Source of the DNA: Escherichia coli | GTDB taxonomy: Bacteria > Pseudomonadota > Gammaproteobacteria > Enterobacterales > Enterobacteriaceae | NCBI RefSeq assembly: GCF_002854065.1 | Contig: NZ_CP024147.1 | Length of the DNA: 64,000 bases | Direction: 5' to 3' (one strand) | Shown here: piece after piece, positions 1 through 64,000 of the stretch | How the letters are laid out: every line of letters begins with the position of its first letter | How positions within the stretch are numbered: the stretch's first letter is position 1 | Made by a program: the position numbers and the translations under genes | Notes under the pieces: model-generated | What the model saw: the letters and a program-made list of their open reading frames with translations, nothing else | Databases searched by the model: none | Told to the model about the DNA's origin: nothing

Positions 1-8873: not shown

Positions 8874-10910
8874 ATGGTACCCTCAACATTTTCTCGTTTG
8901 AAAGCCGCGCGTTGTCTGCCTGTTGTTCTGGCAGCCCTGATTTTCGCCGGTTGTGGCACCCATACTCCCGATCAGTCCACTGCTTATATGCAGGGCACGG
9001 CGCAGGCTGATTCTGCCTTTTATCTTCAGCAGATGCAGCAAAGCTCTGATGATACCAGGATCAACTGGCAATTACTCGCCATTCGTGCACTGGTGAAAGA
9101 AGGTAAAACCGGGCAGGCGGTTGAGTTGTTTAACCAACTACCGCAAGAACTGAATGATTCTCAGCGTCGCGAGAAAACACTGCTGGCGGTAGAGATTAAA
9201 CTGGCGCAGAAAGATTTTGCTGGCGCGCAAAACTTGCTGGCGAAAATTACACCCGCCGATTTAGAACAAAACCAGCAAGCCCGTTACTGGCAGGCAAAAA
9301 TCGATGCCAGCCAGGGGCGTCCTTCCATTGATTTACTGCGCGCGTTAATTGCTCAGGAACCGCTGCTTGGCGCGAAAGAAAAACAGCAGAATATTGATGC
9401 CACCTGGCAGGCGCTCTCCTCCATGACTCAGGAGCAGGCGAATACGCTGGTGATCAACGCCGACGAAAATATTCTGCAAGGCTGGCTGGATCTGCAGCGC
9501 GTCTGGTTTGATAACCGTAACGATCCCGACATGATGAAAGCCGGGATCGCCGACTGGCAGAAACGTTATCCGAACAACCCGGGCGCGAAAATGCTGCCAA
9601 CGCAGTTGGTTAACGTAAAAGCGTTTAAACCAGCCTCGACCAACAAAATCGCCCTGCTGTTGCCACTGAATGGCCAGGCAGCGGTATTTGGTCGCACTAT
9701 TCAGCAAGGCTTTGAAGCGGCGAAAAATATCGGCACTCAGCCAGTGGCAGCTCAGGTAGCTGCCGCACCTGCCGCAGACGTAGCAGAACAACCTCAACCG
9801 CAAACCGTGGATGGCGTTGCCAGCCCGGCACAAGCCTCGGTTAGCGATCTGACCGGTGAACAGCCTGCAGCCCAGCCGGTGCCTGTAAGCGCCCCGGCGA
9901 CAAGCACCGCAGCGGTAAGCGCACCCGCAAATCCATCCGCAGAGCTGAAAATCTACGATACCTCATCACAACCACTTAGCCAGATCTTAAGCCAGGTTCA
10001 GCAGGATGGCGCGAGTATTGTGGTCGGTCCGTTGCTGAAAAATAACGTTGAAGAGTTGCTGAAGAGCAACACTCCGCTGAACGTACTGGCACTGAACCAG
10101 CCGGAGAATATCGAAAATCGCGTCAATATTTGTTACTTCGCGCTTTCACCGGAAGACGAAGCGCGCGATGCAGCGCGTCATATTCGTGACCAGGGTAAAC
10201 AAGCGCCGCTGGTGCTGATCCCACGCAGTTCATTGGGCGATCGCGTAGCCAATGCGTTTGCGCAAGAGTGGCAGAAACTGGGCGGCGGCACCGTTCTGCA
10301 ACAAAAATTTGGTTCCACCAGCGAATTACGCGCGGGTGTTAACGGCGGTTCTGGTATCGCTTTAACGGGTACCCCGATTACTCTCAGAGCGACAACCGAC
10401 TCCGGCATGACGACCAACAATCCAACGCTGCAAACCACGCCAACCGATGACCAGTTCACCAATAATGGCGGTCGTGTCGATGCGGTGTACATTGTGGCAA
10501 CGCCGGGTGAAATCGCTTTTATCAAACCGATGATCGCCATGCGTAACGGTAGCCAGAGCGGTGCAACGCTGTACGCCAGCTCCCGCAGTGCGCAAGGGAC
10601 CGCTGGCCCGGATTTCCGACTGGAGATGGAAGGCTTGCAGTACAGCGAAATCCCGATGCTGGCAGGCGGTAATCTGCCGTTAATGCAGCAGGCGCTCAGC
10701 GCGGTGAACAACGATTATTCGCTGGCTCGCATGTATGCGATGGGCGTTGATGCCTGGTCGTTGGCAAATCATTTCTCACAAATGCGCCAGGTTCAGGGTT
10801 TTGAAATCAACGGTAATACCGGAAGCCTGACGGCTAACCCGGATTGCGTGATTAACAGGAAGTTATCATGGCTACAGTACCAACAAGGTCAGGTAGTCCC
10901 CGCCAGTTAA
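8874..10910 (+). CDS. lpoA: penicillin-binding protein 1A activator lipoprotein LpoA
   Basis: ATG at 8874 gives 678 aa with lipoprotein signal ...LIFAGCG; matches LpoA (YraM). Confidence 0.92.
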
Positions 10911-11263
10911 CCACCAAACAGACCGGCGATGCGTGGGAAGTACAAGCGCGTCGCTGGCTGGAAGGCAAAGGACTGCGATTTGTCGCCGCTAACGTGAACG
11001 AGCGTGGCGGCGAGATCGATCTGATAATGCGTGAAGGCCGGACCACCGTTTTTGTCGAGGTGCGTTACCGCCGTTCTGCGCTTTATGGCGGCGCGGCAGC
11101 CAGTGTGACCTGCAGCAAACAACACAAATTATTACAGACTGCCCGCTTGTGGCTCGCGCGTCATAATGGGAGTTTTGATACTGTGGATTGCCGGTTCGAT
11201 GTGGTAGCCTTCACCGGGAATGAGGTTGAGTGGATTAAGGATGCCTTTAATGACCACTCATAA
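10868..11263 (+). CDS. yraN: UPF0102 family protein YraN
   Basis: ORF 131 aa overlapping lpoA 3' end as in E. coli. Confidence 0.9.
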
Positions 11264-11282
11264 TTAAGGTTTAAGGATTAGC

Positions 11283-11873
11283 GTGCAAGAAAGAATTAAA
11301 GCTTGCTTCACTGAAAGCATTCAAACTCAAATTGCGGCGGCAGAGGCGCTTCCGGATGCCATCTCCCGTGCGGCCATGACGCTGGTTCAGTCTCTGCTCA
11401 ATGGCAACAAAATCCTCTGTTGTGGTAATGGAACTTCCGCTGCCAATGCACAGCATTTTGCTGCCAGCATGATCAACCGTTTCGAAACGGAGCGGCCCAG
11501 CTTACCTGCCATTGCACTAAATACTGATAATGTTGTCTTAACGGCGATTGCCAACGATCGCTTACATGATGAAGTGTATGCAAAACAGGTGCGGGCGCTG
11601 GGTCATGCGGGAGATGTATTGTTAGCCATTTCCACCCGTGGCAACAGCCGCGATATTGTAAAAGCGGTAGAAGCTGCCGTTACGCGTGATATGACCATTG
11701 TGGCATTAACCGGCTATGACGGCGGTGAACTTGCAGGTTTGTTAGGGCCACAGGATGTGGAAATCCGCATTCCTTCGCATCGTAGTGCTCGCATTCAGGA
11801 AATGCATATGCTGACGGTAAATTGCCTGTGCGATCTGATCGATAACACGCTTTTCCCTCACCAGGATGATTAA
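11283..11873 (+). CDS. diaA: DnaA initiator-associating protein DiaA (SIS domain)
   Basis: GTG start, 196 aa, SIS-domain sequence matching DiaA. Confidence 0.92.
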
Positions 11874-11882
11874 GGAGAATAC

Positions 11883-12458
11883 ATGAAGGCATTATCGCCA
11901 ATCGCAGTCCTTATTTCCGCGCTGCTGTTGCAAGGTTGTGTTGCCGCTGCCGTAGTGGGTACTGCTGCTGTGGGTACCAAAGCCGCAACTGACCCACGCA
12001 GTGTCGGCACCCAGGTGGACGATGGTACCCTGGAAGTGCGCGTGAACAGCGCATTGTCGAAAGACGAACAGATTAAGAAAGAAGCGCGTATTAATGTAAC
12101 GGCCTATCAGGGCAAAGTGCTGCTGGTTGGGCAGTCACCAAACGCTGAACTTTCGGCTCGCGCCAAACAGATTGCTATGGGCGTAGACGGTGCCAACGAA
12201 GTGTATAACGAGATTCGTCAGGGCCAGCCGATTGGTCTGGGCGAAGCGTCTAACGATACGTGGATCACCACCAAAGTGCGTTCGCAGCTCTTAACCAGCG
12301 ACCTGGTGAAATCGTCCAACGTGAAAGTGACCACCGAAAACGGTGAAGTGTTCCTGATGGGGCTGGTGACTGAACGTGAAGCGAAAGCGGCGGCAGATAT
12401 TGCCAGCCGGGTGAGCGGCGTGAAGCGAGTAACTACGGCGTTTACGTTTATTAAATAG
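11883..12458 (+). CDS. dolP: outer-membrane lipoprotein DolP (YraP), dual BON domain
   Basis: ORF 191 aa with lipobox LLLQGC; matches YraP/DolP. Confidence 0.92.
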   Translation: MKALSPIAVLISALLLQGCVAAAVVGTAAVGTKAATDPRSVGTQVDDGTLEVRVNSALSKDEQIKKEARINVTAYQGKVLLVGQSPNAELSARAKQIAMGVDGANEVYNEIRQGQPIGLGEASNDTWITTKVRSQLLTSDLVKSSNVKVTTENGEVFLMGLVTEREAKAAADIASRVSGVKRVTTAFTFIK

Positions 12459-12472
12459 CAGCCCCTTGTAAT

Positions 12473-12556
12473 GCCTGATGCGACGCTTGCCGCGTCTTAT
12501 CAGGCCTACAACGATGCAAACCGTAGGTCGGATAAGGCGTTTACGCCGCATCCGAC
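12473..12556. repeat. REP/BIME palindromic units
   Basis: gcctgatgcgacgcttgccgcgtcttatcaggcctac and gtaggtcggataaggcgtttacgccgcatccgac. Confidence 0.7.
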
Positions 12557-12571
12557 ATGTTTTCCCTCAAA

Positions 12572-13612
12572 TCAGAATAACAGCGCCAGCCCGCCGACAA
12601 TCACGCCTGACACTGCCACCATCGCTCCCGTCAGCCATAAGGCTTTCGCCGGGAACGCTTTGCGCAGCATAATCAGTGACGGCAAACTCACCGCCGGGAG
12701 CGTCATCAACAATGCCAGCGCCGGAGCAGTTCCCATACCTGCCAGCATCATCGTTTGTACAATCGGAATTTCTGCTGCCGTGGGAATGACAAAAAAGCAT
12801 CCTGCTACCGCCATCGCCACCACCCACATCAGGCTGTTATCGACAGCACCATCGGCATGGGGGAATAACCAGACGCGAGCGGCACCCAACACCAGTACTG
12901 CAAGGATGTAAACCGGGATCGTACTCCAGAAAAGCGTCCATAGCGCCCTGCCCCAGCGGCTAAAAAAACCGCCCTGTGCTTCCGGTATGTCAATTTCGAC
13001 CGGTGCCTGCGTTTGCGGTGTTTCACGCACCCATTTTTGCACCAGCGTCGCAATCAGCAACACCATCACCAGCCCGGCCACCAGACGAATCGCCGCAAAA
13101 CCCCAGCCGAGGACAAACCCCATAAACACCAGCGTCGCCGGGTTTAACACCGGATTGCCCATCCAGAATGCCAGCGCACCGCCCATCGACACCTGTTGGC
13201 GACGCATTCCCGCCGCGACCGGAGCCGCACAGCAGGTACACATCATGCCCGGCAGCGAAAACAGCGTTCCCAGCAGCGTGCCGCGAAAGCGCGATTGCCC
13301 AAGCGTACGCAACAACCAGTCACGCGGGATCAGCACCTGAATCAACGAACCGAGGATCACCCCCAGCACCGCCGCTTTCCATACCGCGAGGAAATAGATC
13401 ATCGCGTAATCCAACGCCGCCTGCCATGGATTAGCATCCGCCTGCGCAAGGATAGATTTACCGATACTGTGGGTTTCGGCAGCAGTAAACGCTTTGCCGT
13501 AGTAAGGTTGCCATTTCACATACCAGAGACCGGCAATGACAACGAGAAAGAAAAGCGCGGGTTTCCACCACTGAATGGGCGTTGCCGCCTGAGATGAAGA
13601 CTGACCAGTCAT
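12572..13612 (-). CDS. yraQ: permease family inner membrane protein YraQ
   Basis: ORF 346 aa, polytopic membrane protein matching YraQ. Confidence 0.9.
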   Translation of the reverse strand: MTGQSSSQAATPIQWWKPALFFLVVIAGLWYVKWQPYYGKAFTAAETHSIGKSILAQADANPWQAALDYAMIYFLAVWKAAVLGVILGSLIQVLIPRDWLLRTLGQSRFRGTLLGTLFSLPGMMCTCCAAPVAAGMRRQQVSMGGALAFWMGNPVLNPATLVFMGFVLGWGFAAIRLVAGLVMVLLIATLVQKWVRETPQTQAPVEIDIPEAQGGFFSRWGRALWTLFWSTIPVYILAVLVLGAARVWLFPHADGAVDNSLMWVVAMAVAGCFFVIPTAAEIPIVQTMMLAGMGTAPALALLMTLPAVSLPSLIMLRKAFPAKALWLTGAMVAVSGVIVGGLALLF

Positions 13613-13684
13613 AGCATTCCCCAGGAATAAGTTATGATAATTGAGCGCGTGAATATTACGCTCACTATCAATCCTTGGGAATAA

Positions 13685-14945
<1,261 letters not shown>

Positions 14946-14966
<21 letters not shown>

Positions 14967-15389
14967 GTCGCGTAGCCAAATCATTTTTTTACCAAAGCCC
15001 AGCGTGTTGTCGGTGAATTTGATTTCATCGAGCCGGATTTCCCACACCGGGGCCGACAGCATTCTGGCAACCGGAAAGCGACGATTGTACGCCTTGCGCG
15101 CGAGGTCGCTTTCCTCACCTTCCAGCCTGCGGATCTCACCTTTAAACTGCACGCCGCGAATTAACGCTACCGTTTTCGGCTGACCGTTTACCGTTCCGGC
15201 AACCGCAGCCTGCGGCCCACTCATCTGCGCGTGGCGCGTTTTTTCTTCCGTCAAAATGTAGAAGGCGACTTTCTGCACATCAAACAGATAAAAGGCATTG
15301 GCGCACCAGAGTTCCCCTTCCTGCTGCACACACCAGGTGACAACATGTTGTTTTGCCAGCCAACGGCTGATGGCGGTGAGTGTTTCCAT
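14946..15389 (-). CDS. yhbP: UPF0306 protein YhbP
   Basis: ORF 147 aa matching YhbP. Confidence 0.9.
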
Positions 15390-15439
15390 TGCTGTTCTCT
15401 TTTATACTGTGGGCCTGACCTTAACATGCGACGCAGACG

Positions 15440-15742
15440 ATGACACCCTGGTTTCTTTACTTGATCCGTACCGCCGACAATAAGCTTTATACCGGGATCA
15501 CCACGGATGTCGAACGCCGCTATCAGCAGCACCAAAGCGGCAAAGGGGCGAAAGCACTGCGCGGGAAAGGAGAACTGACGCTGGCGTTTTCTGCGCCAGT
15601 GGGCGATCGTTCGCTGGCGTTACGGGCGGAATATCGCGTTAAGCAACTGACCAAACTGCAAAAAGAGCGTCTGGTAGCGGAAGGCGCAGGGTTTGCAGAG
15701 CTGTTAAGCAGTCTGCAAACCCCGGAGATTAAAAGCGATTGA
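15440..15742 (+). CDS. yhbQ: GIY-YIG nuclease superfamily protein YhbQ
   Basis: ORF 100 aa (…[22 protein letters not shown]…) GIY-YIG motif. Confidence 0.9.
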
Positions 15743-16232
15743 AATGCTCGTGATACTCAACCAGACCGGTTACGCCATTCAGCGCGTCATCCGCTAAACG
15801 ATGTACCTGGAAGGCGTTTTCAGTGCCCGGCCAGCGGCAACGCAGATCGTGATGCGCCGCCAGTTCAAAGCCGAAACGACTGTACAGCGCCGGATCGCCC
15901 AGCGTCACCACTGCGGCATAGCCGAACTCATTAAGCGAATCGAGTCCTTCATAGACCAGTTGGCGTGCCAGCCCCTGTCCACGGTATTTTTCATCTACCG
16001 CCAGCGGTGCCATGCCGACCCATTGCAGGTCTTCGCCCTGCACATCAACCGGGCTAAATGCCACATAGCCAATGACCTGACCTTCGTCATCTGTCGCCAC
16101 CAGCCCCAGCGTCAGAAAGCCATCTTCACGCAGATCGTGAACCAGCTTCGCTTCCGCATCACTTTCGAATGAACGACGCAGCAGGGCATCAATACCCGGG
16201 GCATCAATGGGAATTTCTACTCGAATTAGCAT
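15729..16232 (-). CDS. yhbS: GNAT family N-acetyltransferase YhbS
   Basis: ORF 167 aa with GNAT motif ...[10 protein letters not shown]... Confidence 0.9.
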
Positions 16233-16750
16233 GGTTCACCTACCGATGTCTGTTTGGTTTCAGGCGCGGTTTTCATTCCCGCCTCAACAAAATCCGCCAG
16301 TTGCAGCAGCATCATGCGTAAGGCTTTCGGCATTTGCTCCAGTTCAATGGCGTCCATCAGGTTTTTCACATACAGCCCCAGCTCCGTATCGCCTTCAATC
16401 ACCAGCCGACGCTGGAAGAAGAGCGTATCCGGATCCTGTTTACGCGCCGCAATCATCAGCAGATCGCTGGCGTCGGCACTAAAACTCACATCAGCTTGCG
16501 CGTTCTGGCTGACCACCAGTTTGCCATTCACCACCGAGGTAAACCATTGCAGGTCAATATCACGCACATGAATACTTAACCAGCGGCCTTCAAGAAACTC
16601 CAGCTCGCCATCATCCAGCGCCTGACGGAATTGCCAGCTTAAGACCTGCTCAAGAACCTGGCGTTTTAGCGCAAATGGCGTCAGTTTTACCGGTACACTC
16701 AACAGAGATGGCCCCAAATGCACAATACGGGAACGCAGTTTATCCAACAC
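16226..16750 (-). CDS. ubiT: SCP2-domain ubiquinone biosynthesis accessory factor UbiT (YhbT)
   Basis: ORF-track 16226..16774 trimmed to GTG at 16750 to give the 174-aa YhbT length; start uncertain. Confidence 0.85.
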   Translation of the reverse strand: MLDKLRSRIVHLGPSLLSVPVKLTPFALKRQVLEQVLSWQFRQALDDGELEFLEGRWLSIHVRDIDLQWFTSVVNGKLVVSQNAQADVSFSADASDLLMIAARKQDPDTLFFQRRLVIEGDTELGLYVKNLMDAIELEQMPKALRMMLLQLADFVEAGMKTAPETKQTSVGEPC

Positions 16751-16958
16751 GAGTTTTACTCCCTGTTTCAACAATCATCCTATTTTGCCATATCAGAAAA
16801 ATAACATAGCGGTATAAATCAACAATTCCATATGAAATTGCTGCTACCACCAATACAACTTTAACTGCCTTAAATCAAAAATTGTCGCAGCAAGGTTAAC
16901 TAAAATCCCAGTTCGTTAACATTTTTGCGTTTTGATAGCGCAACCTTCAGGAAAAATT

Positions 16959-17954
16959 ATGGAGCTGCTCTGCCCTGCCGGAAATCTCCCGGCGCTTAAG
17001 GCGGCCATCGAAAACGGCGCAGATGCTGTTTATATCGGGCTAAAAGATGATACCAATGCCCGTCACTTCGCCGGCCTTAACTTTACCGAGAAAAAATTGC
17101 AGGAAGCGGTGAGTTTTGTCCATCAACATCGCCGCAAACTTCACATCGCGATTAACACTTTTGCGCATCCGGACGGTTACGCCCGCTGGCAGCGCGCCGT
17201 GGATATGGCGGCGCAGCTGGGTGCCGACGCGCTGATCCTCGCCGACCTCGCCATGCTAGAGTACGCCGCCGAGCGTTACCCGCATATTGAGCGTCATGTG
17301 TCAGTGCAGGCTTCGGCGACCAATGAAGAGGCGATTAACTTTTATCATCGCCATTTTGACGTTGCTCGCGTGGTGCTGCCGCGCGTGTTGTCGATTCATC
17401 AGGTGAAACAACTGGCACGGGTCACACCTGTACCACTGGAAGTCTTTGCTTTCGGCAGCCTGTGCATTATGTCGGAAGGTCGTTGCTATCTGTCGTCGTA
17501 TCTGACGGGTGAGTCGCCCAACACCGTAGGCGCGTGTTCTCCGGCCCGTTTCGTGCGCTGGCAACAAACGCCGCAGGGGCTGGAATCCCGCCTGAACGAA
17601 GTGCTGATCGACCGTTATCAGGACGGCGAAAACGCAGGTTATCCGACGTTGTGTAAAGGGCGTTATCTGGTGGACGGCGAGCGCTATCACGCGCTGGAAG
17701 AACCAACCAGTCTCAATACCCTGGAACTGCTGCCGGAGTTAATGGCGGCGAATATCGCTTCGGTGAAAATTGAAGGCCGCCAGCGTAGCCCGGCGTATGT
17801 CAGCCAGGTGGCGAAAGTCTGGCGTCAGGCTATCGACCGTTGTAAGGCCGATCCGCAAAACTTCGTACCGCAAAGCGCGTGGATGGAGACGCTCGGGTCG
17901 ATGTCCGAAGGCACGCAAACCACCCTTGGCGCGTATCACCGTAAATGGCAGTGA
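16959..17954 (+). CDS. ubiU: U32-family protein UbiU (YhbU), O2-independent ubiquinone hydroxylation
   Basis: ATG at 16959 (MELLCPAGNL...), 331 aa, peptidase U32 family sequence. Confidence 0.9.
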   Translation: MELLCPAGNLPALKAAIENGADAVYIGLKDDTNARHFAGLNFTEKKLQEAVSFVHQHRRKLHIAINTFAHPDGYARWQRAVDMAAQLGADALILADLAMLEYAAERYPHIERHVSVQASATNEEAINFYHRHFDVARVVLPRVLSIHQVKQLARVTPVPLEVFAFGSLCIMSEGRCYLSSYLTGESPNTVGACSPARFVRWQQTPQGLESRLNEVLIDRYQDGENAGYPTLCKGRYLVDGERYHALEEPTSLNTLELLPELMAANIASVKIEGRQRSPAYVSQVAKVWRQAIDRCKADPQNFVPQSAWMETLGSMSEGTQTTLGAYHRKWQ

Positions 17955-17962
17955 GAAGAGCA

Positions 17963-18841
17963 ATGAAATATTCCTTAGGGCCAGTGCTGTGGTACTGGCC
18001 AAAAGAGACGCTGGAAGATTTTTATCAGCAGGCCGCCACCAGCAGCGCCGACGTGATTTATCTTGGCGAAGCGGTATGCAGCAAGCGCCGGGCAACCAAA
18101 GTTGGCGACTGGCTGGAGATGGCAAAATCGCTCGCCGGAAGTGGTAAGCAGATAGTGCTCTCCACGCTGGCGCTGGTGCAGGCATCATCTGAACTGGGCG
18201 AACTGAAACGCTATGTTGAGAACGGTGAGTTTCTGATTGAAGCCAGCGATCTCGGCGTGGTGAATATGTGCGCTGAACGCAAACTGCCGTTCGTCGCCGG
18301 ACACGCGCTGAACTGCTATAACGCGGTGACGCTGAAAATATTGCTCAAACAGGGCATGATGCGCTGGTGTATGCCAGTGGAGCTTTCCCGCGACTGGCTG
18401 GTGAATCTGCTTAATCAGTGCGATGAGCTGGGCATTCGTAACCAGTTTGAAGTGGAAGTCCTGAGCTACGGTCATCTGCCGCTGGCCTACTCCGCCCGCT
18501 GCTTTACCGCGCGTTCGGAAGACCGCCCGAAAGATGAGTGTGAAACCTGCTGCATTAAGTATCCGAACGGGCGCAACGTGCTGTCGCAGGAAAACCAACA
18601 AGTGTTTGTACTCAATGGCATTCAGACCATGAGCGGCTACGTTTACAACCTCGGTAACGAGCTGGCATCCATGCAGGGCCTGGTTGATGTGGTCCGCCTG
18701 TCACCGCAGGGTACTGACACTTTCGCGATGCTCGACGCCTTCCGCGCTAATGAAAATGGCGCTGCACCACTGCCGTTGACGGCGAACAGCGACTGTAACG
18801 GCTACTGGCGGCGGCTGGCAGGACTGGAGCTGCAAGCCTAA
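17963..18841 (+). CDS. ubiV: U32-family protein UbiV (YhbV)
   Basis: ATG at 17963 (MKYSLGPVLWYW...), 292 aa. Confidence 0.9.
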   Translation: MKYSLGPVLWYWPKETLEDFYQQAATSSADVIYLGEAVCSKRRATKVGDWLEMAKSLAGSGKQIVLSTLALVQASSELGELKRYVENGEFLIEASDLGVVNMCAERKLPFVAGHALNCYNAVTLKILLKQGMMRWCMPVELSRDWLVNLLNQCDELGIRNQFEVEVLSYGHLPLAYSARCFTARSEDRPKDECETCCIKYPNGRNVLSQENQQVFVLNGIQTMSGYVYNLGNELASMQGLVDVVRLSPQGTDTFAMLDAFRANENGAAPLPLTANSDCNGYWRRLAGLELQA

Positions 18842-18847
18842 GTAAAT

Positions 18848-18918
18848 AGCTCACTTTGTTAACAACTTTAACTACTCTTTAATGCAGTATTAAAGATTAA
18901 TCGGTAACAAAGTGAGCT
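18848..18918. repeat. 71-bp nested inverted repeat (16-bp outer arms with 1 mismatch, 7-bp inner hairpin) in ubiV-yhbW intergenic region
   Basis: agctcactttgttaac (18848-18863) pairs with ggtaacaaagtgagct (18903-18918); inner ctttaat-gcagt-attaaag (18877-18895); ends 3 nt before the yhbW ATG. Confidence 0.6.
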
Positions 18919-18921
18919 GTT

Positions 18922-19929
18922 ATGACTGATAAAACCATTGCGTTTTCGCTACTCGATCTGGCCCCCATTCCCGAAGGTTCTTCAGCGCGAGAAGCATTCT
19001 CCCACTCTCTCGATCTCGCCCGTCTGGCTGAAAAGCGCGGCTATCATCGCTACTGGCTGGCAGAACACCACAATATGACTGGCATTGCCAGTGCTGCCAC
19101 GTCGGTATTGATTGGCTATCTGGCGGCGAATACCACCACGCTGCATCTGGGGTCTGGCGGCGTGATGTTGCCTAACCACTCACCGTTGGTCATTGCAGAA
19201 CAGTTCGGCACGCTCAATACACTCTATCCGGGGCGAATCGATTTGGGGCTGGGTCGTGCTCCGGGTAGTGACCAGCGAACCATGATGGCGCTACGTCGTC
19301 ATATGAGCGGCGATATTGATAATTTCCCCCGCGATGTCGCGGAGCTGGTGGACTGGTTTGACGCCCGCGATCCTAATCCGCATGTGCGCCCGGTACCAGG
19401 CTATGGCGAGAAAATACCGGTGTGGTTGTTAGGCTCCAGCCTTTACAGCGCGCAACTGGCGGCGCAGCTTGGTCTGCCGTTTGCGTTTGCCTCACACTTC
19501 GCGCCGGATATGTTGTTCCAGGCGCTGCATCTTTATCGCAGCAACTTCAAACCGTCGGCACGACTGGAAAAACCATACGCAATGGTGTGCATCAATATTA
19601 TCGCTGCCGACAGCAACCGCGACGCTGAATTTCTGTTTACCTCAATGCAGCAAGCCTTTGTGAAGCTGCGCCGTGGCGAAACCGGGCAACTGCCGCCGCC
19701 GATTCAAAATATGGATCAGTTCTGGTCACCGTCTGAGCAGTATGGCGTGCAACAGGCGCTGAGTATGTCGCTGGTGGGCGATAAAGCGAAAGTGCGTCAT
19801 GGTTTGCAGTCGATCCTGCGCGAAACCGACGCCGATGAGATTATGGTTAACGGGCAGATTTTCGACCACCAGGCGCGCCTGCATTCGTTTGAGCTGGCGA
19901 TGGATGTTAAGGAAGAGTTGTTGGGATAG
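18922..19929 (+). CDS. yhbW: luciferase-like (LLM class) flavin-dependent monooxygenase YhbW
   Basis: ORF 335 aa matching YhbW. Confidence 0.9.
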
Positions 19930-19939
19930 TGTGTCTTAA

Positions 19940-20045
19940 CGCGGGAAGCCTTATCCGAGCTGGCAACGCTATCCTACGTAGGCCTGATAAGCGAAGCGCA
20001 TCAGGCATTGTGTAGGCAGCAGAAATGTCGGATAAGGCCCGCTGA
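19940..20045. repeat. REP/BIME palindromic units between convergent yhbW and mtr
   Basis: ccttatccgagctggcaacgctatcctacgtaggcctgataagcgaagcgcatcaggca ... gtcggataaggcccgctg. Confidence 0.7.
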
Positions 20046-21290
20046 TTACTGATACACCGGCAGCAAATTAAAGCTCGATAAGATATGGACCAGTGCGTTG
20101 CCGACGCCAAACACCAGAATCAGCGCAATCATCGGCTTGCCACCCCAGACGCGGAATTTCGGGCTGCCAAAGCGTTTACGCGATGCACGGGCTAACAGCG
20201 CCGGAACAATTGCCGCCCAGATGGTAGCCGCTAAACCAGCATAACCAATGGCGTACAGGAATCCGTTCGGGAACAACAGCCCCCCCACAACTGGCGGGGC
20301 AAAGGTCAGCAATGCCGTTTTAAAGCGGCCCACAGCCGAGTCGTCGAAACCAAACAGATCTGCCAGATAGTCAAACAAACCCAGCGTTACGCCGAGGAAC
20401 GAACTCGCTACCGCAAAGTTTGAGAACACGACCAGCAGCAGATCCAGACTACGGCTGTTCAGTACGCCGCTTAACGCCTGTACCAGCACATCAATATTAC
20501 CGCCCTTCTCTGCAATACCGATAAACTCCGGACGCGGGATGTTACCCATCGTCGCCAGCAACCAGATGGTATACAGCGCCAGCGCCATCAGCGTACCGTA
20601 CACCAGGCATTTCACGATGGTTTTCGGATCTTTGCCGTAATACTTCATCAGGCTTGGCACGTTACCGTGATAACCAAACGATGCCAGACAGAACGGCAGG
20701 GTCATCAACAGATACGGTGCATAAGACGCATTGCTTTCGGCGACGTTGAACAATGTCGCAGGCTGCACATGTCCCAGCAGGCTACCAAAGGTGAGGAAGA
20801 AGGTAATGACTTTCGCCCCCAGCACAATCGCTGTCATGCGACTGACGGCTTTAGTGCTCAACCACACCACAAACGCTACCAGCAATGCAAAACCAAAACC
20901 CGCCGCCCGTGCCGGGACGTTTAGTGACATCTCTGCGAAGGTGTGATGCAGAATCGAACCACTGGCAGAAATATAGGCATAGGTCAGGATATAGAGCACA
21001 AAGGCAATGGAAATGCCGTTGACCACGTTCCAGCCTTTGCCCAGCAAATCTTTGGTGATGGTGTCAAAACTCGAACCGATTCTGTAATTCAGGTTAGCTT
21101 CCAGAATCATCAAGCCGGAATGCAGCATACAGAACCAGGTAAAGATCAGCGCCGCCATTGACCAGAAAAACCACGCCCCGGACATGACCACTGGCAGAGA
21201 AAACATCCCTGCGCCAATAATGGTGCCGCCGATAATCACCACGCCGCCAAGCAGCGACGGTGACGTTTGGGTGGTGGTTAGTGTTGCCAT
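20046..21290 (-). CDS. mtr: tryptophan-specific permease
   Basis: ORF 414 aa, aromatic amino acid permease family matching Mtr. Confidence 0.93.
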
Positions 21291-21343
21291 GAGGGCTTCT
21301 CTCCAGTGAAAAATAGTGCGACTGCGTTGTTATGTATTGCACT

Positions 21344-21361
21344 GTACCAGTACACGAGTAC
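21344..21361 (-). promoter_or_regulatory. candidate TrpR operator in the mtr promoter
   Basis: On the mtr strand reads GTACTCGTGTACTGGTAC, a near-palindrome of the GTACT-type Trp repressor operator; mtr is a known TrpR/TyrR target. Confidence 0.4.
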
Positions 21362-21370
21362 AAAAGACAG

Positions 21371-21401
21371 AAAAAAAGCCCCGATGGTTCAAATCGGGGC
21401 T
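21371..21401 (-). terminator. intrinsic terminator downstream of deaD
   Basis: On the minus strand: agccccgatttgaaccatcggggct followed by a T7 run. Confidence 0.7.
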
Positions 21402-21443
21402 GTATATATTATTTTACAGACTGTGTTCGCTGTTCAGCGATGA

Positions 21444-23333
21444 TTACGCATCACCACCGAAACGACGACGACCGGTAGAGTCATCACGACGCGGAGCGCG
21501 GCCTTCACGACGTTCGCCGCTAAAACGACGACCATCACCACGACCACCTTCACGGCGTTCACCGCTGAAGTTACGACCACCTTCACGACGCTCGCCACTG
21601 AAACCACGACCACCGCCACGACGCTCTCCGCCAGTATGCGGCTGTGCATCGCCCAGTAATTGCATATTCATCGGCTTGTTCAGAATGCGAGTACGTGTAA
21701 AGTGTTGCAGCACTTCACCCGGCATACCTTTCGGCAGTTCGATGGTGGAGTGAGAAGCAAACAGCTTAATGTTACCGATGTAACGGCTGCTGATGTCGCC
21801 TTCGTTAGCAATCGCACCAACGATATGACGAACTTCAACACCATCATCGCGGCCCACTTCAATACGGTACAACTGCATATCGCCAACATCACGACGTTCA
21901 CGACGCGGACGATCTTCACGGTCGCCACGCGGACCACGGTCGTTACGATCGCGCGGACCACGGTCATCACGGTCACGGAATTCACGTTTCGGACGCATCG
22001 GCGCATCTGGCGGTACGATCAGAGTACGTTCACCCTGTGCCATTTTCAGCAGTGCCGCAGCCAGAGTTTCGAGATCCAGCTCTTCACCTTCTGCAGTCGG
22101 CTGAATTTTGCTCAGCAGTGCGCGGTATTGATCCAGATCGCTGCTTTCCAGCTGCTGCTGTACTTTAGCGGCGAATTTTTCCAGACGGCGTTTGCCCAGC
22201 AGTTCTGCGTTCGGCAGTTCTACTTCCGGAATAGTCAGCTTCATAGTACGTTCAATGTTGCGCAGCAGACGACGCTCGCGGTTCTCAACGAACAACAGCG
22301 CGCGGCCAGCACGACCCGCACGACCGGTACGACCGATACGGTGAACGTAAGACTCAGAATCCATCGGGATATCGTAGTTAACCACCAGGCTGATACGCTC
22401 AACGTCCAGGCCACGGGCTGCAACGTCGGTCGCAATCAGGATGTCCAGACGACCATCTTTCAGGCGTTCCAGTGTCTGCTCACGCAGCGCCTGGTTCATG
22501 TCACCGTTCAGCGCGGCGCTGTTGTAGCCGTTACGCTCAAGAGCTTCAGCCACTTCCAGAGTCGCATTTTTGGTACGAACGAAGATAATCGCCGCATCAA
22601 AATCTTCCGCTTCCAGGAAACGTACCAGTGCTTCGTTTTTACGCATACCCCAGACAGTCCAGTAGCTCTGGCTGATGTCAGGACGGGTAGTCACGCTGGA
22701 CTGAATGCGCACTTCCTGCGGCTCTTTCATAAAGCGGCGGGTAATGCGACGAATCGCTTCCGGCATGGTTGCAGAGAACAGAGCGGTCTGATGACCTTCC
22801 GGGATCTGCGCCATAATAGTTTCAACGTCTTCGATGAAGCCCATGCGCAGCATTTCGTCAGCTTCATCCAGAACCAGACCGCTCAGTTTAGAGAGGTCCA
22901 GAGTGCCACGTTTCAGGTGGTCCAGCAGACGGCCCGGAGTACCGACAACGATCTGCGGCCCCTGACGCAGGGCGCGTAATTGCACGTCATAACGCTGGCC
23001 GCCGTACAGGGCAACCACATTTACGCCGCGCATGTGTTTAGAGAAATCCGTCATTGCTTCAGCAACCTGTACCGCCAGTTCGCGGGTCGGTGCCAGCACC
23101 AGAATCTGTGGTGCTTTCAGCTCAGGATCAAGATTTTGCAGCAGAGGTAAAGAGAATGCTGCAGTTTTTCCGCTCCCCGTCTGGGCCATACCCAGAACGT
23201 CGCGGCCATTCAGCAGATGTGGAATACACTCTGCCTGAATTGGAGATGGTTTTTCGTAACCCAGATCGTTAAGGGCTTCAAGGATAGGAGCCTTCAGGCC
23301 CAGATCTGCAAAAGTGGTTTCGAATTCAGCCAT
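21444..23333 (-). CDS. deaD: ATP-dependent DEAD-box RNA helicase DeaD/CsdA
   Basis: ATG at 23333 ([13 protein letters not shown]...) gives 629 aa; DEAD-box motifs ([12 protein letters not shown]); Arg/Gly-rich repetitive C-terminal tail. Confidence 0.93.
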
Positions 23334-23512
23334 GTAGTACGTGTGCCTCAAAATTAATGGCGGCCAGTCTACATAACTCATCATGAAATTGATCAGCAAT
23401 TTTCATTGAAAAGTGTGAACCGGCTCAAAGTAGGTGTATTAACGAACAACAACGCCCTCACCCGTTAAGGTGATGGCAATCAAAAAAGATTACGGGCTGA
23501 TGTGTACGTCAG

Positions 23513-24397
23513 CTATTGCTGGTCCGATTCTGCCAGGTCATCTTGGTCCTGGCCCAGGAGCGATAATTCCAACAATGCGTATCGGTGCTCAACAAAGTTA
23601 TGAACGTTGTTGGCAACCGCCAGTTTGAACAGTGCCGTGGCGCTGTCCAAATCCCCCAGACTTAGGTAGTACTTACCTAAATAGAAGTTGGTTTCACTGA
23701 GATGCTCAGCGAGCGAGGTGTTATCCGTTGCGTCCGCCTTGAGCCTTTCCATTAACGTTTGTTCGCTAATGTTGCCCAGGTAGAACTCGACAATGTTCCA
23801 TCCCCACTGTTCCTTATCCGATTTTTCGAAGTGCTGTTTCAACACTTCTTTAGCCTGCTTCTCATCGAGCTTCTGCTCGGCGAGATAAAGCCACAGACTA
23901 CGGAAAGGATCATTGGGATCGTCTTGATAAAACGCCAGCAGATCATCTTGCGCTAACTTGTCACGACCGCCGTAATATAATGCGATCCCGCGATTCAAGT
24001 GCGCGTAGTTGTAAGTTGGATCAAGCTCAAGTACAGAATCAAACGCTTCATAGGCAGCATCAAAATTGCCTGCCTGCGTTAAATATATGCCTAAGTAATT
24101 GAATACTTCAGGCATATCCGGTCGGATTGCCAGCGCTTGCGAAAAATCGTTACGCGCTAATGCCCTCAGACCGAGACTATCATACAACACTCCGCGCTCA
24201 TATAAAAGCTGTGCGCGTTCGTCATCGGTTAAAGCCCGACTGGCAAGGATTTGTTCCATACGTGCCAGAATCACTTCCTGCTGTAAAGTCGGTTGCAATG
24301 GTACCGCGAGGACTTCACTTTTACGCCAGGAAGTATTACTGCATCCTGCAAGCGTAAGTGCTGTCGCAACGAAACACCAGCGCAAAAAAGGCTTCAT
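23513..24397 (-). CDS. nlpI: TPR-repeat lipoprotein NlpI
   Basis: ORF 294 aa with lipobox LTLAGCS and TPR repeats. Confidence 0.93.
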
Positions 24398-24505
24398 TTC
24401 CCACTCCCGAAGACCACGGTTGAATGAACGTCCTGTTCCCGGTTGCTAACAAGGCGTCCTGCCCGGTTAAAAGCCCCCCGCCGCAGCGGAGGGCAAATGG
24501 CAACC

Positions 24506-26641
24506 TTACTCGCCCTGTTCAGCAGCCGGAGCTTCCGGTGCTGCAGCAGGTTGAGACTGCTCAGTCGCTTCTTTAATGCTCAGACGGATACGGCCCTGGC
24601 GATCAACTTCCAGAACTTTCACCGGTACTTCCTGACCCATCTGCAGGTAATCGGTCACTTTCTCAACGCGTTTGTCAGCGATTTGAGAGATGTGTACCAA
24701 ACCTTCTTTACCGCCGCCGATGGCAACAAATGCGCCAAAGTCAACGATACGGGTCACTTTACCATTGTAGACGCGGCCCACTTCGATTTCTGCAGTGATC
24801 TCTTCGATACGACGAATAGCGTGTTTCGCTTTCTCGCCGTCGGTCGCTGCGATCTTCACAGTACCGTCATCTTCGATTTCGATGGTGGTGCCGGTTTCTT
24901 CGGTCAGGGCACGGATAACAGAGCCGCCTTTACCGATAACATCTTTGATCTTGTCCGGGTTGATCTTGATGGTATGGATACGCGGTGCGAACTCAGAGAT
25001 ATCGCCACGCGGCGCGTTGATCGCCTGTTCCATTACACCCAGGATGTGCAGACGCGCACCTTTAGCCTGGTTCAGTGCAACCTGCATGATCTCTTTGGTG
25101 ATACCTTCAATTTTGATATCCATCTGCAATGCAGAGATACCGTCGCGGGAACCCGCAACTTTGAAGTCCATATCGCCCAGGTGATCTTCGTCGCCCAAAA
25201 TGTCAGACAGTACAACGTAGTTGTCGCCTTCTTTCACCAGACCCATTGCGATACCCGCAACGGCAGCTTTGATCGGCACACCTGCGTCCATCAGCGCCAG
25301 AGACGCGCCGCACACGGAAGCCATAGAAGAGGAACCGTTGGATTCAGTGATTTCAGACACAACACGTACGGTGTACGGGAATTTGTCCATATCTGGCATG
25401 ACTGCCAGCACACCGCGCTTCGCCAGACGACCGTGACCAATTTCACGACGCTTCGGAGAACCGACCATGCCGGTTTCGCCTACGGAGTACGGAGGGAAGT
25501 TGTAGTGGAACAGGAAGGTGTCGGTACGTTCGCCCATCAGTTCATCAAGAACCTGTGCGTCACGAGCGGTACCCAGCGTTGCAGTAACCAGTGCCTGCGT
25601 TTCACCACGGGTGAACAGCGCAGAACCGTGAGTACGCGGCAGCACGCCAGTACGCACATCCAGACCACGGATCATATCTTTTTCACGACCGTCGATACGC
25701 GGTTCGCCTGCCAGTACGCGGCTACGAACAACGTTTTTCTCGATCGCGTGCAGAATCTCACCCAGTTCGTTTTCGTCCAGGGTTTCGTCTTCAGCAAGCA
25801 GCGTTGCGATGGTTTCAGATTTGATGACATCAACCTGCGCATAACGCTCTTGTTTGTCGGTGATGCGATAAGCATCGCTCAGACGAGCTTCAGCCAGTGC
25901 AGCAACGCGCGCGTTCAGCGCTTCGTTTACCGGCTCCGGCTGCCAGTCCCAACGCGGTTTACCGGCTTCTTTCACCAGTTCATTGATGTTCTGAATAACA
26001 ACCTGCTGTTGTTCATGACCGAACACTACTGCGCCCAGCATCTGGTCTTCGCTCAGCAGTTCAGCTTCAGATTCAACCATCAGTACAGCGGCTTCAGTAC
26101 CCGCAACAACCAGATCCAGTTTGCTCTCTTTCAGCTCGTCCTGAGTCGGGTTCAGTACGTACTGGTCATTGATGTAACCTACGCGGGCAGCACCAATCGG
26201 ACCATTGAACGGAATACCAGACAGAGACAGTGCTGCGGAAGCACCAATCATCGCGACGATATCCGGGTTAACTTGCGGGTTAACAGAAACCACGGTGGCG
26301 ATAACCTGAACTTCGTTGACGAAGCCTTCCGGGAACAGCGGGCGAATCGGGCGGTCAATCAGACGCGCGATCAGGGTTTCGCCTTCGCTTGGGCGGCCTT
26401 CACGACGGAAGAAGCTACCCGGGATACGACCAGCAGCGTAGGTACGCTCCTGATAGTTAACGGTCAGTGGGAAGAAATCCTGACCTGGTTTGGCTTTTTT
26501 CTGGCCAACAACGGTAACAAATACCGCGGTGTCATCCATGCTAACCATAACAGCGGCAGTAGCCTGACGAGCCATCATGCCGGTTTCCAGAGTCACGGTG
26601 TGTTGGCCGTACTGGAATTTACGAACGATCGGATTAAGCAA
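24506..26641 (-). CDS. pnp: polynucleotide phosphorylase (PNPase)
   Basis: ORF-track 740 aa trimmed to the TTG start at 26641 ([21 protein letters not shown]...) giving 711 aa; C-terminal KH/S1 domains. Confidence 0.93.
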
Positions 26642-26843
26642 TGTAATATCCTTTCTCTTTCTTAGACAGTACCTTACGGCACTGGTGTTAATACCCGATC
26701 TTCTGCGCATCCTCGCGACTAATGACAACCCTAACCCAGCCCAATGTGGGTAAAGCCTCTCATTAGCCGCGCGAACCTCTGCAACGGAAGATCATTCATA
26801 GCAACAATACATTAGTTTCCAGTGAATTGCTGCCGTCAGCTTG
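26642..26843 (-). promoter_or_regulatory. pnp 5' leader (autoregulatory, RNase III-processed region in E. coli)
   Basis: ~200-nt untranslated leader between the rpsO terminator and the pnp start; role assigned from established knowledge of the rpsO-pnp operon, not from a structure calculation. Confidence 0.5.
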
Positions 26844-26872
26844 AAAAAAGGGGCCACTCAGGCCCCCTTTTC
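26844..26872 (-). terminator. rpsO intrinsic terminator
   Basis: aaaaaaggggccactcaggcccccttttc: GC-rich hairpin flanked by A/T runs directly after the rpsO stop. Confidence 0.75.
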
Positions 26873-26887
26873 TGAAACTCGCAAGAA

Positions 26888-27253
<366 letters not shown>

Positions 27254-27305
27254 TTAAGCGGCAGTATTCTACTCGTAGCGACCTGTTATCGCAAGACGGT
27301 TAACA

Positions 27306-28250
27306 TTACGCCGGGTATTCAACCACCAGACGACGAGGCGCAACGCGGCCTTCATCGTCAATTTCGCCCATACCGATAAACTTGCCGTTCTCACCTTCCG
27401 TAACGCGAACCAGTCCTTCCAGCGGCGCGCCAGATGTACGAACCGGGTTACCATTTTTGAAGTAAACAGAAGACATTAACGGAAGATTCACCACCGTGTA
27501 GTCCGAAGCTGGACTGTCCATTGGCATCAGTAATGGATCAAGTAACTCCGCAGCCGGAATATCCTGCTGTTCGGCTTGTTCGACCAGTTCACGCAGATGT
27601 TCCAGGGTCACCATCCGTTCAACCGGATATTTACTTACCGCCAGACGACGCAGGTAAATAACATGCGCGCCACAACCGAGTTTTTCACCCAGGTCATCAA
27701 TGATGGTGCGGATATAAGTGCCTTTTGAGCAGTGAATTTCCAGCTCCAACTCATTGCCTTCATGGCGAATAAACAGCAATTCATAAACGGTAATTGGACG
27801 CGCTTCACGCGGAACTTCAATGCCCTGACGCGCATATTCGTACAGTTTTTTGCCCTGGTATTTCAGTGCTGAATACATCGATGGGATCTGTTCGATATCG
27901 CCACGGAAAGTATCCAGTGCCGCCGCCAGTTGTTCTGCACTAAAGGTTACCGGACGCTCTTCAACGATTTGTCCGTCGGCGTCAGAAGTATCGGTACGCT
28001 GTCCAAGACGCGCAATAACCCGATAGCGTTTGTCGGAGTCCAGCAGATACTGGGAAAACTTCGTCGCTTCCCCGAGGCAAATCGGCAACATGCCGGTCGC
28101 CAGCGGGTCCAGCGCACCGGTATGCCCGGCACGGTTGGCGTTATAAATCCGTTTCACTTTTTGCAGCGCATCGTTGCTGGACATACCCTGAGGTTTATCC
28201 AGCAACAAAACGCCGTTAATGTCGCGACCGCGACGACGAGGACGACTCAT
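27306..28250 (-). CDS. truB: tRNA pseudouridine(55) synthase
   Basis: ORF 314 aa matching TruB. Confidence 0.95.
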
Positions 28251-28651
28251 TAGTCCTCCTTGCTGTCGTCCGGGTTAACACGACGTTCTTCGTCATGTTT
28301 GACCACGCTGGTCACCAGGTTTGACATGCGCATCCCTTCAACCAGAGAGTTGTCGTAGAAGAAGGTCAGTTCCGGCACGATACGCAGGCGCATCGCTTTC
28401 CCCAGCAGGCTGCGGATGAAACCAGAAGCTTCTTGCAACGCTTTGATGCCCGCTTTAACCGCGTCTTCATCTTTGTCGTTGAGGAACGTCACATATACTT
28501 TGGCATACGCCAGGTCGCGAGACATTTCGACACCGGAAACGGTGGTCATCATGCCCAAGCGAGGATCTTTAATTTCACGCTGCAGGATGAGAGCGATCTC
28601 TTTTTGCATTTCCTGCGCTACGCGCTGCGGGCGACCAAATTCTTTCGCCAT
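28250..28651 (-). CDS. rbfA: ribosome-binding factor A
   Basis: ATG at 28651 ([11 protein letters not shown]...), 133 aa. Confidence 0.93.
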
Positions 28652-28668
28652 AATAAATTCTCCTGACA

Positions 28669-28697
28669 AAAAAGGGGCTGTTAGCCCCTTTTTAAAA
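28669..28697. terminator. hairpin with flanking A/T runs between infB and rbfA (possible attenuator/terminator)
   Basis: aaaaaggggctgttagcccctttttaaaa: perfect 7-bp GC-rich stem, 4-nt loop, T-run on both strands. Confidence 0.45.
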
Positions 28698-28729
28698 TTA
28701 ATTTCAGGTGGAAGGGCTGTTCACGTTGG

Positions 28730-28802
28730 CCTGATAAGACGCGCCAGCGTCACATCAGGCAATCCATGCCGGATGCGACGTAAACGCCTTATCCCGCATG
28801 GA
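28730..28802. repeat. REP/BIME palindromic units
   Basis: gcctgataagacgcgccagcgtcacatcaggc and gccggatgcgacgtaaacgccttatcccgcatgg. Confidence 0.65.
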
Positions 28803-28814
28803 ACCCTAAAAACC

Positions 28815-31487
28815 TTAAGCGATGGTACGTTGGATCTCGATGATTTCGAATACTTCGATCACATCGCCAGTGCGGACGTCGTTGTAGTTCTTAACGCCGA
28901 TACCACATTCCATACCGTTACGGACTTCGTTAACGTCATCTTTGAAGCGGCGCAGGGACTCCAGCTCGCCTTCATAGATAACCACGTTGTCACGCAGAAC
29001 GCGGATCGGGTTGTGACGTTTAACCACACCTTCGGTAACCATACAGCCTGCGATGGCACCAAATTTCGGCGATTTGAACACGTCACGAACTTCCGCCAGA
29101 CCGATAATCTGCTGTTTCAGTTCCGGAGACAGCATACCGCTCATCGCCGCTTTCACTTCGTCAATCAGGTTATAGATGACGGAGTAGTAACGCAGATCCA
29201 GGCTTTCCGCTTCAATCACTTTACGTGCAGAGGCATCAGCACGTACGTTAAAGCCAACCAGGATGGCGTTGGACGCCGCAGCCAGGGTGGCGTCGGTTTC
29301 GGTGATACCACCTACGCCAGAACCGATGATCTTCACTTTAACTTCGTCAGTAGACAGTTTCAGCAAGGAGTCGGAGATCGCTTCGACAGAACCCTGTACG
29401 TCTGCCTTGAGGACGATATTCACTTCGTGAACTTCGCCTTCGGTCATGTTGGCGAACATGTTCTCGAGTTTAGATTTCTGCTGACGCGCCAGTTTAACTT
29501 CGCGGAATTTACCCTGACGATAGAGTGCAACTTCACGCGCTTTCTTCTCGTCACGTACAACGGTAACTTCATCACCCGCAGCCGGAACACCGGACAAGCC
29601 GAGGATTTCCACCGGAATGGACGGACCCGCTTCCAGCACTTCCTGACCCAGTTCGTTACGCATCGCACGAACACGACCGTATTCGAAGCCACACAGAACG
29701 ATATCGCCCTTGTGCAGAGTACCTTCACGTACCAGAACGGTAGCAACCGGACCACGACCTTTATCGAGGAAGGATTCGATAACCGCACCGCTCGCCATAC
29801 CTTTACGTACCGCTTTCAGCTCCAGAACTTCCGCCTGCAGCAGGATAGCGTCCAGCAGTTCATCGATACCGGTACCCGCTTTCGCAGATACGTGTACGAA
29901 CTGGCTTTCACCGCCCCACTCTTCCGGCAGGATGCCGTACTGGGAGAGTTCGTTCTTAACGCGATCCGGATCGGCTTCTGGTTTATCGATCTTGTTCACT
30001 GCAACCACCACCGGTACCTGCGCCGCTTTCGCGTGCTGGATTGCTTCGATGGTCTGCGGCATTACGCCGTCGTCGGCAGCAACAACCAGGACTACGATGT
30101 CAGTTGCCTGCGCACCACGTGCACGCATTGAAGTAAACGCGGCGTGCCCCGGGGTGTCCAGGAAGGTGATCATGCCGTTTTCAGTTTCAACGTGGTATGC
30201 ACCAATGTGCTGGGTAATGCCGCCCGCTTCGCCAGAGGCCACTTTCGTTGAGCGAATGTAGTCCAGCAGAGAGGTTTTACCGTGGTCAACGTGACCCATG
30301 ATGGTCACAACCGGCGCGCGCGGTTCAGCCGCAGCACCCGTGTCACGGTCGCTCATTACCGCCTCTTCCAGCTCGTTTTCACGACGCAGGATAACTTTGT
30401 GGCCCATCTCTTCAGCAACCAGCTGTGCGGTTTCCTGATCGATAACCTGGTTGATGGTTGCCATTGCGCCCAGTTTCATCATCGCTTTGATGACCTGAGA
30501 GCCTTTAACCGCCATCTTGTTCGCCAGTTCGCCAACGGTGATAGTTTCGCCGATCACAACGTCACGGTTAACGGCCTGAGCAGGCTTCTGGAAGCCTTGC
30601 TGCAGCGAAGAACCTTTACGTTTTCCGCCCTTACCGCCACGTACTGCTGCGCGTGCTTCTTCACGATCAGCTTTTGATTCAGCGTGTTTGTTGCCTTTCT
30701 TCGGACGCGCTGCTTTCGCGTTACGACCACGGCCACGGCCGCCTTCGACTTCACGATCGCTTTCGTCTTCTGCCTGGCGAGCATGTTGAGAAGTAGTGAC
30801 GTGATAATCGCTGGAATCTTCAGTCGGTTCCGCGTTATCAGTCCATTTGTTTTCTTCCGCCATACGACGTGCTTCTTCAGCAACGCGACGTGCTTCTTCT
30901 TCGAGTTTACGACGCGCTTCTTCTTCGGCTTTACGCTTGAGCTCTGCAGCTTCCTGCTCACGGCGGGCTTTTTCAGCCTGGGCGTTTTTAGTCATATCGT
31001 CTTGTTGATTGCTCACTTTGTCTTTTTCCGCAGCTTCACGTTTCGCTTGTTCAGCAGCTTCACGCTTAGCTTGTTCTGCGGCCTCACGTTCAGCTTTTTG
31101 TTGCGCCTCGCGTTTAGCCGATTCTTCTGCCTCACGACGGGCTTGCTCTTCCGCTTCACGCTGCGCTTGCTCTTCCGCTGCAAGGCGTTCAGCCTCTTGC
31201 GGATCGCGTTTCACAAAGGTGCGTTTCTTGCGGACTTCGATTTGTACCGATTTGCTTTTTCCACCGGTACCAGGAATGTTAAGGGTGCTGCGTGTTTTAC
31301 GTTGCAGCGTCAATTTGTCCGGGCCTGAATTTTTCTGATTCAGGTGGTCAATCAAAGTCTGTTTCTCTTGTGCAGACACAGAGTCGTCAGCAGACTTCCG
31401 GATACCTGCATCAGCAAATTGCTGTACCAGGCGTTCCACGGAGGTCTGTCGCTCTGCGGCCAGCGTTTTAATCGTTACATCTGTCAT
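28815..31487 (-). CDS. infB: translation initiation factor IF-2
   Basis: ORF 890 aa; GTP-binding motifs (GHVDHGKT); repetitive acidic/basic N-terminal domain. Confidence 0.95.
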
Positions 31488-31511
31488 GCTGTTCCTTCCT
31501 GCTACAGTTTA

Positions 31512-32999
<1,488 letters not shown>

Positions 33000-33026
33000 C
33001 GCGGGCTTTTCACCTCATCCAGACTA

Positions 33027-33479
33027 TTAAAAGTGGGGAACCAGGTTCGCCTTCTGGATATTACTCAGCGCGAACACTTCATCTTTACCTTCGACGGTAA
33101 CTGTGATCATTTCACCGTCTACCGCTTTGATAACGCCCTGCCATTTACGACGGTTTTGTACCGCCATACGGAGAACCAGAGTCACCTCTTCTCCGACAAA
33201 ACGGGCGTAGTGTTCAGCCGTGAACAGTGGGCGATCGAGACCCGGTGAGGAGACTTCCAGGTTATAAGCAACGGTGATGGGATCTTCAACATCCAGCACA
33301 GCACTTACCTGGTGGCTCACATCAGCACAATCATCAACATTGATGCCATCTTCACTATCAATATAGATGCGCAGTGTGGATGTGCGACCGCGAATAAATT
33401 CGATGCCAACCAGTTCAAAACCCAGGGCCTCAACTGGCGCAGTAATCATCTCTGTTAATTTTTGCTCTAATGTGGACAA
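33027..33479 (-). CDS. rimP: ribosome maturation factor RimP
   Basis: ORF-track 33027..33491; three in-frame non-AUG starts (TTG 33491, GTG 33485, TTG 33479); TTG at 33479 gives the 150-aa RimP ([11 protein letters not shown]...). Confidence 0.85.
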
Positions 33480-33540
33480 GCCCACCCCCAAGACATAAAA
33501 AAAGGGCCTAAAGCCCAGTTATTCTGTAGTCAGATAACAA

Positions 33541-33565
33541 AAAACCCCGATAAATCGGGGCTTTA
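33541..33565 (-). terminator. intrinsic terminator/attenuator between metY and rimP
   Basis: On the minus strand: agccccgatttatcggggtttt, a stem-loop followed by a U-run. Confidence 0.6.
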
Positions 33566-33685
33566 TATAACTGAACCCTATAACCGCAACTGCGGTCTGG
33601 AGCACTTTCCAGAAGGATTTTTTCAAATCCCACTACGAAGGCCGAAGTCTTCACAGTATATTTGAAAAAGAACTCTAAGGGAAAG

Positions 33686-33762
<77 letters not shown>

Positions 33763-34019
33763 CCTGAAACGTGGCAAATTCTACTCGTTTTGGGTAAAAA
33801 ATGCAAATACTGCTGGGATTTGGTGTACCGAGACGGGACGTAAAATCTGCAGGCATTATAGTGATCCATGCCACATTTTGTCAACGTTTATTGCTAATCA
33901 CGTGAATGAATATCCAGTTCACTTTCATTTGTTGAATACTTTTGCCTTCTCCTGCTCTCCCTTAAGCGCATTATTTTACAAAAAACACACTAAACTCTTC
34001 CTGTCTCCGATAAAAGATG

Positions 34020-34068
34020 ATTAAATGAAAACTCATTTATTTTGCATAAAAATTCAGTGAGAGCGGAA
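34020..34068 (+). promoter_or_regulatory. candidate ARG boxes (ArgR operator) upstream of argG
   Basis: aatgaaaactcatttatt and tttgcataaaaattcagt resemble the ARG-box consensus TNTGAATWWWWATTCANW; argG is ArgR-regulated. Confidence 0.4.
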
Positions 34069-34094
34069 ATCCAGGCTCATCATCAGTTAATTAA

Positions 34095-35453
<1,359 letters not shown>

Positions 35454-35460
35454 TTCGACA

Positions 35461-37086
35461 TCAACCCTGCCCTTCAGGGGTGGGGTTACCTTGCTTATCC
35501 TCTGTAAACTCCTTTCTGAGCATCACATAATCGAAAACATCATGGTTTGCATCCACAACCCGTGAGTCTCCTTTATAGTGTGCAATCACTTCCTCAAGCG
35601 TTTGCGGCTGTTCCGGCTTTGTTACCCCCATCCACGCATTAATAAGGTAATTATTGTAAGCTGTAGAAAAGATGTTGTTTTCCGTTGTGCGATCCACACC
35701 ATCCCCAAGAACGGGGCTATACCAGATAAACATCGGAACATGATATGCCTGCTGGCTGGCCTCCCTGCCTCCATGAAAATAGACGTTCTTCTTCGTAGGG
35801 TCACGTTCCAGGCCGTGGTCGGCAAAATACATGACCGAGGCGCGGCGATCTTTTAATAATTCAAAAACCTGACCTAGCAAACTATCTGTGTAATGAATGG
35901 AGTTGTCATAGCAGGCATCCTGATCGTCCTGCGGTTGAAACACGGCGCTGGATTGCGGATAGGCGCTACAAGCCGGTTCATGGCTTCCATTTAAATGAAG
36001 AACAATCAGTTTCTTTTGCTGTGTATTTTGCTGTAATGCTTGCGATAAATGCGGCAACAACAATTCATCAAATCCTCTGACATAAACTGTTTCCATGGCG
36101 CGCATGGCGATACTGGTAACTGCTGTACCATTCTGCCGAAAAGCGGATTGCGAACTTAGCCAGAAAGTCTGAAATCCTGCTTGATTAGCCATATTAATAA
36201 TGTTGTCGGGGTAATTATGAATGTCATGGCTCAAAACAGAATCAGCAGTTAAAGAAAGGGGAACCGACAGCGCAGTGTAAGGTGCACCGCTTATTGCTTG
36301 ATTAAACAGTTTGATCTGTTTTCTTTGTGCTTCGATTTGCGGTGTCGTAGAGCGTGTATATCCATACAAAGACATATTGTCGACACGTACAGACTCCCCC
36401 ACAATCAACACGTAGGTATCAATACCTGTATCCCTGACTGATAATTGAAAATACGGCACTGTGTTTGCAATTGAGAGTAATCTTTGATGCTCTTTCGCTG
36501 CTAAAGCAAAATAATTGAGATTGAAAAACGGCGTATAGGTAGCAAATCGCGACGCTAGTATATATGGACTGAACGCATTTTTATTTTTGGCATCTTTATA
36601 AGCAAATTGACAAGCGGAAAATAAACTTCCCGAAATGACAATCAGCAATAATATTCCTGTCACTTTTTTTGTCGGCAAGGAAACATCATATTTTATTATT
36701 ACAGCCAAAAAAAGAAGGGATAAAAAGGCAAAAGCACATAGATAAGGGCTATACATTCCCAGCATTTTGACAACTTCATCCGGATCACTCTGCAGCACAC
36801 TAATCGCAAATCCATCATTGAAAGTTGTACCAAAGGTACACCATGAATAGAGGCTAATACTCATGTCTGCCGCAGTCAGTAACACAAATGGTGCGGCAAC
36901 AAGCAGGCGAAGCGGAAGGGATGATATACGTTTAACAACCAGGATGGTCAGAACGAAGAACAGCAATCGCTGAACCATATGCGCTCCGGAAGAGGCGACT
37001 AAGTTCGTAATACCAAAAACAATAACACTAAGATACAACAACCAATGAGATTTAAAACTTCTAGCAAATTTGTTGAATACTGTCAT
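35461..37086 (-). CDS. yhbX: sulfatase-domain phosphoethanolamine transferase family protein YhbX
   Basis: ATG at 37086 (MTVFNKFARSF...) gives 541 aa; N-terminal membrane segments plus sulfatase domain. Confidence 0.9.
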   Translation of the reverse strand: MTVFNKFARSFKSHWLLYLSVIVFGITNLVASSGAHMVQRLLFFVLTILVVKRISSLPLRLLVAAPFVLLTAADMSISLYSWCTFGTTFNDGFAISVLQSDPDEVVKMLGMYSPYLCAFAFLSLLFLAVIIKYDVSLPTKKVTGILLLIVISGSLFSACQFAYKDAKNKNAFSPYILASRFATYTPFFNLNYFALAAKEHQRLLSIANTVPYFQLSVRDTGIDTYVLIVGESVRVDNMSLYGYTRSTTPQIEAQRKQIKLFNQAISGAPYTALSVPLSLTADSVLSHDIHNYPDNIINMANQAGFQTFWLSSQSAFRQNGTAVTSIAMRAMETVYVRGFDELLLPHLSQALQQNTQQKKLIVLHLNGSHEPACSAYPQSSAVFQPQDDQDACYDNSIHYTDSLLGQVFELLKDRRASVMYFADHGLERDPTKKNVYFHGGREASQQAYHVPMFIWYSPVLGDGVDRTTENNIFSTAYNNYLINAWMGVTKPEQPQTLEEVIAHYKGDSRVVDANHDVFDYVMLRKEFTEDKQGNPTPEGQG

Positions 37087-37504
37087 CCAGAAATCCAAGT
37101 TCACAACCAATATAAACAATTATCAACAATGTGCAATTTTATATCAGACATGTTTTTCAACTCTGATCCATATCAGAACGAAACACTGTTAGTTTTTTCT
37201 TTTTAAATGATGCGGCCATTGCGTTCTCAGTAATTAAATAACATTATCAATGCGTCTCTAAACATTACGCAGAACGTAGCCATCAGTAGTTATACTGACA
37301 GGAGCAGGATGGTTTATCGAGAAGTAAACATATCCGTATTCGTACCGGAACTGGAGTTGACACAATAAAGTGCCAATTATGTCAGCAGTAGGGAAAAGTT
37401 TATAACGAAGGCGTACCGGCAACATCGTTTCAAGGTACCAGCTACGAGTAAAGCAACTGGACGAGATACAGATACCTGACAACCATTCCTCAGACCAGGA
37501 CCAA

Positions 37505-37532
37505 AACGAAAAAAGACGCTTTTCAGCGTCTC
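37505..37532 (-). terminator. intrinsic terminator downstream of leuU
   Basis: On the minus strand: agacgctgaaaagcgtct stem-loop followed by ttttt. Confidence 0.65.
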
Positions 37533-37544
37533 TTTTCTGGAATT

Positions 37545-37631
37545 TGGTACCGAGGACGGGACTTGAACCCGTAAGCCCTATTGGGCACTACCACCTCAAG
37601 GTAGCGTGTCTACCAATTCCACCACCTCGGC
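37545..37631 (-). tRNA. leuU: tRNA-Leu (anticodon GAG)
   Basis: Reverse complement reads GCCGAGGTGGTGGAATTGGTAGACACGCTACCTTGAGGTGGTAGTGCCCAATAGGGCTTACGGGTTCAAGTCCCGTCCTCGGTACCA; long variable arm, class II tRNA. Confidence 0.92.
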
Positions 37632-37645
37632 ACGGAAACTACTTT

Positions 37646-37978
37646 TTAGTTCGGGATATCGCTGGTCGGCTTAGCCGGAGCAGCTGGCTGAGTTTGTTCG
37701 GTTTTCGCCGGCGCACTCAGGTTTTCCCATTCGCTACCTTTATTGGTTTTGTTGCTATTGATGTTACCCAGCACCAGACTGATGATGAAGAATAACGTTG
37801 CCAGCAGCGCCGTCATGCGGGTCATGAAGTTACCAGAACCACTTGAACCAAACAGCGTAGCGGAAGCGCCTGCTCCGAAGGAGGCTCCCATATCAGCGCC
37901 TTTACCTTGCTGCAGCATGATCAGACCAACAAGGCCAATTGCCACAATAAGGAAAACTACCAAAAGAGCTTCGTACAT
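37646..37978 (-). CDS. secG: protein translocase subunit SecG
   Basis: ATG at 37978 (MYEALLVVFLIVAIG...), 110 aa. Confidence 0.93.
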   Translation of the reverse strand: MYEALLVVFLIVAIGLVGLIMLQQGKGADMGASFGAGASATLFGSSGSGNFMTRMTALLATLFFIISLVLGNINSNKTNKGSEWENLSAPAKTEQTQPAAPAKPTSDIPN

Positions 37979-38160
37979 AATCAACCTGTTCCTTGCGGAG
38001 TTGCCGCGTACCAATGCTTCAACCAATAAAGCGGGAGTTTTTAATCTTTCCCACTGAAGCGGGTGTGAATACTAACCAAAGCGAATGACCTTCGCAAGGG
38101 CAATTTTATCGCATTGTATCAACTGCGGAAAAAAACAGCAAAACCGATGTGTTCGCCGAG

Positions 38161-38188
38161 AAAAAAGGCGACAATCGCCGCCTTTTTA
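38161..38188 (-). terminator. intrinsic terminator downstream of glmM
   Basis: aaaaaaggcgacaatcgccgccttttta: GC stem-loop flanked by A/T runs. Confidence 0.65.
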
Positions 38189-38205
38189 GCCAGTTATCTA
38201 ACGCT

Positions 38206-39543
38206 TTAAACGGCTTTTACTGCATCGGCGATGCGGTGTGCAAATTCAGTCACCTGCGCTTCGTCTTCGCCTTCCACCATCACGCGAATTAACGGTTCGG
38301 TGCCGGATTTACGCAACAGCACACGTCCACGGCTACCCAGCGCCGCTTCAACTTCTGCGGTCACCGCTTTGACTGATTCATGCTCCAGCGGATCGCCGCT
38401 ACCTGCGGTGTAACGCACGTTTACCAGGATTTGCGGGAACATTTTCATGCCGCTGCAAAGGTCGTGCAGGCTCATATGGTTACGCGCCATCGCCGCCAGC
38501 ACCTGCAAACCAGCAACGATGCCGTCACCGGTAGTGGTTTCATCCAGCAGGATCACATGACCGGAATTCTCTGCACCGATACGCCAGCCTTTCTCCTGCA
38601 TTTTTTCCAGTACGTAGCGGTCACCCACTTTCGCGCGCGCAAATGGAATTCCTAACTGTTTCAGCGCCAGTTCAAGCCCCATGTTGCTCATCAATGTACC
38701 CACAGCGCCACCACGCAGCTGGCCCTGACGAAGACCTTCACGCGCGATGATATACATGATCTGATCGCCATCGACTTTATTGCCTTCATGGTCAACCATA
38801 ATCACGCGATCGCCGTCGCCGTCGAAGGCAATACCGAGATCCGCTTTTTCAGCCAGCACACGAGCCTGGAGCGCGCGAACGTCGGTAGCCCCCACTTCGG
38901 CATTGATGTTTACACCGTTCGGCTCACAACCGATAGCGATAACGTTCGCCCCGAGTTCACGCAGCACGTTCGGCGCGATGTGATAAGTCGCACCGTTTGC
39001 ACAATCCACCACAATCTTCAGTTCACTGAGGCTAAGTTCGTTCGGGAACGTGGCTTTGCAAAACTCGATATAGCGACCCGCGGCATCAACGATACGGCTG
39101 GCTTTACCCAGTTCTGCCGAATCAACGCAGCTGATCTCCTTTTCCATTTCCGCTTCGATGGCTTCTTCAACTGCATCCGGCAGCTTAGTACCGTCAATAG
39201 AAAAGAATTTAATGCCATTATCGTAGAACGGGTTATGCGATGCAGATATCACAATTCCGGCCTCTGCGCGGAAGGTACGCGTCAGATAAGCCACGGCCGG
39301 TGTTGGCATCGGGCCAGTGAAGAGTGCGGAAAGGCCCGCAGCCGCCAGCCCCGCTTCCAGTGCTGACTCCAGCATATAGCCAGAAATACGCGTATCTTTA
39401 CCAATAATAATCTTACGGGAGCCGTGGCGCGCCAGCACTTTACCCGCGGCCCAACCCAGCTTAAGCACAAAATCAGGTGTGATCGGCGCATCCCCTACAC
39501 GACCACGAATCCCATCGGTACCGAAATATTTACGATTACTCAT
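38206..39543 (-). CDS. glmM: phosphoglucosamine mutase
   Basis: ORF 445 aa with phosphohexomutase active site (…SASHNP…). Confidence 0.95.
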
Positions 39544-40384
39544 AGCGTTTGTTTTCCTTTGCAGACAGAGTAGCTTCCACCACTCGCATCGCTTCTACGG
39601 TTTCTTTGACGTCATGAACACGAATAATGTGCGCGCCTTGCATTGCGGCAATGACCGCACAGGCCAGACTACCGCTCAGGCGCTCGGACGGCCCCACGTT
39701 CAGCAGCTGCCCAATCATCGATTTTCGTGACATACCCACCAACAGCGGCAGGTTGAAATGGTGAAATTCAGCCAGGCGCGCCAGTAATGAATAGTTATGG
39801 GAGAGATTTTTACCGAAACCGAATCCGGGGTCGAGCAACAATTTCTCTTTTGCGATACCCGCCTGCTCGCAACGTGCTATTTGCTCAATAAAGTAGCGAT
39901 TCACTTCTGCAAAGACATCGTCATACTTCGGGGCTTCCTGCATGGTTTTTGGATTTCCCTGCATATGCATCAGACAAACCGGTAAACCGGTTTCTGCAGC
40001 CGCCTCCAGAGCGCCAGGTTCGGAAAGGGAGCGGATATCGTTAATAATGTGAGCGCCAACTTTCGCTGACTCACGGATGACTTCTGGTTTGGATGTATCG
40101 ACCGAGATCCAGACTTCGAAGCGTTGAGCAATTGCCTCAACCACAGGAATAACACGTTGCAACTCTTCTTCAACGCTAACTTCCGCCGCCCCTGGCCGCG
40201 TGGACTCGCCACCAACGTCAATGATCGTCGCGCCAGCGTTGATCATCAGATTCGCATGTTTCACCGCATCTATCAGCGAGTTATGCGTGCCACCATCCGA
40301 AAAGGAATCAGGCGTGACGTTGAGGATCCCCATTACGTGAGGATGGCTAAGGTCCAGTGAAGTACCCTGGGCAAAGAGTTTCAT
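39536..40384 (-). CDS. folP: dihydropteroate synthase
   Basis: ATG at 40384 ([32 protein letters not shown]...), 282 aa. Confidence 0.93.
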
Positions 40385-40410
40385 GATGTTATCCCTGGTA
40401 TGAATTGATA

Positions 40411-40443
40411 AGAAAAAACCCCGGAGCACGCCCCGGGGTTTTC
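40411..40443 (-). terminator. intrinsic terminator downstream of ftsH
   Basis: On the minus strand: aaaaccccggggcgtgctccggggtttttt. Confidence 0.65.
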
Positions 40444-40473
40444 GGTACAAATACAGTCATCTGATGCGGGAAC

Positions 40474-42408
40474 TTACTTGTCGCCTAACTGCTCTGACAT
40501 GGTGTTACCCGGGTTCGGCGTACGCGGTTCATCAACCGGACGAGGAGCCTTTGGACTACCATTGTCGCCAGAATTGTTAGAAGCGCCTGGTTCTTCCCAG
40601 CCCGCTGGCGGACGTACATCGCGACGTGCCATCAGGTCATCAATCTGCGGTGCGTCGATAGTCTCATATTTCATGAGAGCATCTTTCATCGCATGCAGAA
40701 TATCCATATTGTCGGTCAGAAGCTGACGCGCACGATTATAGTTACGCTCAATCAGTGCTTTCACTTCCTGGTCGATGATACGTGCAGTTTCATCGGACAT
40801 ATGTTTCGCTTTCGCTACGCTACGGCCGAGGAACACTTCACCTTCTTCTTCCGCGTACAGCAGTGGACCCAATTTCTCAGAGAAGCCCCACTGAGTCACC
40901 ATGTTACGTGCCAGGTTGGTCGCAACTTTAATATCGTTGGACGCACCGGTAGAAACATGTTCCGGCCCGTAGATGATCTCTTCTGCCAGACGACCACCGT
41001 ACAGCGTAGAAATCTGGCTTTCCAGTTTCTGACGGCTGGCGCTGATTGCGTCGCCCTCAGGCAAGAAGAAAGTCACACCCAGCGCACGACCGCGTGGGAT
41101 AATCGTCACTTTGTGCACCGGATCGTGCTCCGGCACCAGGCGACCGATAATCGCATGACCCGCTTCGTGGTAAGCCGTCGATTCTTTCTGCGCTTCCGTC
41201 ATCACCATGGAGCGACGTTCCGCACCCATCATGATTTTGTCTTTCGCTTTCTCGAACTCAACCATCGACACAACGCGTTTGTTGCCACGAGCAGCGAACA
41301 GTGCCGCTTCGTTCACCAGGTTCGCCAGGTCAGCACCGGAGAAACCAGGAGTACCACGGGCAATGATTGCCGCGTCGATATCGGGTGCCAATGGTACGCG
41401 ACGCATGTGAACCTTCAGGATCTGCTCACGACCGCGAACATCTGGCAAGCCAACCACAACCTGACGGTCGAAACGGCCAGGACGCAGCAGCGCTGGGTCG
41501 AGAACGTCCGGACGGTTAGTCGCGGCGATAACGATGATACCTTCGTTACCTTCGAAGCCATCCATCTCAACCAGCATCTGGTTCAGAGTCTGTTCACGTT
41601 CATCGTGACCACCGCCCAGACCTGCGCCACGCTGGCGGCCTACGGCGTCGATTTCATCGATAAAGATGATGCACGGTGCCGCTTTCTTCGCCTGTTCGAA
41701 CATGTCACGAACACGGGATGCACCCACACCGACGAACATTTCTACGAAGTCAGAACCGGAGATAGTAAAGAACGGAACTTTCGCTTCGCCTGCAATCGCT
41801 TTCGCCAGCAGCGTTTTACCGGTACCCGGAGGACCGACCATCAGGACGCCTTTCGGGATCTTACCGCCGAGTTTCTGGAAGCGGCTCGGCTCGCGCAGAT
41901 ACTCAACCAGTTCAGCAACTTCTTCTTTTGCTTCGTCGCAGCCCGCAACGTCAGCAAAGGTCGTTTTGATCTGATCTTCCGTCAGCATGCGCGCTTTGCT
42001 CTTACCAAACGACATGGCACCTTTGCCACCGCCGCCCTGCATTTGACGCATGAAGAAGATCCAGACACCAATCAGCAACAGCATCGGGAACCAGGAGATG
42101 AAGATAGAAGCCAGCAGGCTTGGTTCTTCAGGCGGTTCACCGACAACCTTGACGTTCTTGGTCAACAGGTTATCCAGTAATTTCGGATCCTGAACCGGAA
42201 TGTAAGTGGTATAACGGTTACTATCTTTCTTGGTAACGTTGATTTCACGTCCGTTGATACGCGCTTCACGAACCTGGTCGTTATTGACCTCTTGTAGGAA
42301 GGTAGAGTAATCCACCTTACGGCCATTAGACTCGCTGGGCCCAAAGCTCTGGAATACTGACATCAGCACAACGGCAATGACCAGCCAGAGTATTAGGTTT
42401 TTCGCCAT
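40474..42408 (-). CDS. ftsH: ATP-dependent zinc metalloprotease FtsH
   Basis: ATG at 42408 ([14 protein letters not shown]...) gives 644 aa; AAA+ Walker motifs (GPPGTGKT) and HEAGH zinc site. Confidence 0.95.
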
Positions 42409-42507
42409 GTCACTCAAGGGATTAACCTCTTATTACAACTGTGTTAAAAACAGCGTCAGGATACTCTATATCCAGCATCTTTCAAACTTTCGTCTGAAAT
42501 CTCCCGG

Positions 42508-43137
42508 TTAGGGTTTACGCCCGGTCGCTACAATATACACTTCCCGCGAACGTGCACGAGAAGAGTCCGGCTTACGAACTTTGACCTTCGTAAACAGGGA
42601 GCGAATTTCCCTTAGATACTCATCGAAACCTTCGCCCTGGAACACCTTCACTACAAAACTGCCACCTGGCGCTAATACATCACGACACATTTCTAGCGCC
42701 AGTTCCACCAGATACATGGCACGGGGGATATCCACCGCCGGTGTTCCGCTCATGTTTGGTGCCATATCGGACATGACAACCTGGACTTTGCTGTCGCCAA
42801 CGCGCTCCAGCAGTGCTTTCATCACCAGTTCATCACGAAAATCGCCCTGAAGAAAGTCCACACCAACGATAGGATCCATAGGTAAAAGATCGCAAGCGAT
42901 GATGCGGCCTTTGCCGCCAATTTGGGTGACCACATATTGTGACCAACCACCCGGAGCAGCACCAAGGTCGACAACCGTCATTCCCGGTTTAAAGAGTTTG
43001 TCACTTTGCTGTATTTCATCAAGTTTAAACCAGGCACGGGAACGTAACCCCTTTTTCTGTGCCTGTTGAACATATTTATCGCTAAAGTGTTCCTGAAGCC
43101 AGCGGCTGGAGCTGGCAGAACGCTTCTTACCTGTCAT
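42508..43137 (-). CDS. rlmE: 23S rRNA (uridine2552-2'-O)-methyltransferase RlmE (FtsJ)
   Basis: ORF 209 aa matching RlmE. Confidence 0.95.
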
Positions 43138-43262
43138 TTAACTTTCCCATGGGGATAACTCATCGTAACCAATTGCGTAAATTTTTACGCGCCTATTTGG
43201 TGATATATGGGAGATGGCGGTAGAATGACCCGTTTTCAATCCCAACGTAAGCAAAAAATACG

Positions 43263-43556
43263 ATGAATCTGAGTACTAAACAAAAACAGCACCTGAAAGG
43301 TCTGGCACATCCGCTCAAGCCAGTTGTTCTGCTTGGCAGTAATGGTTTGACCGAAGGGGTGCTGGCCGAGATTGAACAAGCGTTAGAGCACCATGAACTC
43401 ATCAAGGTGAAAATCGCCACCGAAGATCGCGAAACTAAAACCTTGATCGTGGAAGCTATCGTGCGCGAAACCGGCGCCTGTAATGTACAGGTCATCGGTA
43501 AAACGCTGGTGCTTTATCGCCCAACTAAAGAACGTAAAATCTCGCTGCCACGCTAA
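43263..43556 (+). CDS. yhbY: CRS1/YhbY-type RNA-binding protein
   Basis: ORF 97 aa matching YhbY. Confidence 0.93.
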   Translation: MNLSTKQKQHLKGLAHPLKPVVLLGSNGLTEGVLAEIEQALEHHELIKVKIATEDRETKTLIVEAIVRETGACNVQVIGKTLVLYRPTKERKISLPR

Positions 43557-43644
43557 GATTATCCTAAAGTTACACACATTTGCTGTGTAAAACGAGGGGT
43601 TTTCCGCAGGCAGGAGAGCAAAATGCCACGCTCTGTTCGTTGAT

Positions 43645-43668
43645 AAAAGGCCGCATAGCGGCCTTTTT
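43645..43668. terminator. bidirectional intrinsic terminator between convergent yhbY and greA
   Basis: aaaaggccgcatagcggccttttt: perfect 8-bp stem flanked by A-run and T-run. Confidence 0.65.
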
Positions 43669-43711
43669 CCTTTCTTTACAATACATCAACATTTTGAGTA
43701 TTGGGTAATTC

Positions 43712-44188
<477 letters not shown>

Positions 44189-44435
44189 TTGTTATACCTC
44201 TTGAATATTCCTGATGGGGCAAGTCTTCACCCACCCCGGCTGTTCGGCCTGCCCGGCATAACTCCTCACCGGGACCAGAAGCAAAAAAATACCGACCCGG
44301 GTACAAGTCCCAGGTCAGCTACAATTCACATTTTGATAGTCATTTTACCCTGAAGTTCCCGAAGGGTCATCGTTTACTTTATAGGGCGTTGCGCCGTAGT
44401 ATGACGGCTCGATTCCAGGTTGTTAGCGCGAGATT

Positions 44436-45869
44436 ATGCGATTTTCCAGATTTATCATCGGATTGACCAGCTGTATAGCGTTCAGTGTTCAGGCCGCGAA
44501 TGTTGATGAGTACGTTACTCAACTCCCCGCTGGTGCCAACCTTGCCCTGATGGTGCAAAAAGTCGGCGCGTCGGCCCCCGCTATTGATTACCACAGTCAG
44601 CAGATGGCGCTGCCCGCCAGTACCCAGAAAGTGATTACTGCGCTGGCGGCGTTGATTCAACTCGGCCCCGATTTTCGTTTCACCACGACGCTTGAAACCA
44701 AAGGCAATGTGGAAAACGGCGTACTTAAGGGTGACTTAGTGGCGCGATTTGGTGCCGATCCGACGTTAAAACGTCAGGATATTCGCAATATGGTCGCGAC
44801 TGTGAAAAAATCTGGCGTCAACCAAATCGATGGCAATGTGTTGATAGATACCTCCATTTTCGCCAGCCACGATAAAGCCCCCGGCTGGCCATGGAATGAC
44901 ATGACACAATGCTTTAGCGCTCCGCCTGCCGCTGCCATAGTTGACCGCAACTGTTTCTCCGTCTCGCTCTACAGTGCCCCAAAACCTGGTGATATGGCTT
45001 TTATACGCGTGGCATCTTATTACCCCGTTACGATGTTCAGCCAGGTACGCACCCTCCCCCGTGGTTCTGCCGAAGCGCAATACTGCGAACTGGATGTCGT
45101 ACCAGGCGACCTGAACCGCTTTACGCTGACGGGATGCCTGCCACAACGTTCTGAGCCGCTCCCGTTGGCTTTTGCCGTGCAGGATGGAGCCAGCTATGCC
45201 GGGGCAATTCTGAAAGATGAGTTAAAACAGGCAGGTATCACCTGGAGCGGAACACTGCTGCGCCAGACTCAGGTTAACGAACCTGGAACGATAGTTGCCA
45301 GTAAACAGTCGGCCCCGTTGCACGATCTGCTTAAGATTATGCTGAAAAAGTCGGACAACATGATCGCCGATACGGTTTTCCGCATGATAGGCCATGCGCG
45401 CTTCAATGTGCCTGGAACATGGCGGACCGGGTCGGACGCTGTGCGTCAGATCCTGCGCCAGCAAGCCGGTGTCGATATTGGAAACACCATTATTGCCGAT
45501 GGTTCAGGGCTTTCGCGGCATAACCTGATTGCCCCCGCCACCATGATGCAGGTGCTGCAATACATTGCCCAACACGACAATGAACTTAACTTTATCTCCA
45601 TGCTGCCGCTAGCGGGCTATGACGGCTCTTTGCAGTACCGTGCAGGTCTGCATCAGGCGGGCGTGGATGGAAAAGTCTCAGCGAAAACCGGTTCGTTGCA
45701 GGGGGTATATAACCTGGCGGGATTCATTACCACAGCGAGCGGGCAACGAATGGCGTTTGTACAATATCTTTCTGGCTATGCAGTAGAACCGGCGGATCAG
45801 CGTAATCGCCGTATTCCGTTAGTGCGTTTTGAAAGCCGTTTGTATAAAGATATTTATCAGAACAATTAG
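44436..45869 (+). CDS. dacB: D-alanyl-D-alanine carboxypeptidase/endopeptidase PBP4
   Basis: ORF 477 aa with signal peptide and STQK active-site motif. Confidence 0.95.
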   Translation: MRFSRFIIGLTSCIAFSVQAANVDEYVTQLPAGANLALMVQKVGASAPAIDYHSQQMALPASTQKVITALAALIQLGPDFRFTTTLETKGNVENGVLKGDLVARFGADPTLKRQDIRNMVATVKKSGVNQIDGNVLIDTSIFASHDKAPGWPWNDMTQCFSAPPAAAIVDRNCFSVSLYSAPKPGDMAFIRVASYYPVTMFSQVRTLPRGSAEAQYCELDVVPGDLNRFTLTGCLPQRSEPLPLAFAVQDGASYAGAILKDELKQAGITWSGTLLRQTQVNEPGTIVASKQSAPLHDLLKIMLKKSDNMIADTVFRMIGHARFNVPGTWRTGSDAVRQILRQQAGVDIGNTIIADGSGLSRHNLIAPATMMQVLQYIAQHDNELNFISMLPLAGYDGSLQYRAGLHQAGVDGKVSAKTGSLQGVYNLAGFITTASGQRMAFVQYLSGYAVEPADQRNRRIPLVRFESRLYKDIYQNN

Positions 45870-45871
45870 TC

Positions 45872-45906
45872 AAAAAGAACCCCCGGCACATGGCCGGGGT
45901 TTTGCT
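45872..45906. terminator. bidirectional intrinsic terminator between convergent dacB and obgE
   Basis: aaaaagaacccccggcacatggccggggttttgc. Confidence 0.65.
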
Positions 45907-45908
45907 GA

Positions 45909-47096
<1,188 letters not shown>

Positions 47097-48062
47097 TCAT
47101 TCGCCTGCGCGGGGTTGCGATACCACCGTTGTATGCTTACGTAATCCGCCCCAAATACGATGACCAATGGCGGAATACATCGCGCCCGCAACCACGACAA
47201 ACGCACCGAGATAACCTAAAAGGTTTAACATCGGTCTGGCGAAGAAATCGGGCCAGGCCAGTGATAAAAGATCTGAAAAAAACAGCGTAAACAGTGGGGT
47301 GAGCGTGATGATCGCGCTCACCTGCGCTGCCTGCCAGCGAGCCATCGCTTCCGCCAGGGCGCCATATCCTACCAAGGTATTCAGTCCGCAAAAAATTAAA
47401 CATGCGAGCTGCCAGTGGCTAAGCTGCGCTATCACTCCAGGCTTTGCCAGAGGGAAGAGCGCAATTGTACATAAAGTGTACAGTAAAAACAGGATCTGCG
47501 GTGAGGCCAACCGACGCAATAAAACCTTTTGCGCCACGCCATAACTCACCCACACCGTCGCCGCACCGACCCCAAAGATTACTCCCCAGGTGTAATCGGT
47601 GAGCTTGGTAAATATCTCGACCAGACTGGTGTTAAAAAACATCACCAGGCCGCTCAGGAGCATCAATGCCCCTACAACCTGAGTGCTGCGCATTTTCTCT
47701 TTCAGGATAAATACGCTGGCAACCATCATGCCAACTGGCGAGAGTTGCCCAATCACCTGCGAAGCGGTCGGACTCAGGTATTGCAAGGATGAGCTGAACA
47801 GGATGAAGTTCCCAAACAGCCCGGCGGTCGCCACTGCCAACAAAATCAACCAGCGTGGCTTACGAAACACGCGTAATGGCGGCAACCTCTTCTTCACCGC
47901 AAGAATGGCACCAAGGCCAATACTCGCCATCAAGAAACGGTAAAACACGATTGTCGGAGGTTCCATCACCTCCAGCACCTGCTTCATTGCAATTGGCAAC
48001 GCCCCCCAGCAAATTGCTGTGGTGAGCGCCAAAAGAATGCCAATGCCTGCCTGCTGCTTCAT
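47097..48062 (-). CDS. yhbE: EamA/DMT family inner membrane transporter YhbE
   Basis: ORF 321 aa, 10-TM EamA-type sequence. Confidence 0.92.
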   Translation of the reverse strand: MKQQAGIGILLALTTAICWGALPIAMKQVLEVMEPPTIVFYRFLMASIGLGAILAVKKRLPPLRVFRKPRWLILLAVATAGLFGNFILFSSSLQYLSPTASQVIGQLSPVGMMVASVFILKEKMRSTQVVGALMLLSGLVMFFNTSLVEIFTKLTDYTWGVIFGVGAATVWVSYGVAQKVLLRRLASPQILFLLYTLCTIALFPLAKPGVIAQLSHWQLACLIFCGLNTLVGYGALAEAMARWQAAQVSAIITLTPLFTLFFSDLLSLAWPDFFARPMLNLLGYLGAFVVVAGAMYSAIGHRIWGGLRKHTTVVSQPRAGE

Positions 48063-48134
48063 ACCGTATTCCCTGCAAAGCGCATTTGCGGATTAACGTC
48101 GCACCATGCGCATTTTTACCGGTTATCGAATGTA

Positions 48135-48165
48135 AAAAGCCCCGCAACGTGTTGCGGGGCTTTCA
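48135..48165 (-). terminator. intrinsic terminator downstream of rpmA
   Basis: aaaaagccccgcaacgtgttgcggggctttc. Confidence 0.7.
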
Positions 48166-48188
48166 TCCGTTACCGGGACGCGAAAAAC

Positions 48189-48814
<626 letters not shown>

Positions 48815-49036
48815 TCAGAGTGCGCTATAAATATTCACAATAGGGCGCGAATATTACGCAAAACGCACGCCTTTGACAAGTGCTACAGTCAATACACGAA
48901 GAAAAAAAACACAACTTGTACGGTAACGTTTATCTGTGCCATTTTTTCAGTACAATCACCCTATATTCCTAACCATAAACCCTAAGTTGCCTTTGTTCAC
49001 AGTAAGGTAATCGGGGCGAAAAGCCCGGCTTTTGCG

Positions 49037-50008
49037 ATGAATTTAGAAAAAATCAATGAGTTAACCGCGCAAGATATGGCGGGTGTTAATGCGGCAATCC
49101 TTGAGCAGCTTAATTCCGACGTCCAACTGATCAATCAGTTAGGCTATTACATCGTCAGCGGCGGCGGTAAACGTATTCGTCCGATGATTGCTGTACTGGC
49201 TGCACGAGCTGTTGGCTATGAGGGAAATGCGCATGTCACCATTGCTGCCCTGATCGAGTTTATCCACACGGCGACTCTGCTACACGACGACGTTGTGGAT
49301 GAATCAGATATGCGCAGGGGTAAAGCTACCGCCAACGCCGCATTTGGCAATGCCGCCAGCGTGCTGGTAGGCGATTTTATTTATACCCGCGCGTTCCAGA
49401 TGATGACCAGCCTCGGTTCGCTCAAAGTGCTGGAAGTCATGTCAGAAGCCGTAAACGTCATCGCAGAAGGTGAAGTTCTGCAACTGATGAACGTTAACGA
49501 TCCGGACATCACTGAAGAAAACTACATGCGCGTTATCTATAGCAAAACCGCGCGTCTGTTTGAGGCTGCCGCGCAGTGTTCCGGGATTCTGGCTGGCTGT
49601 ACGCCGGAGGAGGAGAAAGGCCTGCAGGATTATGGGCGCTATCTCGGCACTGCTTTCCAGTTGATCGACGATTTACTCGATTACAATGCCGATGGCGAAC
49701 AGTTAGGTAAAAACGTCGGCGACGATCTGAACGAAGGTAAACCGACGCTGCCGCTGCTGCATGCGATGCATCATGGCACACCAGAACAGGCACAGATGAT
49801 CCGTACCGCCATCGAACAGGGTAACGGTCGCCATCTTCTGGAACCGGTTCTGGAAGCAATGAACGCTTGTGGATCTCTTGAATGGACGCGTCAGCGCGCC
49901 GAGGAAGAAGCAGACAAAGCCATCGCAGCGTTACAGGTGCTCCCGGACACCCCTTGGCGAGAGGCACTCATCGGCCTCGCGCACATCGCTGTTCAACGCG
50001 ATCGTTAA
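49037..50008 (+). CDS. ispB: octaprenyl diphosphate synthase
   Basis: ORF 323 aa with polyprenyl synthase DDxxD motifs (LLHDDVVDESD, FQLIDDLLD). Confidence 0.95.
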   Translation: MNLEKINELTAQDMAGVNAAILEQLNSDVQLINQLGYYIVSGGGKRIRPMIAVLAARAVGYEGNAHVTIAALIEFIHTATLLHDDVVDESDMRRGKATANAAFGNAASVLVGDFIYTRAFQMMTSLGSLKVLEVMSEAVNVIAEGEVLQLMNVNDPDITEENYMRVIYSKTARLFEAAAQCSGILAGCTPEEEKGLQDYGRYLGTAFQLIDDLLDYNADGEQLGKNVGDDLNEGKPTLPLLHAMHHGTPEQAQMIRTAIEQGNGRHLLEPVLEAMNACGSLEWTRQRAEEEADKAIAALQVLPDTPWREALIGLAHIAVQRDR

Positions 50009-50235
50009 TCCCCTCCCCTCATCCCGCGCAGTGCGCGGGATGATTCCAGTAAACTCCATAAGAATACTTATTCAGCGTAATAATGCCTGAAAAACCAGTG
50101 TATACATCTTTATATATTCTGAATATTCACACTCTTTACAGGAACTTTTTAGAGCAATCGGCCATCAGGAGTATAGTGATGCTCGACAGAAGAAGTGTTC
50201 TGAATGAAAGCGACTAACTTAAGGAGTGAGGAAAG

Positions 50236-50514
50236 ATGGAAAGTAATTTCATTGACTGGCATCCCGCTGACATCATTGCGGGTTTGCGCAAGAAGGGAAC
50301 GTCAATGGCGGCGGAGTCTCGCAGAAATGGTTTGAGTTCCTCAACGCTGGCGAACGCATTATCGCGCCCATGGCCGAAAGGAGAGATGATTATTGCGAAA
50401 GCCCTGGGAACTGACCCCTGGGTTATATGGCCATCACGCTACGATGATCCGCAGACCCATGAGTTTATCGACAGAACGCAGTTGATGCGTAGCTACACTA
50501 AACCGAAAAAATGA
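50236..50514 (+). CDS. sfsB: Ner-like DNA-binding transcriptional regulator SfsB (Nlp)
   Basis: ORF 92 aa matching Nlp/SfsB. Confidence 0.9.
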   Translation: MESNFIDWHPADIIAGLRKKGTSMAAESRRNGLSSSTLANALSRPWPKGEMIIAKALGTDPWVIWPSRYDDPQTHEFIDRTQLMRSYTKPKK

Positions 50515-50561
50515 GTGGTCTGGCGGTAGCCCCGCGAACGGGGCTGCCAGCTCTCAGACGA

Positions 50562-51821
<1,260 letters not shown>

Positions 51822-51875
51822 TTAGTTTGTTCTCAGTTAACAATTCATATCCGCTACCGGCGAATCGCCCATAGC

Positions 51876-52130
51876 TCAAAAGCCGTTCAGTTTGCGATCG
51901 CGCGCCCACTCCGCAGGGGTATACGCTTTGATCGACACAGCATGAATGCGGTTATCCGCAATATATTCCATCAGCGGACCATAGACCGTCTGCTGTTTTT
52001 TAACCCGACTCATGCCGTCAAACAACTCACCCACGGCAATAACCTGAAAGTGGCTGCCATCGCCGGAAACGTGGACTTCCTGGAGGGAGAGAGCGTTCAT
52101 CAACACGCTCTGAATTTCATTATTTTCCAT
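51876..52130 (-). CDS. ibaG: BolA-family acid stress protein IbaG (YrbA)
   Basis: ATG at 52130 ([14 protein letters not shown]...), 84 aa. Confidence 0.9.
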
Positions 52131-52249
52131 GGGATCTTCAATCATCAGTTAATAAACCAGCGAAACATCTTAGAGCAAAGCTGCGCTGGCATAAATAAGC
52201 AAAAAGCCTCGCTGATAAATCAGACAAGGCTCGACTTGCAGGCAGGTTT

Positions 52250-52282
52250 GCCGGACAGGCGGTTAACGCCATATCCGGCCTG
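52250..52282. repeat. REP-like palindromic unit between mlaB and ibaG
   Basis: gccggacaggcggttaacgccatatccggcctg resembles the REP consensus. Confidence 0.5.
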
Positions 52283-52289
52283 AAAAAAT

Positions 52290-52582
52290 TTAACGAGGCA
52301 GAACATCAGCAGGCAAATTATACAATTTCGCCAGGGTATACACTTTGTCGTTTACCCCCTGAAGCGTCACGTTGTTGCCCTGCTTTTTCGCCAGATCGAT
52401 AAGATGGAGCAGCAGTGCCAGTCCACCCGTATCCACGCGGGACACACGGCTAAGATCGATGCAGGTAATCCCCTTCACCGCTTCCTCACGCATTTCCCAA
52501 AGCGGTAGCAGAACGTCCTGATCCAGCTCTCCGGATAACGCCAGCGTGTCACCCGTCTGCATCCAGCTCAGTGACTCGCTCA

Positions 52583-52583
<1 letters not shown>
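52290..52583 (-). CDS. mlaB: STAS-domain phospholipid ABC transporter accessory protein MlaB
   Basis: ATG at 52583 (MSESLSWMQTGDTL...), 97 aa. Confidence 0.9.
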
Positions 52584-53236
<653 letters not shown>

Positions 53237-53788
53237 TTATTTCGTTGTACCCACAGGTTCAGTGGTTTCATTATTACCTGGCGCAGCAGCTGGCGCATCG
53301 CCACTATTCTTATTGTCATCGCCTTTACTACCGTAAAGGAACTGACCAATGAGATCTTCCAGCACCATCGCAGACTTGGTGTCCTGAATTGTATCGCCAT
53401 CCTTCAGGATAGCAGTCCCCAGTTCCGGGTCTTCAAAACCGACGTTTAATGCCAGATATTGTTCCCCCAGCAGGCCGGAAGTACGAATGCTCAGCGAACT
53501 GGTATCAGGAATGTGGTTATAACGTTGTTCAATTTCCAGCGTTACGCGCGGCAGATAGGTTTTCGGGTCCAGCGTAATATCCGCCACCCGGCCCACAACA
53601 ACGCCACCAATGCTGACCGGAGAGCGCGCTTTCAGGCCGCCAATGTTATCGAACGTCGCATAAAGCGTGTAGGTCGGTTCAGTACGTATTGACGTCACGT
53701 TCGCCGCCTTCAGGCAAACAAACAGCGCCGCCAGCAGTGCTGCTAATAAAAAGATACCCACCCAAATTTCATTTTTTTTCGTTTGCAT
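53237..53788 (-). CDS. mlaD: MCE-domain phospholipid transport protein MlaD
   Basis: ATG at 53788 (MQTKKNEIWVGIF...), 183 aa. Confidence 0.93.
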   Translation of the reverse strand: MQTKKNEIWVGIFLLAALLAALFVCLKAANVTSIRTEPTYTLYATFDNIGGLKARSPVSIGGVVVGRVADITLDPKTYLPRVTLEIEQRYNHIPDTSSLSIRTSGLLGEQYLALNVGFEDPELGTAILKDGDTIQDTKSAMVLEDLIGQFLYGSKGDDNKNSGDAPAAAPGNNETTEPVGTTK

Positions 53789-53792
53789 GAAC

Positions 53793-55392
<1,600 letters not shown>

Positions 55393-55601
55393 AATTCACC
55401 CTTCGTCTTGCGTTGATTTTCTAAGCATGGCGCTCAATTTAACCTTGAACCCAACATATTTACAGAATATTACCCGCCGTGGTTAGCGAAAGCTGGCATT
55501 TGTTTTACTTTTTAGCCGCATAAAGTCAAAATTAAGAATCCGTTACGGCTTTCTGAAAATCTTCAGCGGACCGGCGAGTATACCTGAAGAAAGGACGTTA
55601 G

Positions 55602-56579
55602 ATGCTTTTAGCTACGGCACTGTTAATTGTTGGTTTACTTTTGGTCGTTTACAGTGCCGACCGCCTGGTTTTTGCCGCGTCTATTCTTTGCCGAACCTTT
55701 GGCATCCCGCCGCTGATCATCGGCATGACGGTGGTCAGTATTGGTACATCGTTACCAGAAATCATCGTCTCGCTTGCCGCGTCTCTGCACGAACAACGCG
55801 ATTTAGCCGTTGGTACAGCCCTCGGCTCAAACATTATCAATATATTGCTGATCCTCGGTCTGGCTGCGCTGGTTCGTCCTTTTACCGTCCATTCTGATGT
55901 TCTACGCCGTGAATTACCCTTAATGTTGTTGGTCAGCGTGGTGGCCGGTTCCGTACTCTATGACGGACAACTTAGTCGCAGCGATGGTATCTTTCTCCTC
56001 TTTCTGGCTGTGCTATGGCTGCTGTTCATTGTTAAACTTGCACGTCAGGCTGAACGTCAGGGGACTGACAGCCTGACCAGAGAGCAGCTTGCAGAGCTGC
56101 CGCGTGACGGCGGATTGCCCGTCGCGTTTTTATGGCTCGGCATTGCGCTTATCATCATGCCAGTGGCCACGCGGATGGTGGTTGATAACGCCACGGTGCT
56201 GGCGAATTACTTTGCCATCAGCGAGTTGACGATGGGGCTGACGGCAATTGCTATCGGAACCAGCCTGCCGGAACTGGCAACCGCAATAGCGGGGGTTCGC
56301 AAAGGTGAAAACGACATTGCTGTCGGAAATATCATTGGCGCAAACATTTTTAATATTGTCATCGTGTTGGGTTTACCCGCGCTGATAACGCCAGGAGAGA
56401 TTGATCCACTGGCGTACAGTCGTGACTACAGCGTGATGTTGCTGGTGAGCATTATTTTTGCGTTGCTGTGCTGGCGGCGCTCCCCGCAACCGGGCCGTGG
56501 TGTAGGGGTATTATTAACTGGCGGATTTATCGTATGGCTGGCGATGTTGTACTGGTTATCGCCAATACTCGTTGAATAA
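55602..56579 (+). CDS. yrbG: Na+/Ca2+ exchanger-like inner membrane protein YrbG
   Basis: ORF 325 aa with duplicated alpha-repeat motifs (GTSLPE). Confidence 0.92.
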   Translation: MLLATALLIVGLLLVVYSADRLVFAASILCRTFGIPPLIIGMTVVSIGTSLPEIIVSLAASLHEQRDLAVGTALGSNIINILLILGLAALVRPFTVHSDVLRRELPLMLLVSVVAGSVLYDGQLSRSDGIFLLFLAVLWLLFIVKLARQAERQGTDSLTREQLAELPRDGGLPVAFLWLGIALIIMPVATRMVVDNATVLANYFAISELTMGLTAIAIGTSLPELATAIAGVRKGENDIAVGNIIGANIFNIVIVLGLPALITPGEIDPLAYSRDYSVMLLVSIIFALLCWRRSPQPGRGVGVLLTGGFIVWLAMLYWLSPILVE

Positions 56580-56592
56580 CTGGAAACGCATT

Positions 56593-57579
56593 ATGTCGCA
56601 CGTAGAGTTACAACCGGGTTTTGACTTTCAGCAAGCAGGTAAAGAAGTCCTGGCGATTGAACGTGAATGCCTGGCGGAGCTTGATCAATACATCAATCAG
56701 AATTTCACGCTTGCCTGTGAAAAGATGTTCTGGTGTAAAGGGAAAGTTGTCGTCATGGGGATGGGGAAATCGGGGCACATCGGGCGCAAAATGGCCGCAA
56801 CGTTTGCCAGCACCGGTACACCTTCATTTTTCGTCCATCCTGGTGAAGCCGCGCATGGTGATTTAGGCATGGTCACCCCACAGGATGTGGTGATTGCTAT
56901 CTCTAACTCAGGTGAATCCAGCGAAATCACTGCCTTAATTCCAGTGCTTAAGCGTCTTCACGTACCGTTAATCTGCATCACCGGTCGCCCGGAGAGCAGC
57001 ATGGCGCGCGCCGCAGATGTGCATCTGTGTGTTAAAGTAGCGAAAGAAGCCTGTCCGTTAGGGCTGGCACCGACCAGCAGCACCACCGCCACGCTGGTTA
57101 TGGGCGATGCCCTCGCTGTCGCGCTGTTAAAAGCACGCGGCTTTACTGCTGAAGATTTTGCGCTCTCACACCCAGGCGGCGTACTGGGTCGTAAACTTCT
57201 GCTGCGCGTAAACGATATTATGCATACGGGCGATGAGATCCCGCATGTTAAGAAAACGGCCAGTCTGCGTGACGCGTTACTGGAAGTTACCCGCAAAAAT
57301 CTTGGTATGACTGTCATTTGCGATGACAATATGATGATTGAAGGCATCTTTACCGACGGTGATTTACGCCGTGTCTTCGATATGGGCGTGGATGTTCGTC
57401 AGTTAAGTATTGCCGATGTGATGACGCCGGGGGGAATACGCGTGCGCCCTGGCATTCTGGCCGTTGAGGCACTGAACTTAATGCAGTCCCGCCATATCAC
57501 CTCCGTGATGGTTGCCGATGGCGACCATTTACTCGGTGTGTTACATATGCATGATTTACTGCGTGCAGGCGTAGTGTAA
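56593..57579 (+). CDS. kdsD: D-arabinose 5-phosphate isomerase
   Basis: ATG at 56593 (MSHVELQPGFDF...), 328 aa, SIS plus CBS domains. Confidence 0.93.
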   Translation: MSHVELQPGFDFQQAGKEVLAIERECLAELDQYINQNFTLACEKMFWCKGKVVVMGMGKSGHIGRKMAATFASTGTPSFFVHPGEAAHGDLGMVTPQDVVIAISNSGESSEITALIPVLKRLHVPLICITGRPESSMARAADVHLCVKVAKEACPLGLAPTSSTTATLVMGDALAVALLKARGFTAEDFALSHPGGVLGRKLLLRVNDIMHTGDEIPHVKKTASLRDALLEVTRKNLGMTVICDDNMMIEGIFTDGDLRRVFDMGVDVRQLSIADVMTPGGIRVRPGILAVEALNLMQSRHITSVMVADGDHLLGVLHMHDLLRAGVV

Positions 57580-57599
57580 AGATTCAAGGATAAACAACA

Positions 57600-58166
57600 A
57601 TGAGCAAAGCAGGTGCGTCGCTTGCGACCTGTTACGGCCCTGTCAGCGCCGACGTTATAGCAAAAGCAGAGAACATTCGTCTGCTAATCCTCGACGTTGA
57701 TGGCGTACTGTCAGATGGCCTGATTTATATGGGCAATAACGGCGAAGAGCTGAAAGCGTTCAATGTTCGTGACGGTTATGGCATTCGTTGTGCGCTCACC
57801 TCTGATATTGAAGTCGCTATCATTACCGGGCGAAAGGCTAAACTGGTAGAAGATCGTTGTGCCACATTGGGGATCACTCACTTGTATCAGGGGCAGTCAA
57901 ACAAACTGATCGCCTTTAGCGATCTGCTGGAAAAATTGGCGATTGCCCCGGAAAATGTGGCTTATGTCGGCGATGATCTCATCGACTGGCCGGTAATGGA
58001 AAAAGTAGGTTTAAGCGTCGCCGTGGCCGATGCGCATCCACTGTTGATCCCGCGCGCCGATTACGTGACGCGCATTGCTGGCGGTCGTGGCGCAGTGCGC
58101 GAAGTTTGCGACTTATTACTCCTGGCGCAGGGCAAACTGGATGAAGCCAAAGGGCAATCGATATGA
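57600..58166 (+). CDS. kdsC: 3-deoxy-D-manno-octulosonate 8-phosphate phosphatase
   Basis: ORF 188 aa, HAD family (…LILDVDGVL…). Confidence 0.93.
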   Translation: MSKAGASLATCYGPVSADVIAKAENIRLLILDVDGVLSDGLIYMGNNGEELKAFNVRDGYGIRCALTSDIEVAIITGRKAKLVEDRCATLGITHLYQGQSNKLIAFSDLLEKLAIAPENVAYVGDDLIDWPVMEKVGLSVAVADAHPLLIPRADYVTRIAGGRGAVREVCDLLLLAQGKLDEAKGQSI

Positions 58167-58738
58167 GTAAAGCCAGACGTTGGGTTATCATTGTGCTATC
58201 ACTGGCGGTTCTGGTGATGATCGGCATTAATATGGCCGAAAAAGACGATACCGCCCAGGTGGTCGTCAACAACAATGATCCCACCTATAAAAGCGAGCAT
58301 ACGGACACGCTCGTCTATAACCCAGAAGGGGCGCTAAGCTATCGATTGATTGCTCAACACGTTGAATATTATTCCGATCAGGCCGTTTCGTGGTTTACGC
58401 AGCCGGTACTTACCACGTTTGATAAGGATAAAATCCCGACATGGTCCGTAAAAGCAGATAAAGCCAAGCTGACCAATGACCGGATGCTCTATTTATATGG
58501 ACACGTTGAAGTCAACGCACTCGTGCCGGACTCTCAACTTCGCAGAATCACGACGGATAACGCGCAGATCAATCTGGTGACGCAGGATGTTACCTCTGAA
58601 GACCTCGTCACGTTATACGGAACAACATTTAACTCCAGCGGTCTGAAAATGCGCGGCAACTTACGCAGCAAGAACGCCGAGCTGATTGAAAAGGTTAGAA
58701 CATCCTATGAAATTCAAAACAAACAAACTCAGCCTTAA
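58163..58738 (+). CDS. lptC: LPS export protein LptC
   Basis: ORF 191 aa overlapping the kdsC stop by 4 nt. Confidence 0.93.
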   Translation: MSKARRWVIIVLSLAVLVMIGINMAEKDDTAQVVVNNNDPTYKSEHTDTLVYNPEGALSYRLIAQHVEYYSDQAVSWFTQPVLTTFDKDKIPTWSVKADKAKLTNDRMLYLYGHVEVNALVPDSQLRRITTDNAQINLVTQDVTSEDLVTLYGTTFNSSGLKMRGNLRSKNAELIEKVRTSYEIQNKQTQP

Positions 58739-59264
58739 TCTTGTGCTTGCCAGCTCACTTCTGGCCGCCAGCATTCCGGCATTTGCCGTAACCGGAGACA
58801 CTGATCAGCCGATCCACATTGAATCGGACCAGCAATCTCTTGATATGCAAGGCAACGTGGTTACCTTTACCGGTAATGTCATCGTCACCCAGGGCACCAT
58901 AAAAATTAATGCCGACAAAGTGGTCGTTACCCGTCCGGGTGGCGAACAAGGTAAAGAAGTGATTGACGGCTACGGTAAACCGGCAACGTTCTACCAGATG
59001 CAGGACAACGGTAAACCCGTTGAAGGTCACGCTTCCCAGATGCACTACGAACTGGCAAAAGATTTTGTCGTTCTGACGGGTAATGCTTATCTGCAGCAGG
59101 TCGATAGCAACATTAAGGGCGATAAGATCACTTACCTGGTAAAAGAGCAGAAAATGCAGGCTTTCAGCGACAAAGGCAAGCGCGTAACCACCGTTCTGGT
59201 GCCGTCGCAGCTGCAGGACAAAAACAACAAAGGCCAGACCCCGGCACAGAAGAAGGGTAATTAA
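58707..59264 (+). CDS. lptA: LPS export periplasmic protein LptA
   Basis: ATG at 58707 (MKFKTNKLSLNLV...), 185 aa with signal peptide. Confidence 0.93.
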   Translation: MKFKTNKLSLNLVLASSLLAASIPAFAVTGDTDQPIHIESDQQSLDMQGNVVTFTGNVIVTQGTIKINADKVVVTRPGGEQGKEVIDGYGKPATFYQMQDNGKPVEGHASQMHYELAKDFVVLTGNAYLQQVDSNIKGDKITYLVKEQKMQAFSDKGKRVTTVLVPSQLQDKNNKGQTPAQKKGN

Positions 59265-59270
59265 TTCGTT

Positions 59271-59996
59271 ATGGCAACATTAACTGCAAAGAACCTTGCA
59301 AAAGCCTATAAAGGCCGTCGCGTGGTAGAAGACGTCAGCCTGACCGTCAACTCCGGGGAAATTGTCGGTCTGCTGGGGCCAAACGGTGCCGGTAAGACCA
59401 CCACTTTCTATATGGTTGTTGGCATTGTGCCGCGCGATGCGGGCAACATCATTATTGATGATGACGATATCAGTCTGCTGCCTCTGCATGCACGCGCGCG
59501 CCGCGGTATCGGCTATCTGCCGCAGGAAGCCTCCATTTTCCGTCGCCTCAGCGTTTACGATAACCTGATGGCGGTACTGCAAATTCGTGACGACTTGTCT
59601 GCTGAACAACGTGAAGACCGTGCGAACGAGCTGATGGAAGAGTTTCACATTGAGCACCTGCGTGACAGCATGGGGCAGTCACTCTCCGGGGGTGAACGTC
59701 GCCGCGTAGAAATTGCCCGCGCACTGGCTGCGAATCCGAAATTTATTCTGCTCGACGAACCGTTTGCCGGGGTTGACCCGATCTCGGTTATCGACATTAA
59801 ACGCATCATTGAGCACCTGCGCGACAGCGGCCTGGGCGTGCTGATCACTGACCACAACGTGCGTGAAACACTGGCGGTTTGTGAACGCGCTTATATCGTC
59901 AGTCAGGGGCATTTGATCGCCCACGGCACGCCTACAGAAATCTTACAAGACGAACACGTTAAGCGTGTATACCTTGGGGAAGACTTCAGACTCTGA
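59271..59996 (+). CDS. lptB: LPS export ABC transporter ATP-binding protein LptB
   Basis: ORF 241 aa with Walker [10 protein letters not shown] and signature LSGGERRR. Confidence 0.95.
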
Positions 59997-60043
59997 TAGG
60001 GTAGAAGTTTGCGACGTTTTAGCAGGAGAGTACGATTCTGAAC

Positions 60044-61477
60044 ATGAAGCAAGGTTTGCAACTCAGGCTTAGCCAACAACTGGCGATGACGCCACAGCTC
60101 CAACAGGCAATTCGTCTGTTGCAGTTGTCGACGCTGGAACTTCAGCAGGAGCTACAGCAGGCGCTGGAGAGTAATCCGCTGCTTGAGCAAATCGACACTC
60201 ATGAAGAAATCGACACCCGCGAAACGCAAGACAGTGAAACGCTGGACACCGCCGACGCGCTCGAACAAAAAGAGATGCCGGAAGAGCTGCCGCTCGATGC
60301 CAGTTGGGACACCATTTACACCGCTGGTACACCATCCGGCACCAGCGGTGACTACATTGACGACGAGCTACCGGTCTATCAGGGCGAAACGACGCAGACC
60401 TTGCAGGATTACCTGATGTGGCAGGTCGAGCTGACACCGTTTTCCGACACTGACCGCGCTATTGCTACCTCTATCGTCGATGCCGTTGATGACACCGGTT
60501 ATCTGACTGTCCCGCTGGAAGATATTCTCGAAAGTATGGGCGATGAAGAGATCGACATCGACGAAGTTGAAGCCGTCCTTAAGCGGATCCAACGGTTTGA
60601 TCCGGTCGGTGTGGCGGCAAAAGATCTGCGTGACTGCCTGCTGATCCAACTCTCCCAATTCGATAAAACCACGCCGTGGCTGGAAGAGGCCAGACTGATT
60701 ATTAGCGATCATCTCGATCTGTTAGCCAATCACGACTTCCGCACTTTAATGCGCGTCACGCGTCTGAAAGAAGATGTGCTGAAAGAAGCCGTCAATCTGA
60801 TCCAGTCGCTCGATCCGCGCCCCGGACAATCGATCCAGACTGGCGAACCTGAGTATGTCATTCCAGATGTGCTGGTGCGTAAGCATAACGGTCACTGGAC
60901 GGTAGAACTCAACAGTGACAGCATTCCGCGTCTGCAAATCAACCAGCACTACGCCTCGATGTGCAATAACGCGCGCAACGATGGTGATAGCCAGTTTATC
61001 CGCAGCAATCTGCAGGATGCCAAATGGTTGATCAAGAGTCTGGAAAGCCGTAACGATACGCTACTGCGCGTGAGTCGCTGTATCGTTGAACAGCAGCAAG
61101 CCTTCTTTGAGCAAGGTGAAGAATATATGAAACCGATGGTACTGGCCGATATCGCCCAGGCTGTCGAAATGCATGAATCGACGATATCTCGCGTGACCAC
61201 GCAAAAATACCTGCATAGTCCACGAGGCATTTTTGAACTGAAGTATTTCTTTTCCAGTCACGTCAATACCGAGGGCGGCGGCGAAGCTTCCTCCACGGCG
61301 ATTCGTGCGCTGGTGAAGAAATTAATCGCGGCGGAAAACCCGGCGAAACCGTTGAGCGACAGCAAGTTAACCTCTTTGCTGTCGGAACAAGGTATCATGG
61401 TGGCACGCCGCACTGTTGCGAAGTACCGAGAGTCTTTATCCATTCCGCCGTCAAACCAGCGTAAACAGCTCGTTTGA
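60044..61477 (+). CDS. rpoN: RNA polymerase sigma-54 factor
   Basis: ORF 477 aa with Gln-rich N-terminus and C-terminal RpoN box ([10 protein letters not shown]). Confidence 0.95.
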
Positions 61478-61499
61478 CCCAACCGATAAGGAAGACACT

Positions 61500-61787
61500 A
61501 TGCAGCTCAACATTACCGGAAATAACGTCGAGATCACCGAGGCACTGCGCGAATTTGTTACAGCCAAATTTGCCAAACTTGAGCAATATTTTGACCGAAT
61601 CAACCAGGTCTATGTTGTTCTGAAAGTGGAGAAAGTCACCCACACCTCAGATGCAACACTGCATGTAAACGGTGGTGAAATTCATGCCAGCGCGGAAGGT
61701 CAGGACATGTACGCTGCCATTGATGGCTTAATTGATAAGCTGGCACGCCAGTTGACCAAACATAAAGATAAACTGAAACAACACTAA
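61500..61787 (+). CDS. hpf: ribosome hibernation promoting factor
   Basis: ATG at 61500 (MQLNITGNNVEITEALREF...), 95 aa. Confidence 0.93.
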   Translation: MQLNITGNNVEITEALREFVTAKFAKLEQYFDRINQVYVVLKVEKVTHTSDATLHVNGGEIHASAEGQDMYAAIDGLIDKLARQLTKHKDKLKQH

Positions 61788-61904
61788 TTGTCCGGGCAAT
61801 TAGCATGTGCATGGCGGCCTGTTGTGCGGCACAACGGGCCATTTGTACGGTTAATGCTCCGAGCCTGTTCCACTGTTTGAGTGGGCAGGTTCTTAGGTGA
61901 AATT

Positions 61905-62396
61905 ATGACAAATAATGATACAACTCTACAGCTTAGCAGTGTTCTTAACAGGGAATGTACGCGAAGCCGCGTCCACTGTCAGAGCAAAAAACGCGCCCTG
62001 GAAATCATCAGCGAGCTGGCGGCGAAACAACTTAGCCTGCCGCCTCAGGTGGTTTTTGAAGCTATCCTGACGCGGGAAAAAATGGGCAGTACCGGTATCG
62101 GCAATGGTATTGCCATTCCGCATGGCAAACTGGAAGAAGATACTCTGCGTGCCGTTGGCGTTTTCGTTCAGCTCGAAACGCCTATAGCTTTCGATGCCAT
62201 CGACAACCAACCGGTGGACTTACTTTTTGCCCTGCTGGTGCCGGCAGACCAAACTAAAACGCACCTGCATACTCTGTCGCTGGTGGCAAAACGTCTGGCG
62301 GACAAAACCATCTGCCGCCGTTTACGCGCAGCCCAGAGCGATGAAGAGCTGTATCAAATCATTACGGATACCGAAGGTACTCCGGATGAAGCGTAG
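61905..62396 (+). CDS. ptsN: nitrogen-related PTS IIA protein PtsN (EIIA-Ntr)
   Basis: ATG at 61905 (MTNNDTTLQLSSVL...), 163 aa. Confidence 0.93.
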   Translation: MTNNDTTLQLSSVLNRECTRSRVHCQSKKRALEIISELAAKQLSLPPQVVFEAILTREKMGSTGIGNGIAIPHGKLEEDTLRAVGVFVQLETPIAFDAIDNQPVDLLFALLVPADQTKTHLHTLSLVAKRLADKTICRRLRAAQSDEELYQIITDTEGTPDEA

Positions 62397-62441
62397 TTAT
62401 TCGGTAATGTCTCTTTTAGACGTTGTGAGGAGAAACAGTAC

Positions 62442-63296
62442 ATGGTACTGATGATCGTCAGCGGACGTTCAGGTTCAGGTAAATCTGTCGCCCTGCGTGC
62501 GCTGGAAGATATGGGTTTTTACTGCGTGGATAACCTTCCCGTAGTGTTGTTACCCGATCTGGCTCGAACCCTGGCCGATCGCGAGATTTCTGCCGCCGTC
62601 AGCATTGATGTTCGTAATATGCCGGAGTCACCAGAAATATTCGAACAGGCGATGAGTAACCTGCCTGACGCTTTCTCACCGCAACTACTGTTCCTGGATG
62701 CCGACCGTAATACCTTAATTCGTCGTTACAGTGACACGCGCCGACTGCATCCGCTTTCCAGCAAAAACCTGTCGCTGGAAAGTGCTATCGACAAAGAAAG
62801 CGATCTGCTGGAGCCTCTGCGTTCGCGAGCGGATCTGATTGTCGATACCTCAGAAATGTCCGTTCACGAGCTGGCAGAAATGCTGCGTACCCGTCTGCTG
62901 GGTAAACGTGAACGCGAACTGACAATGGTCTTTGAGTCTTTCGGCTTCAAACACGGTATCCCTATCGATGCAGATTACGTCTTTGACGTGCGCTTCTTGC
63001 CGAACCCGCACTGGGATCCGAAACTGCGTCCAATGACAGGTCTTGATAAGCCTGTCGCCGCGTTCCTCGACCGCCACACAGAAGTACACAATTTTATCTA
63101 CCAGACGCGAAGCTATCTTGAGCTATGGTTACCTATGCTGGAAACCAACAACCGTAGCTACCTGACGGTCGCCATTGGTTGTACCGGCGGGAAGCACCGT
63201 TCGGTGTATATTGCAGAGCAACTGGCTGACTACTTCCGCTCGCGCGGTAAAAACGTCCAGTCACGCCATCGTACGCTGGAAAAACGTAAACCATGA
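62442..63296 (+). CDS. rapZ: RNase adapter protein RapZ (YhbJ), P-loop NTPase
   Basis: ORF 284 aa with Walker A GRSGSGKS. Confidence 0.93.
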
Positions 63297-63565
63297 CCGT
63301 CAAGCAAACTGTTGAAATCACAAACAAGCTGGGCATGCATGCCCGGCCTGCAATGAAGCTGTTTGAATTAATGCAGGGTTTTGACGCTGAAGTGCTGTTA
63401 CGTAATGACGAAGGCACCGAGGCTGAAGCCAACAGCGTTATTGCGCTGCTGATGTTGGATTCTGCCAAAGGACGGCAGATTGAAGTTGAAGCGACCGGTC
63501 CACAGGAAGAGGAAGCACTGGCCGCCGTTATCGCCCTCTTTAACTCTGGTTTTGATGAAGATTAA
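63293..63565 (+). CDS. npr: phosphocarrier protein NPr (PtsO)
   Basis: ORF 90 aa, HPr-like; overlaps the rapZ stop by 4 nt. Confidence 0.93.
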
Positions 63566-63710
63566 TCTTCATCACTTTGACATTCAAATCCCTTCAAGCT
63601 CCCCCGGCAATAAGAAAAGCGCGTACTGAAATCGTTCTCAATCAACGTCAATTGTACATTTCGTGCGCTTTTTACTTTCAGAAGAACCTTAAGAAAACCT
63701 TAAGAAGCAT

Positions 63711-63727
63711 TGTTTAGGTTTCGTTTA
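63711..63727 (+). promoter_or_regulatory. candidate PhoP box upstream of yrbL
   Basis: TGTTTA-ggttt-CGTTTA: direct hexamer repeat with 5-nt spacer matching the PhoP box (T/G)GTTTA-N5-(T/G)GTTTA, ~50 bp upstream of the yrbL ATG; yrbL is known to be PhoP-activated. Confidence 0.45.
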
Positions 63728-63777
63728 AGTTAATCGACCATACTGGAGATCGTCAGAAAATATTTCCAGGAGATGGC

Positions 63778-64000: not shown

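Follow-up and report, generated by a model that had tools for sequence, protein, structure and literature searches.

Seven units at four intergenic sites of a 64-kb stretch of the Escherichia coli chromosome (64,000 nucleotides, hereafter the window) are confirmed as E. coli REP/BIME repeats. They are ordinary, already known elements, and their significance beyond correct annotation is small. At the focal site, positions 12472-12557 comprise a Z2 unit and an inverted Y unit arranged tail to tail, i.e., a single-copy pair of the BIME-2 type. We hold it about 88% probable that the elements belong to the REP family and that their 3'-end hairpins stabilize mRNA and partly terminate transcription, the function in this reading being taken from the literature. 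Our own observations concern sequence identity, structure, intergenic position, variation in copy number and in presence or absence, and occupancy by IS621 elsewhere.

The window is collinear with K-12 MG1655 at about 3.281-3.349 Mb, from agaA to yrbL, with about 99% identity, and the nearest complete genomes are those of strains CUWW06 and 100416. Five sites are treated here: agaA-agaS (site 1), dolP/yraQ (site 2), yhbW/mtr (site 3), infB-rbfA (site 4), and mlaB-ibaG (site 5). The preliminary description had assigned these gene pairs correctly. REP features are absent from the RefSeq annotations of K-12 MG1655 and CUWW06. Hence, the coordinates given here fill a gap.

For detection, the published Y, Z1, and Z2 consensus sequences (PMC11208160) were used as blastn-short queries against the window, with 100 dinucleotide-preserving shuffles of the window as the control. 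Eight units reached at least 30 bits in the 64 kb, and they lie precisely at the five sites. Their consensus matches span 981/986-1017, 12473-12509, 28767-28797, and 52249-52281 on the plus strand and 1032-1064, 12523-12557, 19977-20006, and 28724-28760 on the minus strand. The best score per shuffle was 22.1 bits on average and 30.0 at most, and matches of at least 25 bits occurred at a mean of 0.08 per shuffle. The seven units at sites 1-4 scored 39-54 bits against the consensus sequences, above all 100 shuffles, with identities of 88-97% to Y, Z1, or Z2. In addition, seven REPs of K-12, taken from REP325, phnE/phnD, and dacB/obgE, served to train a covariance model termed R1. None of these training loci is homologous to the claimed sites, and the window was scanned with filters off. 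R1 recognized the same seven units with 26-55.5 bits (E 7e-15 to 1.3e-5), and its next-best matches were the same palindromes read on the opposite strand. Over the whole 64 kb, R1 gave no further significant REP beyond sites 1-4, so the preliminary description had missed none. It had spoken of typical E. coli REP palindromes and proposed a scan with REP consensus sequences or models as a check; agaA-agaS, dolP/yraQ, yhbW/mtr, and infB-rbfA match both the consensus and R1, and for these four sites the designation is correct.

All eight units are wholly intergenic, in a window of which intergenic DNA makes up 9.3%. The sites fold far more stably than shuffled sequences (z -4.0 to -7.1). Taken singly, the units have folding energies of -13 to -21 kcal/mol (z -4.1 to -6.4) and the characteristic unpaired stem positions. 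The GTAG/CTAC foot is intact in four of the eight units (1a, 2a, 2b, and 3) and mutated in the other four, namely, 1b (CTTG), 4a (CAAC), 4b (ATGG), and 5 (CTGA). Mutated feet also occur among accepted REPs, e.g., in the first Z2 unit of REP325.

Site 2: The BIME at 12472-12557 takes up the 113-bp spacer that separates dolP from yraQ, two convergent genes. Unit 2a, at 12472-12509 on the plus strand, is of the Z2 type (95% identity, 47.3 bits) with an intact CTAC foot. R1 scored it with 51.9 bits (E 9.6e-14), and its hairpin folds at -21.3 kcal/mol (z -6.4). Unit 2b, at 12523-12557 on the minus strand, is of the Y type (94% identity, 50.4 bits) with an intact GTAG foot, 55.5 bits in R1 (E 7e-15), and a hairpin of -19.2 kcal/mol (z -5.9). 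A 13-nt linker (AACGATGCAAACC, 12510-12522), unpaired in the folds, joins the two units tail to tail between the CTAC of unit 2a and the GTAG of unit 2b. The paired stem of unit 2a begins 14 nt past the dolP stop codon (12456-12458), and that of unit 2b begins 15 nt past the yraQ stop codon (12572-12574, minus strand). Liang, Rudd and Deutscher reportedly described in 2015 that REPs at this distance range past a stop codon can stall terminating ribosomes, and the dolP/yraQ hairpins, at 14-15 nt, fall into that range.

The consensus scan and R1 both give Z2 plus Y pairs at dolP/yraQ and infB-rbfA. The marks of BIME-2, i.e., inverse Z2 and Y units, short linkers, and a strain-variable copy number, were all found, and the window has one pair per site. 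In some strains, among them WCHEC035125, dolP/yraQ has two tandem Z2-Y copies with a short linker between them head to head, a classic case of copy-number variation in BIME-2. At least 80% of the dolP/yraQ query is covered by a match in 4,971 of 5,426 complete E. coli genomes. A different hairpin-bearing repeat stands in place of the BIME in 429 of the 5,426, and hence this dolP/yraQ sequence is dispensable. In strain JCH8249, the replacing repeat (positions 258-382 of the spacer segment used) contains CCCTCACCCTAACCCTCTCCCCAAAGGGGAGAGGGG. It is itself dispersed and intergenic, with a median of 6 places per genome, and presumably resembles the 'box C' family.

A very different identity for the hairpins would be that of ordinary intrinsic (Rho-independent) terminators or chance palindromes outside any repeat family, as they lie just past stop codons and fold stably, and as site 5 is not significant in R1. 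We consider this highly improbable. An intrinsic terminator, i.e., a GC-rich hairpin followed by a T-run, was searched for and not found in the dolP/yraQ spacer, which rules out this role for the dolP/yraQ REPs, and likewise no T-runs follow the hairpins at sites 3-5. For sites 1-4, terminators and chance palindromes are already refuted by the consensus-shuffle test and R1, with seven units matching R1 at E values of 1e-5 to 1e-15 and scoring above all shuffles. Moreover, the dolP/yraQ query has a median of 9 matches per genome, and up to 17, even at megablast stringency, and is thus dispersed repeat DNA.

Site 1: Unit 1a, at 981-1017 on the plus strand, is a Y/Z2 hybrid that scores 39.4 bits to Z2 and 30.0 bits to Y. 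Its CTAC foot is intact, its outer stem is GTCGGAT, and its inner stem is GACGC; R1 gave 53.6 bits (E 2.9e-14). The hybrid type is also found at K-12 phnE/phnD. Unit 1b lies tail to tail with it at 1030-1064 on the minus strand and is of the Y type (91% identity, 44.1 bits; 29.4 bits in R1, E 1.1e-6), with the foot CTTG and not CTAC. This architecture is kept in 5,307 of the 5,343 genomes that possess the region.

Several features of the surrounding aga cluster were recorded alongside. The agaA gene at 1-905 (annotated as nagA-like, N-acetylgalactosamine-6-phosphate deacetylase) is interrupted in frame by a stop codon at 483-485. The CUWW06 annotation flags the gene as a pseudogene, and agaA of K-12 is a different, truncated pseudogene. 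An IS1 copy of 768 bp (4086-4853) interrupts agaC at about codon 38-40 and has a target duplication of 9-10 bp. In the nearest genome, CUWW06, an IS1 sits between kbaY and agaB, and so the window strain and CUWW06 differ in IS1 position within the cluster. The stretch at 4575-4597, which matches the Z2 core over 23 nt (31.6 bits), was rejected as a REP, as it is inside the IS1 coding region and has neither outer stem nor foot. It agrees with the inner stem-loop of a Z2 REP at 21 of 23 positions (GCGACGCTGGGGCGTCTTATGAG), has an E value of 0.14 in R1, and is probably coincidental. Between agaI and rsmI, a RelE/ParE-family toxin gene and a helix-turn-helix gene occupy 7125-7903; in K-12, this interval holds the yraHIJK fimbrial operon of about 5.4 kb.

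Site 4: The infB-rbfA pair consists of the Z2-type unit 4a at 28725-28761 on the minus strand (95% identity, 53.6 bits; foot CAAC) and the Y-type unit 4b at 28767-28801 on the plus strand (94% identity, 44.1 bits; foot ATGG). R1 scored them with 46.8 bits (E 4e-12) and 26 bits (E 1.3e-5), respectively. The units stand head to head with a 5-nt linker, and relative to the infB-rbfA mRNA the pair has the orientation of naRNA4. In 5422 of 5425 genomes, a match covers at least 80% of the query, and the site is essentially invariant in length. Between the BIME and the rbfA start codon, a perfect hairpin (AAAAGGGGCTGTTAGCCCCTTTTT, 28670-28697) with A/T runs on both sides looks, from its sequence, like a bidirectional intrinsic terminator.

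The family naRNA4 (RF02564), originally described in PMC4550694, is the only REP-derived family in Rfam, and its model derives from REP325. At infB-rbfA it scored 71.9 bits at 28728-28798 on the minus strand, which makes this the only site above the gathering score of 59.5. Outside infB-rbfA, scores were 28-38 bits: dolP/yraQ gave 38, 33, and 32 bits, under the gathering threshold, agaA-agaS was below threshold, and mlaB-ibaG had no match to RF02564. The match runs over the full 77-position model on the transcribed strand, and the pair at infB-rbfA, and with it the other sites, could be read as encoding a naRNA4-type nucleoid-associated sRNA that would bind HU and condense the chromosome. However, the Rfam model is effectively a model of Y/Z2 BIMEs, so that any such pair matches it, and the remaining sites stay under the family threshold. 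Furthermore, REP325/naRNA4 was reported to cause no measurable nucleoid compaction, and REP-REP contacts were not seen (bioRxiv 10.64898/2026.03.23.713779). The chromosome-condensation reading is now disputed, and we think it quite improbable for these sites.

Site 3: Unit 3, at 19978-20007 on the minus strand between the convergent genes yhbW and mtr, is a solo Z1-type REP (97% identity, 45.7 bits) with an intact foot and 42.8 bits in R1 (E 6.9e-11). The preliminary description had extended the element over 106 bp (19940-20045), which is too wide, as the repeat is only the 30-nt Z1. The remainder is single-copy DNA, with the left flank found once per genome; the query for this site has a median of 2 matches per genome. 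The Z1 unit is enclosed by a perfect 11-nt outer inverted repeat (GCCTTATCCGA at 19948-19958 and TCGGATAAGGC at 20028-20038). The arms resemble Y-REP half-sites, and R1 finds no REP in the flanks. All 106 nt form a longer imperfect palindrome that folds at -50 kcal/mol (z -4.8). We rejected this whole palindrome as a repeated element, given the single occurrence of its left flank per genome and the recognition of only the central Z1 by R1. A BIME-1 was also ruled out, since R1 recognizes no Y unit on either side, an L linker is lacking, and the flank is single-copy in E. coli. The CTAC and GTAG motifs abut here without a linker.

The natural target of IS621 is the 11-nt sequence ATCAGGCCTAC with a CT core (PMC11208160). 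A pattern search gave two exact targets in the window, both inside REP units and both unoccupied: 12499-12509 (plus strand) within the Z2 unit of dolP/yraQ and 19978-19988 (minus strand) within the yhbW/mtr Z1. No IS621 element is present in the 64 kb. In strain 2011C_3361, IS621 is inserted in the yhbW/mtr Z1 REP at the CT of the CTAC foot, and the junctions, in IS orientation ATCAGGT-CT-[IS621]-CT-ACGTAGG, agree with the target. A query spanning the junction between IS621 and yhbW/mtr was covered in 404 of 5,426 complete E. coli genomes, which bears out the earlier suggestion that these REPs are potential IS-targeting sites. The yhbW/mtr REP is a natural insertion hot spot of IS621, and two units in the window are perfect, unoccupied bridge-recombinase targets. 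The Z1 REP of K-12 has a mutated foot at yhbW/mtr (CATAGACC, 25505-25512 of the K-12 segment used) versus GTAGGCC in the window (19978-19984). Thus, the exact IS621 target is lost in K-12 and retained in the window strain.

dacB/obgE: In K-12, the spacer between dacB and obgE holds a textbook BIME-1 of about 146-152 bp, made up of Y, a 35-nt L linker, and Z1, with further motifs at its flanks. At the corresponding location in the window, an alignment break at 45899-45906, the site is empty: only the shared terminator hairpin is there, and the BIME-1 is wholly absent. In an even sample of E. coli genomes, about a third have the form that is longer by about 146 bp. A comparison of window 45870-45910 with 18427-18578 of the K-12 segment used shows that the T-run of the terminator hairpin is kept in the window (GGGGTTTTGC) and replaced in K-12 (GGGGCTTCAG).

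Site 5: Unit 5, at 52249-52283 on the plus strand between mlaB and ibaG, is a degenerate Y-like hairpin (79% identity to Y, foot CTGA). Its 31.6 bits are just over the maximum of 30.0 in 100 shuffles. R1 gave 13.6 and 11 bits with E values of 0.11 and 0.74 over the whole window; scaled to the intergenic DNA, E is about 0.01, and within its own spacer 2.7e-4, the latter a post hoc figure. The hairpin folds at -21.3 kcal/mol (z -5.1). Matches that cover at least 80% of the query occur in 5424 of 5425 genomes, with essentially invariant length. In our judgment, the hairpin is probably a decayed Y REP, though this is not established. The cautious "probably" of the preliminary description was apt for this site, as the consensus score lies above 100 shuffles and R1 is only borderline (E 0.11).

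The sites differ in how variable they are among genomes. The polymorphic ones are dolP/yraQ, yhbW/mtr, and the BIME-1 of K-12 dacB/obgE, which vary in copy number, presence or absence, or IS621 occupancy. The elements had been called core-genome punctuation marks. This stands for infB-rbfA and mlaB-ibaG, which are essentially fixed (5422 and 5424 of 5425), but not for dolP/yraQ and yhbW/mtr, and the missing dacB/obgE BIME-1 in the window likewise speaks against uniform fixation. Two classes may tentatively be distinguished, although we would not bet on them: sites with an intact foot (dolP/yraQ, yhbW/mtr, and K-12 dacB/obgE) are polymorphic across 5,426 genomes, and sites with decayed feet (infB-rbfA and mlaB-ibaG) are frozen at one length in more than 99.9% of genomes. 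The pattern is a hypothesis only, drawn from five loci, and it agrees with the foot being a known requirement of RAYT and IS621. If it is true genome-wide, foot state would predict which REPs are still remodeled by RAYT or IS621, and the remaining REPs would persist as fixed RNA structures of 3'-UTRs or intercistronic regions. The strain-variable spacers of dolP/yraQ and dacB/obgE are possible typing markers.

For RNA-level function, gyrase binding, and RAYT-driven mobility, we draw on the literature. REP325 is a partly Rho-dependent terminator and protects the upstream mRNA from decay; across the genome, a REP between convergent genes goes along with raised expression of the two, and REPs between tandem genes favor the upstream gene, with large scatter between sites (bioRxiv 10.64898/2026.03.23.713779). 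In the same preprint, REP effects are described as context-dependent, and terminal REPs as not generally tied to longer half-lives (bioRxiv 10.64898/2026.03.23.713779). At dolP/yraQ, the transcript of either gene is predicted to end in two stable GC-rich hairpins. Such hairpins would stop 3'-to-5' exonucleases and would favor termination that is partial and largely Rho-dependent, and the element may act as a two-way 3'-end barrier that tunes dolP and yraQ mRNA levels. A similar two-way barrier would operate between the convergent genes yhbW and mtr. Between the tandem genes of agaA-agaS, infB-rbfA, and mlaB-ibaG, the hairpins likely favor the upstream cistron.

As DNA, the units are non-autonomous repeats of the kind recognized by the REP-associated transposase (TnpA-REP/RAYT), and those with an intact foot are targets of IS621. 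The RAYT gene itself lies outside the window. TnpA-REP binds and cuts REPs and requires the GTAG foot and the stem mismatch (PMC3333891), both of which are present in units 1a, 2a, 2b, and 3. As the foot is lost in the other four of the eight units, activity of RAYT or IS621 on these is unlikely. BIME-2 elements are reported as gyrase sites, as cited in PMC3333891.

The REPs here could also be selfish or neutral repeat DNA of no host function, tolerated only since spacers downstream of genes are permissive. The two copies at dolP/yraQ in some strains and the other repeat found there in 429 genomes would agree with this, as would the BIME-1 that K-12 has at dacB/obgE and the window lacks, the decay of four of the eight feet, and a site 5 that looks like a mutational remnant. 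However, infB-rbfA and mlaB-ibaG have kept their length in all but a few genomes (5422 and 5424 of 5425, respectively) despite their decayed feet, an observation that could also reflect the simple absence of a deletion mechanism. In addition, published experiments show that REPs regulate neighboring genes (bioRxiv 10.64898/2026.03.23.713779). We regard a purely selfish or neutral nature as unlikely, if clearly less so than the two alternatives above, and prefer REP-family elements with a role of their hairpins at mRNA 3' ends.

Among known systems, the closest comparison is with E. coli REPs (palindromic units) and BIMEs in general. Sites 1-4 share with them the imperfect palindromes of 30-38 nt, the foot where it is intact (units 1a, 2a, 2b, and 3), the unpaired stem positions, and the intergenic location (PMC3333891), and the inverse pairing of Z2 and Y and the strain-variable tandem copy number at dolP/yraQ are also alike. 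Unlike typical E. coli REPs, four of the eight units have mutated feet, unit 1a is a Y/Z2 hybrid, and the Z1 of yhbW/mtr is solo. This Z1 agrees with the Z1 arm in the dacB/obgE BIME-1 of K-12 at all but 2 of 30 positions, but its site has neither the canonical Y unit of a BIME-1 (Y, L, Z1) nor the long conserved L linker, which carries an IHF site. With REP325/naRNA4 of K-12 (yjdM-yjdN), the infB-rbfA pair shares the order of Y then Z2 on the transcribed strand, the whole Rfam model, and a position between tandem genes of one operon. REP325, however, consists of six tandem 100-bp copies with linkers of about 12 nt, whereas infB-rbfA has one pair with a 5-nt head-to-head linker and mutated feet. 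Finally, IS621 is a member of the IS110 family with a bridge-RNA-guided recombinase; two sites in the window share its exact target, and the CT core at yhbW/mtr is used in other strains.

Follow-up and report, generated by a model that had tools for sequence, protein, structure and literature searches.

Fold-back inhibition of transposase translation in IS10/Tn10, acting on transcripts that start outside the element, was reportedly described by Davis, Simons and Kleckner in 1985. In that system, the ribosome-binding site has its complement in a segment that precedes the gene's own transcription start, and only the externally started read-through RNA folds back and is silent. IS200 also has a cis inverted repeat that buries the Shine-Dalgarno (SD) sequence and blocks 30S binding; its stem-loop lies within the gene's own mRNA and represses constitutively, and a separate terminator guards against impinging transcription. 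REP/BIME and ERIC elements are intergenic palindromes found past a stop codon, and they lack a U-run. The class II marbox promoters of micF, fumC, lpxC P2, lpxL P1 and rfaY P1 have a forward asymmetric marbox over the -35 region together with a weak -10 element and are induced by MarA, SoxS, Rob or RamA. Class II marboxes stand in the forward orientation with their centre at -36 to -55 (PMC12052159). The spacer between ubiV and yhbW in Escherichia coli resembles each of these systems in part.

We analyzed a stretch of E. coli DNA of 64,000 nucleotides, referred to here as the window. It contains ubiV (yhbV; CDS 17963..18841, plus strand, with a TAA stop at 18839-18841) followed by yhbW (CDS 18922..19929, plus strand), which encodes a luciferase-like (LLM class) flavin monooxygenase; both genes are placed by the open reading frame list and by the MG1655 annotation (RefSeq for ubiV). 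The nested inverted repeat that a first-pass annotation had described in the spacer between them is real, and an inverted-repeat search extended its outer arms from 16 to 17 nt each. The left arm, AATAGCTCACTTTGTTA, occupies 18845-18861 and the right arm, TAACAAAGTGAGCTGTT, 18905-18921, both as read on the plus strand, with 43 nt between them. The arms are complementary at 16 of 17 positions, and in RNA all 17 positions pair, one of them as G.U. The dyad had been said to end 3 nt before the yhbW start codon, which is correct for the 16-nt arm (18918), but the 17-nt arm reaches 18921, the base directly 5' of the ATG (18922). On the other side the hairpin starts, in E. coli, 4 nt past the ubiV stop codon. 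A 13-nt core of the left arm, GCTCACTTTGTTA (18849-18861, plus strand), is identical in 35 of 38 aligned sequences. The right arm comprises the yhbW 5' UTR and ribosome-binding region and contains the invariant AAAGTGAGC, with GUGAG at 18912-18916. Between the arms is an inner palindrome, CTTTAAT-GCAGT-ATTAAAG (18877-18895, plus strand), with a perfect 7-bp core (ctttaat/attaaag), which the repeat search delimits as 18873-18883 / 18889-18899. The spacer is identical to positions 3303368-3303450 of E. coli K-12 MG1655, the window coordinate being the MG1655 coordinate minus 3284526.

With a 10-nt seed and arms no more than 120 nt apart, the dyad is the strongest separated inverted repeat in the window. 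The sole other repeat of this class (22777-22790 / 22875-22888; 14 nt, 93% complementary, arms 84 nt apart) is by its coordinates inside the deaD coding region. The dyad resembles REP/BIME and ERIC elements in being an intergenic palindrome past a stop codon without a U-run; unlike them it is AT-rich, orthologously conserved, present in single copy, and endowed with promoter and ribosome-site signals. Of 5426 complete E. coli genomes, 5423 have it, each at a single locus; the second match place in each genome most likely arises because a palindrome also matches its own opposite strand. A mobile or repeated element was therefore ruled out, in agreement with the earlier remark that the length of the dyad is unlike REP elements. 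A search of the dyad against Rfam 15 returned no family; the only match, to mir-1285, scored 27 bits against a gathering score of 56 and is hairpin noise. An intrinsic terminator would have a G+C-rich stem and a U-run, whereas the stem of the dyad is AT-rich and is followed by GUUAUGACU. The absence of a U-run had been noted before, and a simple scan found no terminator-like site in 18600-19100. A 28-bp imperfect palindrome centered on GTTAAC (18847-18874) was set aside because it is specific to E. coli and not conserved.

The ubiUV operon, of which ubiV is the last gene, is FNR-activated and is expressed under anaerobic or microaerobic conditions (PMC10470549). yhbW belongs to the mar/sox/rob/RamA regulon and is expressed at a higher level in a Klebsiella pneumoniae RamA overproducer; purified RamA shifts a K. 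pneumoniae yhbW promoter fragment and activates transcription from it 6.9-fold in vitro (PMC4310594). YhbW is the E. coli protein most induced by vanillin, 77-fold, alongside other proteins of the SoxS regulon, and E. coli yhbW is itself stated to be a member of that regulon (PMC6561319). yhbW is coexpressed with nfsA, nfsB and fpr. As a flavin monooxygenase by family, YhbW would be O2-dependent. The primers of the RamA experiment map to positions 1323-1583 of the K. pneumoniae locus L083, so that the template begins just 41 nt upstream of the Klebsiella left-arm core, and therefore the activator site and the promoter are within the spacer.

A simple scan of the ubiV-yhbW spacer found no consensus sigma-70 promoter. 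We built a MarA matrix from the 33 ChIP-seq sites of PMC5684230, which themselves score from 3.7 to 20 bits on it with a median of 12.8 bits, and we used the marbox consensus in the forms gcannwwntgnnaaa and AYnGCACnnWnnRYYAAAYn. A candidate 20-bp marbox lies in forward orientation on the plus strand at 18846-18865 and overlaps the -35 region. Its 15-mer core, GCTCACTTTGTTAAC (18849-18863), scores 8.4 bits, which is below the median of the ChIP-seq sites, and ranks 46 of about 128,000 window positions; it is the best marbox score in the spacer in both E. coli and K. pneumoniae. The core fits gcannwwntgnnaaa at 7 of the 10 specified positions, and its GC(T)C end is distal to yhbW. The marbox screen of PMC12052159 admitted at most two mismatches, and the yhbW marbox is missing from it because it has three. 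Neither yhbW nor yhbV has an entry in the supplements of the Salmonella MarA/SoxS/Rob/RamA ChIP-seq study or of the 2025 MarA screen. The only MarA ChIP-seq peak at the locus is 770 bp upstream, within ubiV. The MarA site labeled "(yhbV)" in PMC5684230 was considered as a possible counterpart of the dyad and rejected, since it maps to 18144-18158 inside ubiV. That sequence, GCACTATCTGCTTAC on the minus strand, has one mismatch to the published site and scores 14.6 bits on the MarA matrix; this marbox is intragenic and precedes yhbW by about 770 bp. The other strongest matches to the matrix in the window are at 45320-45334 (plus strand, 15.1 bits) and 28602-28616 (minus strand, 14.4 bits).

Conservation and fixed spacing point to a -10 hexamer, CAGTAT, at 18885-18890 on the plus strand, 19 bp past the 20-mer marbox. 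Across genera it takes the forms CAGTAT, CACTAT, CATTAT, CAATAT or AATACT. In the alignment of 38 sequences, positions 1, 2, 4, 5 and 6 of CAnTAT are invariant and position 3 can be any base, and this pattern appears to be that of a -10 element. The predicted start of yhbW transcription is 5-9 nt past the hexamer, at 18895-18899 on the plus strand (MG1655 3303421-3303425). The stress-induced yhbW mRNA would thus most likely begin near 18896, inside the dyad, without the left arm. No yhbW entry was found in the supplement text of three studies, namely Cappable-seq, a comparison of start sites between E. coli and Klebsiella, and ChIP-exo in Salmonella. If the putative hexamer is the -10 element and transcription starts at 18897, the centre of the marbox falls near -41, and both its orientation and its position are those of a class II promoter. 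The yhbW marbox is unlike the other class II marboxes in departing from the consensus at 3 of 10 specified positions and in not being a MarA ChIP-seq peak, and it is unique among them in being the reverse complement of the ribosome-binding region of its own gene. The inner palindrome, which on RNA is the inner hairpin, straddles the conserved -10-like hexamer, and the dyad would for the most part be the yhbW stress promoter.

The dyad is also predicted to fold stably as RNA. Folding of 18842-18930, which had been proposed as a check on the inverted repeat, gave for the plus strand a minimum free energy of -28.1 kcal/mol (z = -5.55), and none of 200 shuffled sequences folded as well; the minus-strand RNA of the same interval gave -27.2 kcal/mol (z = -6.2). 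The plus-strand hairpin remains both the minimum free energy structure and the centroid structure when it is placed in a 231-nt context. Its outer helix has 17 bp, and the inner hairpin extends the fold beyond an internal loop. The suggestion that the right arm covers the yhbW ribosome-binding region and that the fold could sequester it holds up by prediction: the interval from the SD to the AUG in E. coli is unpaired with a probability of 0.18 in RNA that includes the left arm and of 0.66 in RNA that lacks it. Across 20 species this accessibility spans 0.13-0.38 for the longer RNA and 0.29-0.77 for the shorter, and it is lower with the left arm in 18 of the 20. RNA that begins at 18896 gives -14.5 kcal/mol (z = +1.26) and is unstructured by prediction. 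yhbW's own stress mRNA would be unable to form the hairpin because its likely start at about 18896 excludes the left arm, and the inner palindrome with it.

The orthologous region was gathered from 27 genomes and from 71 metagenome contigs (32 distinct sequences), and it was aligned for 20 species and later for 38 sequences, the latter without gaps. The 13-nt core of the dyad is kept across the Enterobacteriaceae. Past the left-arm core there is a hypervariable stretch of about 11 nt and then a conserved block, TAATGCAnTATTAAAG, and the distance from the left-arm core to the -10 block (TAATGC) is 18 nt in every Enterobacteriaceae sequence examined. In the same sequences 4 nt always separate the ATG from the 13-nt core of the right arm, which ends at 18917. 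Among genera in which both arms are retained, the arm-to-arm distance varies from 43 to 161 nt. Promoter and ribosome site thus appear to be separate modules of the dyad, each internally rigid, and the linker between them is variable and happens to be short in E. coli. In E. coli itself, three variant spacers were sampled and their only polymorphisms are 18845 A>T, which breaks the outermost pair, and 18897 T>C, which falls at the predicted transcription start.

The dyad is best explained as a composite: two functional modules stand side by side, and their sequences happen to be complementary. The first (18846-18895) would act as DNA, a class II-type promoter with a MarA/SoxS/Rob site (RamA in other genera) over the -35 region and the weak hexamer CAGTAT 19 bp downstream of the marbox. 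The second (18905-18924) would act as RNA, a short yhbW 5' UTR with the Shine-Dalgarno region and the AUG. Oxidative, aromatic or drug stress would lead the activator to recruit RNA polymerase, transcription would start near 18896, and the resulting mRNA, lacking the left arm, would present an open ribosome site from which YhbW is made. Read-through from the FNR-driven ubiUV operon is conceivable because no terminator is predicted after ubiV. Such a presumed read-through RNA would carry the marbox sequence as an anti-Shine-Dalgarno segment, which would pair with the right arm over 13-17 bp with the -10 palindrome as an apical hairpin. The SD and the AUG would then be buried, and the read-through RNA would yield no O2-dependent enzyme. 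Our conjecture is that there is selection against making YhbW anaerobically. It is quite possible, if short of probable, that yhbW is subject to fold-back inhibition of this kind, in which translation of the gene depends on the promoter from which the RNA originates. The further proposal is more tentative and somewhat doubtful, namely that one segment carries two codes, a marbox as DNA and an anti-Shine-Dalgarno on ubiUV-derived RNA, and that yhbW is translated solely from its own promoter. We hold with similar reserve that this dual-code arrangement is conserved across the Enterobacteriaceae, even where a structured leader of 65-120 nt comes between the arms.

The nearest precedent for the proposed fold-back is IS10. 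In both, the ribosome-binding site has a complement that precedes the gene's own start, which for yhbW is the predicted one; at yhbW the upstream anti-SD complement makes 17 pairs in a predicted fold of -28.1 kcal/mol. In both, only RNA that starts outside would fold back and be silent, as we propose for yhbW. Unlike IS10, yhbW is a chromosomal stress gene that follows an anaerobic operon, and its anti-SD segment would double as an activator site. IS200 also buries an SD by a cis inverted repeat, but there the stem-loop is part of the gene's own mRNA, unlike the arrangement envisaged for yhbW.

The most serious alternative is that the complementarity has no function. The arms would be conserved independently, one as marbox and -35 region and the other as ribosome-binding site, and the match between them would be a frozen relic, perhaps left by an ancient inverted duplication. 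We give this a lower probability than fold-back, although a considerable one. The absence of conserved pairing, which the first-pass annotation had named as refuting, is not what the alignments show: 87-89% of pair cells are paired over the 20 and then the 38 sequences (89.3% in the 38), with 91% for the inner palindrome across the 38. However, pairing is preserved because both arms are conserved as sequence and not through covariation. The covariation check that the first-pass annotation had called for gave a score level with shuffled controls for both alignments (for 38 sequences, 0.099 against 0.093 +/- 0.006, with 73 of 500 shuffles as high), and this favors a relic, as does the fact that each arm has a sufficient function of its own. 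In about 70% of sequences the flanking positions 18847/18919 and 18848/18918 do not pair. The right arm also predates the left arm, since its AACAAAGTGAG is kept in Providencia, Brenneria and Erwinia, which are without the left arm; in these genera and in Serratia no other upstream complement to the ribosome site stood above shuffles. Against a relic, chance is very unlikely to place a perfect 13-nt complement within about 100 nt, and this complement is intact across genera in which unconstrained neighboring positions are randomized, the neighboring promoter spacer having fallen to 0.1-0.35 bits. The marbox model moreover leaves two features unexplained that pairing with the right arm explains. 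Marbox positions of low information (0.13-0.65 bits in MarA sites) are invariant in 18-20 of 20 species, and opposite them in the fold stands the invariant right-arm AAAGT. At marbox position 3 a T is conserved in place of the consensus A, and it pairs with the A of GAGC. One-sided changes in the 13-nt core nearly always give G.U on the plus strand, with about 29 such cells and 5 that are unpaired, a wobble-compatible bias that is largely due to the A-rich makeup of the variable right-arm positions. Mangrovibacter has one full compensation, GCTCGC/GCGAGC, and at the pair 18881/18891 A:T has become C:G in 5 sequences, one of them L113, whose close relatives L108 and L128 keep A:T. Taken as signs of selection for pairing, the invariant marbox positions, the G.U bias and the compensations are suggestive.

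Three other explanations fare less well. The hairpin could serve the ubiUV mRNA as a 3' stabilizer or, although it has no U-run, as a signal for pausing or termination; it could also be where RNase III splits ubiUV from yhbW, an RNase III substrate having been among the first-pass suggestions. A stable hairpin just past the ubiV stop, a helix that with the stacked inner stem nears two turns, and REP-like elements at the same place in other genera are consistent with this, but we consider it improbable: there is no U-run, the 3' arm keeps its place relative to the yhbW ATG and not to ubiV, and the position relative to the ubiV stop is not conserved, with insertions of 90-160 nt in Salmonella, C. 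koseri and Lelliottia. The same variable stop-to-left-arm distance led us to reject ribosome-mediated coupling to ubiV termination; it argues against melting of the stem by ribosomes and is compatible with fold-back. The palindromes could instead be protein sites, either inverted marboxes or, as the first-pass annotation had considered, half-sites of a dimer in the outer arms, or a repressor operator, TTTAAT-N5-ATTAAA, over the -10 element. The minus strand of the right arm does resemble the left-arm marbox, the inner palindrome is conserved beyond the -10 hexamer, and at one of its symmetric positions both sides have switched in several lineages. A dimeric site in the outer arms is contradicted by a spacing that ranges from 43 to 161 nt between genera, and the right arm scores 3.8 bits as a marbox and is at a variable distance downstream of the promoter. 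There is no linked regulator gene, a by-eye comparison with the TyrR, ArgR, NsrR and OxyR consensus sequences gave no convincing match, and independent A:T to C:G double switches suit base pairing better than repeated protein coevolution. We regard protein sites as having little probability. Least probable of all is a translational control hairpin inside yhbW's own mRNA, as initially suggested, which requires a start upstream of 18845, for which we found no support. The part of that suggestion concerning an occludable ribosome site stands, since the fold would occlude the SD and the AUG, but it overlooked the putative yhbW promoter inside the dyad. The RamA-activated template has no conserved promoter elements in the 41 nt that it includes before the left-arm core, it is inside the dyad that the only conserved promoter-like module with rigid spacing is found, and the 77-fold induction of YhbW fits poorly with a lock of -28 kcal/mol. 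A small RNA acting on the right arm was also considered, and the RyhB core would pair with it over 6 bp plus 3 bp.

If fold-back inhibition with a dual code is the correct reading, tightly packed genes without a terminator between them would be insulated at the level of translation and not of transcription. A transcription factor binding site would be constrained as RNA as well, with the consequence that "free" marbox positions never change, which bears on motif models for MarA, SoxS and Rob. yhbW RNA in anaerobic cells would not mean YhbW protein, and this would affect how regulons are read from operon maps. What would be new is a dual DNA and RNA role of one sequence that makes translation depend on the promoter of the transcript, a modest novelty. 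If the complementarity is only a relic, an ordinary promoter stands beside an ordinary ribosome site. The analysis also assigns to yhbW a putative promoter, a -10 hexamer and a likely start.

In Klebsiella, Kluyvera, Cronobacter, Atlantibacter and others the yhbW 5' UTR contains a conserved leader, 65-120 nt long, between the -10 block and the right arm. It has the form GCAGCTTTTCTGGC, a variable self-complementary tip, then GCCAGGCTGGAAGAAGACCTTCAATCTGATGAC..GCTGTA. It was found at 1412-1500 of the K. pneumoniae locus L082 and also in L086, L089, L092, L093, L001, L006 and L101-L173. The leader is absent from every E. coli genome and occurs once in a K. pneumoniae chromosome, and 71 of 73 exact metagenome matches to its 21-nt core are in the context of the marbox promoter and yhbW. 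An Rfam search of nine orthologous loci gave no match, including to the leader. A small open reading frame in the Klebsiella-type leader was considered and rejected: in Cronobacter it has no start codon, the frame is not kept, and the length of the tip varies by non-multiples of three. The leader could be an undescribed cis-regulatory RNA.

Between the ubiV stop and the left arm several genera carry what are presumably REP-like or ERIC-like repeats, judged against the consensus sequences of those elements. These insertions are at 1324-1425 of L081 (Salmonella), 1261-1425 of L088 (C. koseri), about 2240-2420 of L005 (E. albertii) and 1307-1425 of L091 (Lelliottia), and they are never inside the module formed by the left arm and the -10 element. 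A rearrangement of a different kind is found in E. coli TUM1226 (NZ_CP135719.1; L100 1501-1538, corresponding to window 18842-18921), where 42 bp have been deleted between the TAACAA direct repeats of the arms. With the -10 region lost in the deletion, yhbW is preceded by a tight hairpin, AGCTCACTTTGTTAACAACAAAGTGAGCT, and the TUM1226 allele is, as predicted from this structure, a natural form of the locus that is without a promoter and locked at the ribosome site.

What the first reader, a model, noticed from the sequence alone, without database searches (positions are those of the whole stretch)
21344..21361. TrpR-operator-like palindrome in the mtr promoter, next to the deaD terminator
GTACTCGTGTACTGGTAC on the mtr strand resembles the GTACT-type Trp repressor operator. 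It lies about 55 bp upstream of the mtr start and about 20 bp from the deaD terminator hairpin, so the two convergent-divergent control regions are tightly packed.
Basis: partly seen in the sequence, partly recalled or inferred. Interest (0 to 1): 0.2.

Follow-up and report, generated by a model that had tools for sequence, protein, structure and literature searches.

The report
Known Trp repressor operator of mtr
The 18-base palindrome is the classical binding site through which the tryptophan repressor shuts off the E. coli tryptophan permease gene mtr; it is real, strongly conserved and already known, so it is an ordinary finding.

Summary
Window 21344..21361 reads GTACTCGTGTACTGGTAC on the minus strand, 53 nt upstream of the mtr ATG (21290) and 15 nt downstream of the deaD terminator hairpin (21401..21377). 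The window is E. coli and is identical to K-12 across all the control elements. A weight matrix built only from the trp, aroH, trpR and aroL operators scores this site at 18.7 bits. That is the top hit in the 64 kb window (next best 8.0) and is within the range of the training operators. In 78 other Enterobacteriaceae mtr loci, retrieved by coding sequence alone, the site is always present. Positions 1-5 and 9-18 are invariant, including promoter-spacer positions that only a bound protein would constrain. The site runs into an invariant TGG and a TACAGT/TACAAT -10 candidate, so bound TrpR would occlude RNA polymerase. Held literature confirms that TrpR represses mtr and TyrR activates it. One correction is needed: deaD and mtr are tandem on the same strand, not convergent or divergent. 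The TyrR strong box (21418..21401) lies upstream of the terminator, so the terminator sits inside the mtr upstream control region. The 1991 footprinting papers could not be retrieved. Verdict: already known, low interest.

The parts
21344..21361 (-). TrpR (Trp repressor) operator of mtr: GTACTCGTGTACTGGTAC. It is an imperfect dyad whose half-sites are GTACTCGTG and GTACCAGTA, against the consensus half GTACTAGTT.
   Evidence: Sequence. Unique consensus match in the window. 18.7 bits on a matrix trained without mtr, top of the window. Single register. Positions 1-5 and 9-18 are invariant in 74 distinct sequences and only positions 6-8 (21356..21354) vary.
21341..21349 (-). Inferred extended -10 element TGgTACAGT (TG at 21349..21348, hexamer 21346..21341), overlapped by the promoter-proximal half of the operator.
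   Evidence: Inferred from the sequence. TGG is invariant. The hexamer is TACAGT in 56 loci, TACAAT in 20, TACATT in 3 and TACAGC in 1. The position agrees with the published statement that the strong TyrR box is centred 42 bp upstream of the -35. No experimental TSS was retrieved.
21364..21369 (-). Inferred weak -35 region (TGTCTT with a 17-nt spacer), lying between the terminator T-run and the operator.
   Evidence: Inferred from the spacing to the -10 candidate and. It matches TTGACA poorly (2 of 6) and is only partly conserved. The simple promoter scan did not report it.
21370..21401 (-). deaD intrinsic terminator: stem-loop AGCCCCGAT-ttgaacc-ATCGGGGCT at 21401..21377, followed by T7 at 21376..21370.
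   Evidence: Terminator scan. RNA fold of -21.2 kcal/mol, z = -3.3. Covariation in 77 sequences, with 97% of cells paired, 6 of 10 pairs changed on both sides and 0 of 500 shuffles as good.
21401..21418 (-). TyrR strong box TGTAAAATAATATATACA, which abuts the terminator stem.
   Evidence: One mismatch to TGTAAA-N6-TTTACA, and the only match with 2 or fewer mismatches in the window. Found at a constant 57-nt offset upstream of the operator in about 73 of 78 loci. The literature places a strong TyrR box proximal to the mtr promoter and upstream of the -35.
21431..21448 (-). Candidate weak TyrR box CGTAATCATCGCTGAACA, overlapping the deaD stop codon.
   Evidence: 8 of 12 consensus positions, with G at position 2 and C at position 17. 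It lies 12 bp from the strong-box core, which is 8 bp if boxes are counted as 22-mers, matching the spacing quoted. It is not positionally conserved outside Escherichia. Tentative.
20046..21290 (-). mtr coding sequence (tryptophan:H+ symporter, 414 aa). The Shine-Dalgarno sequence GGAGAG is at 21304..21299.
   Evidence: The SD block is conserved.
21444..23333 (-). deaD coding sequence (DEAD-box RNA helicase), upstream of mtr on the same strand.
   Evidence: DeaD lies upstream on the same strand in all 74 related loci with enough flank to tell.

Best explanation
The 18-mer is the operator through which the tryptophan-bound Trp repressor (TrpR) represses mtr, the high-affinity tryptophan permease gene. 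A TrpR dimer carrying two L-tryptophan molecules binds the imperfect dyad GTACT-CGTG-TACTG-GTAC. The site fills the spacer of the mtr promoter and overlaps the TG of an extended -10 and the first three bases of the -10 hexamer (TGgTACAGT). Bound repressor would therefore exclude sigma-70 RNA polymerase, and it would override activation by TyrR bound further upstream. When tryptophan is scarce, the aporepressor releases the site and the permease is made. What is shown here: the sequence, its uniqueness, its fit to the other four operators, its invariance across the family, and its position relative to the gene, the terminator and the TyrR box. What comes from held literature: TrpR represses mtr, TyrR activates it, and repression dominates. 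What is inferred: the exact -10, -35 and TSS, and the occlusion mechanism.
For: The sequence is at the stated coordinates. The genes are mtr and deaD in E. coli, and the region is identical to K-12 across all the control elements. There is one consensus match in 64 kb against 0.06 expected. A matrix built from the trp, aroH, trpR and aroL operators, each verified in K-12 DNA, scores the site at 18.7 bits; the next best hit in the window scores 8.0 and the training operators score 18.1 to 24.9. There is one clear register, with the plus and minus 8 bp registers at 2.3 bits or less. In 80 loci retrieved through the Mtr protein alone, every locus with enough upstream sequence carries GTACT-NNN-GTACTGGTAC 30 to 57 nt before the ATG, and it is the top matrix hit in 79 of 79 loci. 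It is the best-conserved block of an otherwise divergent intergenic region. The invariant positions include spacer positions (1-5, 9-13) that a sigma-70 promoter does not itself constrain. Literature: TrpR represses mtr (citing Czernik 1994 and Jeeves 1999). CRISPRi of trpR raises mtr expression, TyrR activates, and repression prevails. A strong TyrR box lies upstream of the -35 at a distance that puts the -35 immediately upstream of this 18-mer.
Against: No direct binding data could be read here. The 1991 footprinting and mutagenesis papers (Sarsero, Wookey and Pittard; Heatwole and Somerville) and Jeeves 1999 are not held, so the identity with the footprinted site rests on my memory plus the indirect evidence above. 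No experimental TSS was retrieved, so the overlap with the -10 is inferred. Both half-sites lack a perfect CTAG core (CTCG and CCAG). Positions 6 and 7, which correspond to the A and G of CTAG in trpO, vary freely in the left half, so the left half-site may contribute less. Part of the invariance of positions 13-18 could be due to the overlapping extended -10 rather than to TrpR. Two of 200 mononucleotide shuffles of the window reached the observed score.
Confidence: 0.95

Rival explanations
1. The conserved block is only the core promoter of mtr (spacer plus extended -10), and its resemblance to a TrpR operator is incidental. On this view repression by TrpR would be indirect or act elsewhere.
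For: The promoter-proximal third of the site overlaps an invariant TGG-TACA(G/A)T that looks like an extended -10. Conservation continues 5 nt beyond the dyad into AGTGC.
Against: Positions 1-5 (GTACT) and 9-13 (GTACT) lie in the promoter spacer, which has no sequence requirement for sigma-70, yet they are invariant in 74 distinct sequences. The site scores as well as bona fide operators on a matrix that never saw it. No other candidate TrpR site exists in the region, while TrpR control of mtr is documented.
Confidence: 0.03
2. The site is bound mainly by a different regulator that recognises GTAC-rich dyads, with TrpR playing at most a minor role.
For: Direct binding was not tested here. The left half-site is degenerate at positions that matter in trpO.
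Against: No such regulator is mentioned for mtr in the literature read. The papers read describe only TrpR and TyrR as inputs, and TrpR knock-down de-represses mtr. The geometry of GNAC at positions 1, 9 and 15 is exactly that of trpO.
Confidence: 0.015
3. It is a chance palindrome with no function.
For: Two of 200 mononucleotide shuffles of the whole window reach the same matrix score, and 6 of 100 shuffles contain a consensus match.
Against: It lies exactly in the promoter of a tryptophan transporter. It is invariant across dozens of genera while neighbouring intergenic positions have diverged. The real genome avoids such words: the runner-up in the window scores 8.0 bits against a shuffle mean maximum of 13.4, so the shuffles overstate chance.
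Confidence: 0.005

Closest known systems
E. coli trp operator (trpO) at the trpLEDCBA promoter
   Same: It is an 18-bp dyad with GNAC motifs at positions 1, 9 and 15 (GAACTAGTTAACTAGTAC against GTACTCGTGTACTGGTAC). It lies within the core promoter and overlaps the -10. It is bound by the TrpR-tryptophan holorepressor to block RNA polymerase (sequence verified in K-12; the mechanism is from established knowledge).
   Different: The mtr site lacks the perfect CTAG cores (it has CTCG and CCAG) and scores lower (18.7 against 24.9 bits). It is combined with upstream TyrR activation and has no attenuator.
aroH, trpR and aroL operators (the other members of the five-operator TrpR regulon)
   Same: They share the half-site family, and the mtr site falls within their score range of 18.1 to 21.6 bits. 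aroL, like mtr, is co-regulated with TyrR.
   Different: Their positions relative to the promoter differ between the operators (from memory: aroH overlaps the -35 and trpR overlaps the start site). At aroL a recent screen found TyrR dominant and TrpR negligible, whereas at mtr TrpR dominates.
TyrR-activated promoters with upstream TyrR boxes (mtr itself; tyrP; ipdC of Enterobacter cloacae)
   Same: A strong TGTAAA-N6-TTTACA box lies upstream of the -35 and activates through the RNA polymerase alpha-CTD. The box is present here at 21418..21401.
   Different: This concerns the neighbouring element, not the 18-mer. Here an intrinsic terminator hairpin lies between the TyrR box and the core promoter.

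Membership tests
TrpR operator (E. coli Trp repressor regulon) | About 18-bp dyad-symmetric site matching the GNACT-N8-AGTNC / GTACTAGTTAACTAGTAC family | tested here: met
   One mismatch to GTACTNGTNNACNAGTAC and unique in the window. 18.7 bits on a matrix from the four other operators, within their range. Single register.
TrpR operator (E. coli Trp repressor regulon) | Located upstream of a gene of tryptophan or aromatic amino acid metabolism or transport | tested here: met
   It lies 53 nt upstream of mtr, the tryptophan permease.
TrpR operator (E. coli Trp repressor regulon) | Overlaps core promoter elements so that bound repressor excludes RNA polymerase | tested here: inconclusive
   It overlaps an inferred extended -10, TGgTACAGT, and lies just downstream of the -35 position implied. 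No experimental TSS could be retrieved, and the simple promoter scan did not call this promoter.
TrpR operator (E. coli Trp repressor regulon) | Conserved in relatives that carry the regulated gene (phylogenetic footprint) | tested here: met
   Present in all 78 loci with enough upstream sequence. Fifteen of 18 positions are invariant, and it is the top matrix hit in 79 of 79 loci.
TrpR operator (E. coli Trp repressor regulon) | Tryptophan- and trpR-dependent repression of the downstream gene | not testable with these tools
   Literature only. TrpR represses mtr, and CRISPRi of trpR raises mtr transcripts.
TrpR operator (E. coli Trp repressor regulon) | Direct protection of these bases by purified TrpR plus tryptophan | not testable with these tools
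   The primary footprinting papers are not held. From memory they place the site on this sequence.
Rho-independent (intrinsic) terminator (deaD) | GC-rich stem-loop followed by a U-run, downstream of the stop codon on the gene's strand | tested here: met
   A 9-bp stem with 6 GC pairs plus T7, beginning 42 nt after the deaD stop codon.
Rho-independent (intrinsic) terminator (deaD) | Stem maintained by compensatory changes in relatives | tested here: met
   97.1% of cells paired, 6 of 10 pairs with changes on both sides, 0 of 500 shuffles as good, and slid controls at 53% paired or less.
TyrR box | TGTAAA-N6-TTTACA with G and C at the symmetric plus and minus 8 positions, upstream of the -35 for activation | tested here: met
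   TGTAAAATAATATATACA has one mismatch. It sits at a constant 57-nt offset from the operator across genera. The geometry agrees. Binding itself was not tested.

The most novel reading that the evidence does not exclude
The operator itself is classical. The only reading with any novelty concerns its surroundings. The deaD terminator hairpin is embedded, with conserved spacing, between the TyrR activator box and the mtr core promoter in the whole family. This could mean the hairpin DNA or RNA is more than a passive neighbour. It might set the helical phasing for TyrR and alpha-CTD activation. Alternatively, it might couple read-through from the cold-induced deaD transcript to occupancy of the TyrR and TrpR sites, by transcriptional interference or a TrpR roadblock. 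Nothing here tests this.
Probability: 0.05. Interest if true: 0.35.

Novelty: already known. Interest (0 to 1): 0.08.

Why it matters
It matters little as a discovery. The mtr operator is one of the five textbook Trp repressor operators of E. coli, described in 1991. The result is useful as a calibration: a reader without tools correctly recognised a real regulatory site from sequence alone. The re-analysis adds a clean phylogenetic footprint showing which operator positions are invariant (1-5 and 9-18) and which are free (6-8). It also documents that the deaD terminator lies between the TyrR box and the mtr core promoter, with that arrangement conserved throughout Enterobacteriaceae.

Tried and rejected
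1. I tried to retrieve the primary mapping papers by DOI and PMC id: Sarsero 1991 (PMC208063), Heatwole 1991 (PMC207980), Sarsero and Pittard 1991 (PMC212541), Yang 1996 and 1997 (PMC178520, PMC179526), and a PMC id I recalled for a TrpR ChIP-chip paper (PMC3777760). None is held.

2. Full-text searches for 'mtr operator' and for TrpR ChIP-exo found nothing. The exact 18-mer appears in only one held paper, as part of a primer for a control fragment, which says nothing about TrpR.

3. I looked for an experimental mtr TSS in two open genome-wide TSS datasets. One supplement is truncated before this coordinate and the other has no mtr entry in the files held.

4. I considered tandem or overlapping TrpR sites at plus and minus 8 bp, as described for trpO and aroH. 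The matrix gives only 2.3 and -2.7 bits there, so there is no sequence support for a second full site.

5. I considered the promoter-like hit TGAACA-17-AATAAT at 21436..21408 as an alternative mtr promoter. I rejected it because it lies upstream of the deaD terminator, overlaps the TyrR box, and the region is poorly conserved.

6. I first took the weak TyrR box to be CGCTGAACAGCGAACACA (21439..21422, 5 of 12). A better candidate, CGTAATCATCGCTGAACA (21448..21431, 8 of 12), fits the published 8-bp separation if boxes are counted as 22-mers. This is still tentative.

Full report
**Observation.** The plus strand at 21344..21361 reads gtaccagtacacgagtac. The ORF at 20046..21290 (minus) is the tryptophan permease Mtr (NCBIfam equivalog NF007789, 870 bits). 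The ORF ending at 21444 (minus) is the DEAD-box helicase DeaD. The region matches 5425 of 5426 complete E. coli genomes, where it is annotated mtr / deaD. It differs from K-12 MG1655 at only 4 of 180 positions, none of them in a control element. The offset is K-12 coordinate = window + 3,284,527. There are 53 nt between the 18-mer and the mtr ATG, and 15 nt between it and the deaD terminator hairpin. The hairpin has its stem at 21401..21377 and a T7 run at 21376..21370. One statement is wrong: deaD and mtr are on the same strand, so this is a terminator followed by the next gene's promoter, not a convergent or divergent pair.

**More than chance?** The palindromic consensus GTACTNGTNNACNAGTAC, allowing up to 2 mismatches, occurs once in the 64 kb window. 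That occurrence is this site, with 1 mismatch, against 0.06 expected from dinucleotide-preserving shuffles. As an independent test I fetched the four other TrpR-regulated promoters from K-12 and located their operators in the DNA:

- trp: GAACTAGTTAACTAGTAC
- aroH: GTACTAGAGAACTAGTGC
- trpR: GTACTCTTTAGCGAGTAC
- aroL: GTACTAGTTTGATGGTAT

I built a symmetric weight matrix from these four, without mtr. The mtr site scores 18.7 bits and is the best hit in the window. The runner-up scores 8.0 bits, and the training operators score 18.1 to 24.9. Two of 200 mononucleotide shuffles reach 18.7. However, the real sequence's runner-up is far below the shuffle mean maximum of 13.4, so GTAC- and CTAG-rich words are avoided in this genome and the shuffles overstate chance. 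Only one register scores. The registers shifted by 8 bp, where tandem TrpR dimers would sit, give 2.3 and -2.7 bits.

**Conservation.** I retrieved 80 mtr loci from other Enterobacteriaceae using the Mtr protein only, so retrieval did not depend on the operator. The genera include Escherichia, Citrobacter, Salmonella, Kluyvera, Enterobacter, Klebsiella, Raoultella, Kosakonia, Atlantibacter, Cedecea and Shimwellia.

- Every locus with enough upstream sequence (78) carries GTACT-NNN-GTACTGGTAC 30 to 57 nt before the ATG.
- It is the top matrix hit of the whole locus in 79 of 79 cases.
- The intergenic region is otherwise divergent: many columns are below 30% identical to the window. The block 21364..21339 stands out against this.
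- In 74 distinct sequences, operator positions 1-5 and 9-18 and the following A are invariant. Position 7 is free (A19 C7 G35 T13), and positions 6 and 8 vary slightly.

Positions 1-5 and 9-13 lie in what would be the promoter spacer, which sigma-70 does not read. Their invariance therefore argues for a bound protein rather than for the promoter alone.

**Promoter geometry (inferred).** The site is followed by TACAGT (56 loci) or TACAAT (20 loci), and its own bases 13-15 supply an invariant TGG. The sequence thus reads TGgTACAGT, an extended -10. A held paper states that the strong TyrR box of mtr is centred 42 bp upstream of the -35. The strong box here, TGTAAAATAATATATACA at 21418..21401, then places the -35 at about 21364..21372, immediately upstream of the 18-mer and 17 nt from TACAGT. 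The -35 itself is poor (TGTCTT), as expected for an activator-dependent or extended -10 promoter. With a start near 21333..21335, the operator would span about -27 to -10. I could not retrieve an experimental TSS, so this step is inference.

**Mechanism.** The best explanation is the textbook one. The TrpR dimer with bound tryptophan occupies the dyad, covers the spacer and the extended -10, and excludes RNA polymerase. This makes tryptophan uptake responsive to the intracellular tryptophan level. TyrR bound upstream activates in response to phenylalanine or tyrosine. Held literature supports the regulatory facts:

- TrpR represses mtr.
- TyrR boxes lie upstream of the -35 and activate through the alpha-CTD.
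- In a 2025 single-cell CRISPRi screen, knock-down of trpR raised mtr expression, TyrR acted as activator, and repression prevailed.

The 1991 footprinting and mutagenesis papers are not held. From memory, they identify this same sequence as the Trp repressor binding site.

**Surroundings.** The deaD terminator is a genuine, covarying hairpin. In 77 sequences, 97.1% of cells pair, 6 of 10 pairs show changes on both sides, none of 500 shuffles does as well, and slid controls pair at 53% or less. It lies between the TyrR strong box, which overlaps the first stem base, and the core promoter. The order is TyrR box, hairpin, T-run, about 9 nt, operator, and this order holds with constant spacing across the family. 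deaD is upstream on the same strand in all 74 loci with enough flank. A candidate weak TyrR box, CGTAATCATCGCTGAACA (21448..21431, 8 of 12), overlaps the deaD stop codon. It fits the published 8-bp separation if boxes are counted as 22-mers, but it is not positionally conserved in other genera.

**Rivals.** Three alternatives were considered.

- Promoter-only conservation is unlikely because of the invariant spacer positions and the matrix score.
- A different regulator is unsupported by any source read.
- Chance is excluded by conservation.

**Comparison, novelty and verdict.** The site is a member of the five-operator TrpR regulon of E. coli (trp, aroH, trpR, mtr, aroL). It shares the GNAC geometry at positions 1, 9 and 15 with trpO. 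It has imperfect CTAG cores (CTCG and CCAG) and a lower score. Its left half-site is degenerate at positions 6 and 7. All sequence-level membership features were met. Direct binding and repression cannot be tested with these tools and rest on the literature. This is already known biology, so interest is low (0.08). The only mildly new material is the family-wide footprint and the conserved embedding of the deaD terminator inside the mtr control region.

Noticed in passing
window 21370..21418: The deaD intrinsic terminator hairpin lies between the TyrR strong box, which overlaps the first stem base at 21401, and the mtr core promoter. The order TyrR box, hairpin, T-run, operator and its spacing are conserved in about 75 Enterobacteriaceae species, and the stem covaries.
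   Followed up: yes
window 21431..21448: A candidate weak TyrR box, CGTAATCATCGCTGAACA (8 of 12 consensus positions, with G2 and C17), overlaps the deaD stop codon TAA (21446..21444). Its distance from the strong box fits the published 8 bp if boxes are counted as 22-mers. It is not positionally conserved outside Escherichia.
   Followed up: partly
window 21341..21349: The mtr -10 candidate is preceded by an invariant TGG (an extended -10, TGgTACAGT). In 20 of 80 loci counted the hexamer is TACAAT, closer to consensus than the E. coli TACAGT, while the -35 region is a poor match everywhere.
   Followed up: partly
whole window (matrix scan): The second-best TrpR-matrix score in the real 64 kb (8.0 bits) is well below the mean maximum of mononucleotide shuffles (13.4 bits). 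This is consistent with genome-wide avoidance of GTAC- and CTAG-containing words, so simple shuffles overstate the chance of such sites.
   Followed up: no
window 21425..21440: A small second stem-loop (CGCTG-aaca-GCG region) is predicted in the deaD 3' UTR just after the stop codon in the minimum-free-energy fold. The region is poorly conserved.
   Followed up: no
window 23333..23399: The mechanical ORF for deaD starts at a TTG at 23399 (651 aa). The RefSeq annotation and the NCBIfam profile (which matches residues 23-651) start 22 codons later, at 23333 (629 aa).
   Followed up: partly
window 21408..21436: A sigma-70-like match, TGAACA-17-AATAAT, on the minus strand overlaps the TyrR strong box and lies upstream of the deaD terminator. 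It is probably a chance match in AT-rich sequence.
   Followed up: no

Follow-up and report, generated by a model that had tools for sequence, protein, structure and literature searches.

An imperfect tandem repeat in the Arg/Gly-rich C-terminal tail of the cold-shock RNA helicase DeaD of Escherichia coli

The DeaD (CsdA) protein of Escherichia coli ends in four head-to-tail modules, read from the minus-strand translation of positions 21480-21635 of the window, by which we mean the whole 64,000-nucleotide stretch of DNA analysed here. To judge from its sequence, this segment is the C-terminal part of DeaD/CsdA, a dimeric cold-shock DEAD-box RNA helicase, and the modules are old internal duplications kept at the protein level, their synonymous sites having diverged as far as codon usage permits. 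The gene, its domain layout and its disordered tail, which is a Pfam family, are already known, and our result mainly confirms the textbook annotation. Its small added value is a catalogue of natural E. coli tail-length alleles (585, 603, 624, 625, 629 and 633 aa), together with the observation that the net charge of the tail is conserved and its length is not.

The deaD gene and the units of its tail

The features of the gene, its tail and its surroundings are as follows.

21444..23333, minus strand: deaD (csdA) coding sequence from the ORF list, 629 codons and a stop, beginning MAEFETT
aa 30-196 of DeaD: DEAD domain (Pfam PF00270, 177 bits)
aa 232-340 of DeaD: Helicase_C domain (Pfam PF00271, 111.8 bits)
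aa 374-443 of DeaD: DeaD_dimer domain (Pfam PF25399)
21660..21869, minus strand: DbpA-type RNA-binding domain, aa 489-558 (PF03880; PDB 5b88), directly upstream of the tail
21447..21632, minus strand: DeaD_C, the Arg/Gly/Glu-rich, predicted disordered C-terminal tail, aa 568-629 (PF12343)
21603..21635, minus strand: unit U0, 11 residues, aa 567-577, a degenerate first unit
21570..21602, minus strand: unit U1, 11 residues, aa 578-588
21525..21569, minus strand: unit U2, 15 residues, aa 589-603, brought to 45 nt by four extra codons
21480..21524, minus strand: unit U3, 15 residues, aa 604-618, the best kept unit across genera
21447..21479, minus strand: extreme C-terminus, 11 residues, aa 619-629, ending in RRRFGGDA
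21377-21401, minus strand: terminator-like hairpin and T run 3' of the deaD stop (9-pair stem with 6 G-C pairs, TTTTTTT tail)
20046-21290: mtr, downstream neighbour of deaD
23513-24397: 294-aa ORF, upstream neighbour of deaD

We assign the gene to deaD because of its Pfam domains, DeaD_C among them, and because of the RefSeq deaD label under the nucleotide match. A DEAD and Helicase_C core is followed by the dimerisation domain and then by the DbpA-type RNA-binding domain, which places the protein in DeaD/CsdA by its Pfam domains, and the order of core, dimerisation domain, RNA-binding domain and tail is the same as in the DeaD/CsdA-Hera-CshA subfamily of dimeric DEAD-box helicases to which Pfam DeaD_C belongs. 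We find no difference from this known system, the window protein being the reference organism's own DeaD, identical in sequence to PDB chains 5gi4, 5gju and 5b88, all of which are named DeaD. The family PF12343, described in Pfam as "DeaD helicase C-terminal disordered region", aligns over profile positions 1-62 of 62 with DeaD residues 568-629 at 45.7 bits, the cutoff being 23.3. The deaD of E. coli O157:H7 genomes matches, at 100% identity, a 361-nt query made up of the gene's 3' part and the spacer downstream of it, and the RefSeq label under the match is deaD in 5,425 of 5,426 complete E. coli genomes.

The first-pass annotation had placed an imperfect tandem repeat encoding the Arg/Gly-rich C-terminal tail of DeaD at this locus, and both the repeat and the identity of the tail are borne out, the former by Tandem Repeats Finder (TRF) and a repeat search, which make the array slightly longer, and the latter by Pfam and the RefSeq label. 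The peptide given there, (R)FSGERREGG(R), agrees exactly with the minus-strand translation. Its unit size of about 36-39 bp has to be revised, in that the units are 33 nt long, or 45 nt where they contain a four-codon GDGR/R insert, and 36-39 is the mean spacing. In TRF, 21537-21626 comes out as 2.7 copies with a period of 33 (78% matches, score 117) and 21502-21589 as 2.0 copies with a period of 45 (79% matches, score 113), and the repeat search returns a 43-nt family of three copies with 79-86% identity and start spacings of 45 and 33. The tandem-repeat check proposed with that annotation therefore yields unit identities of 78-79% by TRF, above the 70% below which the repeat was to be doubted, and the proposed comparison of orthologues shows that they vary in length.

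The units share 22-26 of 33 nt, with 22-24 of 33 in common between U0 and either U1 or U2, and 26 of 33 between U1 and U2, which differ by four synonymous codon changes and one non-synonymous change; the longest exact direct repeat in the array is 15 nt. When the codons of the tail were shuffled, none of 1000 shuffles reached the best ungapped self-match of 27 at lag 33 (shuffle mean 11.3, sd 2.1, maximum 21), and chance is therefore excluded as the origin of the repeat. With at least two head-to-tail copies at an identity of at least 70% and a self-match above chance, the array is a tandem repeat in the formal sense by both TRF and the codon shuffles. A different picture emerges when the peptide is held constant. 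Identical residues in different units use the same codon at 27 of 46 positions, compared with 25.4 expected from deaD codon usage, and when the same peptide was re-encoded from deaD codon usage the observed DNA self-match was reached in 223 of 1000 trials. Because so many redraws reach the observed value, the DNA repeat can be regarded as a by-product of a conserved peptide repeat, and the codon-identity and redraw tests show no sign of recent duplication, gene conversion or homogenisation between the units.

The tail is predicted to be intrinsically disordered. The solved CsdA chains cover residues 6-210 (5gju), residues 218-445 (5gi4) and the RNA-binding domain up to Q564 (5b88), and the tail lies outside every one of them, 5b88 stopping at Q564. 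AlphaFold2 gave the tail a pLDDT of 39-49 and no secondary structure, compared with 68-75 for the RNA-binding domain, from a shallow input alignment of 31 rows (fragments with the RNA-binding domain and the tail) to which the low confidence is due. The tail carries a net charge of +8 in E. coli.

A second imperfect repeat, rich in Arg and Asp, is found at 21894-22001 on the minus strand (DeaD aa 445-480), in the linker that leads from the dimerisation domain to the RNA-binding domain. At 21989-22012 TRF gives a period of 9, two further repeat families cover the linker, and the stretch differs in length among genera, for example in Klebsiella.

Tail length within E. coli and between genera

We surveyed tail length in the 5,426 complete E. 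coli genomes. DeaD has 629 aa in about 96.6% of them, and about 3.4% deviate. When evenly spaced rows were taken from the matches to a K-12 query, 58 of 60 spanned either 361 nt, the reference length, or 373 nt. The alleles of other lengths are listed here.

633 aa: +12 nt, EGGR duplicated inside U1; 158 genomes by a junction-specific query, including strains 042 and PCN033
625 aa: -12 nt (GFGG); 1 genome
624 aa: -15 nt (ERRGG in U0); 2 genomes, both frog isolates
603 aa (WP_005001325.1): -78 nt, U1 fused in register to U3 with the loss of exactly two units (33 + 45 nt); 21 genomes
585 aa: -132 nt, all units removed between two CGTCGTG microhomologies; 1 genome

All length changes that we identified are in frame, and the variant alleles examined gave no sign of frameshift switching. 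The +12 nt allele looks like a single inherited event, and about 160 genomes that carry it are at least 99% identical over 373 nt. The sequence downstream of the 603-aa allele comes in two haplotypes with 6 differences in about 200 nt, with 16 of the 21 genomes K-12-like and the other 5 consisting of four laboratory derivatives of EC0026B and strain 1403KP; as far as the sequences go, the two haplotypes may reflect either recurrent deletion or recombination after one event. The same 78-nt deletion on the two different haplotypes can be seen in E. coli EC0026B and SCEC020001. In the 585-aa allele all the repeats are gone and the C-terminal motif is retained. The list is not complete, in that an estimated 26-92 genomes rank below the +12 nt group and 25 of these have been identified, and we estimate that few further length variants remain unlisted. 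Recombination or slippage between the imperfect repeats occasionally produces in-frame alleles of this kind (+12, -12, -15, -78 and -132 nt).

Some observations concern sequence changes of other kinds. The O157 and K-12 tails differ by one residue (S579 in place of G) and by synonymous changes; codon 579 (21596-21598, in U1) encodes S in the O157 allele and G in K-12 and most other lineages (S579G). O157 and K-12 are only 96.7% identical across the 361-nt query, which includes the downstream spacer as well as the deaD 3' end. A metagenome contig (L005, positions 1-1040; ENA ERZ1311071 NODE_4165, coverage 2.5) carries the 3' end of an E. coli-like deaD in which a 33-nt deletion leaves a U1/U2 hybrid and a further 15 nt are deleted, and its deaD is truncated at about codon 470 by some 640 nt of unrelated DNA that matches neither an E. 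coli genome nor a Pfam family; the junction could be a chimeric assembly or a rearrangement.

For the comparison between genera, all the sequences that a protein search with the RNA-binding domain and tail brought up were fragments of less than 250 aa, many with frameshifts or truncations, and we used them for qualitative comparison and not for phylogeny. The tail of Klebsiella pneumoniae contains an additional GERREGGR unit as well as a duplicated APRRDD segment, and 29 of 33 nt agree between its first two units (counted from codons), a closer match than in any E. coli pair. Unlabelled fragments have up to five units, or only one to three, and fragments labelled Serratia, Yersinia, Hafnia, Proteus and Pasteurellaceae have tails rich in R/G/E/D or in K, the middle of which cannot be aligned. 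Intact tails are mostly 50-89 residues long, and nearly all have a net charge, computed on the protein fragments P0001-P0120, of +7 to +10 (E. coli +8, Klebsiella +9). Thus the net charge of the tail is conserved across genera while its length and unit number are not. Tails of constant net charge are very different in sequence, and each unit adds only about +1.

The C-terminal RRR..DA motif is widely kept across Enterobacterales. At the extreme C-terminus of the alignment R137 hardly varies, and the terminal DA persists from Escherichia through to the fragments labelled Serratia and Hafnia. The motif (A)PRRR(FG)(G)DA (21447-21479, aa 619-629) is conserved although the middle of the tail cannot be aligned, and it may be a separate short linear motif.

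Fragments P0006, P0007, P0033, P0042, P0068, P0071 and P0080 are frameshifted into the +1 frame of the tail and have a Val-rich end; the +1 frame (21434-21649, minus strand) has no stop codon there. From their sequences, these frameshifted database entries may be either sequencing errors or real mutants.

Possible roles of the tail

We infer that the tail probably serves as a multivalent electrostatic tether for RNA, and that it possibly helps in the formation of DeaD condensates. Situated beside the DbpA-type RNA-binding domain, the tail would bind RNA non-specifically, with Arg and Phe making the contacts and Gly, Ser and Glu spacing them, and the number of units would set its valence. Such a tether would aid the loading of the helicase on long RNAs, speed up strand annealing and contribute to the salt-sensitive condensates of DeaD. 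Selection would then act mainly on overall charge and composition, and for that reason changes in length would be tolerated and the number of units could drift.

Several published observations bear on this proposal. The C-terminal domains in the DEAD-box proteins of E. coli are highly basic, and that of CsdA has been named a likely candidate for its ATP-independent annealing activity (PMC3590231). A secondary RNA-binding site has been proposed in the C-terminal region of CsdA as an explanation of its need for long single-stranded extensions (PMC1616957). According to the summary of Xu et al. 2017 given in PMC11850223, the RNA-binding domain is the main RNA anchor of CsdA, and a construct that lacks the tail keeps ATPase and unwinding activity; the tail is therefore not required for catalysis. 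DeaD foci occur in E. coli cells (PMC7414142, citing Hondele 2019), and the purified protein undergoes phase separation that depends on salt and concentration (PMC12758526). Natural isolates have lost two units (21 genomes) or all of them (1 genome), so any contribution of the tail must be dispensable in at least some conditions.

The closest parallels are the basic tails of Mss116p and CYT-19, which are likewise unstructured, Arg-rich, net-basic extensions that follow the helicase or an ancillary domain, and which have been proposed, in work cited in PMC3590231, to tether the core non-specifically to large RNAs and so to promote annealing. The DeaD tail is not homologous to them in sequence, and it differs in forming a regular tandem array, in including acidic residues (E/D), and in standing behind a separate, folded RNA-binding domain; its own tethering role is putative. 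A second parallel is with the disordered RGG/RG and FG-rich regions of the eukaryotic DEAD-box ATPases Ded1/DDX3, LAF-1, DDX4 and Dhh1 and the disordered C-terminal regions of bacterial RhlE, where low-complexity sequence with Arg, Gly and aromatic residues is likewise joined to a DEAD-box core. These regions have been linked to phase separation, and DeaD itself forms foci and condensates; for RhlE, the disordered regions are described as defining both function and phase separation (PMC11260450). Each unit of DeaD differs from the eukaryotic and RhlE regions in being a mixed-charge block with three Arg and two Glu.

An RGG/RG box has its RGG or RG repeats close together in clusters (tri- or di-RGG, tri- or di-RG). 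The DeaD tail does not look like a canonical RGG box, having one RGG and three RG, with RGGGRG as the single di-RG and most of its Arg in ERR, GGR or RRR contexts.

It is unlikely that the tail is instead neutral low-complexity filler, a compositionally biased relic of old duplications that has no specific role, drifts in length and is selected only for harmlessness. Such a relic would fit the natural alleles that lack two units or all of them, a tail middle that cannot be aligned beyond close genera, and the catalytic activity of the tail-less construct, but it is at odds with a peptide, FSGERREG, that has been kept three times while its synonymous sites were randomised, with a net charge that stays at +7 to +10 in tails of very different sequence and length, and with the conserved terminal RRR..DA motif. 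Nor would one expect of filler that about 96.6% of E. coli genomes have exactly 629 aa, or that Pfam can model the region as a family.

We give a similarly small chance to the alternative that the tail is mainly a module for protein interaction or turnover, a docking site (for the ribosome, RNase E or a client) or a degron, with RRRFGGDA as its short linear motif and RNA tethering not its main role. No other piece of the tail is as widely conserved as the extreme C-terminus, the recruitment of client proteins by DeaD condensates depends on charge (PMC12758526), and PMC9117542 describes C-terminal degrons in CrhR-like DEAD-box helicases. Against this, the literature that we found maps no partner to the tail segment, and the repeats themselves are Arg-rich and net basic, like the RNA-tethering tails of other DEAD-box proteins cited in PMC3590231. 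The 585-aa allele, with its C-terminal motif and no repeats, also speaks against it, and the two parts may have separate roles.

A more ambitious version of the tethering proposal, which we consider quite doubtful, is that the number of modules, through the valence of the tail, sets a threshold for RNA annealing or condensate formation, and that the alleles and the genus-specific gains of units are an adaptive tuning of behaviour in cold shock or dormancy. If this were true, the E. coli alleles with 0, 2, 4 and 4+ modules (585, 603, 629 and 633 aa) would not be tolerated noise, and the two backgrounds of the 603-aa allele would mean that one and the same deletion had been selected repeatedly. 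Recent work connects DeaD condensates with localised translation and antibiotic persistence, and the natural alleles are therefore ready-made variants for studying the role of repeat number in tethering and condensation.

Mutability of the array and its properties as nucleic acid

The earlier statement that these repeats are prone to slippage and copy-number variation holds in one part and fails in another. In-frame length variants do exist, in the 603-aa allele U1 and U3 are fused in register with exactly two units lost, and the number of units differs between genera. Frequent change is what we do not see: about 96.6% of the genomes share one length, a change by whole units is confined to 21 genomes, and the longest exact repeat is 15 nt. 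Because length varies in only about 3% of E. coli genomes, the deaD repeat is an ordinary and not a fast-mutating locus.

The strong form of this idea, namely that the array is a hypermutable, contingency-type coding repeat made for frequent switching of copy number, is already largely refuted and in our estimation very improbable. The in-frame indels do cluster in the array, and the presence of the 78-nt in-register deletion on two downstream haplotypes is compatible with recurrence. Yet near-identical units and long exact repeats, as expected of a hypermutable repeat, are absent from the array, whose units are only about 79% identical and whose identity at the DNA level is no higher than the peptide imposes, and frequent copy-number differences among close strains were not seen in the 5,426 genomes, where most of the roughly 3.4% that deviate (158) share a single allele, with an identity of at least 99% over 373 nt. 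Synthetic queries in the K-12 background from which one 33-nt unit had been deleted, or in which it had been duplicated, gave no single-piece match; their best matches were two-piece alignments to normal 361-nt alleles, and among the top-ranking matches there was no exact one-unit variant. Contingency loci in phase-variable or antigenically variable genes resemble deaD in having in-frame head-to-tail repeats from which unequal pairing can remove units or to which it can add them, and deaD shows one in-register two-unit deletion of this type. In contrast to such loci, the deaD units are imperfect (78-86% identity), their variation is rare and mostly inherited by descent, and deaD is a housekeeping or cold-shock gene in whose examined variants no frameshift switching is found.

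That the repeat is an element at the level of nucleic acid, such as a structured part of the deaD mRNA, a target or source of an sRNA, or a gene overlapping in another frame or on the other strand, can be given hardly any weight. An alternate frame on the coding strand (21434-21649) and one on the plus strand (21316-21753) are indeed both open across the repeat, but open alternate frames are expected in sequence rich in CGT, GGT and GAA. In folding energy the RNA does not differ from shuffles (z = -0.09), no Rfam family matches the repeat, the units vary synonymously when read in the deaD frame, and the DNA similarity of the units is fully accounted for by the peptide and codon usage. We accordingly rejected mRNA structure at the repeat on the folding z of -0.09 relative to shuffles, and overlapping ORFs across it on the ground that their open frames follow from composition.

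The plus-strand frame at 21316-21753 holds a 145-aa ORF, rich in Arg, Pro and Ser and antisense to the deaD tail, which we take to be a composition artefact that lacks support as a gene. Elsewhere in the window, matches above the Rfam gathering thresholds lie at 26700-26871, 27101-27215, 28728-28798, 33497-33597, 33689-33762, 37548-37631 and 44284-44405; they comprise the SraG sRNA, the S15 (rpsO) leader, naRNA4, the rimP leader, two tRNAs and the greA leader.

Follow-up and report, generated by a model that had tools for sequence, protein, structure and literature searches.

The sequence analysed is a stretch of 64,000 nucleotides of Escherichia coli (RefSeq assembly GCF_002854065.1, contig NZ_CP024147.1), here called the window. 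Between positions 23500 and 28700 its ORF list places truB, rpsO, pnp and a downstream reading frame of 294 aa, all on the minus strand. The rpsO-pnp intergenic spacer (26887-26642, 246 nt) carries a terminator, a long stem-loop and a ribosome-binding site on the pnp strand and a small RNA gene on the other (Table 1). The position of pnp directly 3' of rpsO on the same strand with a Rho-independent terminator between them is that of an E. coli-type leader, as are the conserved long stem-loop between terminator and ribosome-binding site and a UUG start codon yielding a 711-aa protein.

A 901-nt query across the locus matches 5,425 of 5,426 complete E. coli genomes, with at least 99% identity in 5,411 of them, and two records are identical to it. 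In a 100%-identical RefSeq record rpsO is followed by a pnp CDS that begins at the base equivalent to window position 26641, and the CDS of K-12 MG1655 is equally long (2,136 nt, RefSeq). Over a 301-nt region reaching from the last rpsO codons to pnp codon 14, the window and K-12 differ at two bases (26741 and 26743, minus strand), both of which are located in the apical loop of the leader hairpin (AUUGGG here, AUAGAG in K-12). This loop belongs to the segment removed by RNase III, which is freely variable among relatives.

Further upstream, an S15 leader (Rfam RF00114, 118 bits; 27101-27215, minus strand) precedes rpsO and represents the known S15 autoregulatory element; the promoter-like sequence TTGCGA-17-TAGAAT just upstream of it (27266-27294, minus strand) is probably rpsO P1. 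On the plus strand, a 740-aa reading frame (24443-26665) mirrors pnp nearly end to end; it looks like the shadow ORF of a long, biased CDS and bears no sign of a gene.

Table 1. Features of the rpsO-pnp region; positions are those of the window
Feature	Position	Strand	Basis and remarks
rpsO (ribosomal protein S15), 89 aa	26888-27157	-	ORF list and RefSeq; stop codon TAA 26890-26888
T1, Rho-independent rpsO terminator	26844-26872	-	Fold and sequence; G+C stem 26866-26861/26855-26850, loop 26860-26856
Internal pnp promoter P2, approximate region	26799-26839	-	Literature, stem geometry, block conservation
Stem-loop R, long pnp leader hairpin, RNase III substrate	26697-26793	-	Folds, consensus fold, pair counts
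Predicted RNase III cuts	26722-26761	-	Stem geometry; RIII1 26761/26760, RIII2 26723/26722
Start-like in-frame codons, unused	TTG 26728-26726 (+29 aa); ATG 26710-26708 (+23 aa)	-	Codon walk
Upstream GGA in conserved GAGGAUG, 3' arm; candidate CsrA site 1	26710-26712	-	Motif scan
Second small hairpin, CAGUGCC-GUAA-GGUACUG	26667-26684	-	Fold; between stem-loop R and ribosome-binding site
Shine-Dalgarno sequence AAGGA, 7 nt before start	26649-26653	-	Its GGA is candidate CsrA site 2
pnp start codon TTG	26639-26641	-	Sequence, RefSeq CDS start, published toeprint and mutant, conservation
pnp CDS, 711 aa plus stop	24506-26641	-	ORF list, RefSeq, PDB chain match
SraG sRNA, 216 nt, antisense to pnp leader	26656-26871	+	Rfam, mapped K-12 annotation, literature

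Related loci

Comparative data were obtained with two pattern scans on conserved peptides inside the CDS, which are hence blind to the leader and the start codon and together yielded 240 pnp loci. The peptide of the first scan is conserved across Proteobacteria and beyond; it returned one enteric locus only (Providencia) and served for a broad survey of start codons. The second scan, with the peptide FQYGQHTVT against metagenomes, was the source of enteric spacers. The spacer alignment consists of the window and 22 distinct enteric-like spacers (23 in total), three others being excluded owing to a frameshift at the start (L207) or truncation by a contig end (L203 and L237). The frameshift in metagenome contig L207 (about 7920-7935) comes from TTTGCT in place of TTGCT at the pnp start, a displacement by one base, and is probably an assembly error.

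The rpsO terminator and promoter P2

The T1 sequence reads AAAAGGGGGCC-TGAGT-GGCCCCTTTTTT (AAAAGGGGGCC-UGAGU-GGCCCCUUUUUU in its RNA form) at about 26872-26844. The original prediction of an rpsO terminator hairpin at this position, followed by a leader of about 200 nt, holds on both counts, the hairpin being confirmed by fold and sequence. Its stem is flanked by an A-tract and a U-tract, and the terminator is bidirectional, also ending the antisense RNA SraG on the plus strand, in agreement with the description of T1 and the SraG terminator as one bidirectional element (Fontaine et al. 2016, PMC5029454). T1 is kept in the 23 spacers with variable loops. A consensus scan lists T1 on the plus strand only (26850-26866); the minus-strand copy was probably missed because its stem extends into the A/U tracts and consumes the T run, which is a limit of the scan. 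Two kinds of insertion occur around the terminator in relatives. Extra inverted-repeat inserts of 50-75 nt separate the rpsO stop codon from the terminator in L230, L136, L168, L208, L146, L231 and L144 (columns 2-76 of alignment A2), and Providencia (L068) has a 58-nt AT-rich insert right after the terminator (columns 123-180).

The internal promoter P2 is situated downstream of T1, between T1 and the stem, according to the K-12 study (Fontaine et al. 2016, PMC5029454). The conserved TGTATTGTTG block at 26811-26802, with the candidate -10 sequence TATTGT at 26809-26804, is likely the -10 region of P2. Stem geometry would put the transcription start at about 26799 (+/-3 nt), which is at an awkward distance from this best -10 candidate, and a consensus promoter scan of the window did not detect P2.

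Stem-loop R and its processing by RNase III

The 271-nt leader folds with -100.9 kcal/mol compared to a shuffle mean of -75.9 (z = -5.5), and none of 200 shuffles folds as well. The folding check that had been proposed for the leader thus recovers a long duplex, stem-loop R, in which an upper helix (26776-26747 with 26738-26709) closes a loop of 8 nt (26746-26739) and a basal helix pairs 26793-26781 with 26708-26697. The proposed alignment to the K-12 leader was likewise carried out, with the two loop bases as the sole differences. The RNAalifold consensus of the 23 spacers retains 28 pairs. Across these spacers 97.2% of cells are paired, compared to 37-50% when the partners are slid by 1-3 columns; seven stem pairs have changes on both sides, and no shuffle out of 500 reaches any of the five measures.

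The stem arms UUCGCGCGGCUAAUGAGAG and UUGUCAUUAGUCGCGAGGAUG are nearly invariant in the 23 spacers while apex and base vary, and 14 of the 23 pairs of the main helix never vary. This degree of invariance exceeds the needs of pairing and probably results from overlapping constraints imposed by RNase III, the duplex acted on by PNPase, a CsrA site and SraG. The 14 pairs are unchanged on both arms with Providencia included (26709-26776, alignment A3), and the flanking leader is saturated with change.

[quoted passage not shown] A single pair of the stem fits cuts that are 38 nt apart and leave a 2-nt 3' overhang, and this spacing and overhang therefore point to the RIII1 and RIII2 positions listed in Table 1 and to a P2 start near 26799. 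Cleavage at the predicted positions would free 38 nt of the apex and shorten the leader to 81 nt. In separately published RNA-seq of wild type and rnc mutant, the pnp peak at K-12 position 3311286 maps to window position 26759, inside the hairpin. The duplex that remains after the predicted cuts coincides with the invariant portion of the stem. This is in line with the published model, as summarised in PMC5029454, by which PNPase destabilises its own message only on taking away the small strand of this duplex. The RNase III-dependent autoregulation of pnp invoked in the original prediction agrees with the literature (PMC5029454) and is in keeping with the near-identity of the leader to that of K-12 and with the comparative data.

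The antisense RNA SraG

The strand opposite to the leader encodes SraG. The Rfam model RF00082 matches the window over its full length (1-177) at 26700-26871 on the plus strand, scoring 162.2 bits against a gathering score of 50, and the match lies between pnp and rpsO on the opposite strand, as befits a member of this family. The K-12 annotation has the ncRNA sraG in the same intergenic position and orientation (3311183-3311398), and its coordinates map to window positions 26656-26871. Compared with the SraG/PsrO family (RF00082), the model match is full-length, the position is that of K-12 sraG and no difference was detected; what is modelled in Rfam is only the shorter form that was annotated first. 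The 216-nt primary transcript determined by cRT-PCR starts 42 nt upstream of that shorter form (PMC5029454). Its start corresponds to window position 26656 and is preceded, 7 nt upstream, by a TAATAT box. This -10 box (26644-26649, plus strand) is situated between the Shine-Dalgarno sequence and the TTG of pnp on the other strand, and the pnp start region is therefore constrained on both strands. SraG modestly lowers pnp expression, and its removal changes PNPase about 1.3-fold (PMC5029454).

It could be argued that the spacer is strongly conserved on account of the SraG gene and not of a cis-acting pnp leader. The Rfam match of 162 bits here, together with scores of 59-162 bits antisense to the leader in all ten relatives tested, speaks for this explanation, as do the invariance of 14 stem pairs beyond what pairing needs and the location of the SraG -10 box between the pnp Shine-Dalgarno sequence and start codon. 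However, the invariant G-U pairs of the stem are C-A mismatches on the SraG strand, and the stem folds with -46.1 kcal/mol on the pnp strand versus -33.4 on the SraG strand; together, the invariant G-U pairs and the stronger fold imply that selection acts at least on the mRNA-sense structure. Moreover, the effect of rnc on pnp mRNA is large and documented, whereas removal of SraG alters PNPase by the small factor given above. An explanation by SraG in place of a cis-acting leader is thus improbable, and the two roles are not exclusive. The spacer is best read as a cis-acting pnp leader that also encodes SraG on its other strand.

The pnp start codon

The reading frame that begins with TTG 26641 encodes a protein of 711 aa (MLNPIVRKF...) and ends at 24506. 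In K-12, TTG is named as the pnp start codon; a toeprint dependent on 30S subunits and tRNA-fMet is found 15 nt from the UUG, and pnp is no longer translated when the TTG is mutated to TGA (Fontaine et al. 2016, PMC5029454). Full-length PDB chains of E. coli PNPase have 711 aa and the N-terminus MLNPIV (e.g. 7ogk_A), and residues 1-213 of the query align to residues 1-213 of 3gcm_A and 7ogk_A (711 aa) with an E value of about 1e-138. The assignment of the pnp start to TTG 26641 is therefore borne out by the codon itself, the RefSeq start, the published toeprint and mutant, and the conservation of the homologous codon.

This conservation was assessed in tiers of identity to E. coli PNPase over the first 213 aa after removal of duplicates. 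At 88% identity or more, 23 of 24 distinct enteric-like loci use TTG and one (Providencia) uses GTG, with ATG absent from the tier. Between 75 and 88% there are 22 GTG and five ATG starts, and between 65 and 75% ATG (57) is accompanied by 35 GTG, six TTG and two ambiguous starts. Below 65%, mostly Alphaproteobacteria, 66 loci have ATG, one has GTG and five are ambiguous or have none. The start codon follows phylogeny (loci L004-L242). Enteric-like loci have TTG; the 75-88% tier (Photobacterium, Alishewanella, Arsukibacterium, Thalassotalea and the like) mostly has GTG, which is located one codon further in; Alphaproteobacteria, Moraxellaceae and Bacilli have ATG. Among the enteric-like loci the second codon varies synonymously (CTT, CTG, CTA, TTA) and the leader sequence near the start codon is saturated with change.

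Walking upstream from TTG 26641 in frame leads to ATG 26710, then to TTG 26728 and finally to a TGA stop at 26794; both start-like codons lie within the 3' arm of stem-loop R. The original prediction that the nearest in-frame ATG would add 29 residues needs to be corrected, as the nearest ATG is 26710, which adds 23 residues (MRRRSG..., 734 aa). The extension of 29 residues (MSLVAR..., 740 aa) begins with TTG 26728, printed as M in the ORF translation, and a 740-aa form initiated at ATG, against which the prediction was to be judged, does not exist.

Initiation at ATG 26710, giving a 734-aa PNPase with a 23-residue extension, has in its favour that the frame is open to TTG 26641 in this window and that ATG is the stronger codon. 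Against it, the ATG is base-paired as part of the invariant GAGGAUG in the 3' arm of the hairpin, and the GAGG abuts it without a spacer and thus provides no usable Shine-Dalgarno sequence. Of 25 relatives, 21 have the homologous codon (GTG or CTG in three of the 25) outside the pnp frame and four have it closed off by a stop codon, so that it is in frame and open in E. coli only. The stretch between ATG and TTG cannot be aligned, and its length differs among relatives by numbers that are not multiples of three. As RefSeq, the toeprint and the TTG-to-TGA mutant all indicate 26641 as well, the ATG start is highly improbable and effectively refuted. A start at TTG 26728, the first start-type codon past the in-frame stop, would produce the 740-aa form and is the least credible of all and effectively refuted: this codon is not an ATG, has no Shine-Dalgarno sequence and, being placed in the 3' arm on the upstream side of the predicted RIII2 cut, would be lost from the processed mRNA. 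In addition, 20 of the 24 enteric-like loci lack any in-frame start upstream of the homologous TTG.

The upstream codons being out of frame, blocked or absent in relatives, the longer reading frames, which were sometimes used in older annotations, are accidents of the E. coli sequence. The downstream candidates GTG 26596, ATG 26578 and ATG 26575 were rejected as starts, residues 2-12 being conserved at the protein level in all enteric-like loci. TTG 26641 is hence retained as the start codon of pnp.

The ribosome-binding site and candidate CsrA sites

The AAGG of the Shine-Dalgarno sequence is invariant in the 23 spacers and its distance to the start codon is 7 nt in 21 of 24. In 22 of 24 spacers a motif scan located a second GGA at a distance of 66-81 nt upstream of the start codon, and both GGA motifs (26712 and 26651) are conserved in 22 of 24. 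Candidate CsrA site 1 is exposed only after processing. CsrA is described as binding two sites after processing, one of them over the Shine-Dalgarno sequence (Park 2015, as summarised in PMC5029454). The two conserved GGA motifs, as candidate sites recognised by motif, match this published two-site statement. One paper reports that the PNPase level is unchanged in csrA mutants under its conditions, and the in vivo weight of the CsrA step is uncertain for this reason.

A second small hairpin lies between stem-loop R and the ribosome-binding site. All 24 related spacers form a hairpin of their own at this position from unrelated sequence (mean z -2.0; below -1.5 in 16 of 24), which means that structure is kept and sequence is not. 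The second hairpin may determine how far apart the two GGA motifs lie. A description of it (26667-26684) was not found in the pnp leader literature searched.

Proposed mode of regulation

Cleavage, the role of PNPase, CsrA binding and the toeprint are taken from literature on a near-identical sequence; the identity of the locus, the start codon and its conservation, the terminator, the hairpin and its covariation, the motifs and the SraG match come from the present analysis. Based on this literature, largely as summarised by Fontaine et al. (2016), transcripts would reach pnp either by read-through of T1 or from P2 just downstream of it. The long leader stem-loop would then be cut on both arms by RNase III, leaving a short duplex at the new 5' end whose small upper strand is reported to be removed by PNPase. 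Following removal of this strand, the message would become unstable through attack by RNase E, and CsrA could bind at the two GGA sites, the ribosome-binding site being covered by one of them. PNPase-dependent decay of pnp is itself reported in the K-12 study (Fontaine et al. 2016, PMC5029454). With PNPase-dependent destabilisation and CsrA binding combined, more PNPase would mean less pnp mRNA and less translation. Translation proceeds from TTG 26641, 7 nt past the AAGGA, to give the 711-aa enzyme, and SraG, from the other strand of the same spacer, adds a further negative input. Nothing in the data contradicts a K-12-type explanation.

That the start is so strictly kept as a non-ATG codon (TTG in enterics, GTG in neighbouring groups) suggests selection of the weak codon, with the sampled lineages not being independent. 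It is tentatively proposed from this sequence pattern that PNPase homeostasis may include the non-ATG codon as a selected element. Initiation at UUG, or at GUG in gammaproteobacteria next to the enterics, would be slow and so hold ribosome loading at a rate-limiting level, which in turn would allow CsrA, competition between PNPase and S1, SraG and RNase E to compete effectively at the ribosome-binding site. A literature search found no study testing whether the weak start codon contributes to regulation. The earlier suggestion that autoregulation and the weak codon are connected is a plausible hypothesis.

Taken together, the original interpretation of a TTG start, a leader after T1, an RNase III duplex and autoregulation is supported and was already known; it is incomplete in that P2, SraG and the CsrA sites are missing from it. 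It illustrates that a real non-ATG start and a regulatory leader are recognisable from sequence alone. The value added here is small and comparative in nature, namely that the non-ATG start, the two stem arms and AAGGA, as well as the two GGA motifs and a second hairpin maintained in structure only, are conserved across enteric bacteria. The sole point that goes slightly beyond the literature found is the strict conservation of the non-ATG start.

Comparison with known systems

The RNase III- and PNPase-dependent autoregulation of pnp in K-12 was reportedly worked out by Portier, Regnier and co-workers, with later contributions said to be those of Jarrige in 2001, Carzaniga in 2009 and 2015 and Park in 2015. 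The region is a classic case of post-transcriptional autoregulation in E. coli whose biology is already known; being among the best-known regulatory regions of this organism, it does not constitute a novel finding. The locus in the window is almost certainly the E. coli rpsO-pnp intergenic control region, acting as already described in K-12. Gene order (truB-rpsO-pnp), terminator, hairpin arms, Shine-Dalgarno sequence and TTG are identical to those of the K-12 rpsO-pnp leader, which differs from the window only by the two apical-loop substitutions. The leaders of rnc and metY-nusA-infB in E. coli likewise contain a hairpin in the 5' leader that is cut by RNase III, whereupon the downstream message is destabilised. 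Unlike in these two cases, in pnp the product of the gene itself, PNPase, must also act on the cut duplex, and further inputs come from an antisense sRNA and CsrA.

Follow-up and report, generated by a model that had tools for sequence, protein, structure and literature searches.

[quoted passage not shown] As the published t3, the element is already known, having been described decades ago and revisited in 2019. A terminator of this name was placed "just upstream of rbfA" by Brandi et al. (2019, NAR, PMC6511841, citing Plumbridge & Springer 1983), whose northern blots contained an RNA of about 4.8 kb ending at t3 together with a read-through RNA of about 6.7 kb. In the same study (PMC6511841), mRNA levels followed the order nusA > infB > rimP > rbfA, with infB at about twice the level of rbfA. 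The sequence, predicted fold, rarity and conservation of the hairpin were computed here, while the two RNA species, terminated and read-through, and the ratio between the mRNAs come from the literature.

The window, meaning the whole 64,000-nucleotide stretch of DNA that was analysed, is a segment of E. coli chromosome with the gene order nlpI-pnp-rpsO-truB-rbfA-infB-nusA-rimP-metY, all on the minus strand. The homologous map of K-12 reads nlpI-pnp-sraG-rpsO-truB-rbfA-infB-nusA-rimP-metY, in which sraG alone lies on the opposite strand and all the other genes lie on the equivalent of the window's minus strand. A 261-nt query over the hairpin region found matches in 5425 of 5426 complete E. coli genomes, with infB and rbfA annotated there. 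The infB-rbfA spacer of the window is 163 nt long, and the features in and around it are listed in Table 1. No promoter-like sites were found in this spacer on either strand, and an Rfam search of window positions 23000-36000 (E<=1) gave no family at the hairpin; the matches nearby were to the BIME (naRNA4), the S15 leader, the rimP leader, SraG and the tRNA metY. In the mechanical list of open reading frames, rbfA begins at TTG 28669 (139 aa), within the U run of the terminator. The start of rbfA is instead ATG 28651, which is annotated, conserved and preceded by a proper AGGAG Shine-Dalgarno (SD) sequence; the K-12 annotation places the start at the homologous ATG, and GUCUGGAGAAUUUAUUAUG in the initiation region is nearly invariant between genera.

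Table 1. Features of the infB-rbfA spacer and of related elements in the window.
Feature	Coordinates	Strand	Composition, basis or remark
Terminator-like hairpin with U run	28668..28693	-	Sequence read directly; RNAfold; strict terminator pattern
A tract	28693-28689	-	
Hairpin 5' arm	28688-28683	-	GGGGCU
Hairpin loop	28682-28680	-	AAC
Hairpin 3' arm	28679-28674	-	AGCCCC
U run	28673-28668	-	U6
Speculative candidate anti-terminator	28712..28718	-	AGCCCUU; could pair with terminator 5' arm; -8.3 kcal/mol in local prefix fold
REP pair, inverted (BIME)	28728..28798	- (both strands noted)	Rfam naRNA4 RF02564, 71.9 bits on minus, above gathering score
infB (IF2) CDS	28815..31487	-	Last gene upstream of hairpin; stop UAA 28817-28815; ORF list and K-12 annotation
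rbfA CDS, 133 aa	28250..28651	-	First gene downstream of hairpin; K-12 annotation; Pfam PF02033 on homologues
rbfA translation-initiation region	28649..28667	-	GUC; SD AGGAG 28664-28660; spacer AAUUUAUU; ATG 28651-28649
rpsO terminator	26850-26866	- (+ also fits pattern)	GGGGCC-UGAGU-GGCCCC-U6; at 3' end of Rfam SraG match 26700-26871
rimP-leader hairpin, first	33560-33545 (region 33541-33564)	-	CCCCGA/UCGGGG; t1/t2 region, within RF01770
rimP-leader hairpin, second	33516-33498	-	GGGC-UUUAG-GCCC-U7; second of t1/t2 region, just upstream of rimP

On the plus strand, positions 28669-28697 read aaaaaggggctgttagcccctttttaaaa, exactly the sequence quoted in a preliminary description of this DNA, which had located a hairpin there with its U run on the operon (minus) strand. 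Read along the operon strand from 28693 to 28668, the element is AAAAA GGGGCU AAC AGCCCC UUUUUU, followed by GUC and the AGGAG of rbfA, and the K-12 hairpin is identical in sequence. RNAfold gave -9.5 kcal/mol for the 6-bp core (five G-C pairs, one U-A pair and a 3-nt loop), -11.1 kcal/mol for the core with one flanking A-U pair (7 bp), and -14.8 to -15.2 kcal/mol for the 11-bp stem obtained when the A5 and U5 flanks pair as well (z = -3.7 relative to shuffles). The perfect 7-bp GC-rich stem of the preliminary description therefore holds if one A-U pair is counted with the 6-bp core, but its 4-nt loop is impossible because the centre of the palindrome is odd; the loop has 3 nt, or 5 nt with the U-A pair open. 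The position next to rbfA also stands, with 16 nt between the U run and the ATG, the 17 given earlier having been counted from 28669. Two marks of an intrinsic terminator, a G/C-rich stem-loop on the transcribed strand and an immediate 3' U run, are present. The predicted stem is short, the U run next to it is perfect and the A tract can extend the stem, a build that fits an intrinsic terminator of moderate strength. The hairpin lies about 125 nt beyond the infB stop codon, and therefore terminating ribosomes cannot melt it. When the whole spacer was folded, a short helix enclosed the two REP hairpins, and the terminator hairpin followed separately (-75.2 kcal/mol, z = -5.5).

The distances in the window run from the rimP-leader region (~33600) to the U run of the hairpin (28668), about 4.9 kb, and to the rpsO terminator (~26845), about 6.75 kb, and therefore fit the published bands of 4.8 and 6.7 kb. 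In addition, the 163-nt spacer contains no stem followed by a U run other than this hairpin. From these transcript lengths, and from the wording "just upstream of rbfA", we infer that t3 and the hairpin match at the nucleotide level. The core energy is modest next to the -19.3 kcal/mol of the rpsO terminator with its flanks, which fits leaky termination. The earlier suggestion of a partial terminator inside the nusA-infB-rbfA-truB transcription unit is thus supported by the published t3, its two RNAs and the infB to rbfA ratio. Its alternative term, attenuator, taken to mean regulated read-through, is only partly backed, Csp antitermination being reported yet disputed. A terminator or attenuator upstream of rbfA had also been predicted independently across Enterobacteria by Naville & Gautheret (2010, PMC2965389), who attributed it to BIMEs.

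Published data sets were consulted for transcript ends at this locus. The curated Term-seq tables of Adams et al. (2021, PMC7815308), which cover three conditions, contain no 3' ends at K-12 3313xxx, a silence that carries little weight because the same tables also miss the classical rpsO terminator. Their table of Rho regions has no entry between K-12 3307737 and 3318065, which is consistent with Rho independence, although it is not a test of it. The SMRT-Cappable-seq supplements (Yan 2018) make no mention of infB and rbfA.

For the release mechanism and the 3' protection, we infer the following sequence of events. RNA polymerase on the minus strand would pass infB, and the GGGGCU/AGCCCC hairpin would form in the exit channel at the time when the weak rU:dA hybrid of the U6 run lies in the active site, whereupon a fraction of the polymerases would release the transcript. 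The released rimP-nusA-infB mRNAs would end in a 3' hairpin, which would also shield them from 3' exonucleases, and the remaining polymerases would read through rbfA and truB to the rpsO terminator. The rbfA/truB mRNA would in this way be set below the infB mRNA, roughly two-fold.

A generic terminator scan did not list the hairpin and was therefore replaced by a strict pattern and shuffled controls; in our reading, the miss is a tool artefact, in which maximal extension of the stem consumes the U run, and is not counter-evidence. The strict pattern required a perfect 6-bp stem with at least five G-C pairs, a loop of 3-8 nt and at least five T in the next 6 nt. It was fitted by eight strand-sites in the 64-kb window, compared with 0.24 +/- 0.48 expected from 200 dinucleotide-preserving shuffles. 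The infB-rbfA hairpin fits it on both strands, and the other sites that could be placed were known terminators, namely those of rpsO and the rimP leader. The pattern was also fitted at 43649-43663 (both strands), 40419-40438 (minus) and 48140-48159 (minus); one of these sites, GGCCGC-AUA-GCGGCC, has U runs on both strands. The motif AAGGGGC-N5-GCCCCTTTT had no second occurrence in the window.

One scan of species-representative genomes with RbfA supplied 80 Enterobacteriaceae loci, or 81 sequences including the window. GGGGC-(4 to 6 nt)-GCCCC with a U-rich tail was present 4-11 nt upstream of the rbfA SD in all 80 of the other loci (81/81 sequences), and this position before the SD was kept in infB-rbfA spacers ranging from 57 to 289 nt. 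The five core pairs were invariant and the loop was free, the arms, loops and tails together occurring in 58 distinct combinations. Two pairs outside the core switched jointly from A-U (63 and 68 of 81) to G-C (18 and 12 of 81), and the core was directly followed by 5-6 U in 63 of the 81 sequences, with interrupted tracts in the rest. In a core-anchored alignment, the seven innermost pairs were standard in 60/60 distinct sequences; this alignment was anchored on the central GC/GC and thus fitted to the structure, and controls with slid partners paired at 68-78% versus 90%. The controls pair well because the arms are homopolymer-like, and the evidence for covariation is therefore not the percentage paired but the specific double-sided changes, which occurred at three pairs, A-U to G-C at two of them and G-C to A-U in Pantoea and Tatumella. 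When the 60 distinct hairpins were aligned with MAFFT, the arms were displaced and the loop was left without gaps, and this alignment was dropped for pair counts.

In Erwinia, Pantoea and Tatumella (Erwiniaceae), the strong hairpin was kept beside an interrupted U tract, and the same was observed in Cedecea, Atlantibacter and Buttiauxella; interrupted tracts among all these taxa include CCGUUUUGUCU and CCCGAAUUAUUUG, and the interrupted tails still have at least five U in an 8-nt window. Retention of the hairpin where the U tract is interrupted suggests that termination may not be its sole selected function. Six more distant RbfA loci were available, and a GC-rich hairpin followed infB in three of them (L090, L092 and L093); no such hairpin was found in the other three, which are a 759-kb reduced genome (L089), a locus with a 9-nt spacer (L094) and one with an AT-rich 205-nt spacer (L095). 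One further locus, L088 (representative P0125, 71% identity), adds nothing, since from the hairpin to the ATG it does not differ from the Klebsiella pneumoniae locus L006.

At a number of loci (L010, L012, L018, L040, L052, L053, L066 and L069-L080), the A tract and the first U's were replaced by G's and C's. The taxa concerned include Klebsiella grimontii, Klebsiella spallanzanii and Klebsiella indica, as well as Atlantibacter, Shimwellia, Cedecea and Buttiauxella. These loci have a longer stem, with 6-7 G-C pairs, next to an interrupted U tract (CCGUUUUGUCU, CCGAUUUGUCU, CUUAUUUGUCU); to judge from the sequences, stem strength seems to have been gained at the expense of the U tract.

Within E. 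coli, the hairpin was invariant or varied in the loop only in 5424 of 5426 complete genomes, and the 72-nt hairpin region was at least 99% identical in 4388 of 5425. Among aligned variant alleles, differences within the hairpin were confined to the loop (TAACA, TTATG, TATG), leaving the stem intact. The intact infB-rbfA junction was missing in at most 3 of 5425 genomes. In strain 22AH104 (NZ_AP043972.1, ~614470-615790), an IS4-family element, whose transposase CDS measures 1188 nt, has landed exactly within the hairpin (L082 760-800 and L087 1540-1600; homologous to window positions 28674-28688). The sequence GGGCTATGGCCC stands at both IS junctions and looks like a target duplication; towards infB a truncated hairpin copy is left, and the copy that adjoins rbfA has the U run.

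The element may also be a regulated attenuator and not a fixed leak, its read-through being modulated by CspA/C/E in the cold, by autoregulation through NusA, or by alternative pairing in cis. We consider this unlikely, although it deserves some weight, and it would add to the terminator explanation without excluding a terminator. PMC9765468 and PMC12562117 cite Bae et al. (2000) for a report of Csp antitermination in the metY-rpsO operon, with raised expression of nusA and rbfA. However, Brandi et al. (2019, PMC6511841) observed no new read-through species after cold shock and rejected Csp antitermination as the cause of induction, and in the literature nusA and rbfA were not raised by overproduction of CspD. 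Operon transcripts do increase in mutants with less NusA-dependent termination (Brandi et al. 2019, PMC6511841), and the infB-rbfA hairpin resembles one in the rimP leader, GGGC-N5-GCCC-U7, in its short all-G/C build. On the other hand, no sensor or ligand element was found, nor any Rfam match at the hairpin.

For pairing in cis, terminators and possible anti-terminators have been drawn for the BIME-linked element upstream of rbfA (Naville & Gautheret 2010, PMC2965389), and the spacer of the window contains the candidate segment AGCCCUU, which might base-pair with the terminator's 5' arm unless held by AGGGUU (28807-28802), at 8-13 nt downstream of the infB stop codon. Ribosomes that finish translating infB could in that case tip the balance towards the anti-terminator. 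In prefix folds, the alternative helix has 7 bp and -8.3 kcal/mol, compared with -9.7 kcal/mol when the terminator core forms within that local sequence. However, the segment occurs only in Escherichia and a few neighbouring genera, the 5' arm was unpaired in local prefix folds of 40 of 79 loci, and in whole-spacer folds the terminator always forms while AGCCCUU pairs with AGGGUU. In place of the conserved and mutually exclusive anti-terminator expected of an attenuator, we thus found a pairing that is absent in about half of the loci and out-competed when the whole spacer is folded. The predicted anti-terminator pairing appears lineage-restricted and energetically marginal, and its probability is low.

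A wider proposal, which we regard as quite doubtful, is that the hairpin responds to NusA or Csp proteins, or is a dual element for termination and mRNA stability, and that read-through in Escherichia possibly depends on infB translation. It draws on the invariant core in at least 80 species with a drifting loop, on survival of the hairpin beside interrupted U tracts and on the architecture resembling that of the rimP leader. If true, the supply of RbfA and TruB would be coupled to the condition of the machinery for transcription and translation.

That the hairpin is mainly a determinant of RNA stability or processing, with termination incidental, seems improbable. Such an element might cap the 3' end of infB mRNA against PNPase/RNase II, guard the 5' side of rbfA-truB after endonucleolytic cleavage, or insulate the rbfA ribosome-binding site. 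Hairpins with compensatory changes do persist beside interrupted U tracts, as in Pantoea and Tatumella (GGGAGGCC...GGCCUCCC followed by GAAUUAUUUG) and Erwinia (...CCCCCC followed by UCUUUGUCU), likewise in Cedecea and Atlantibacter. The distant gammaproteobacterial loci L092 and L093 also combine a GC hairpin with a poor U tract, and the hairpin's constant distance of 4-11 nt from the SD hints at a connection with the region where rbfA translation starts. However, a core directly followed by 5-6 U, as in most of the Enterobacteriaceae sequences, is a feature specific to termination, and even the interrupted tails remain U-rich; a discrete RNA ending at t3 has been published (PMC6511841); and the SD is not sequestered by the hairpin in the predicted centroid structure.

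It is very improbable that the hairpin, as a bidirectional terminator, was selected for keeping antisense (plus-strand) transcription on the rbfA/truB side from running into infB. The plus strand, AAAAAA-GGGGCU-GUU-AGCCCC-UUUUU, does fold at -15.7 kcal/mol and fits the strict pattern, but there is no plus-strand gene or promoter-like site between the SraG terminator (26850-26866) and the hairpin, the plus-strand T run is only 5 nt long before AAAA, and in many genera stem-extending G's replace the A tract, so that the symmetry is lost.

The BIME, about 35 nt upstream of the hairpin, folds as two hairpins. It differs from one E. coli lineage to another, and other genera have a different one or none while the terminator hairpin stays; it is a separate, lineage-variable element and not part of the terminator. 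Chance, or membership of a REP/BIME repeat, has next to no probability as the origin of the hairpin despite the nearby BIME and the grouping of the rbfA element with BIME-derived attenuators (Naville & Gautheret 2010, PMC2965389): a chance palindrome is ruled out by the eight strand-sites against 0.24 expected per window, together with conservation, and a REP-derived hairpin by the end of the Rfam BIME match at 28728, the uniqueness of the motif in the window and its persistence in 57-62-nt spacers without a BIME, and neither a family match nor multiple copies were found, the median number of places for the 72-nt region being 1 in E. coli genomes.

As a leaky terminator, the element would set the ratio of IF2 and NusA to the ribosome-maturation factor RbfA and the tRNA pseudouridine synthase TruB. 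This role is known in one of the best-studied operons of E. coli, and its confirmation adds no new biology. The comparative additions are modest: the hairpin is the constant core of a fluid spacer throughout Enterobacteriaceae, its stem shows compensatory change, and related hairpins are present in Erwiniaceae and in some more distant Gammaproteobacteria.

Compared with t3 of the E. coli metY-nusA-infB operon, the hairpin shares organism, operon, position and partial termination, with no known difference. With the BIME/REP-based attenuators of Naville & Gautheret (2010, Fig. 8: gatY, rbfA and cvpA), it shares the spacer, in which a REP pair is present, but the REP match does not reach the hairpin, which is single-copy and also conserved where the BIME is lacking, indicating that it is not repeat-derived. 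The t1/t2 terminators of the rimP leader, which are thought to be sites of NusA autoregulation, resemble it in being operon-internal or leader intrinsic terminators with short all-G/C stems and long U runs, and the second of them also in its 5-nt loop. In contrast to the hairpin, they sit in a 5' leader and not between genes, and homology does not extend beyond the generic G/C stem and U run; Rfam RF01770 (rimP leader) matches 33497-33597 only and not the infB-rbfA hairpin (cmscan E<=1, 23000-36000). The rpsO terminator looks like a terminator shared in both directions with the antisense SraG RNA. Like the infB-rbfA hairpin, the leaky rpsO terminator between rpsO and pnp combines a GC-rich stem-loop with a U run and a preceding A tract, and it is placed between co-transcribed genes, so that part of the transcription stops there and part continues; the rpsO hairpin, however, is longer and more stable (-19.3 versus -14.8 kcal/mol with flanks) and also ends SraG.

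Follow-up and report, generated by a model that had tools for sequence, protein, structure and literature searches.

The window analysed here, a stretch of 64,000 nucleotides of Escherichia coli DNA taken at its full length, carries on its minus strand a complete infB gene whose N-terminal part is built of short tandem repeats and contains internal translation starts (Table 1). The name infB had already been proposed in an earlier reading made from the letters and open reading frames alone (hereafter the sequence-only reading), and it is borne out by the open reading frame and its translation, by identity to annotated infB genes and by Pfam. A 901-nt query covering 30700-31600 is 100% identical to the annotated infB of E. 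coli O157:H7 chromosomes and was found in 5,425 of 5,426 complete E. coli genomes; within the infB repeat, the identity to K-12 is 99.7%. In the 890-aa product, Pfam recognizes IF2_N (twice), IF2_assoc, GTP_EFTU, EF-G_D2, IF-2 and GTP_EFTU_D2, all of them above the curated cut-offs, and the protein thus displays the architecture of IF2, with IF2_N, a GTP-binding domain, an EF-Tu-like domain 2 and the IF-2 C-terminal region. The neighbouring ORF at 31512-32999 fits nusA, according both to the identity search and to the matching annotated E. coli O157:H7 genomes, in which nusA lies directly upstream of infB. On the other side, the ORF at 28250-28669 fits rbfA by position only, which gives the context nusA-infB-rbfA. 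The interval singled out in the sequence-only reading, 31010-31210, corresponds to infB codons 93-159, falls within the IF2alpha-specific Domain I and constitutes the 3' two-thirds of this domain in E. coli infB.

Table 1. Position, strand and supporting evidence of the features described in and around the repetitive region of infB.
Feature	Position	Strand	Evidence or remark
infB coding sequence (IF2-1/IF2alpha, 890 aa + stop)	28815..31487	minus	ORF, translation, identity, Pfam
Degenerate leading unit DPQEAERL, codons 95-102	array extended to 31205	minus	
Predicted long alpha-helix, residues 96-157, only in IF2alpha (Domain I)	31017..31202	minus	AlphaFold2
Seven 24-nt units, octads EAxEQAxR, codons 103-158	31014..31181	minus	Tandem Repeats Finder, in-register copies, lag tests, copy-number variants
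Nucleotide-conserved internal initiation region, codons 151-161 (-21 to +12 of GUG158)	31005..31037	minus	
GUG codon 158, start of IF2-2 (IF2beta)	31016-31014	minus	last codon of the octad array (seventh octad)
AUG codon 165, start of IF2-3 (IF2gamma/beta')	30995-30993	minus	
(K/L/V/M)xEEEARR units, codons 185-212	30852..30935	minus	Tandem Repeats Finder, repeat search; within predicted helix 166-217
Codon-aligned antisense stop-free frame, 216 codons (listed ORF 30684-31328, 214 codons)	30678-31328	plus	by-product, not a gene
Second antisense stop-free frame, 109 codons	31009-31338	plus	by-product

Tandem repeats in infB and the open frames that overlap them

Most of the interval is occupied by 24-nt units arranged head to tail and in register with the infB codons. 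When written in rows of eight, residues 103-158 read AAEEQAQR / EAEEQARR / EAEESAKR / EAQQKAER / EAAEQAKR / EAAEQAKR / EAAEKDKV. The two 24-bp units quoted in the sequence-only reading are indeed present, cagcttcacgtttcgcttgttcag at 31031-31054 and cagcttcacgcttagcttgttctg at 31055-31078, and the repeat search, the lag tests and the translation agree that the reiterated motif which such units encode is AEQAKREA. With Tandem Repeats Finder, arrays of period 24 were obtained at 31022-31096 (3.1 copies, 82% matches) and at 31123-31179 (2.4 copies), and six in-register copies separated by exactly 24 nt were recovered between 31002 and 31178 by the repeat search. Over codons 95-215, nucleotide identity at lag 24 amounts to 0.56 against 0.35 in a codon-shuffle null (z = 7.8, 0/1000), that at lag 48 is also raised over the codon shuffle (z = 5.3), and amino-acid identity at lag 8 reaches 0.45 against 0.16 (z = 9.2). 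The region therefore has the properties of a coding tandem repeat, with in-register units and a periodicity beyond that expected from composition, and the repeat structure that had been set beforehand as a check was found by three routes, namely Tandem Repeats Finder, the 24-nt-spaced copies and the lag-24 excess.

The likeness between the units is, however, that of a repeated peptide and not of recently copied DNA. When synonymous codons were resampled, the observed lag-24 identity of 0.708 stayed within the null (0.675 +/- 0.024, P = 0.10), and identical codons are used at 18 of the 33 unit pairs sharing an amino acid against 16.2 expected from the same resampling, so that no DNA likeness beyond the need of the peptide was detected between units. 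It was consequently rejected that the units had been duplicated recently at the DNA level or had evolved in concert. Since the lag-24 DNA identity is explained by the peptide repeat together with the codon usage of infB, the array is an old peptide repeat whose synonymous sites have drifted. A second cluster is found further along the gene. The EEARRK motif that had been placed within 31010-31210 proved to be a real repeat, but it is located at codons 185-212, outside that interval. It is detected by Tandem Repeats Finder as a period-24 array at 30886-30935 and a period-21 array at 30852-30899, and it is also recovered as a separate family in the repeat search. The predicted helix that houses it, residues 166-217, is common to all IF2 isoforms.

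A long stop-free antisense frame had also been noticed and ascribed to the repeat. The frame exists, and a second one accompanies it, but it is not created by the repeat. In the codon-aligned frame, antisense stops can only arise opposite sense TTA, CTA or TCA, and the 890 codons of infB include four TCA and neither TTA nor CTA; sense TCA codons 54 and 271 are those that bound the frame. The sense strand contains 10.5% T over codons 95-215 and 20.6% in the rest of infB. With the protein fixed and synonymous codons resampled, median lengths of 270 and 118 codons are obtained, and neither antisense frame is longer than this null (P = 0.70 and 0.62). The openness of these frames is thus due to amino-acid composition, to a T-poor sense strand and to the near absence of TTA, CTA and TCA throughout the gene. 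There is next to no probability that an antisense protein overlapping infB is encoded in the plus-strand frames 30684-31328 or 31009-31338: the ORFs, of 214 and 109 codons, do exist, but their lengths lie at or below the null medians, their stops are constrained by rare sense codons, neither frame has a Pfam match or a sigma-70-like promoter site, and an Rfam search of 26500-36000 found no family inside infB. An overlapping antisense gene was rejected on these grounds. A sense +1-frame ORF at 30554-30961 (135 aa) was likewise discarded as an overlapping gene, as it is broken in most other species and has P = 0.055 under the null.

Internal starts at GUG158 and AUG165

An in-frame GUG or AUG had been predicted near codons 158-165, and both are found where expected, GUG158 at nucleotides 472-474 of the gene and AUG165 21 nt downstream, at nucleotides 493-495. 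These are the codons named as IF2 isoform starts (PMC13245402), and their positions equal the published sites of IF2-2 and IF2-3 (PMC13245402, PMC3334882). It has been demonstrated that the mutations g474c and t494c abolish IF2-2 and IF2-3 (PMC3334882), and infB is listed among the genes with a confirmed internal initiation peak in Ribo-RET (10.1101/520783); the IF2 isoforms produced from internal starts are also covered in PMC12297416. The boundaries of the interval 31010-31210 were less fortunate, with GUG158 at its very edge and AUG165 15 nt outside.

The sequence-only reading had further asked for an upstream Shine-Dalgarno (SD) sequence. The in-frame starts are there, but their SD is only marginal, with duplex energies at background. 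The best anti-SD duplex has -3.5 kcal/mol for GUG158 (GCUGCGGAA) and -2.3 kcal/mol for AUG165, against -6.5 kcal/mol for the primary AUG and a gene-wide background median of -2.8 kcal/mol, and no recognisable SD at a suitable spacing before either internal start was found that does better than background infB positions. It has been reported that an SD is not strictly needed for initiation (10.1101/520783), and its weakness does not therefore exclude these codons from the class of internal initiation sites. The lack of a plausible SD, which had been put forward as a ground for refuting the reading, was badly chosen, because the starts are experimentally established without a good one.

The nucleotide sequence around GUG158 is, by contrast with the array body, under strong constraint. 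This was examined in an alignment of the first ~390 codons of infB from 81 Enterobacteriaceae species, this one and 80 others. Codon 158 is GTG in all 81, whereas most other conserved Val codons vary; codons 153-154 are GCG GAA in all 81 as well, and include a weak SD-like GGAA at 31026-31029; codon 165 is ATG in 72 species and another codon in 9. For codons 151-161, a synonymous codon diversity of 0.283 would be expected from the amino acids encoded, and the one observed is 0.045 (z = -4.2, 0/20000), which is the minimum over codons 1-390 and represents a constraint stronger than that at the primary start. The start codon and its context are conserved beyond the need of protein coding, as corresponds to a site of internal initiation. 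Over codons 95-150, the body of the array, synonymous constraint among the 81 species is not significant (0.259 vs 0.295, P = 0.07). Predicted accessibility, which is a thermodynamic prediction on naked mRNA that ignores the ribosomes translating IF2alpha, is the highest of the whole infB mRNA at codons 160-168. By this measure the GUG158 site belongs to the gene's top 2-6%, and it ranks within the top 10% in 20 out of 21 diverse species.

This arrangement raises the alternative that the repeat acts mainly as RNA, as a U-poor, purine-rich and unstructured standby platform needed for ribosome loading at GUG158 and AUG165. The array abuts GUG158, A-rich peaks of predicted accessibility occur every 24 nt upstream of it, and codons 95-215 have the low T content already mentioned (10.5% vs 20.6% elsewhere in infB). 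We nevertheless regard this alternative as unlikely, given that del1, a deletion that begins at -14 relative to the IF2-1 start and spares only the last 32 nt before GUG158, still allows expression of IF2-2 and IF2-3 (PMC3334882), that the constraint is confined to codons 151-161 and does not reach significance in codons 95-150, and that the number of octads varies while the start is kept. As only 32 nt upstream of GUG158 suffice and the constraint is limited to codons 151-161, the internal start is a short, nucleotide-conserved and unstructured site that adjoins the repeat, and the repeat itself is not required.

Both internal starts lie in a strictly conserved GUGA/AUGA context, in which they overlap UGA stops of the +1 frame, and many +1-frame GUGs, among them those at nucleotides 329, 353, 401, 425 and 449 of the gene, are present in the array. 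A conserved long +1-frame upstream ORF that would end at the UGA overlapping GUG158, and would couple the translation of both, is not supported: the +1-frame open stretch before GUG158 has 27 codons or fewer in ~28 of the 81 species, and del1, which leaves 32 nt, still expresses IF2-2 and IF2-3 (PMC3334882). Coupling of GUG158 to a short ORF that opens with the +1-frame GTG of nucleotide 449 is conceivable.

Length variation of the array and predicted helix of Domain I

The number of units varies both among species and within E. coli. The segment aligned to residues 95-158 has 64 aa in 66 of the 81 species, 72 aa, that is, one octad more, in 12, and 63 aa in 3. Searches of E. coli with native, one-unit-deleted and one-unit-inserted queries revealed that ~22 of 5,425 genomes (~0.4%) depart from the common length, by -24 nt (7), +24 nt (12) or +48 nt (3). 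Eleven of these ~22 genomes were fetched and aligned: their alleles have one, three or four copies of AEQAKREA instead of two, have lost or gained AEEQAQRE, carry a duplicated REAQQKAE or combine two gains. In these aligned variants the changes involve whole units, are in frame and occur at several positions of the array, always upstream of GUG158, so that only IF2alpha changes length. Whole-unit copy-number polymorphism of this kind is a further property of a coding tandem repeat. A literature search for earlier 24-bp indels in infB returned nothing relevant. The variant frequency of ~0.4% fits a mildly deleterious effect and a neutral one equally well.

Unit gains and losses at several independent positions in E. 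coli, as well as between genera, are also what would be seen if the array were a contingency locus, variable in phase or length, that switches or rapidly tunes IF2alpha function. This is highly improbable, since every variant keeps the reading frame, with a length change that is a multiple of 24 nt, since such variants are rare (~22/5,425), and since the units are ~70% identical at lag 24 with no concerted evolution, whereas those of true contingency loci are near-perfect.

At the protein level, an AlphaFold2 model based on 20 closely related sequences, with a low pTM (0.24), predicts two helices, at residues 96-157 (pLDDT ~78-91) and at 166-217, separated by a break of low confidence at 158-165. 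With the break in this position, both internal N-termini would fall exactly in the hinge. In helix 96-157, charged residues account for 53% of the sequence and hydrophobic ones for 1.6%, the net charge is -5, and the i/i+4 pairs comprise 17 of opposite charge and 0 of the same charge (P = 0.006 vs shuffle). Helix 166-217 is more extreme, as its i/i+3 and i/i+4 pairs of opposite charge number 37 in all, against 16.5 after shuffling. The model and the charge pattern together present the traits of ER/K helices: great length, dense opposite-charge i/i+4 pairs and no hydrophobic seam. Published work has described Domain I as an IF2N/N1 subdomain (residues 2-50) followed by an irregular stretch (51-97) and a repetitive helix (98-157) (PMC4611024, PMC12297416). 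According to the review of PMC4611024, residues 98-157 are helical and their sequence is hydrophilic and repetitive, the regions past residue 50 are mobile, and this helix is more mobile than N1. It has also been reported that Domain I/N1 binds NusA (PMC12297416).

Given its predicted length and its abundance of Ala, Glu, Arg and Lys, the helix could instead be a coiled coil, through which IF2alpha would dimerise or bind a partner helix. This is very unlikely. The period is 8 and not 7, so that equivalent positions turn by 80 degrees from one unit to the next, which argues against a coiled-coil seam and in favor of an ER/K-like single helix; the 1.6% of hydrophobic residues and the enrichment of opposite-charge i/i+4 pairs (P = 0.006) are ER/K features too. 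Composition and one model of low pTM suggest that residues 96-157 form an ER/K-like single, non-amphipathic helix that would serve as a spacer.

Interpretation and comparison with known systems

The repetitive coding DNA that drew attention to this region is real, and its reading as an infB repeat that encodes a helix and ends at internal isoform starts is, as a whole, the best explanation, to which we assign a probability of about 95%. Gene identity, periodicity, conservation of the start and of its synonymous sites, copy number and the predicted helix-break-helix order were computed here. The use of the starts, the formation of the helix in solution and the binding of NusA are taken from the literature. 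Under this reading, the octads (residues 103-158) would make up most of a highly charged helix of ~60 residues linking the compact N1 subdomain (2-50), which binds NusA according to the literature, to the rest of IF2. The identity left between units would allow rare unit-length slippage or unequal recombination, and the helix would thus lengthen or shorten in steps of 8 residues, ~12 A per unit as judged from helix geometry. The array ends exactly at GUG158, which together with AUG165 is the known internal start that gives rise to IF2-2 and IF2-3, both devoid of Domain I. Internal initiation would rest on a short conserved stretch (about -21 to +12, with invariant GCGGAA and GUG), located where the mRNA is rich in A and has the least predicted structure, and not on a strong SD. 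It may be that accessibility is the main determinant of internal initiation and that the helix acts as a spacer or ruler.

Taking this last idea further, the array might be a length-adjustable ruler for the reach of N1, a proposal that is offered as speculation and has a low probability. If true, the six to nine or more octads found across E. coli and other Enterobacteriaceae would shift the reach of the NusA-binding N1 by ~12 A per unit, and early transcription-translation coupling or replication-restart functions would be tuned accordingly. Weaker still than the ruler is the option that termination-reinitiation contributes to IF2beta synthesis, a share that the GUGA/AUGA context and the +1-frame GUGs might reflect.

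The infB gene, its repetitive helix and its internal starts are already known and belong to textbook E. coli IF2. To this, the present analysis adds the synonymous constraint at the start, the combination of a weak SD with high accessibility, the whole-unit alleles and the helix-hinge-helix model. A functional internal start that has no convincing SD can be recognised by synonymous conservation, here across 81 species, together with predicted accessibility, and where coding repeats are charged and poor in T, the long open frames on the antisense strand are artefacts of composition. It also emerges that rare length changes by whole units, in a helix restricted to one isoform, are tolerated by a translation factor that is essential. 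Given the recent report of NusA binding by Domain I of IF2alpha, the natural length alleles, among them OkiPb01695 (+2), O157 Al Ain (+1) and APEC E19025 (-1), could serve to test the importance of linker length.

With respect to the isoforms IF2-1 (alpha), IF2-2 (beta, GUG158) and IF2-3 (gamma/beta', AUG165) of E. coli infB, there is no difference to report, as the window is the reference case itself. The internal starts of clpB, mrcB and arcB (10.1101/520783) share with those of infB an N-terminally truncated isoform, a start inside the primary ORF and a retapamulin peak. Many sites of that type have an SD-like sequence, whereas in infB the SD is at background and the signal is an A-rich context, both conserved and unstructured. 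In the published Domain I layout, helix 98-157 coincides with the one predicted here at 96-157, and its repetitive hydrophilic sequence is the octad array; the NMR-based layout, on the other hand, has no regular structure at residues 51-97, where the present model predicts a beta-hairpin at 58-92. Compared with ER/K single alpha-helix (SAH) spacers, the infB helix has in common a long predicted helix, more than 50% of charged residues, opposite-charge i/i+3 and i/i+4 pairs and few hydrophobics, but it differs from them in being rich in Ala and Gln, in its 8-residue period, in its net negative charge (-5) and in the relative mobility of the segment described in PMC4611024.

Stop codons and synonymous diversity in the IF2 N-terminal coding region

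Each of the two internal start codons of infB, GUG158 (IF2-2) and AUG165 (IF2-3), is overlapped by a UGA stop codon in the +1 frame relative to the infB reading frame (see table). Across the Enterobacteriaceae set formed by E. coli and 80 other species, the tetranucleotide GUGA was found at GUG158 in all 81, and AUGA at codon 165 in every one of the 72 species retaining ATG165. The codon for Ser159 is AGC throughout this comparison and never UCN. A simple preference for A at position +4 could explain the conservation of GUGA and AUGA. In E. coli the same +1 frame is free of stops over the entire octad array, the seven 24-nt units of codons 103-158, remaining open at cds nt 278-475 with five GTG codons and one TTG; in about 28 of the 81 species the open stretch across the array is just 5-27 codons long.

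Synonymous diversity also falls at codons 104-118, in another dip that is less pronounced than the first. Over codons 107-119 this diversity is 0.137 against an expected 0.265 (P ~0.003, uncorrected). Within the dip, codon 112 is invariably GCG and codon 114 is conserved as GAG, though non-preferred, and the motif GCGGAAGAG is similar to GCGGAAAAAG upstream of GUG158.

RNA elements and overlapping reading frames around infB

Rfam matches the infB-rbfA spacer to naRNA4, a REP-derived nucleoid-associated RNA family, with an additional, weaker match on the plus strand, and also recovers four expected RNA elements of the operon. Regarding the overlapping frames, the 135-aa ORF showed no conservation among the other species compared, its open length there ranging from 16 to 153 codons, and in E. 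coli its length is close to the compositional expectation (P = 0.055). The 571-aa ORF occupies the codon-aligned antisense frame of infB, a gene containing four TCA codons and no TTA or CTA, and looks like a by-product of codon bias.

Features in and around infB (window coordinates)
Feature	Position	Strand	Remarks
SraG sRNA	26700-26871		Rfam
Ribosomal S15 leader	27101-27215		Rfam
571-aa ORF	28416-30131	plus	antisense; C-terminal half of infB, intergenic region, into rbfA
naRNA4	28728-28798	minus	Rfam, 71.9 bits
135-aa ORF	30554-30961	minus	GTG start; same strand as infB, +1 frame
AUGA, codon 165	30992-30995	minus	UGA overlap
GUGA, codon 158	31013-31016	minus	UGA overlap
Second diversity dip	~31134-31178	minus	codons 104-118
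Predicted hairpin	31212-31316	minus	IF2_assoc region, residues 58-92
489-aa ORF	31344-32813	plus	antisense to nusA; resembles 571-aa ORF
rimP leader	33497-33597		Rfam
tRNA, metY position	33689-33762		Rfam

Anomalous records and the predicted hairpin

On one contig, CACSKA010000008.1, titled 'Chryseobacterium sp. 18061', the N-terminal part of infB is of Enterobacteriaceae type (83% identity) and has the same octad array, which is probably due to contamination or a mislabelled assembly. Among the 5,426 complete E. coli genomes searched, the infB segment was unmatched in one and occurred at more than one place in some, with a maximum of five; Nissle 1917 (CP007799) has three such places, the best being 357 nt long at 95% identity, and one place in the collection lies on a plasmid. 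These multi-place, plasmid-borne or absent segments may represent assembly artefacts or duplications.

At the protein level, AlphaFold2 predicts a beta-hairpin whose strands comprise residues 58-71 and 79-92 (pLDDT ~71-88). This prediction differs from the NMR-based literature on IF2, in which the region of residues 58-92 is described as being without regular structure.

Follow-up and report, generated by a model that had tools for sequence, protein, structure and literature searches.

A U-run hairpin between metY and rimP in an Escherichia coli strain and its identification with the leader terminator t1

Genes and features of the metY-rimP leader

The window analyzed in this study is a stretch of 64,000 nucleotides of E. 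coli contig NZ_CP024147.1 (assembly GCF_002854065.1). In this window, metY is followed by a leader of 206 nt and then by rimP, nusA and infB on the minus strand, and all of the leader features described here are on that strand as well. A window coordinate is converted to a K-12 MG1655 coordinate by adding 3,284,527, and the same offset was obtained from metY and from the rimP stop codon. The features identified, in the direction of transcription, are as follows.

33884-33855, minus strand: sigma-70 promoter with TTGACA, an 18-nt spacer and TATAAT (12 of 12 consensus positions), about 90 nt upstream of metY
33807-33778, minus strand: weaker promoter-like site, which fits P0
33686..33762, minus strand: metY, initiator tRNA-Met, G46 allele (tRNA annotation, Rfam and comparison with K-12)
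33619..33669, minus strand: long hairpin with an RNase III site (folding, published site, cloning primer and conserved block)
33597..33612, minus strand: weakly supported hairpin CUGGA-AAGUGC-UCCAG (80% paired; CG-to-UA exchange at one pair, 13 sequences)
33583..33596, minus strand: small covarying hairpin ACCGC-AGUU-GCGGU, the second palindrome (exact match, folding and pair counts)
33567..33579, minus strand: conserved box AGGGUUCAGUUAU just 5' of t1, the 5' strand of a predicted long-range helix (RF01770 upper-case consensus)
33541..33564, minus strand: t1 stem-loop, first stem of RF01770 (terminator scan, folding and exact match)
33536..33544, minus strand: t1 U-tract UUUUUUGUU (sequence; invariant in 71 of 71 orthologs; published boundary at K-12 3318065)
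33511..33522, minus strand: AUAACUGGGCUU, the 3' strand of the predicted long-range helix, overlapping the t2 5' arm (RNAalifold, pair counts and energies)
33504..33516, minus strand: t2 stem-loop GGGCU-UUA-GGCCC, the universal GGGc...gCCC motif of rimP leaders (scan, Rfam and folding)
33497..33503, minus strand: t2 U-tract, U7 (sequence, scan and Rfam)
33481..33489, minus strand: rimP Shine-Dalgarno G-run GGGGGUGGG (sequence), predicted to be able to pair with the t2 3' arm
33027..33479, minus strand: rimP coding sequence with a TTG start, the first protein gene of the operon (open reading frame; same start in the K-12 annotation)

The promoter at 33884-33855 fits P-1, which is described as matching the consensus completely (Brandi et al., 2019; PMC6511841). 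In that description of the E. coli operon, P-1 and P0 are upstream of metY, P2 is downstream of it, two RNase III sites are found, two terminators (t1 and t2) are upstream of rimP and the operon is regulated by NusA (Brandi et al., 2019). The order found in the window, P-1, P0, metY, P2/RNase III site, t1, t2 and rimP, is that of the same locus. The window strain is, however, not K-12: its metY has G at tRNA position 46 (GAAGGTCG), whereas that of K-12 has A (GAAGATCG); the leader itself is the same in both. With G46, the gene encodes tRNA-fMet1 in the form that has been described for B strains of E. coli, MRE600 for example. A 501-nt query around t1 matched 5,422 complete E. coli genomes at an identity of at least 99%. 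In E. coli, argG adjoins metY on the opposite strand, while in most Enterobacterales outside the Enterobacteriaceae secG and tRNA-Leu(GAG) are found within about 150 nt upstream of metY; the leader downstream of metY is unaffected by these differing neighbors.

Immediately downstream of metY, the hairpin at 33619-33669 contains the RNase III site that was mapped to K-12 position 3318176, which is window position 33649, and cleavage there was reported to yield an RNA resembling the P2 transcript (Gordon et al., 2017; PMC5371410). The conserved P2 -10 box TATACT (33660-33655) is in the 5' half of this hairpin, and transcripts from P2 begin at about 33649, as do those cut by RNase III. The rimP 5'UTR clone of Adams (2021) also starts at 33649 (primer GACTTCGG), which agrees with an RNase III product that resembles the P2 transcript (PMC5371410). 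While the block TTTTTCAAATATACT is conserved within this region, the inner stem and loop of the hairpin vary widely between species (67% identity). The earlier note on this DNA had proposed a comparison of the U-run hairpin with the mapped RNase III sites; because position 33649 is in this other, longer hairpin, RNase III processing occurs about 85 nt upstream of t1 and not within it. An RNase III site inside t1 was therefore rejected, given that its stem has just 10 bp; neither a mapped cleavage inside it nor a stem of about two helical turns, the marks of an RNase III processing hairpin, was found for t1.

The second, smaller palindrome that the earlier note had placed between the U-run hairpin and the tRNA, ccgcaactgcgg, does occur once in that interval, but at 33584-33595 instead of 33587-33598, an offset of 3 nt. 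Folded alone, the hairpin ACCGC-AGUU-GCGGU had an energy of -7.1 kcal/mol (z = -2.6). We collected rimP-anchored loci from 80 Enterobacteriaceae species, which yielded 62 distinct leaders, that of the window included. Across these leaders, four of the five pairs of the small hairpin change on both sides, with pair counts of 32:27 for A-U/G-C, 51:7 for C-G/U-A, 57:3 for G-C/A-U and 58:2 for C-G/U-A, and 98.7% of the cells are paired. In distant genera its place is occupied by hairpins of other sequence, and two lineages are without it. The small hairpin is thus a true RNA hairpin that has been conserved, although the Rfam structure does not contain it. We found no published role for it in the literature on the leader that was accessible to us.

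Anatomy and identity of the U-run hairpin

The sequence quoted in the earlier note, agccccgatttatcggggtttt, occurs once in the window as an exact match (33541-33562, minus strand), and a terminator scan extended this 22-mer to the stem-loop AAAGCCCCGA-UUUA-UCGGGGUUUU at 33564-33541. Its stem of 10 bp, with five G-C pairs and a loop of 4 nt, is followed by TTGTTATCTG; the 3' flank begins with UUGUU, and the U-tract reads U6-G-UU. The first four U of this tract also base-pair with the A-tract. When folded alone, the hairpin had an energy of -14.1 kcal/mol, compared to a mean of -4.4 kcal/mol for shuffled sequences (z = -4.16, or about -4.2), and none of 200 shuffled sequences was as stable. The window thus holds what defines an intrinsic terminator, a stable G+C-rich stem-loop with a U-tract directly after it. 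The earlier note had described a stem-loop with a U-run that follows metY by about 120 nt and precedes rimP, and this description was accurate: the hairpin starts 121 nt 3' of metY, and it precedes the rimP start codon by 61 nt. A second terminator-like hairpin, t2 (33516-33497), was not mentioned in that note.

The Rfam family RF01770 ("Gammaproteobacteria rimP leader") was defined by Naville and Gautheret (2010; PMC2965389), who described a universal GGGc...gCCC terminator before rimP and, upstream of it, the CCCg...cGGG hairpin, with which it forms a tandem of terminators. Over the t1/t2 element, the window is identical to the sequence given for E. coli in Supplementary data 1 of that paper (PMC2965389). 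RF01770 matched 33597-33497 on the minus strand with 102 bits (gathering score of 47; E = 5e-18) over its full length (model positions 1-102 of 102), with t1 as the first of the two model stems. The match is directly upstream of rimP, which nusA and infB follow on that strand, and both the scan and the structure line of the model give the tandem CCCg...cGGG and GGGc...gCCC hairpins, each followed by a U-run. In its two U-run hairpins and its position before rimP, the window shows no difference from the family and is a seed-like member. The RF01770 structure includes neither the small covarying hairpin at 33583-33596 nor the predicted long-range helix.

From its place as the first U-run hairpin downstream of P2 in the published order, we take the hairpin at 33564-33541 to be the one named t1. 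Terminators t1 and t2 of the metY-nusA-infB (metY-rpsO) operon reportedly go back to Ishii in 1984, Regnier and Grunberg-Manago in 1989 and Bae in 2000. The identification as t1 follows from the order of elements given by Brandi et al. (2019). That E. coli attenuates and processes the metY-nusA-infB leader, as the earlier note stated, is borne out by the RF01770 score and by the t1/t2 terminators, RNase III sites and P2 promoter already described (PMC6511841). The stem-loop is real and, as the long-known t1 that is already catalogued in RF01770, very probably functional but ordinary. There is nothing new in its existence or general role, and the finding is a correct rediscovery.

Other readings of the same stretch were rejected. 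That the element also acts on the plus strand, be it in bidirectional termination or as a small RNA, was dismissed given the poor T-run on that strand (CTTTATATAA); the plus-strand Rfam matches arise from the palindrome and are below threshold (STnc430, 26.6 bits vs. 47; rimP, 23.6 bits), and no plus-strand gene converging on t1 was found among the open reading frames of the window. Two possible leader peptides were also discarded. The 48-aa open reading frame at 33654-33508 crosses ortholog indels that are not multiples of three. The 9-codon open reading frame at 33467-33496 on the minus strand (ATG TCT TGG GGG TGG GCT TGT CCA CAT TAG) begins immediately downstream of the t2 U-tract and runs into the rimP start in a different frame; the ATG at 33496 is lost in 5 of 71 sequences, where it is ACG or ATT, and this frame is probably not a gene.

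Conservation and alternative pairing in the leader

The t1 stem and U-tract have a mean identity of 98.8% to the window in the 61 other Enterobacteriaceae species, and the block from the AGGG box to t2 (33497-33579, minus strand) has a mean identity of 95.4% in the same 61 species. In rimP of these genomes, 70.3% of the synonymous third positions are identical, as are 97.3% of the first and second codon positions. By this comparison, the block from the AGGG box to t2 is under purifying selection on its primary sequence, of a strength like that on amino-acid-determining positions. Across the 62 leaders, 99.4% of the t1 cells are paired and six of the ten pairs never vary, while the changes in the stem are all one-sided with pairing kept (G.U to A-U in 8 sequences and C-G to U-G in 3). 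Ten distant Enterobacterales genera, Yersinia, Serratia, Pectobacterium, Dickeya, Edwardsiella, Xenorhabdus, Photorhabdus, Sodalis, Tatumella and Erwinia, have an unchanged t1 stem and a variable loop; their RF01770 scores range from 84 to 103 bits, and metY is upstream in all of them. The CCCCG/CGGGG core of t1 persists further, in Vibrio, Photobacterium, Idiomarina and Pseudoalteromonas, and the pair below this core runs through a G.U, A-U and G-C series across that set, which hints at covariation. Within Enterobacterales, no two-sided change was found in any t1 stem pair, and the stem is too conserved there for a test of covariation. The predicted t1 structure is compatible with every sequence seen, and its conservation agrees with the suggestion of Naville and Gautheret (2010) that the sequence itself, beyond its fold, is recognized or constrained by overlapping functions. 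It should also be mentioned that many database RimP entries are 187-209 aa long instead of 150 aa; they look like gene calls extended through the t1/t2 leader, and their overlong N-termini look like an annotation artefact.

One possible source of such constraint is base pairing between distant parts of the leader. The box at 33567-33579 is invariant or nearly so in orthologs (core AGGGUUCAG, consensus AGGGUYCAGU), and the GGGC/GCCC of t2, which is just before the rimP ribosome-binding site, is invariant in the 62 leaders. A predicted helix of GGGUUCAGU with ACUGGGCUU (33570-33578 with 33511-33519) encloses t1 and competes with the t2 5' arm. Tentatively, t1 might be less a simple constitutive terminator than one member of a chain of such pairings, in which the box AGGGUYCAGU would pair with the t2 5' arm ACUGGGCU, enclose t1 and block the t2 hairpin, the freed t2 3' arm (GCCCUU) would pair with the Shine-Dalgarno G-run, and folding of the t1 domain would decide both termination at t2 and translation of rimP; we regard this chain, taken as a whole, as possible but well short of probable. 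Run without guidance on 71 orthologs, RNAalifold predicted three helices, namely t1, one of GGU.YCAGU with ACUGGGCU around t1, and one in which the t2 3' arm is paired to the Shine-Dalgarno G-run; within Enterobacterales, however, both strands of the long-range helix are near-invariant, and RNAalifold reported 0 covarying pairs. In minimum-energy folds of the growing E. coli transcript, the long-range helix was adopted once the t2 5' arm had been made, and the conformer with t1 and t2 and that with the long-range helix were predicted to be within 0-1.9 kcal/mol of each other in 71 of 71 orthologs. With regard to a classical attenuator, which has a mutually exclusive antiterminator, the only alternative pairing to t1 itself in these folds was a weak, transient 5-bp GGGUU/AGCCC helix. 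By fixed-register pair counts, an 8-bp core of the long-range helix is kept in Vibrio, Photobacterium, Idiomarina and Pseudoalteromonas, and thus out to Vibrionales and Alteromonadales. One-sided changes (U.G to C-G and G-C to G.U) keep the pairing, and compensatory changes are found in Idiomarina (CAGUGUUC/GAACACUG) and Pseudoalteromonas (CCAGAA/UUCUGG), but in those two lineages only, and several Enterobacterales, Yersinia and Serratia among them, have mismatches at positions 10-12 of the helix. Furthermore, the G3-4/C3-4 runs of the leader can pair promiscuously, and the two strands are perhaps conserved for separate reasons, the t2 motif being universal. The predicted helix may be what Naville and Gautheret (2010) called the antiterminator, and it is a reasonable hypothesis, on these folding predictions, that it is how read-through of t1 could condition t2.

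The same conservation bears on the reading that the hairpin acts chiefly as an operator for a protein or in RNA processing or stability, with termination as a secondary effect; it could, for instance, be bound by NusA, RimP or an RNase, or shield the metY precursor as a 3' cap. The primary sequence is conserved far beyond the needs of a terminator (98.8% vs. 70.3% at synonymous positions), RNase III cleavage and other processing do occur in the leader (PMC6511841; PMC5371410), and Naville and Gautheret (2010; PMC2965389) saw in conservation of this kind a sign that a protein, for instance NusA, recognizes the sequence. The overlapping alternative pairings and the constraints on the A-tract and U-tract could, however, account for much of this conservation. 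RNase III was mapped to a longer hairpin, about 85 nt upstream, and with its 10 bp the t1 stem would be a short substrate for this enzyme. Such a role would also be compatible with termination, and we consider it unlikely that it is the main one.

Transcript boundary and attenuation at t1

The canonical RNA release point of an intrinsic terminator is about 7 nt beyond the G+C stem. For t1, this point is window position 33538, the G right after U6, which is 7 nt past the stem. In the DirectRNA-seq data of Adams (2021, supplementary file 2), a transcript boundary that heads a termination region is listed at K-12 3318065 on the minus strand, which is this very position. With regard to the 3'-end mapping that the earlier note had called for, this DirectRNA-seq boundary is at the expected place, while in the curated Term-seq 3'-end lists of the same study (supplementary files 1 and 3) no end is given for 33180xx-33181xx on the strand of t1. 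At 3318065, 4269 reads upstream compared to 196 downstream were counted without bicyclomycin in 800-nt windows (Adams, 2021), a 22-fold drop that overstates termination at t1 given that the upstream window includes metY. With bicyclomycin, the counts were 3527 upstream and 481 downstream, with a Rho score of 2.97 and p = 1.3e-38 (Adams, 2021). In the same study, expression of a lacZ fusion to the rimP 5'UTR and open reading frame went down, not up, in the rho R66S mutant, for which the authors suggested indirect effects (Adams, 2021). Because this fusion fell in a rho mutant, the modest effect of bicyclomycin at 3318065 may be indirect too.

That Rho makes this boundary and the hairpin merely marks the edge of a Rho-dependent termination region is very improbable and was rejected as the main cause: the site is among the Rho termination regions of Adams (2021) and its downstream/upstream ratio rises 2.97-fold with bicyclomycin, but most of the drop persists with the drug and is Rho-independent, the boundary coincides with the very nucleotide at which a perfect intrinsic terminator canonically releases its RNA, and the rimP fusion decreased in the rho mutant.

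With a probability of roughly 0.9, we have in this hairpin t1, the first in a tandem of Rho-independent terminators in the metY-rimP-nusA-infB leader, where it attenuates the operon. The reading as a terminator is based on its canonical anatomy, its membership in RF01770, its extreme conservation and its match to the published boundary, all of which were obtained in this study, while the name t1, the role as a terminator, the NusA feedback and the antitermination by CspA-family proteins come from the literature. RNA polymerase initiating upstream of metY (P-1 or P0) or shortly downstream of it (P2) would transcribe the t1 stem and the U6-G-UU tract, and most complexes would release their RNA about 7 nt past the stem, which would end the metY precursor and attenuate transcription into rimP-nusA-infB. 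The fraction that reads through would reach the weaker t2 just before the rimP ribosome-binding site and then rimP-nusA-infB. By this mechanism, t1 would set the basal level of attenuation and end the tRNA transcript. Judged from its anatomy, the weak 4-5-bp hairpin of t2 is a likelier target of NusA than t1.

Negative feedback of NusA on the E. coli operon is attributed to Bylund (2011), as cited in Brandi et al. (2019; PMC6511841). Antitermination by CspA/C/E at a terminator within metY-rpsO is cited in PMC9765468 and PMC11648934, both of which cite Bae et al. (2000) for termination in vitro and Csp antitermination in the operon. Brandi et al. (2019; PMC6511841), however, disputed Csp antitermination as the cause of cold induction and observed no new read-through RNA species after cold shock. 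In Bacillus subtilis, nusA has been shown to be autoregulated through leader termination that NusA stimulates (Mondal et al., 2016, as summarized in PMC12288461). As in E. coli, an intrinsic terminator with negative feedback by NusA is located in the 5' leader of rimP-nusA-infB in B. subtilis (PMC12288461) and, by prediction, in Streptococcus agalactiae (PMC4448216). The leaders of these two species have a single weak terminator of the GGGc...gCCC type, the equivalent of t2, whereas t1 of E. coli is an extra, strong and canonical terminator that is found only in some Gammaproteobacteria.

As t1, the hairpin would control how much of the transcription from the metY promoters and P2 reaches rimP, nusA and infB, which are central to ribosome assembly, transcription elongation and translation initiation, and it would be part of the classic NusA feedback loop. 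More speculatively, and in our view doubtful as it stands, the rimP leader of Enterobacterales, Vibrionales and Alteromonadales might be a multi-state RNA switch, in which the box AGGGUYCAGU would pair in turn with the t1 5' arm, transiently, and with the t2 5' arm, the t2 3' arm would alternate between t2 and the Shine-Dalgarno sequence, and the small hairpin at 33583-33596 would insulate the folding or bind a factor. Were this true, the switch would couple read-through of t1 to t2 termination and to rimP translation, and the sequence conservation of the leader would reflect overlapping pairing constraints, possibly those of a sensor for NusA or for the status of ribosome assembly.

Follow-up and report, generated by a model that had tools for sequence, protein, structure and literature searches.

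A conserved, canonically spaced pair of ARG boxes as the probable ArgR operator of argG in the argG-metY spacer of Escherichia coli

Two ARG boxes separated by 3 bp, at positions 34020 to 34058, very probably form the ArgR operator of Escherichia coli argG and would repress this gene by occluding its promoter. The boxes match the ARG-box consensus, have the canonical spacing, are statistically exceptional as a pair within the window (the whole stretch of DNA that was analyzed, 64,000 nucleotides), lie upstream of an arginine-biosynthesis gene, and are deeply conserved with that gene. The ArgR operator of argG is already characterized and is textbook knowledge, and the signal found here is real and far above chance. 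The original prediction, which had been made from the letters alone, proposed an ArgR operator of argG at this place, and the quality, spacing, and conservation of the pair bear out that interpretation.

Locus and gene context

The region from 33600 to 34200 is 100% identical to that of many complete E. coli genomes, in which it is annotated as argG and tRNA-Met, and it is present in 5425 of 5426 E. coli genomes (601 bp compared). Positions 34000 to 34070 are an exact match to K-12 MG1655, with position 34000 of the window corresponding to position 3318527 of NC_000913.3; in K-12 coordinates the ARG-box pair is 3318547-3318585, the third ARG-like box 3318428-3318445, and the CRP-like site 3318387-3318402. 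The repressor gene argR (b3237) is annotated in K-12, which is identical to the window at the argG operator locus; argR itself lies outside the window. The ATG of argG is at 34110, and the spacer between argG and the divergent metY is 347 bp long, has 63% A+T, and holds the ARG-box pair (Table 1). Beyond metY, on the minus strand, rimP was recognized by its family model and is followed by long open reading frames (ORFs) whose lengths fit nusA and infB. The convergent gene on the downstream side of argG is yhbX (35461 to 37119, minus strand), whose product resembles phosphoethanolamine transferases of the EptA, CptA, and MCR families, with scores below every curated cut-off; the longest ORF, of 552 amino acids, starts from a TTG and exceeds the K-12 annotation by 11 codons.

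Table 1. Coordinates of genes, ARG boxes, and other sequence elements at the argG-metY locus
Feature	Position	Strand	Description
metY, initiator tRNA-Met, divergent neighbor	33686..33762	-	ARAGORN; K-12 annotation metY
Second metY promoter-like site	33778..33807	-	TTTGCA-18-TAGAAT, just upstream of the tRNA; consensus scan
Strong metY promoter-like site	33855..33884	-	TTGACA-18-TATAAT, 12/12; consensus scan
CRP-like site, AGTGATCCATGCCACA	33860..33875	.	Inside the spacer of the strong metY promoter; 2 mismatches to TGTGAN6TCACA
Candidate third, isolated ARG box, CGTGAATGAATATCCAGT	33901..33918	.	3 mismatches; 12.2 bits, PWM rank 4 in the window
Conserved CTCTTCCTGTC (CTCTTCCtGTC)	33995..34005	+	Retained across Enterobacteriaceae, Pectobacterium, Brenneria, and Dickeya
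Candidate extended -10 of the argG promoter, TGaTTAAAT	34018..34026	+	Inferred from conservation
ARG box 1 (promoter-distal), ATTAAATGAAAACTCATT	34020..34037	.	3 mismatches to WNTGAATWWWWATTCANW; 13.3 bits, PWM rank 2
Inter-box spacer, tat	34038..34040	.	3 bp, 21 bp center to center; canonical spacing
ARG box 2 (promoter-proximal), TTTGCATAAAAATTCAGT	34041..34058	.	1 mismatch to WNTGAATWWWWATTCANW; 19.6 bits, PWM rank 1
argG, argininosuccinate synthase, regulated gene	34110..35453	+	447-aa ORF; NCBIfam NF003779, 920.8 bits against a cut-off of 657; annotated argG in E. coli

The ARG-box pair and its statistical support

The window was scanned with the classical ARG-box consensus, WNTGAATWWWWATTCANW, with up to 3 mismatches allowed. 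At this threshold the window holds no excess of lone boxes (7 found and 6.1 expected), so that one match by itself means little. Three places with lone ARG-like matches, at 13676-13693 (the yraQ/yraR junction), 35207-35224 (inside argG), and 50059-50135 (the 3' end of ispB), were rejected as chance occurrences, because the count is at the chance expectation and none of them has a properly spaced strong partner. The pair formed by boxes 1 and 2 is located 52 to 90 bp upstream of the argG ATG, which is the control region of an arginine-regulon gene and is close to the distance of 45 to 90 bp that had been predicted.

For calibration we used the K-12 control regions of carAB, argA, argR, argECBH, argF, argI, and argD, and in each of them we looked for the two 18-mers that, with 2 or 3 bp between them, together came closest to the consensus. 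One pair stands out upstream of each of the seven genes or operons, with 2 to 7 mismatches in total, and the boxes are 3 bp apart in carAB, argA, argECBH, argF, argI, and argD and 2 bp apart in argR. We take these seven pairs to correspond to the published ArgR operators. The argG pair (34020-37, tat, 34041-58) has 4 mismatches in total, which equals carAB and argECBH and is better than argA, argD, and argR.

A strand-symmetrized position weight matrix (PWM) was then built from the 14 boxes of these seven other E. coli arg operators, with argG excluded. Among the approximately 64,000 positions of the 64-kb window, position 34041 holds rank 1 with 19.6 bits and 34020 rank 2 with 13.3 bits, and 33901 comes fourth with 12.2 bits; a PWM scan was the check that had been suggested for the original prediction, and in the correct register it places the two boxes at ranks 1 and 2 rather than among low scores. 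As a pair with a 3-bp spacer, 34020 and 34041 reach 32.9 bits, compared with 17.5 bits for the next-best pair in the window and a maximum of 21.5 bits in 200 simulated 64-kb sequences. Because intergenic DNA is AT-rich, the null was repeated with the composition of the spacer itself. Against this local background the pair scores 25.5 bits, the null maximum is 17.6 bits, and none of 5000 simulations reaches the pair, while the score of box 2 alone is reached by the null maximum in 3 of 5000. Taken alone, box 1 is a weak site, with 9.3 bits against the local background and a site at least as good in 388 of 5000 local simulations; it is therefore convincing only through its spacing to box 2 and its conservation.

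Conservation of the operator with argG

Relatives of ArgG were scanned with one genome per species, giving 80 loci, among which 12 from other Enterobacteriaceae were examined: Citrobacter (two species), Pluralibacter, Kluyvera, Phytobacter, Superficieibacter, Enterobacter (three), Shimwellia, an Escherichia-like species, and strain RIT691. All 12 carry an ARG-box pair with a 3-bp spacer upstream of argG (25.9 to 34.7 bits), and in all 12 metY is divergent from argG. An alignment of the whole spacer showed bins 34013-34052 to be 91 to 98% identical to E. coli and the neighboring bins to be 41 to 70% identical; within this block, the bins that cover box 1 (34013-34042) have 95 to 98% identity across the other Enterobacteriaceae aligned. 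The inter-box spacer is tat or aat in every relative that carries the pair. Within E. coli, the 86-bp segment 33990-34075 was found in 5423 of 5426 genomes, and three sampled variants of the region have substitutions that are all outside the pair.

Pectobacterium, Brenneria, and two Dickeya species also have the pair (32 to 33 bits), at 175 to 309 bp upstream of the argG ATG, and these genomes have no metY near argG. Since the pair has stayed with argG in Pectobacteriaceae that lack a nearby metY, we assign the operator to argG and not to metY.

Upstream of argG in Yersinia, Rahnella, Pasteurellaceae, Acinetobacter, Neisseria, and Bordetella, no canonical pair was detected with this PWM. The Yersinia locus and two Rahnella loci have one good box together with repeated ATATGCAAAATA-like motifs at other spacings, a sequence pattern that suggests a rearranged argG operator in Yersiniaceae. 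Two further observations concern the DNA between the operator and argG. The distance of 175 to 309 bp in the four Pectobacteriaceae loci implies long 5' leaders or extra elements. In several genera a shared insert of at least 30 bp, with the sequence ...ATCATGGCG(G/T)GGCTGTTAAGTCT(C/T)TCACCAT..., separates the operator from the ribosome-binding site of argG (loci L013, L016, L019, and L021), and it is longer in L016 and L019.

The argG promoter and the conserved flanks

The conserved block contains two -10-like hexamers, both of which fall inside the operator. The hexamer TTAAAT (34021-26) is invariant in 13 of 13 Enterobacteriaceae aligned, and in the longer motif GATGnTTAAAT only the n of TGn varies; the alternative hexamer TATTTT (34038-34043) is kept in 12 of the 13. 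Upstream of the pair, the conserved CTCTTCCTGTC includes TTCCTG (33998-34003), 17 bp before TTAAAT, as a candidate weak -35 element. A simple sigma-70 consensus scan returned no plus-strand promoter for argG at the scan thresholds, and the genome-wide transcription start site supplement that was searched has no entry for the argG start site; the overlap of the operator with the promoter is for this reason something that we infer from the conserved -10-like hexamers. Whichever of the two -10 elements is used, ArgR on the pair would be expected to cover it.

It has been described that one arginine-bound ArgR hexamer binds two 18-bp ARG boxes, 3 bp apart, cooperatively, contacting one face of the helix and overlapping promoter elements (PMC6245113; PMC4381063), and that at carAB P2 the binding of RNA polymerase and that of ArgR are mutually exclusive (PMC6245113). 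By analogy, when arginine is abundant a single arginine-loaded ArgR hexamer would bind both argG boxes cooperatively, and the boxes would cover the conserved -10-like elements of the promoter. We propose that ArgR binding excludes RNA polymerase because the boxes cover these elements; polymerase would thus be kept off the argG promoter and the synthesis of argininosuccinate synthase would be repressed. The binding of ArgR, its dependence on arginine, and the exact overlap with the promoter are likely at argG on the basis of this reading and of the literature.

The sequences conserved beyond the boxes call for a second explanation to be weighed. CTCTTCCTGTC and AAAAGATG (34012-19, the conserved 8 bp beyond box 1, which is also kept in Pectobacteriaceae) are conserved as strongly as the ARG boxes, and ArgR does not explain them; they may represent a weak -35 and the TG of an extended -10 (TGnTTAAAT) or else the site of another factor, and the promoter, not ArgR, could account for part of the conservation of the block. 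Taken to its end, this would mean that the block is conserved mainly as the core promoter of argG (extended -10, discriminator, and start site), possibly with the site of another factor, and that ArgR uses essentially only box 2, with box 1 being fortuitous. The weakness of box 1 alone, the reach of the conservation to AAAAGATG and CTCTTCCTGTC, and the resemblance of TGnTTAAAT to an extended -10 all fit such a view. Nevertheless, ArgR operators normally overlap their promoters, and such an overlap does not speak against box 1; every genus has exactly the canonical distance between the two boxes, and the score of the pair is far beyond the null. Known operators also have second boxes of similar weakness, box 2 of argR having 8.6 bits and 5 mismatches, and cooperative binding by the hexamer uses two boxes (PMC6245113). 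We consider it very unlikely that box 1 is fortuitous and retain the two-box ArgR operator. It is a rather doubtful suggestion that AAAAGATG and CTCTTCCTGTC mark an undescribed regulator of argG.

Register of the upstream box

The letters of the two 18-mers named in the original prediction are both present in the sequence. The second, tttgcataaaaattcagt, is exact (34041-34058), and the first, aatgaaaactcatttatt / AATGAAAACTCATTTATT, lies at 34024-34041 and is thus 4 bp out of register, with 4 mismatches to the consensus and 8.9 bits (PWM rank 19). The two boxes had been described as adjacent, which does not hold: the quoted first 18-mer shares base 34041 with the second and leaves no spacer, and the correct partner, 34020-37, is 3 bp away. 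The interval start that had been given, 34020, happens to coincide with the true start of box 1.

An operator as it was first drawn, with abutting or overlapping boxes at 34024-34041 and 34041-58 and the palindrome AATGA-N4-TCATT as its upstream half, has slightly more dyad symmetry in its favor (10 of 18 self-complementary positions, against 8 of 18 in the 34020 register) and carries a TGAAA half-site. Against it stand its 8.9 bits and rank 19 compared with 13.3 bits and rank 2 for 34020, and its start-to-start distance of 17 bp, compared with 20 to 21 bp in the seven other E. coli operators. The relatives settle the register in favor of 34020: Kluyvera, Pectobacterium, Brenneria, and Dickeya have a T at 34027 in place of the G that the TG of the 34024 register needs, and they keep the informative positions of the 34020 register. 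We regard the register as first drawn as extremely unlikely; judged from the sequence, box 1 is 34020-37 rather than 34024-41, and the boxes are separated by a 3-bp spacer and do not abut.

A chance resemblance in AT-rich intergenic DNA without any ArgR function, for which the chance frequency of single boxes and the 63% A+T of the spacer might be cited, has a negligible probability and is effectively refuted by the PWM nulls and the conservation, given that no simulation with the composition of the spacer reaches the pair score, that the pair sits upstream of an arginine-biosynthesis gene, and that the block is near-invariant across the Enterobacteriaceae aligned and moves with argG in Pectobacteriaceae.

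The metY side of the spacer

The ARG boxes had been predicted to lie in a region shared with the divergent metY promoter. This is true in a loose sense: the spacer is common to both genes, but the strong metY promoter is about 135 bp from box 1. The hexamer regions of this promoter are partly conserved in other genera. The two metY promoter-like sites (Table 1) are consistent with the placement of the main promoters of the metY-nusA-infB operon between argG and rimP (PMC6511841).

Matches to the core of the 22-bp CRP site do not exceed chance in the window (20 found and 27.7 expected). The metY-argG pair has been listed among divergent gene pairs with a single CRP site, with no coordinates given (PMC3105977), and the CRP-like core at 33860-75 fits the single CRP site reported to control metY and argG; we provisionally assign that site to these positions. 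In E. coli, CAP is said to activate argG and to inhibit metY from one position, with modulation by ArgR (reportedly Krin et al. 2003, J Bacteriol 185:3139).

A third ARG-like box is found 17 bp beyond the metY -35 element and about 100 bp upstream of the pair. Its local-null p value is approximately 0.02 (111 of 5000 simulations), it shows no conservation in the other Enterobacteriaceae aligned, where the bins that cover it have identities of 0.26 to 0.42, and one E. coli strain has an A-to-G change within it. Citing Krin 2003, PMC4381063 refers in an ambiguous sentence to a further site some 90 bp away from the ARG boxes. A fourth and weaker ARG-like 18-mer, AGCGCATTATTTTACAAA, is located at 33965-33982 between the third box and the pair (11.0 bits, rank 8) and is moderately conserved (bins of 0.46 to 0.62).

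The third box and the CRP-like site may help to couple argG with metY, a possibility suggested in part by the literature. A separate and equally doubtful suggestion concerns the E. coli-specific third box, by way of which one ArgR hexamer might bridge or wrap about 120 bp and so tie the transcription of metY to the arginine supply, as a lineage-specific innovation.

Comparison with known ArgR operators

The operator described here and that of E. coli K-12 are the same DNA base for base (34000-34070), with the same argG/metY gene pair, and both have two ARG boxes 3 bp apart and a distant upstream box, with no detectable difference between them. Footprints of ArgR on the argG operator were reportedly obtained by Charlier et al. 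in 1992 (J Mol Biol 226:367), and arginine-dependent binding of hexameric ArgR and repression of argG by arginine are said to have been reported by Charlier 1992 and Krin 2003. We presume that 34020-34058 agrees with the footprinted operator, also at the level of coordinates. A full-text literature search for the box sequences had as its sole match a paper on a synthetic ArgR consensus decoy.

Box 2 is near-identical to the strict ArgR consensus, TTATTTGCATAAAAATTCATT, which was derived from 31 ArgR sites of RegulonDB (PMC7826281). It also shares 16 of 18 bases with box 1 of the operator by which argR regulates itself, TTTGCATAAAAATTCATC, and each of these two strong boxes is paired with a weaker one. 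The operators differ in arrangement, argR having a 2-bp spacer with the strong box upstream and argG a 3-bp spacer with the strong box downstream. The operators of carAB P2, argF, argI, argECBH, argA, and argD resemble that of argG in consisting of 18-bp imperfect palindromes with a 3-bp spacer, and their pairs have 2 to 5 mismatches in total and lie 55 to 140 bp upstream of the start codon. In contrast to these six, argG comes with a lone third ARG-like box some 100 bp farther upstream and has a spacer in common with the reportedly CRP-controlled promoter of a divergent tRNA gene.

Significance

The finding has little significance beyond annotation. A textbook operator was spotted by a reader from the letters alone, with the typical failure of preferring the most self-symmetric 18-mer over the one that fits the 21-bp register. 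The comparison of genomes makes a modest addition: the pair is near-invariant in Enterobacteriaceae and stays with argG in Pectobacteriaceae, and conservation of the third box does not extend beyond E. coli. For the organism, the published regulatory coupling of argG and metY is based on the position of the operator in a spacer that also holds the reportedly CRP-controlled metY promoter, and the operator is very probably how E. coli switches off argininosuccinate synthase when arginine is plentiful.
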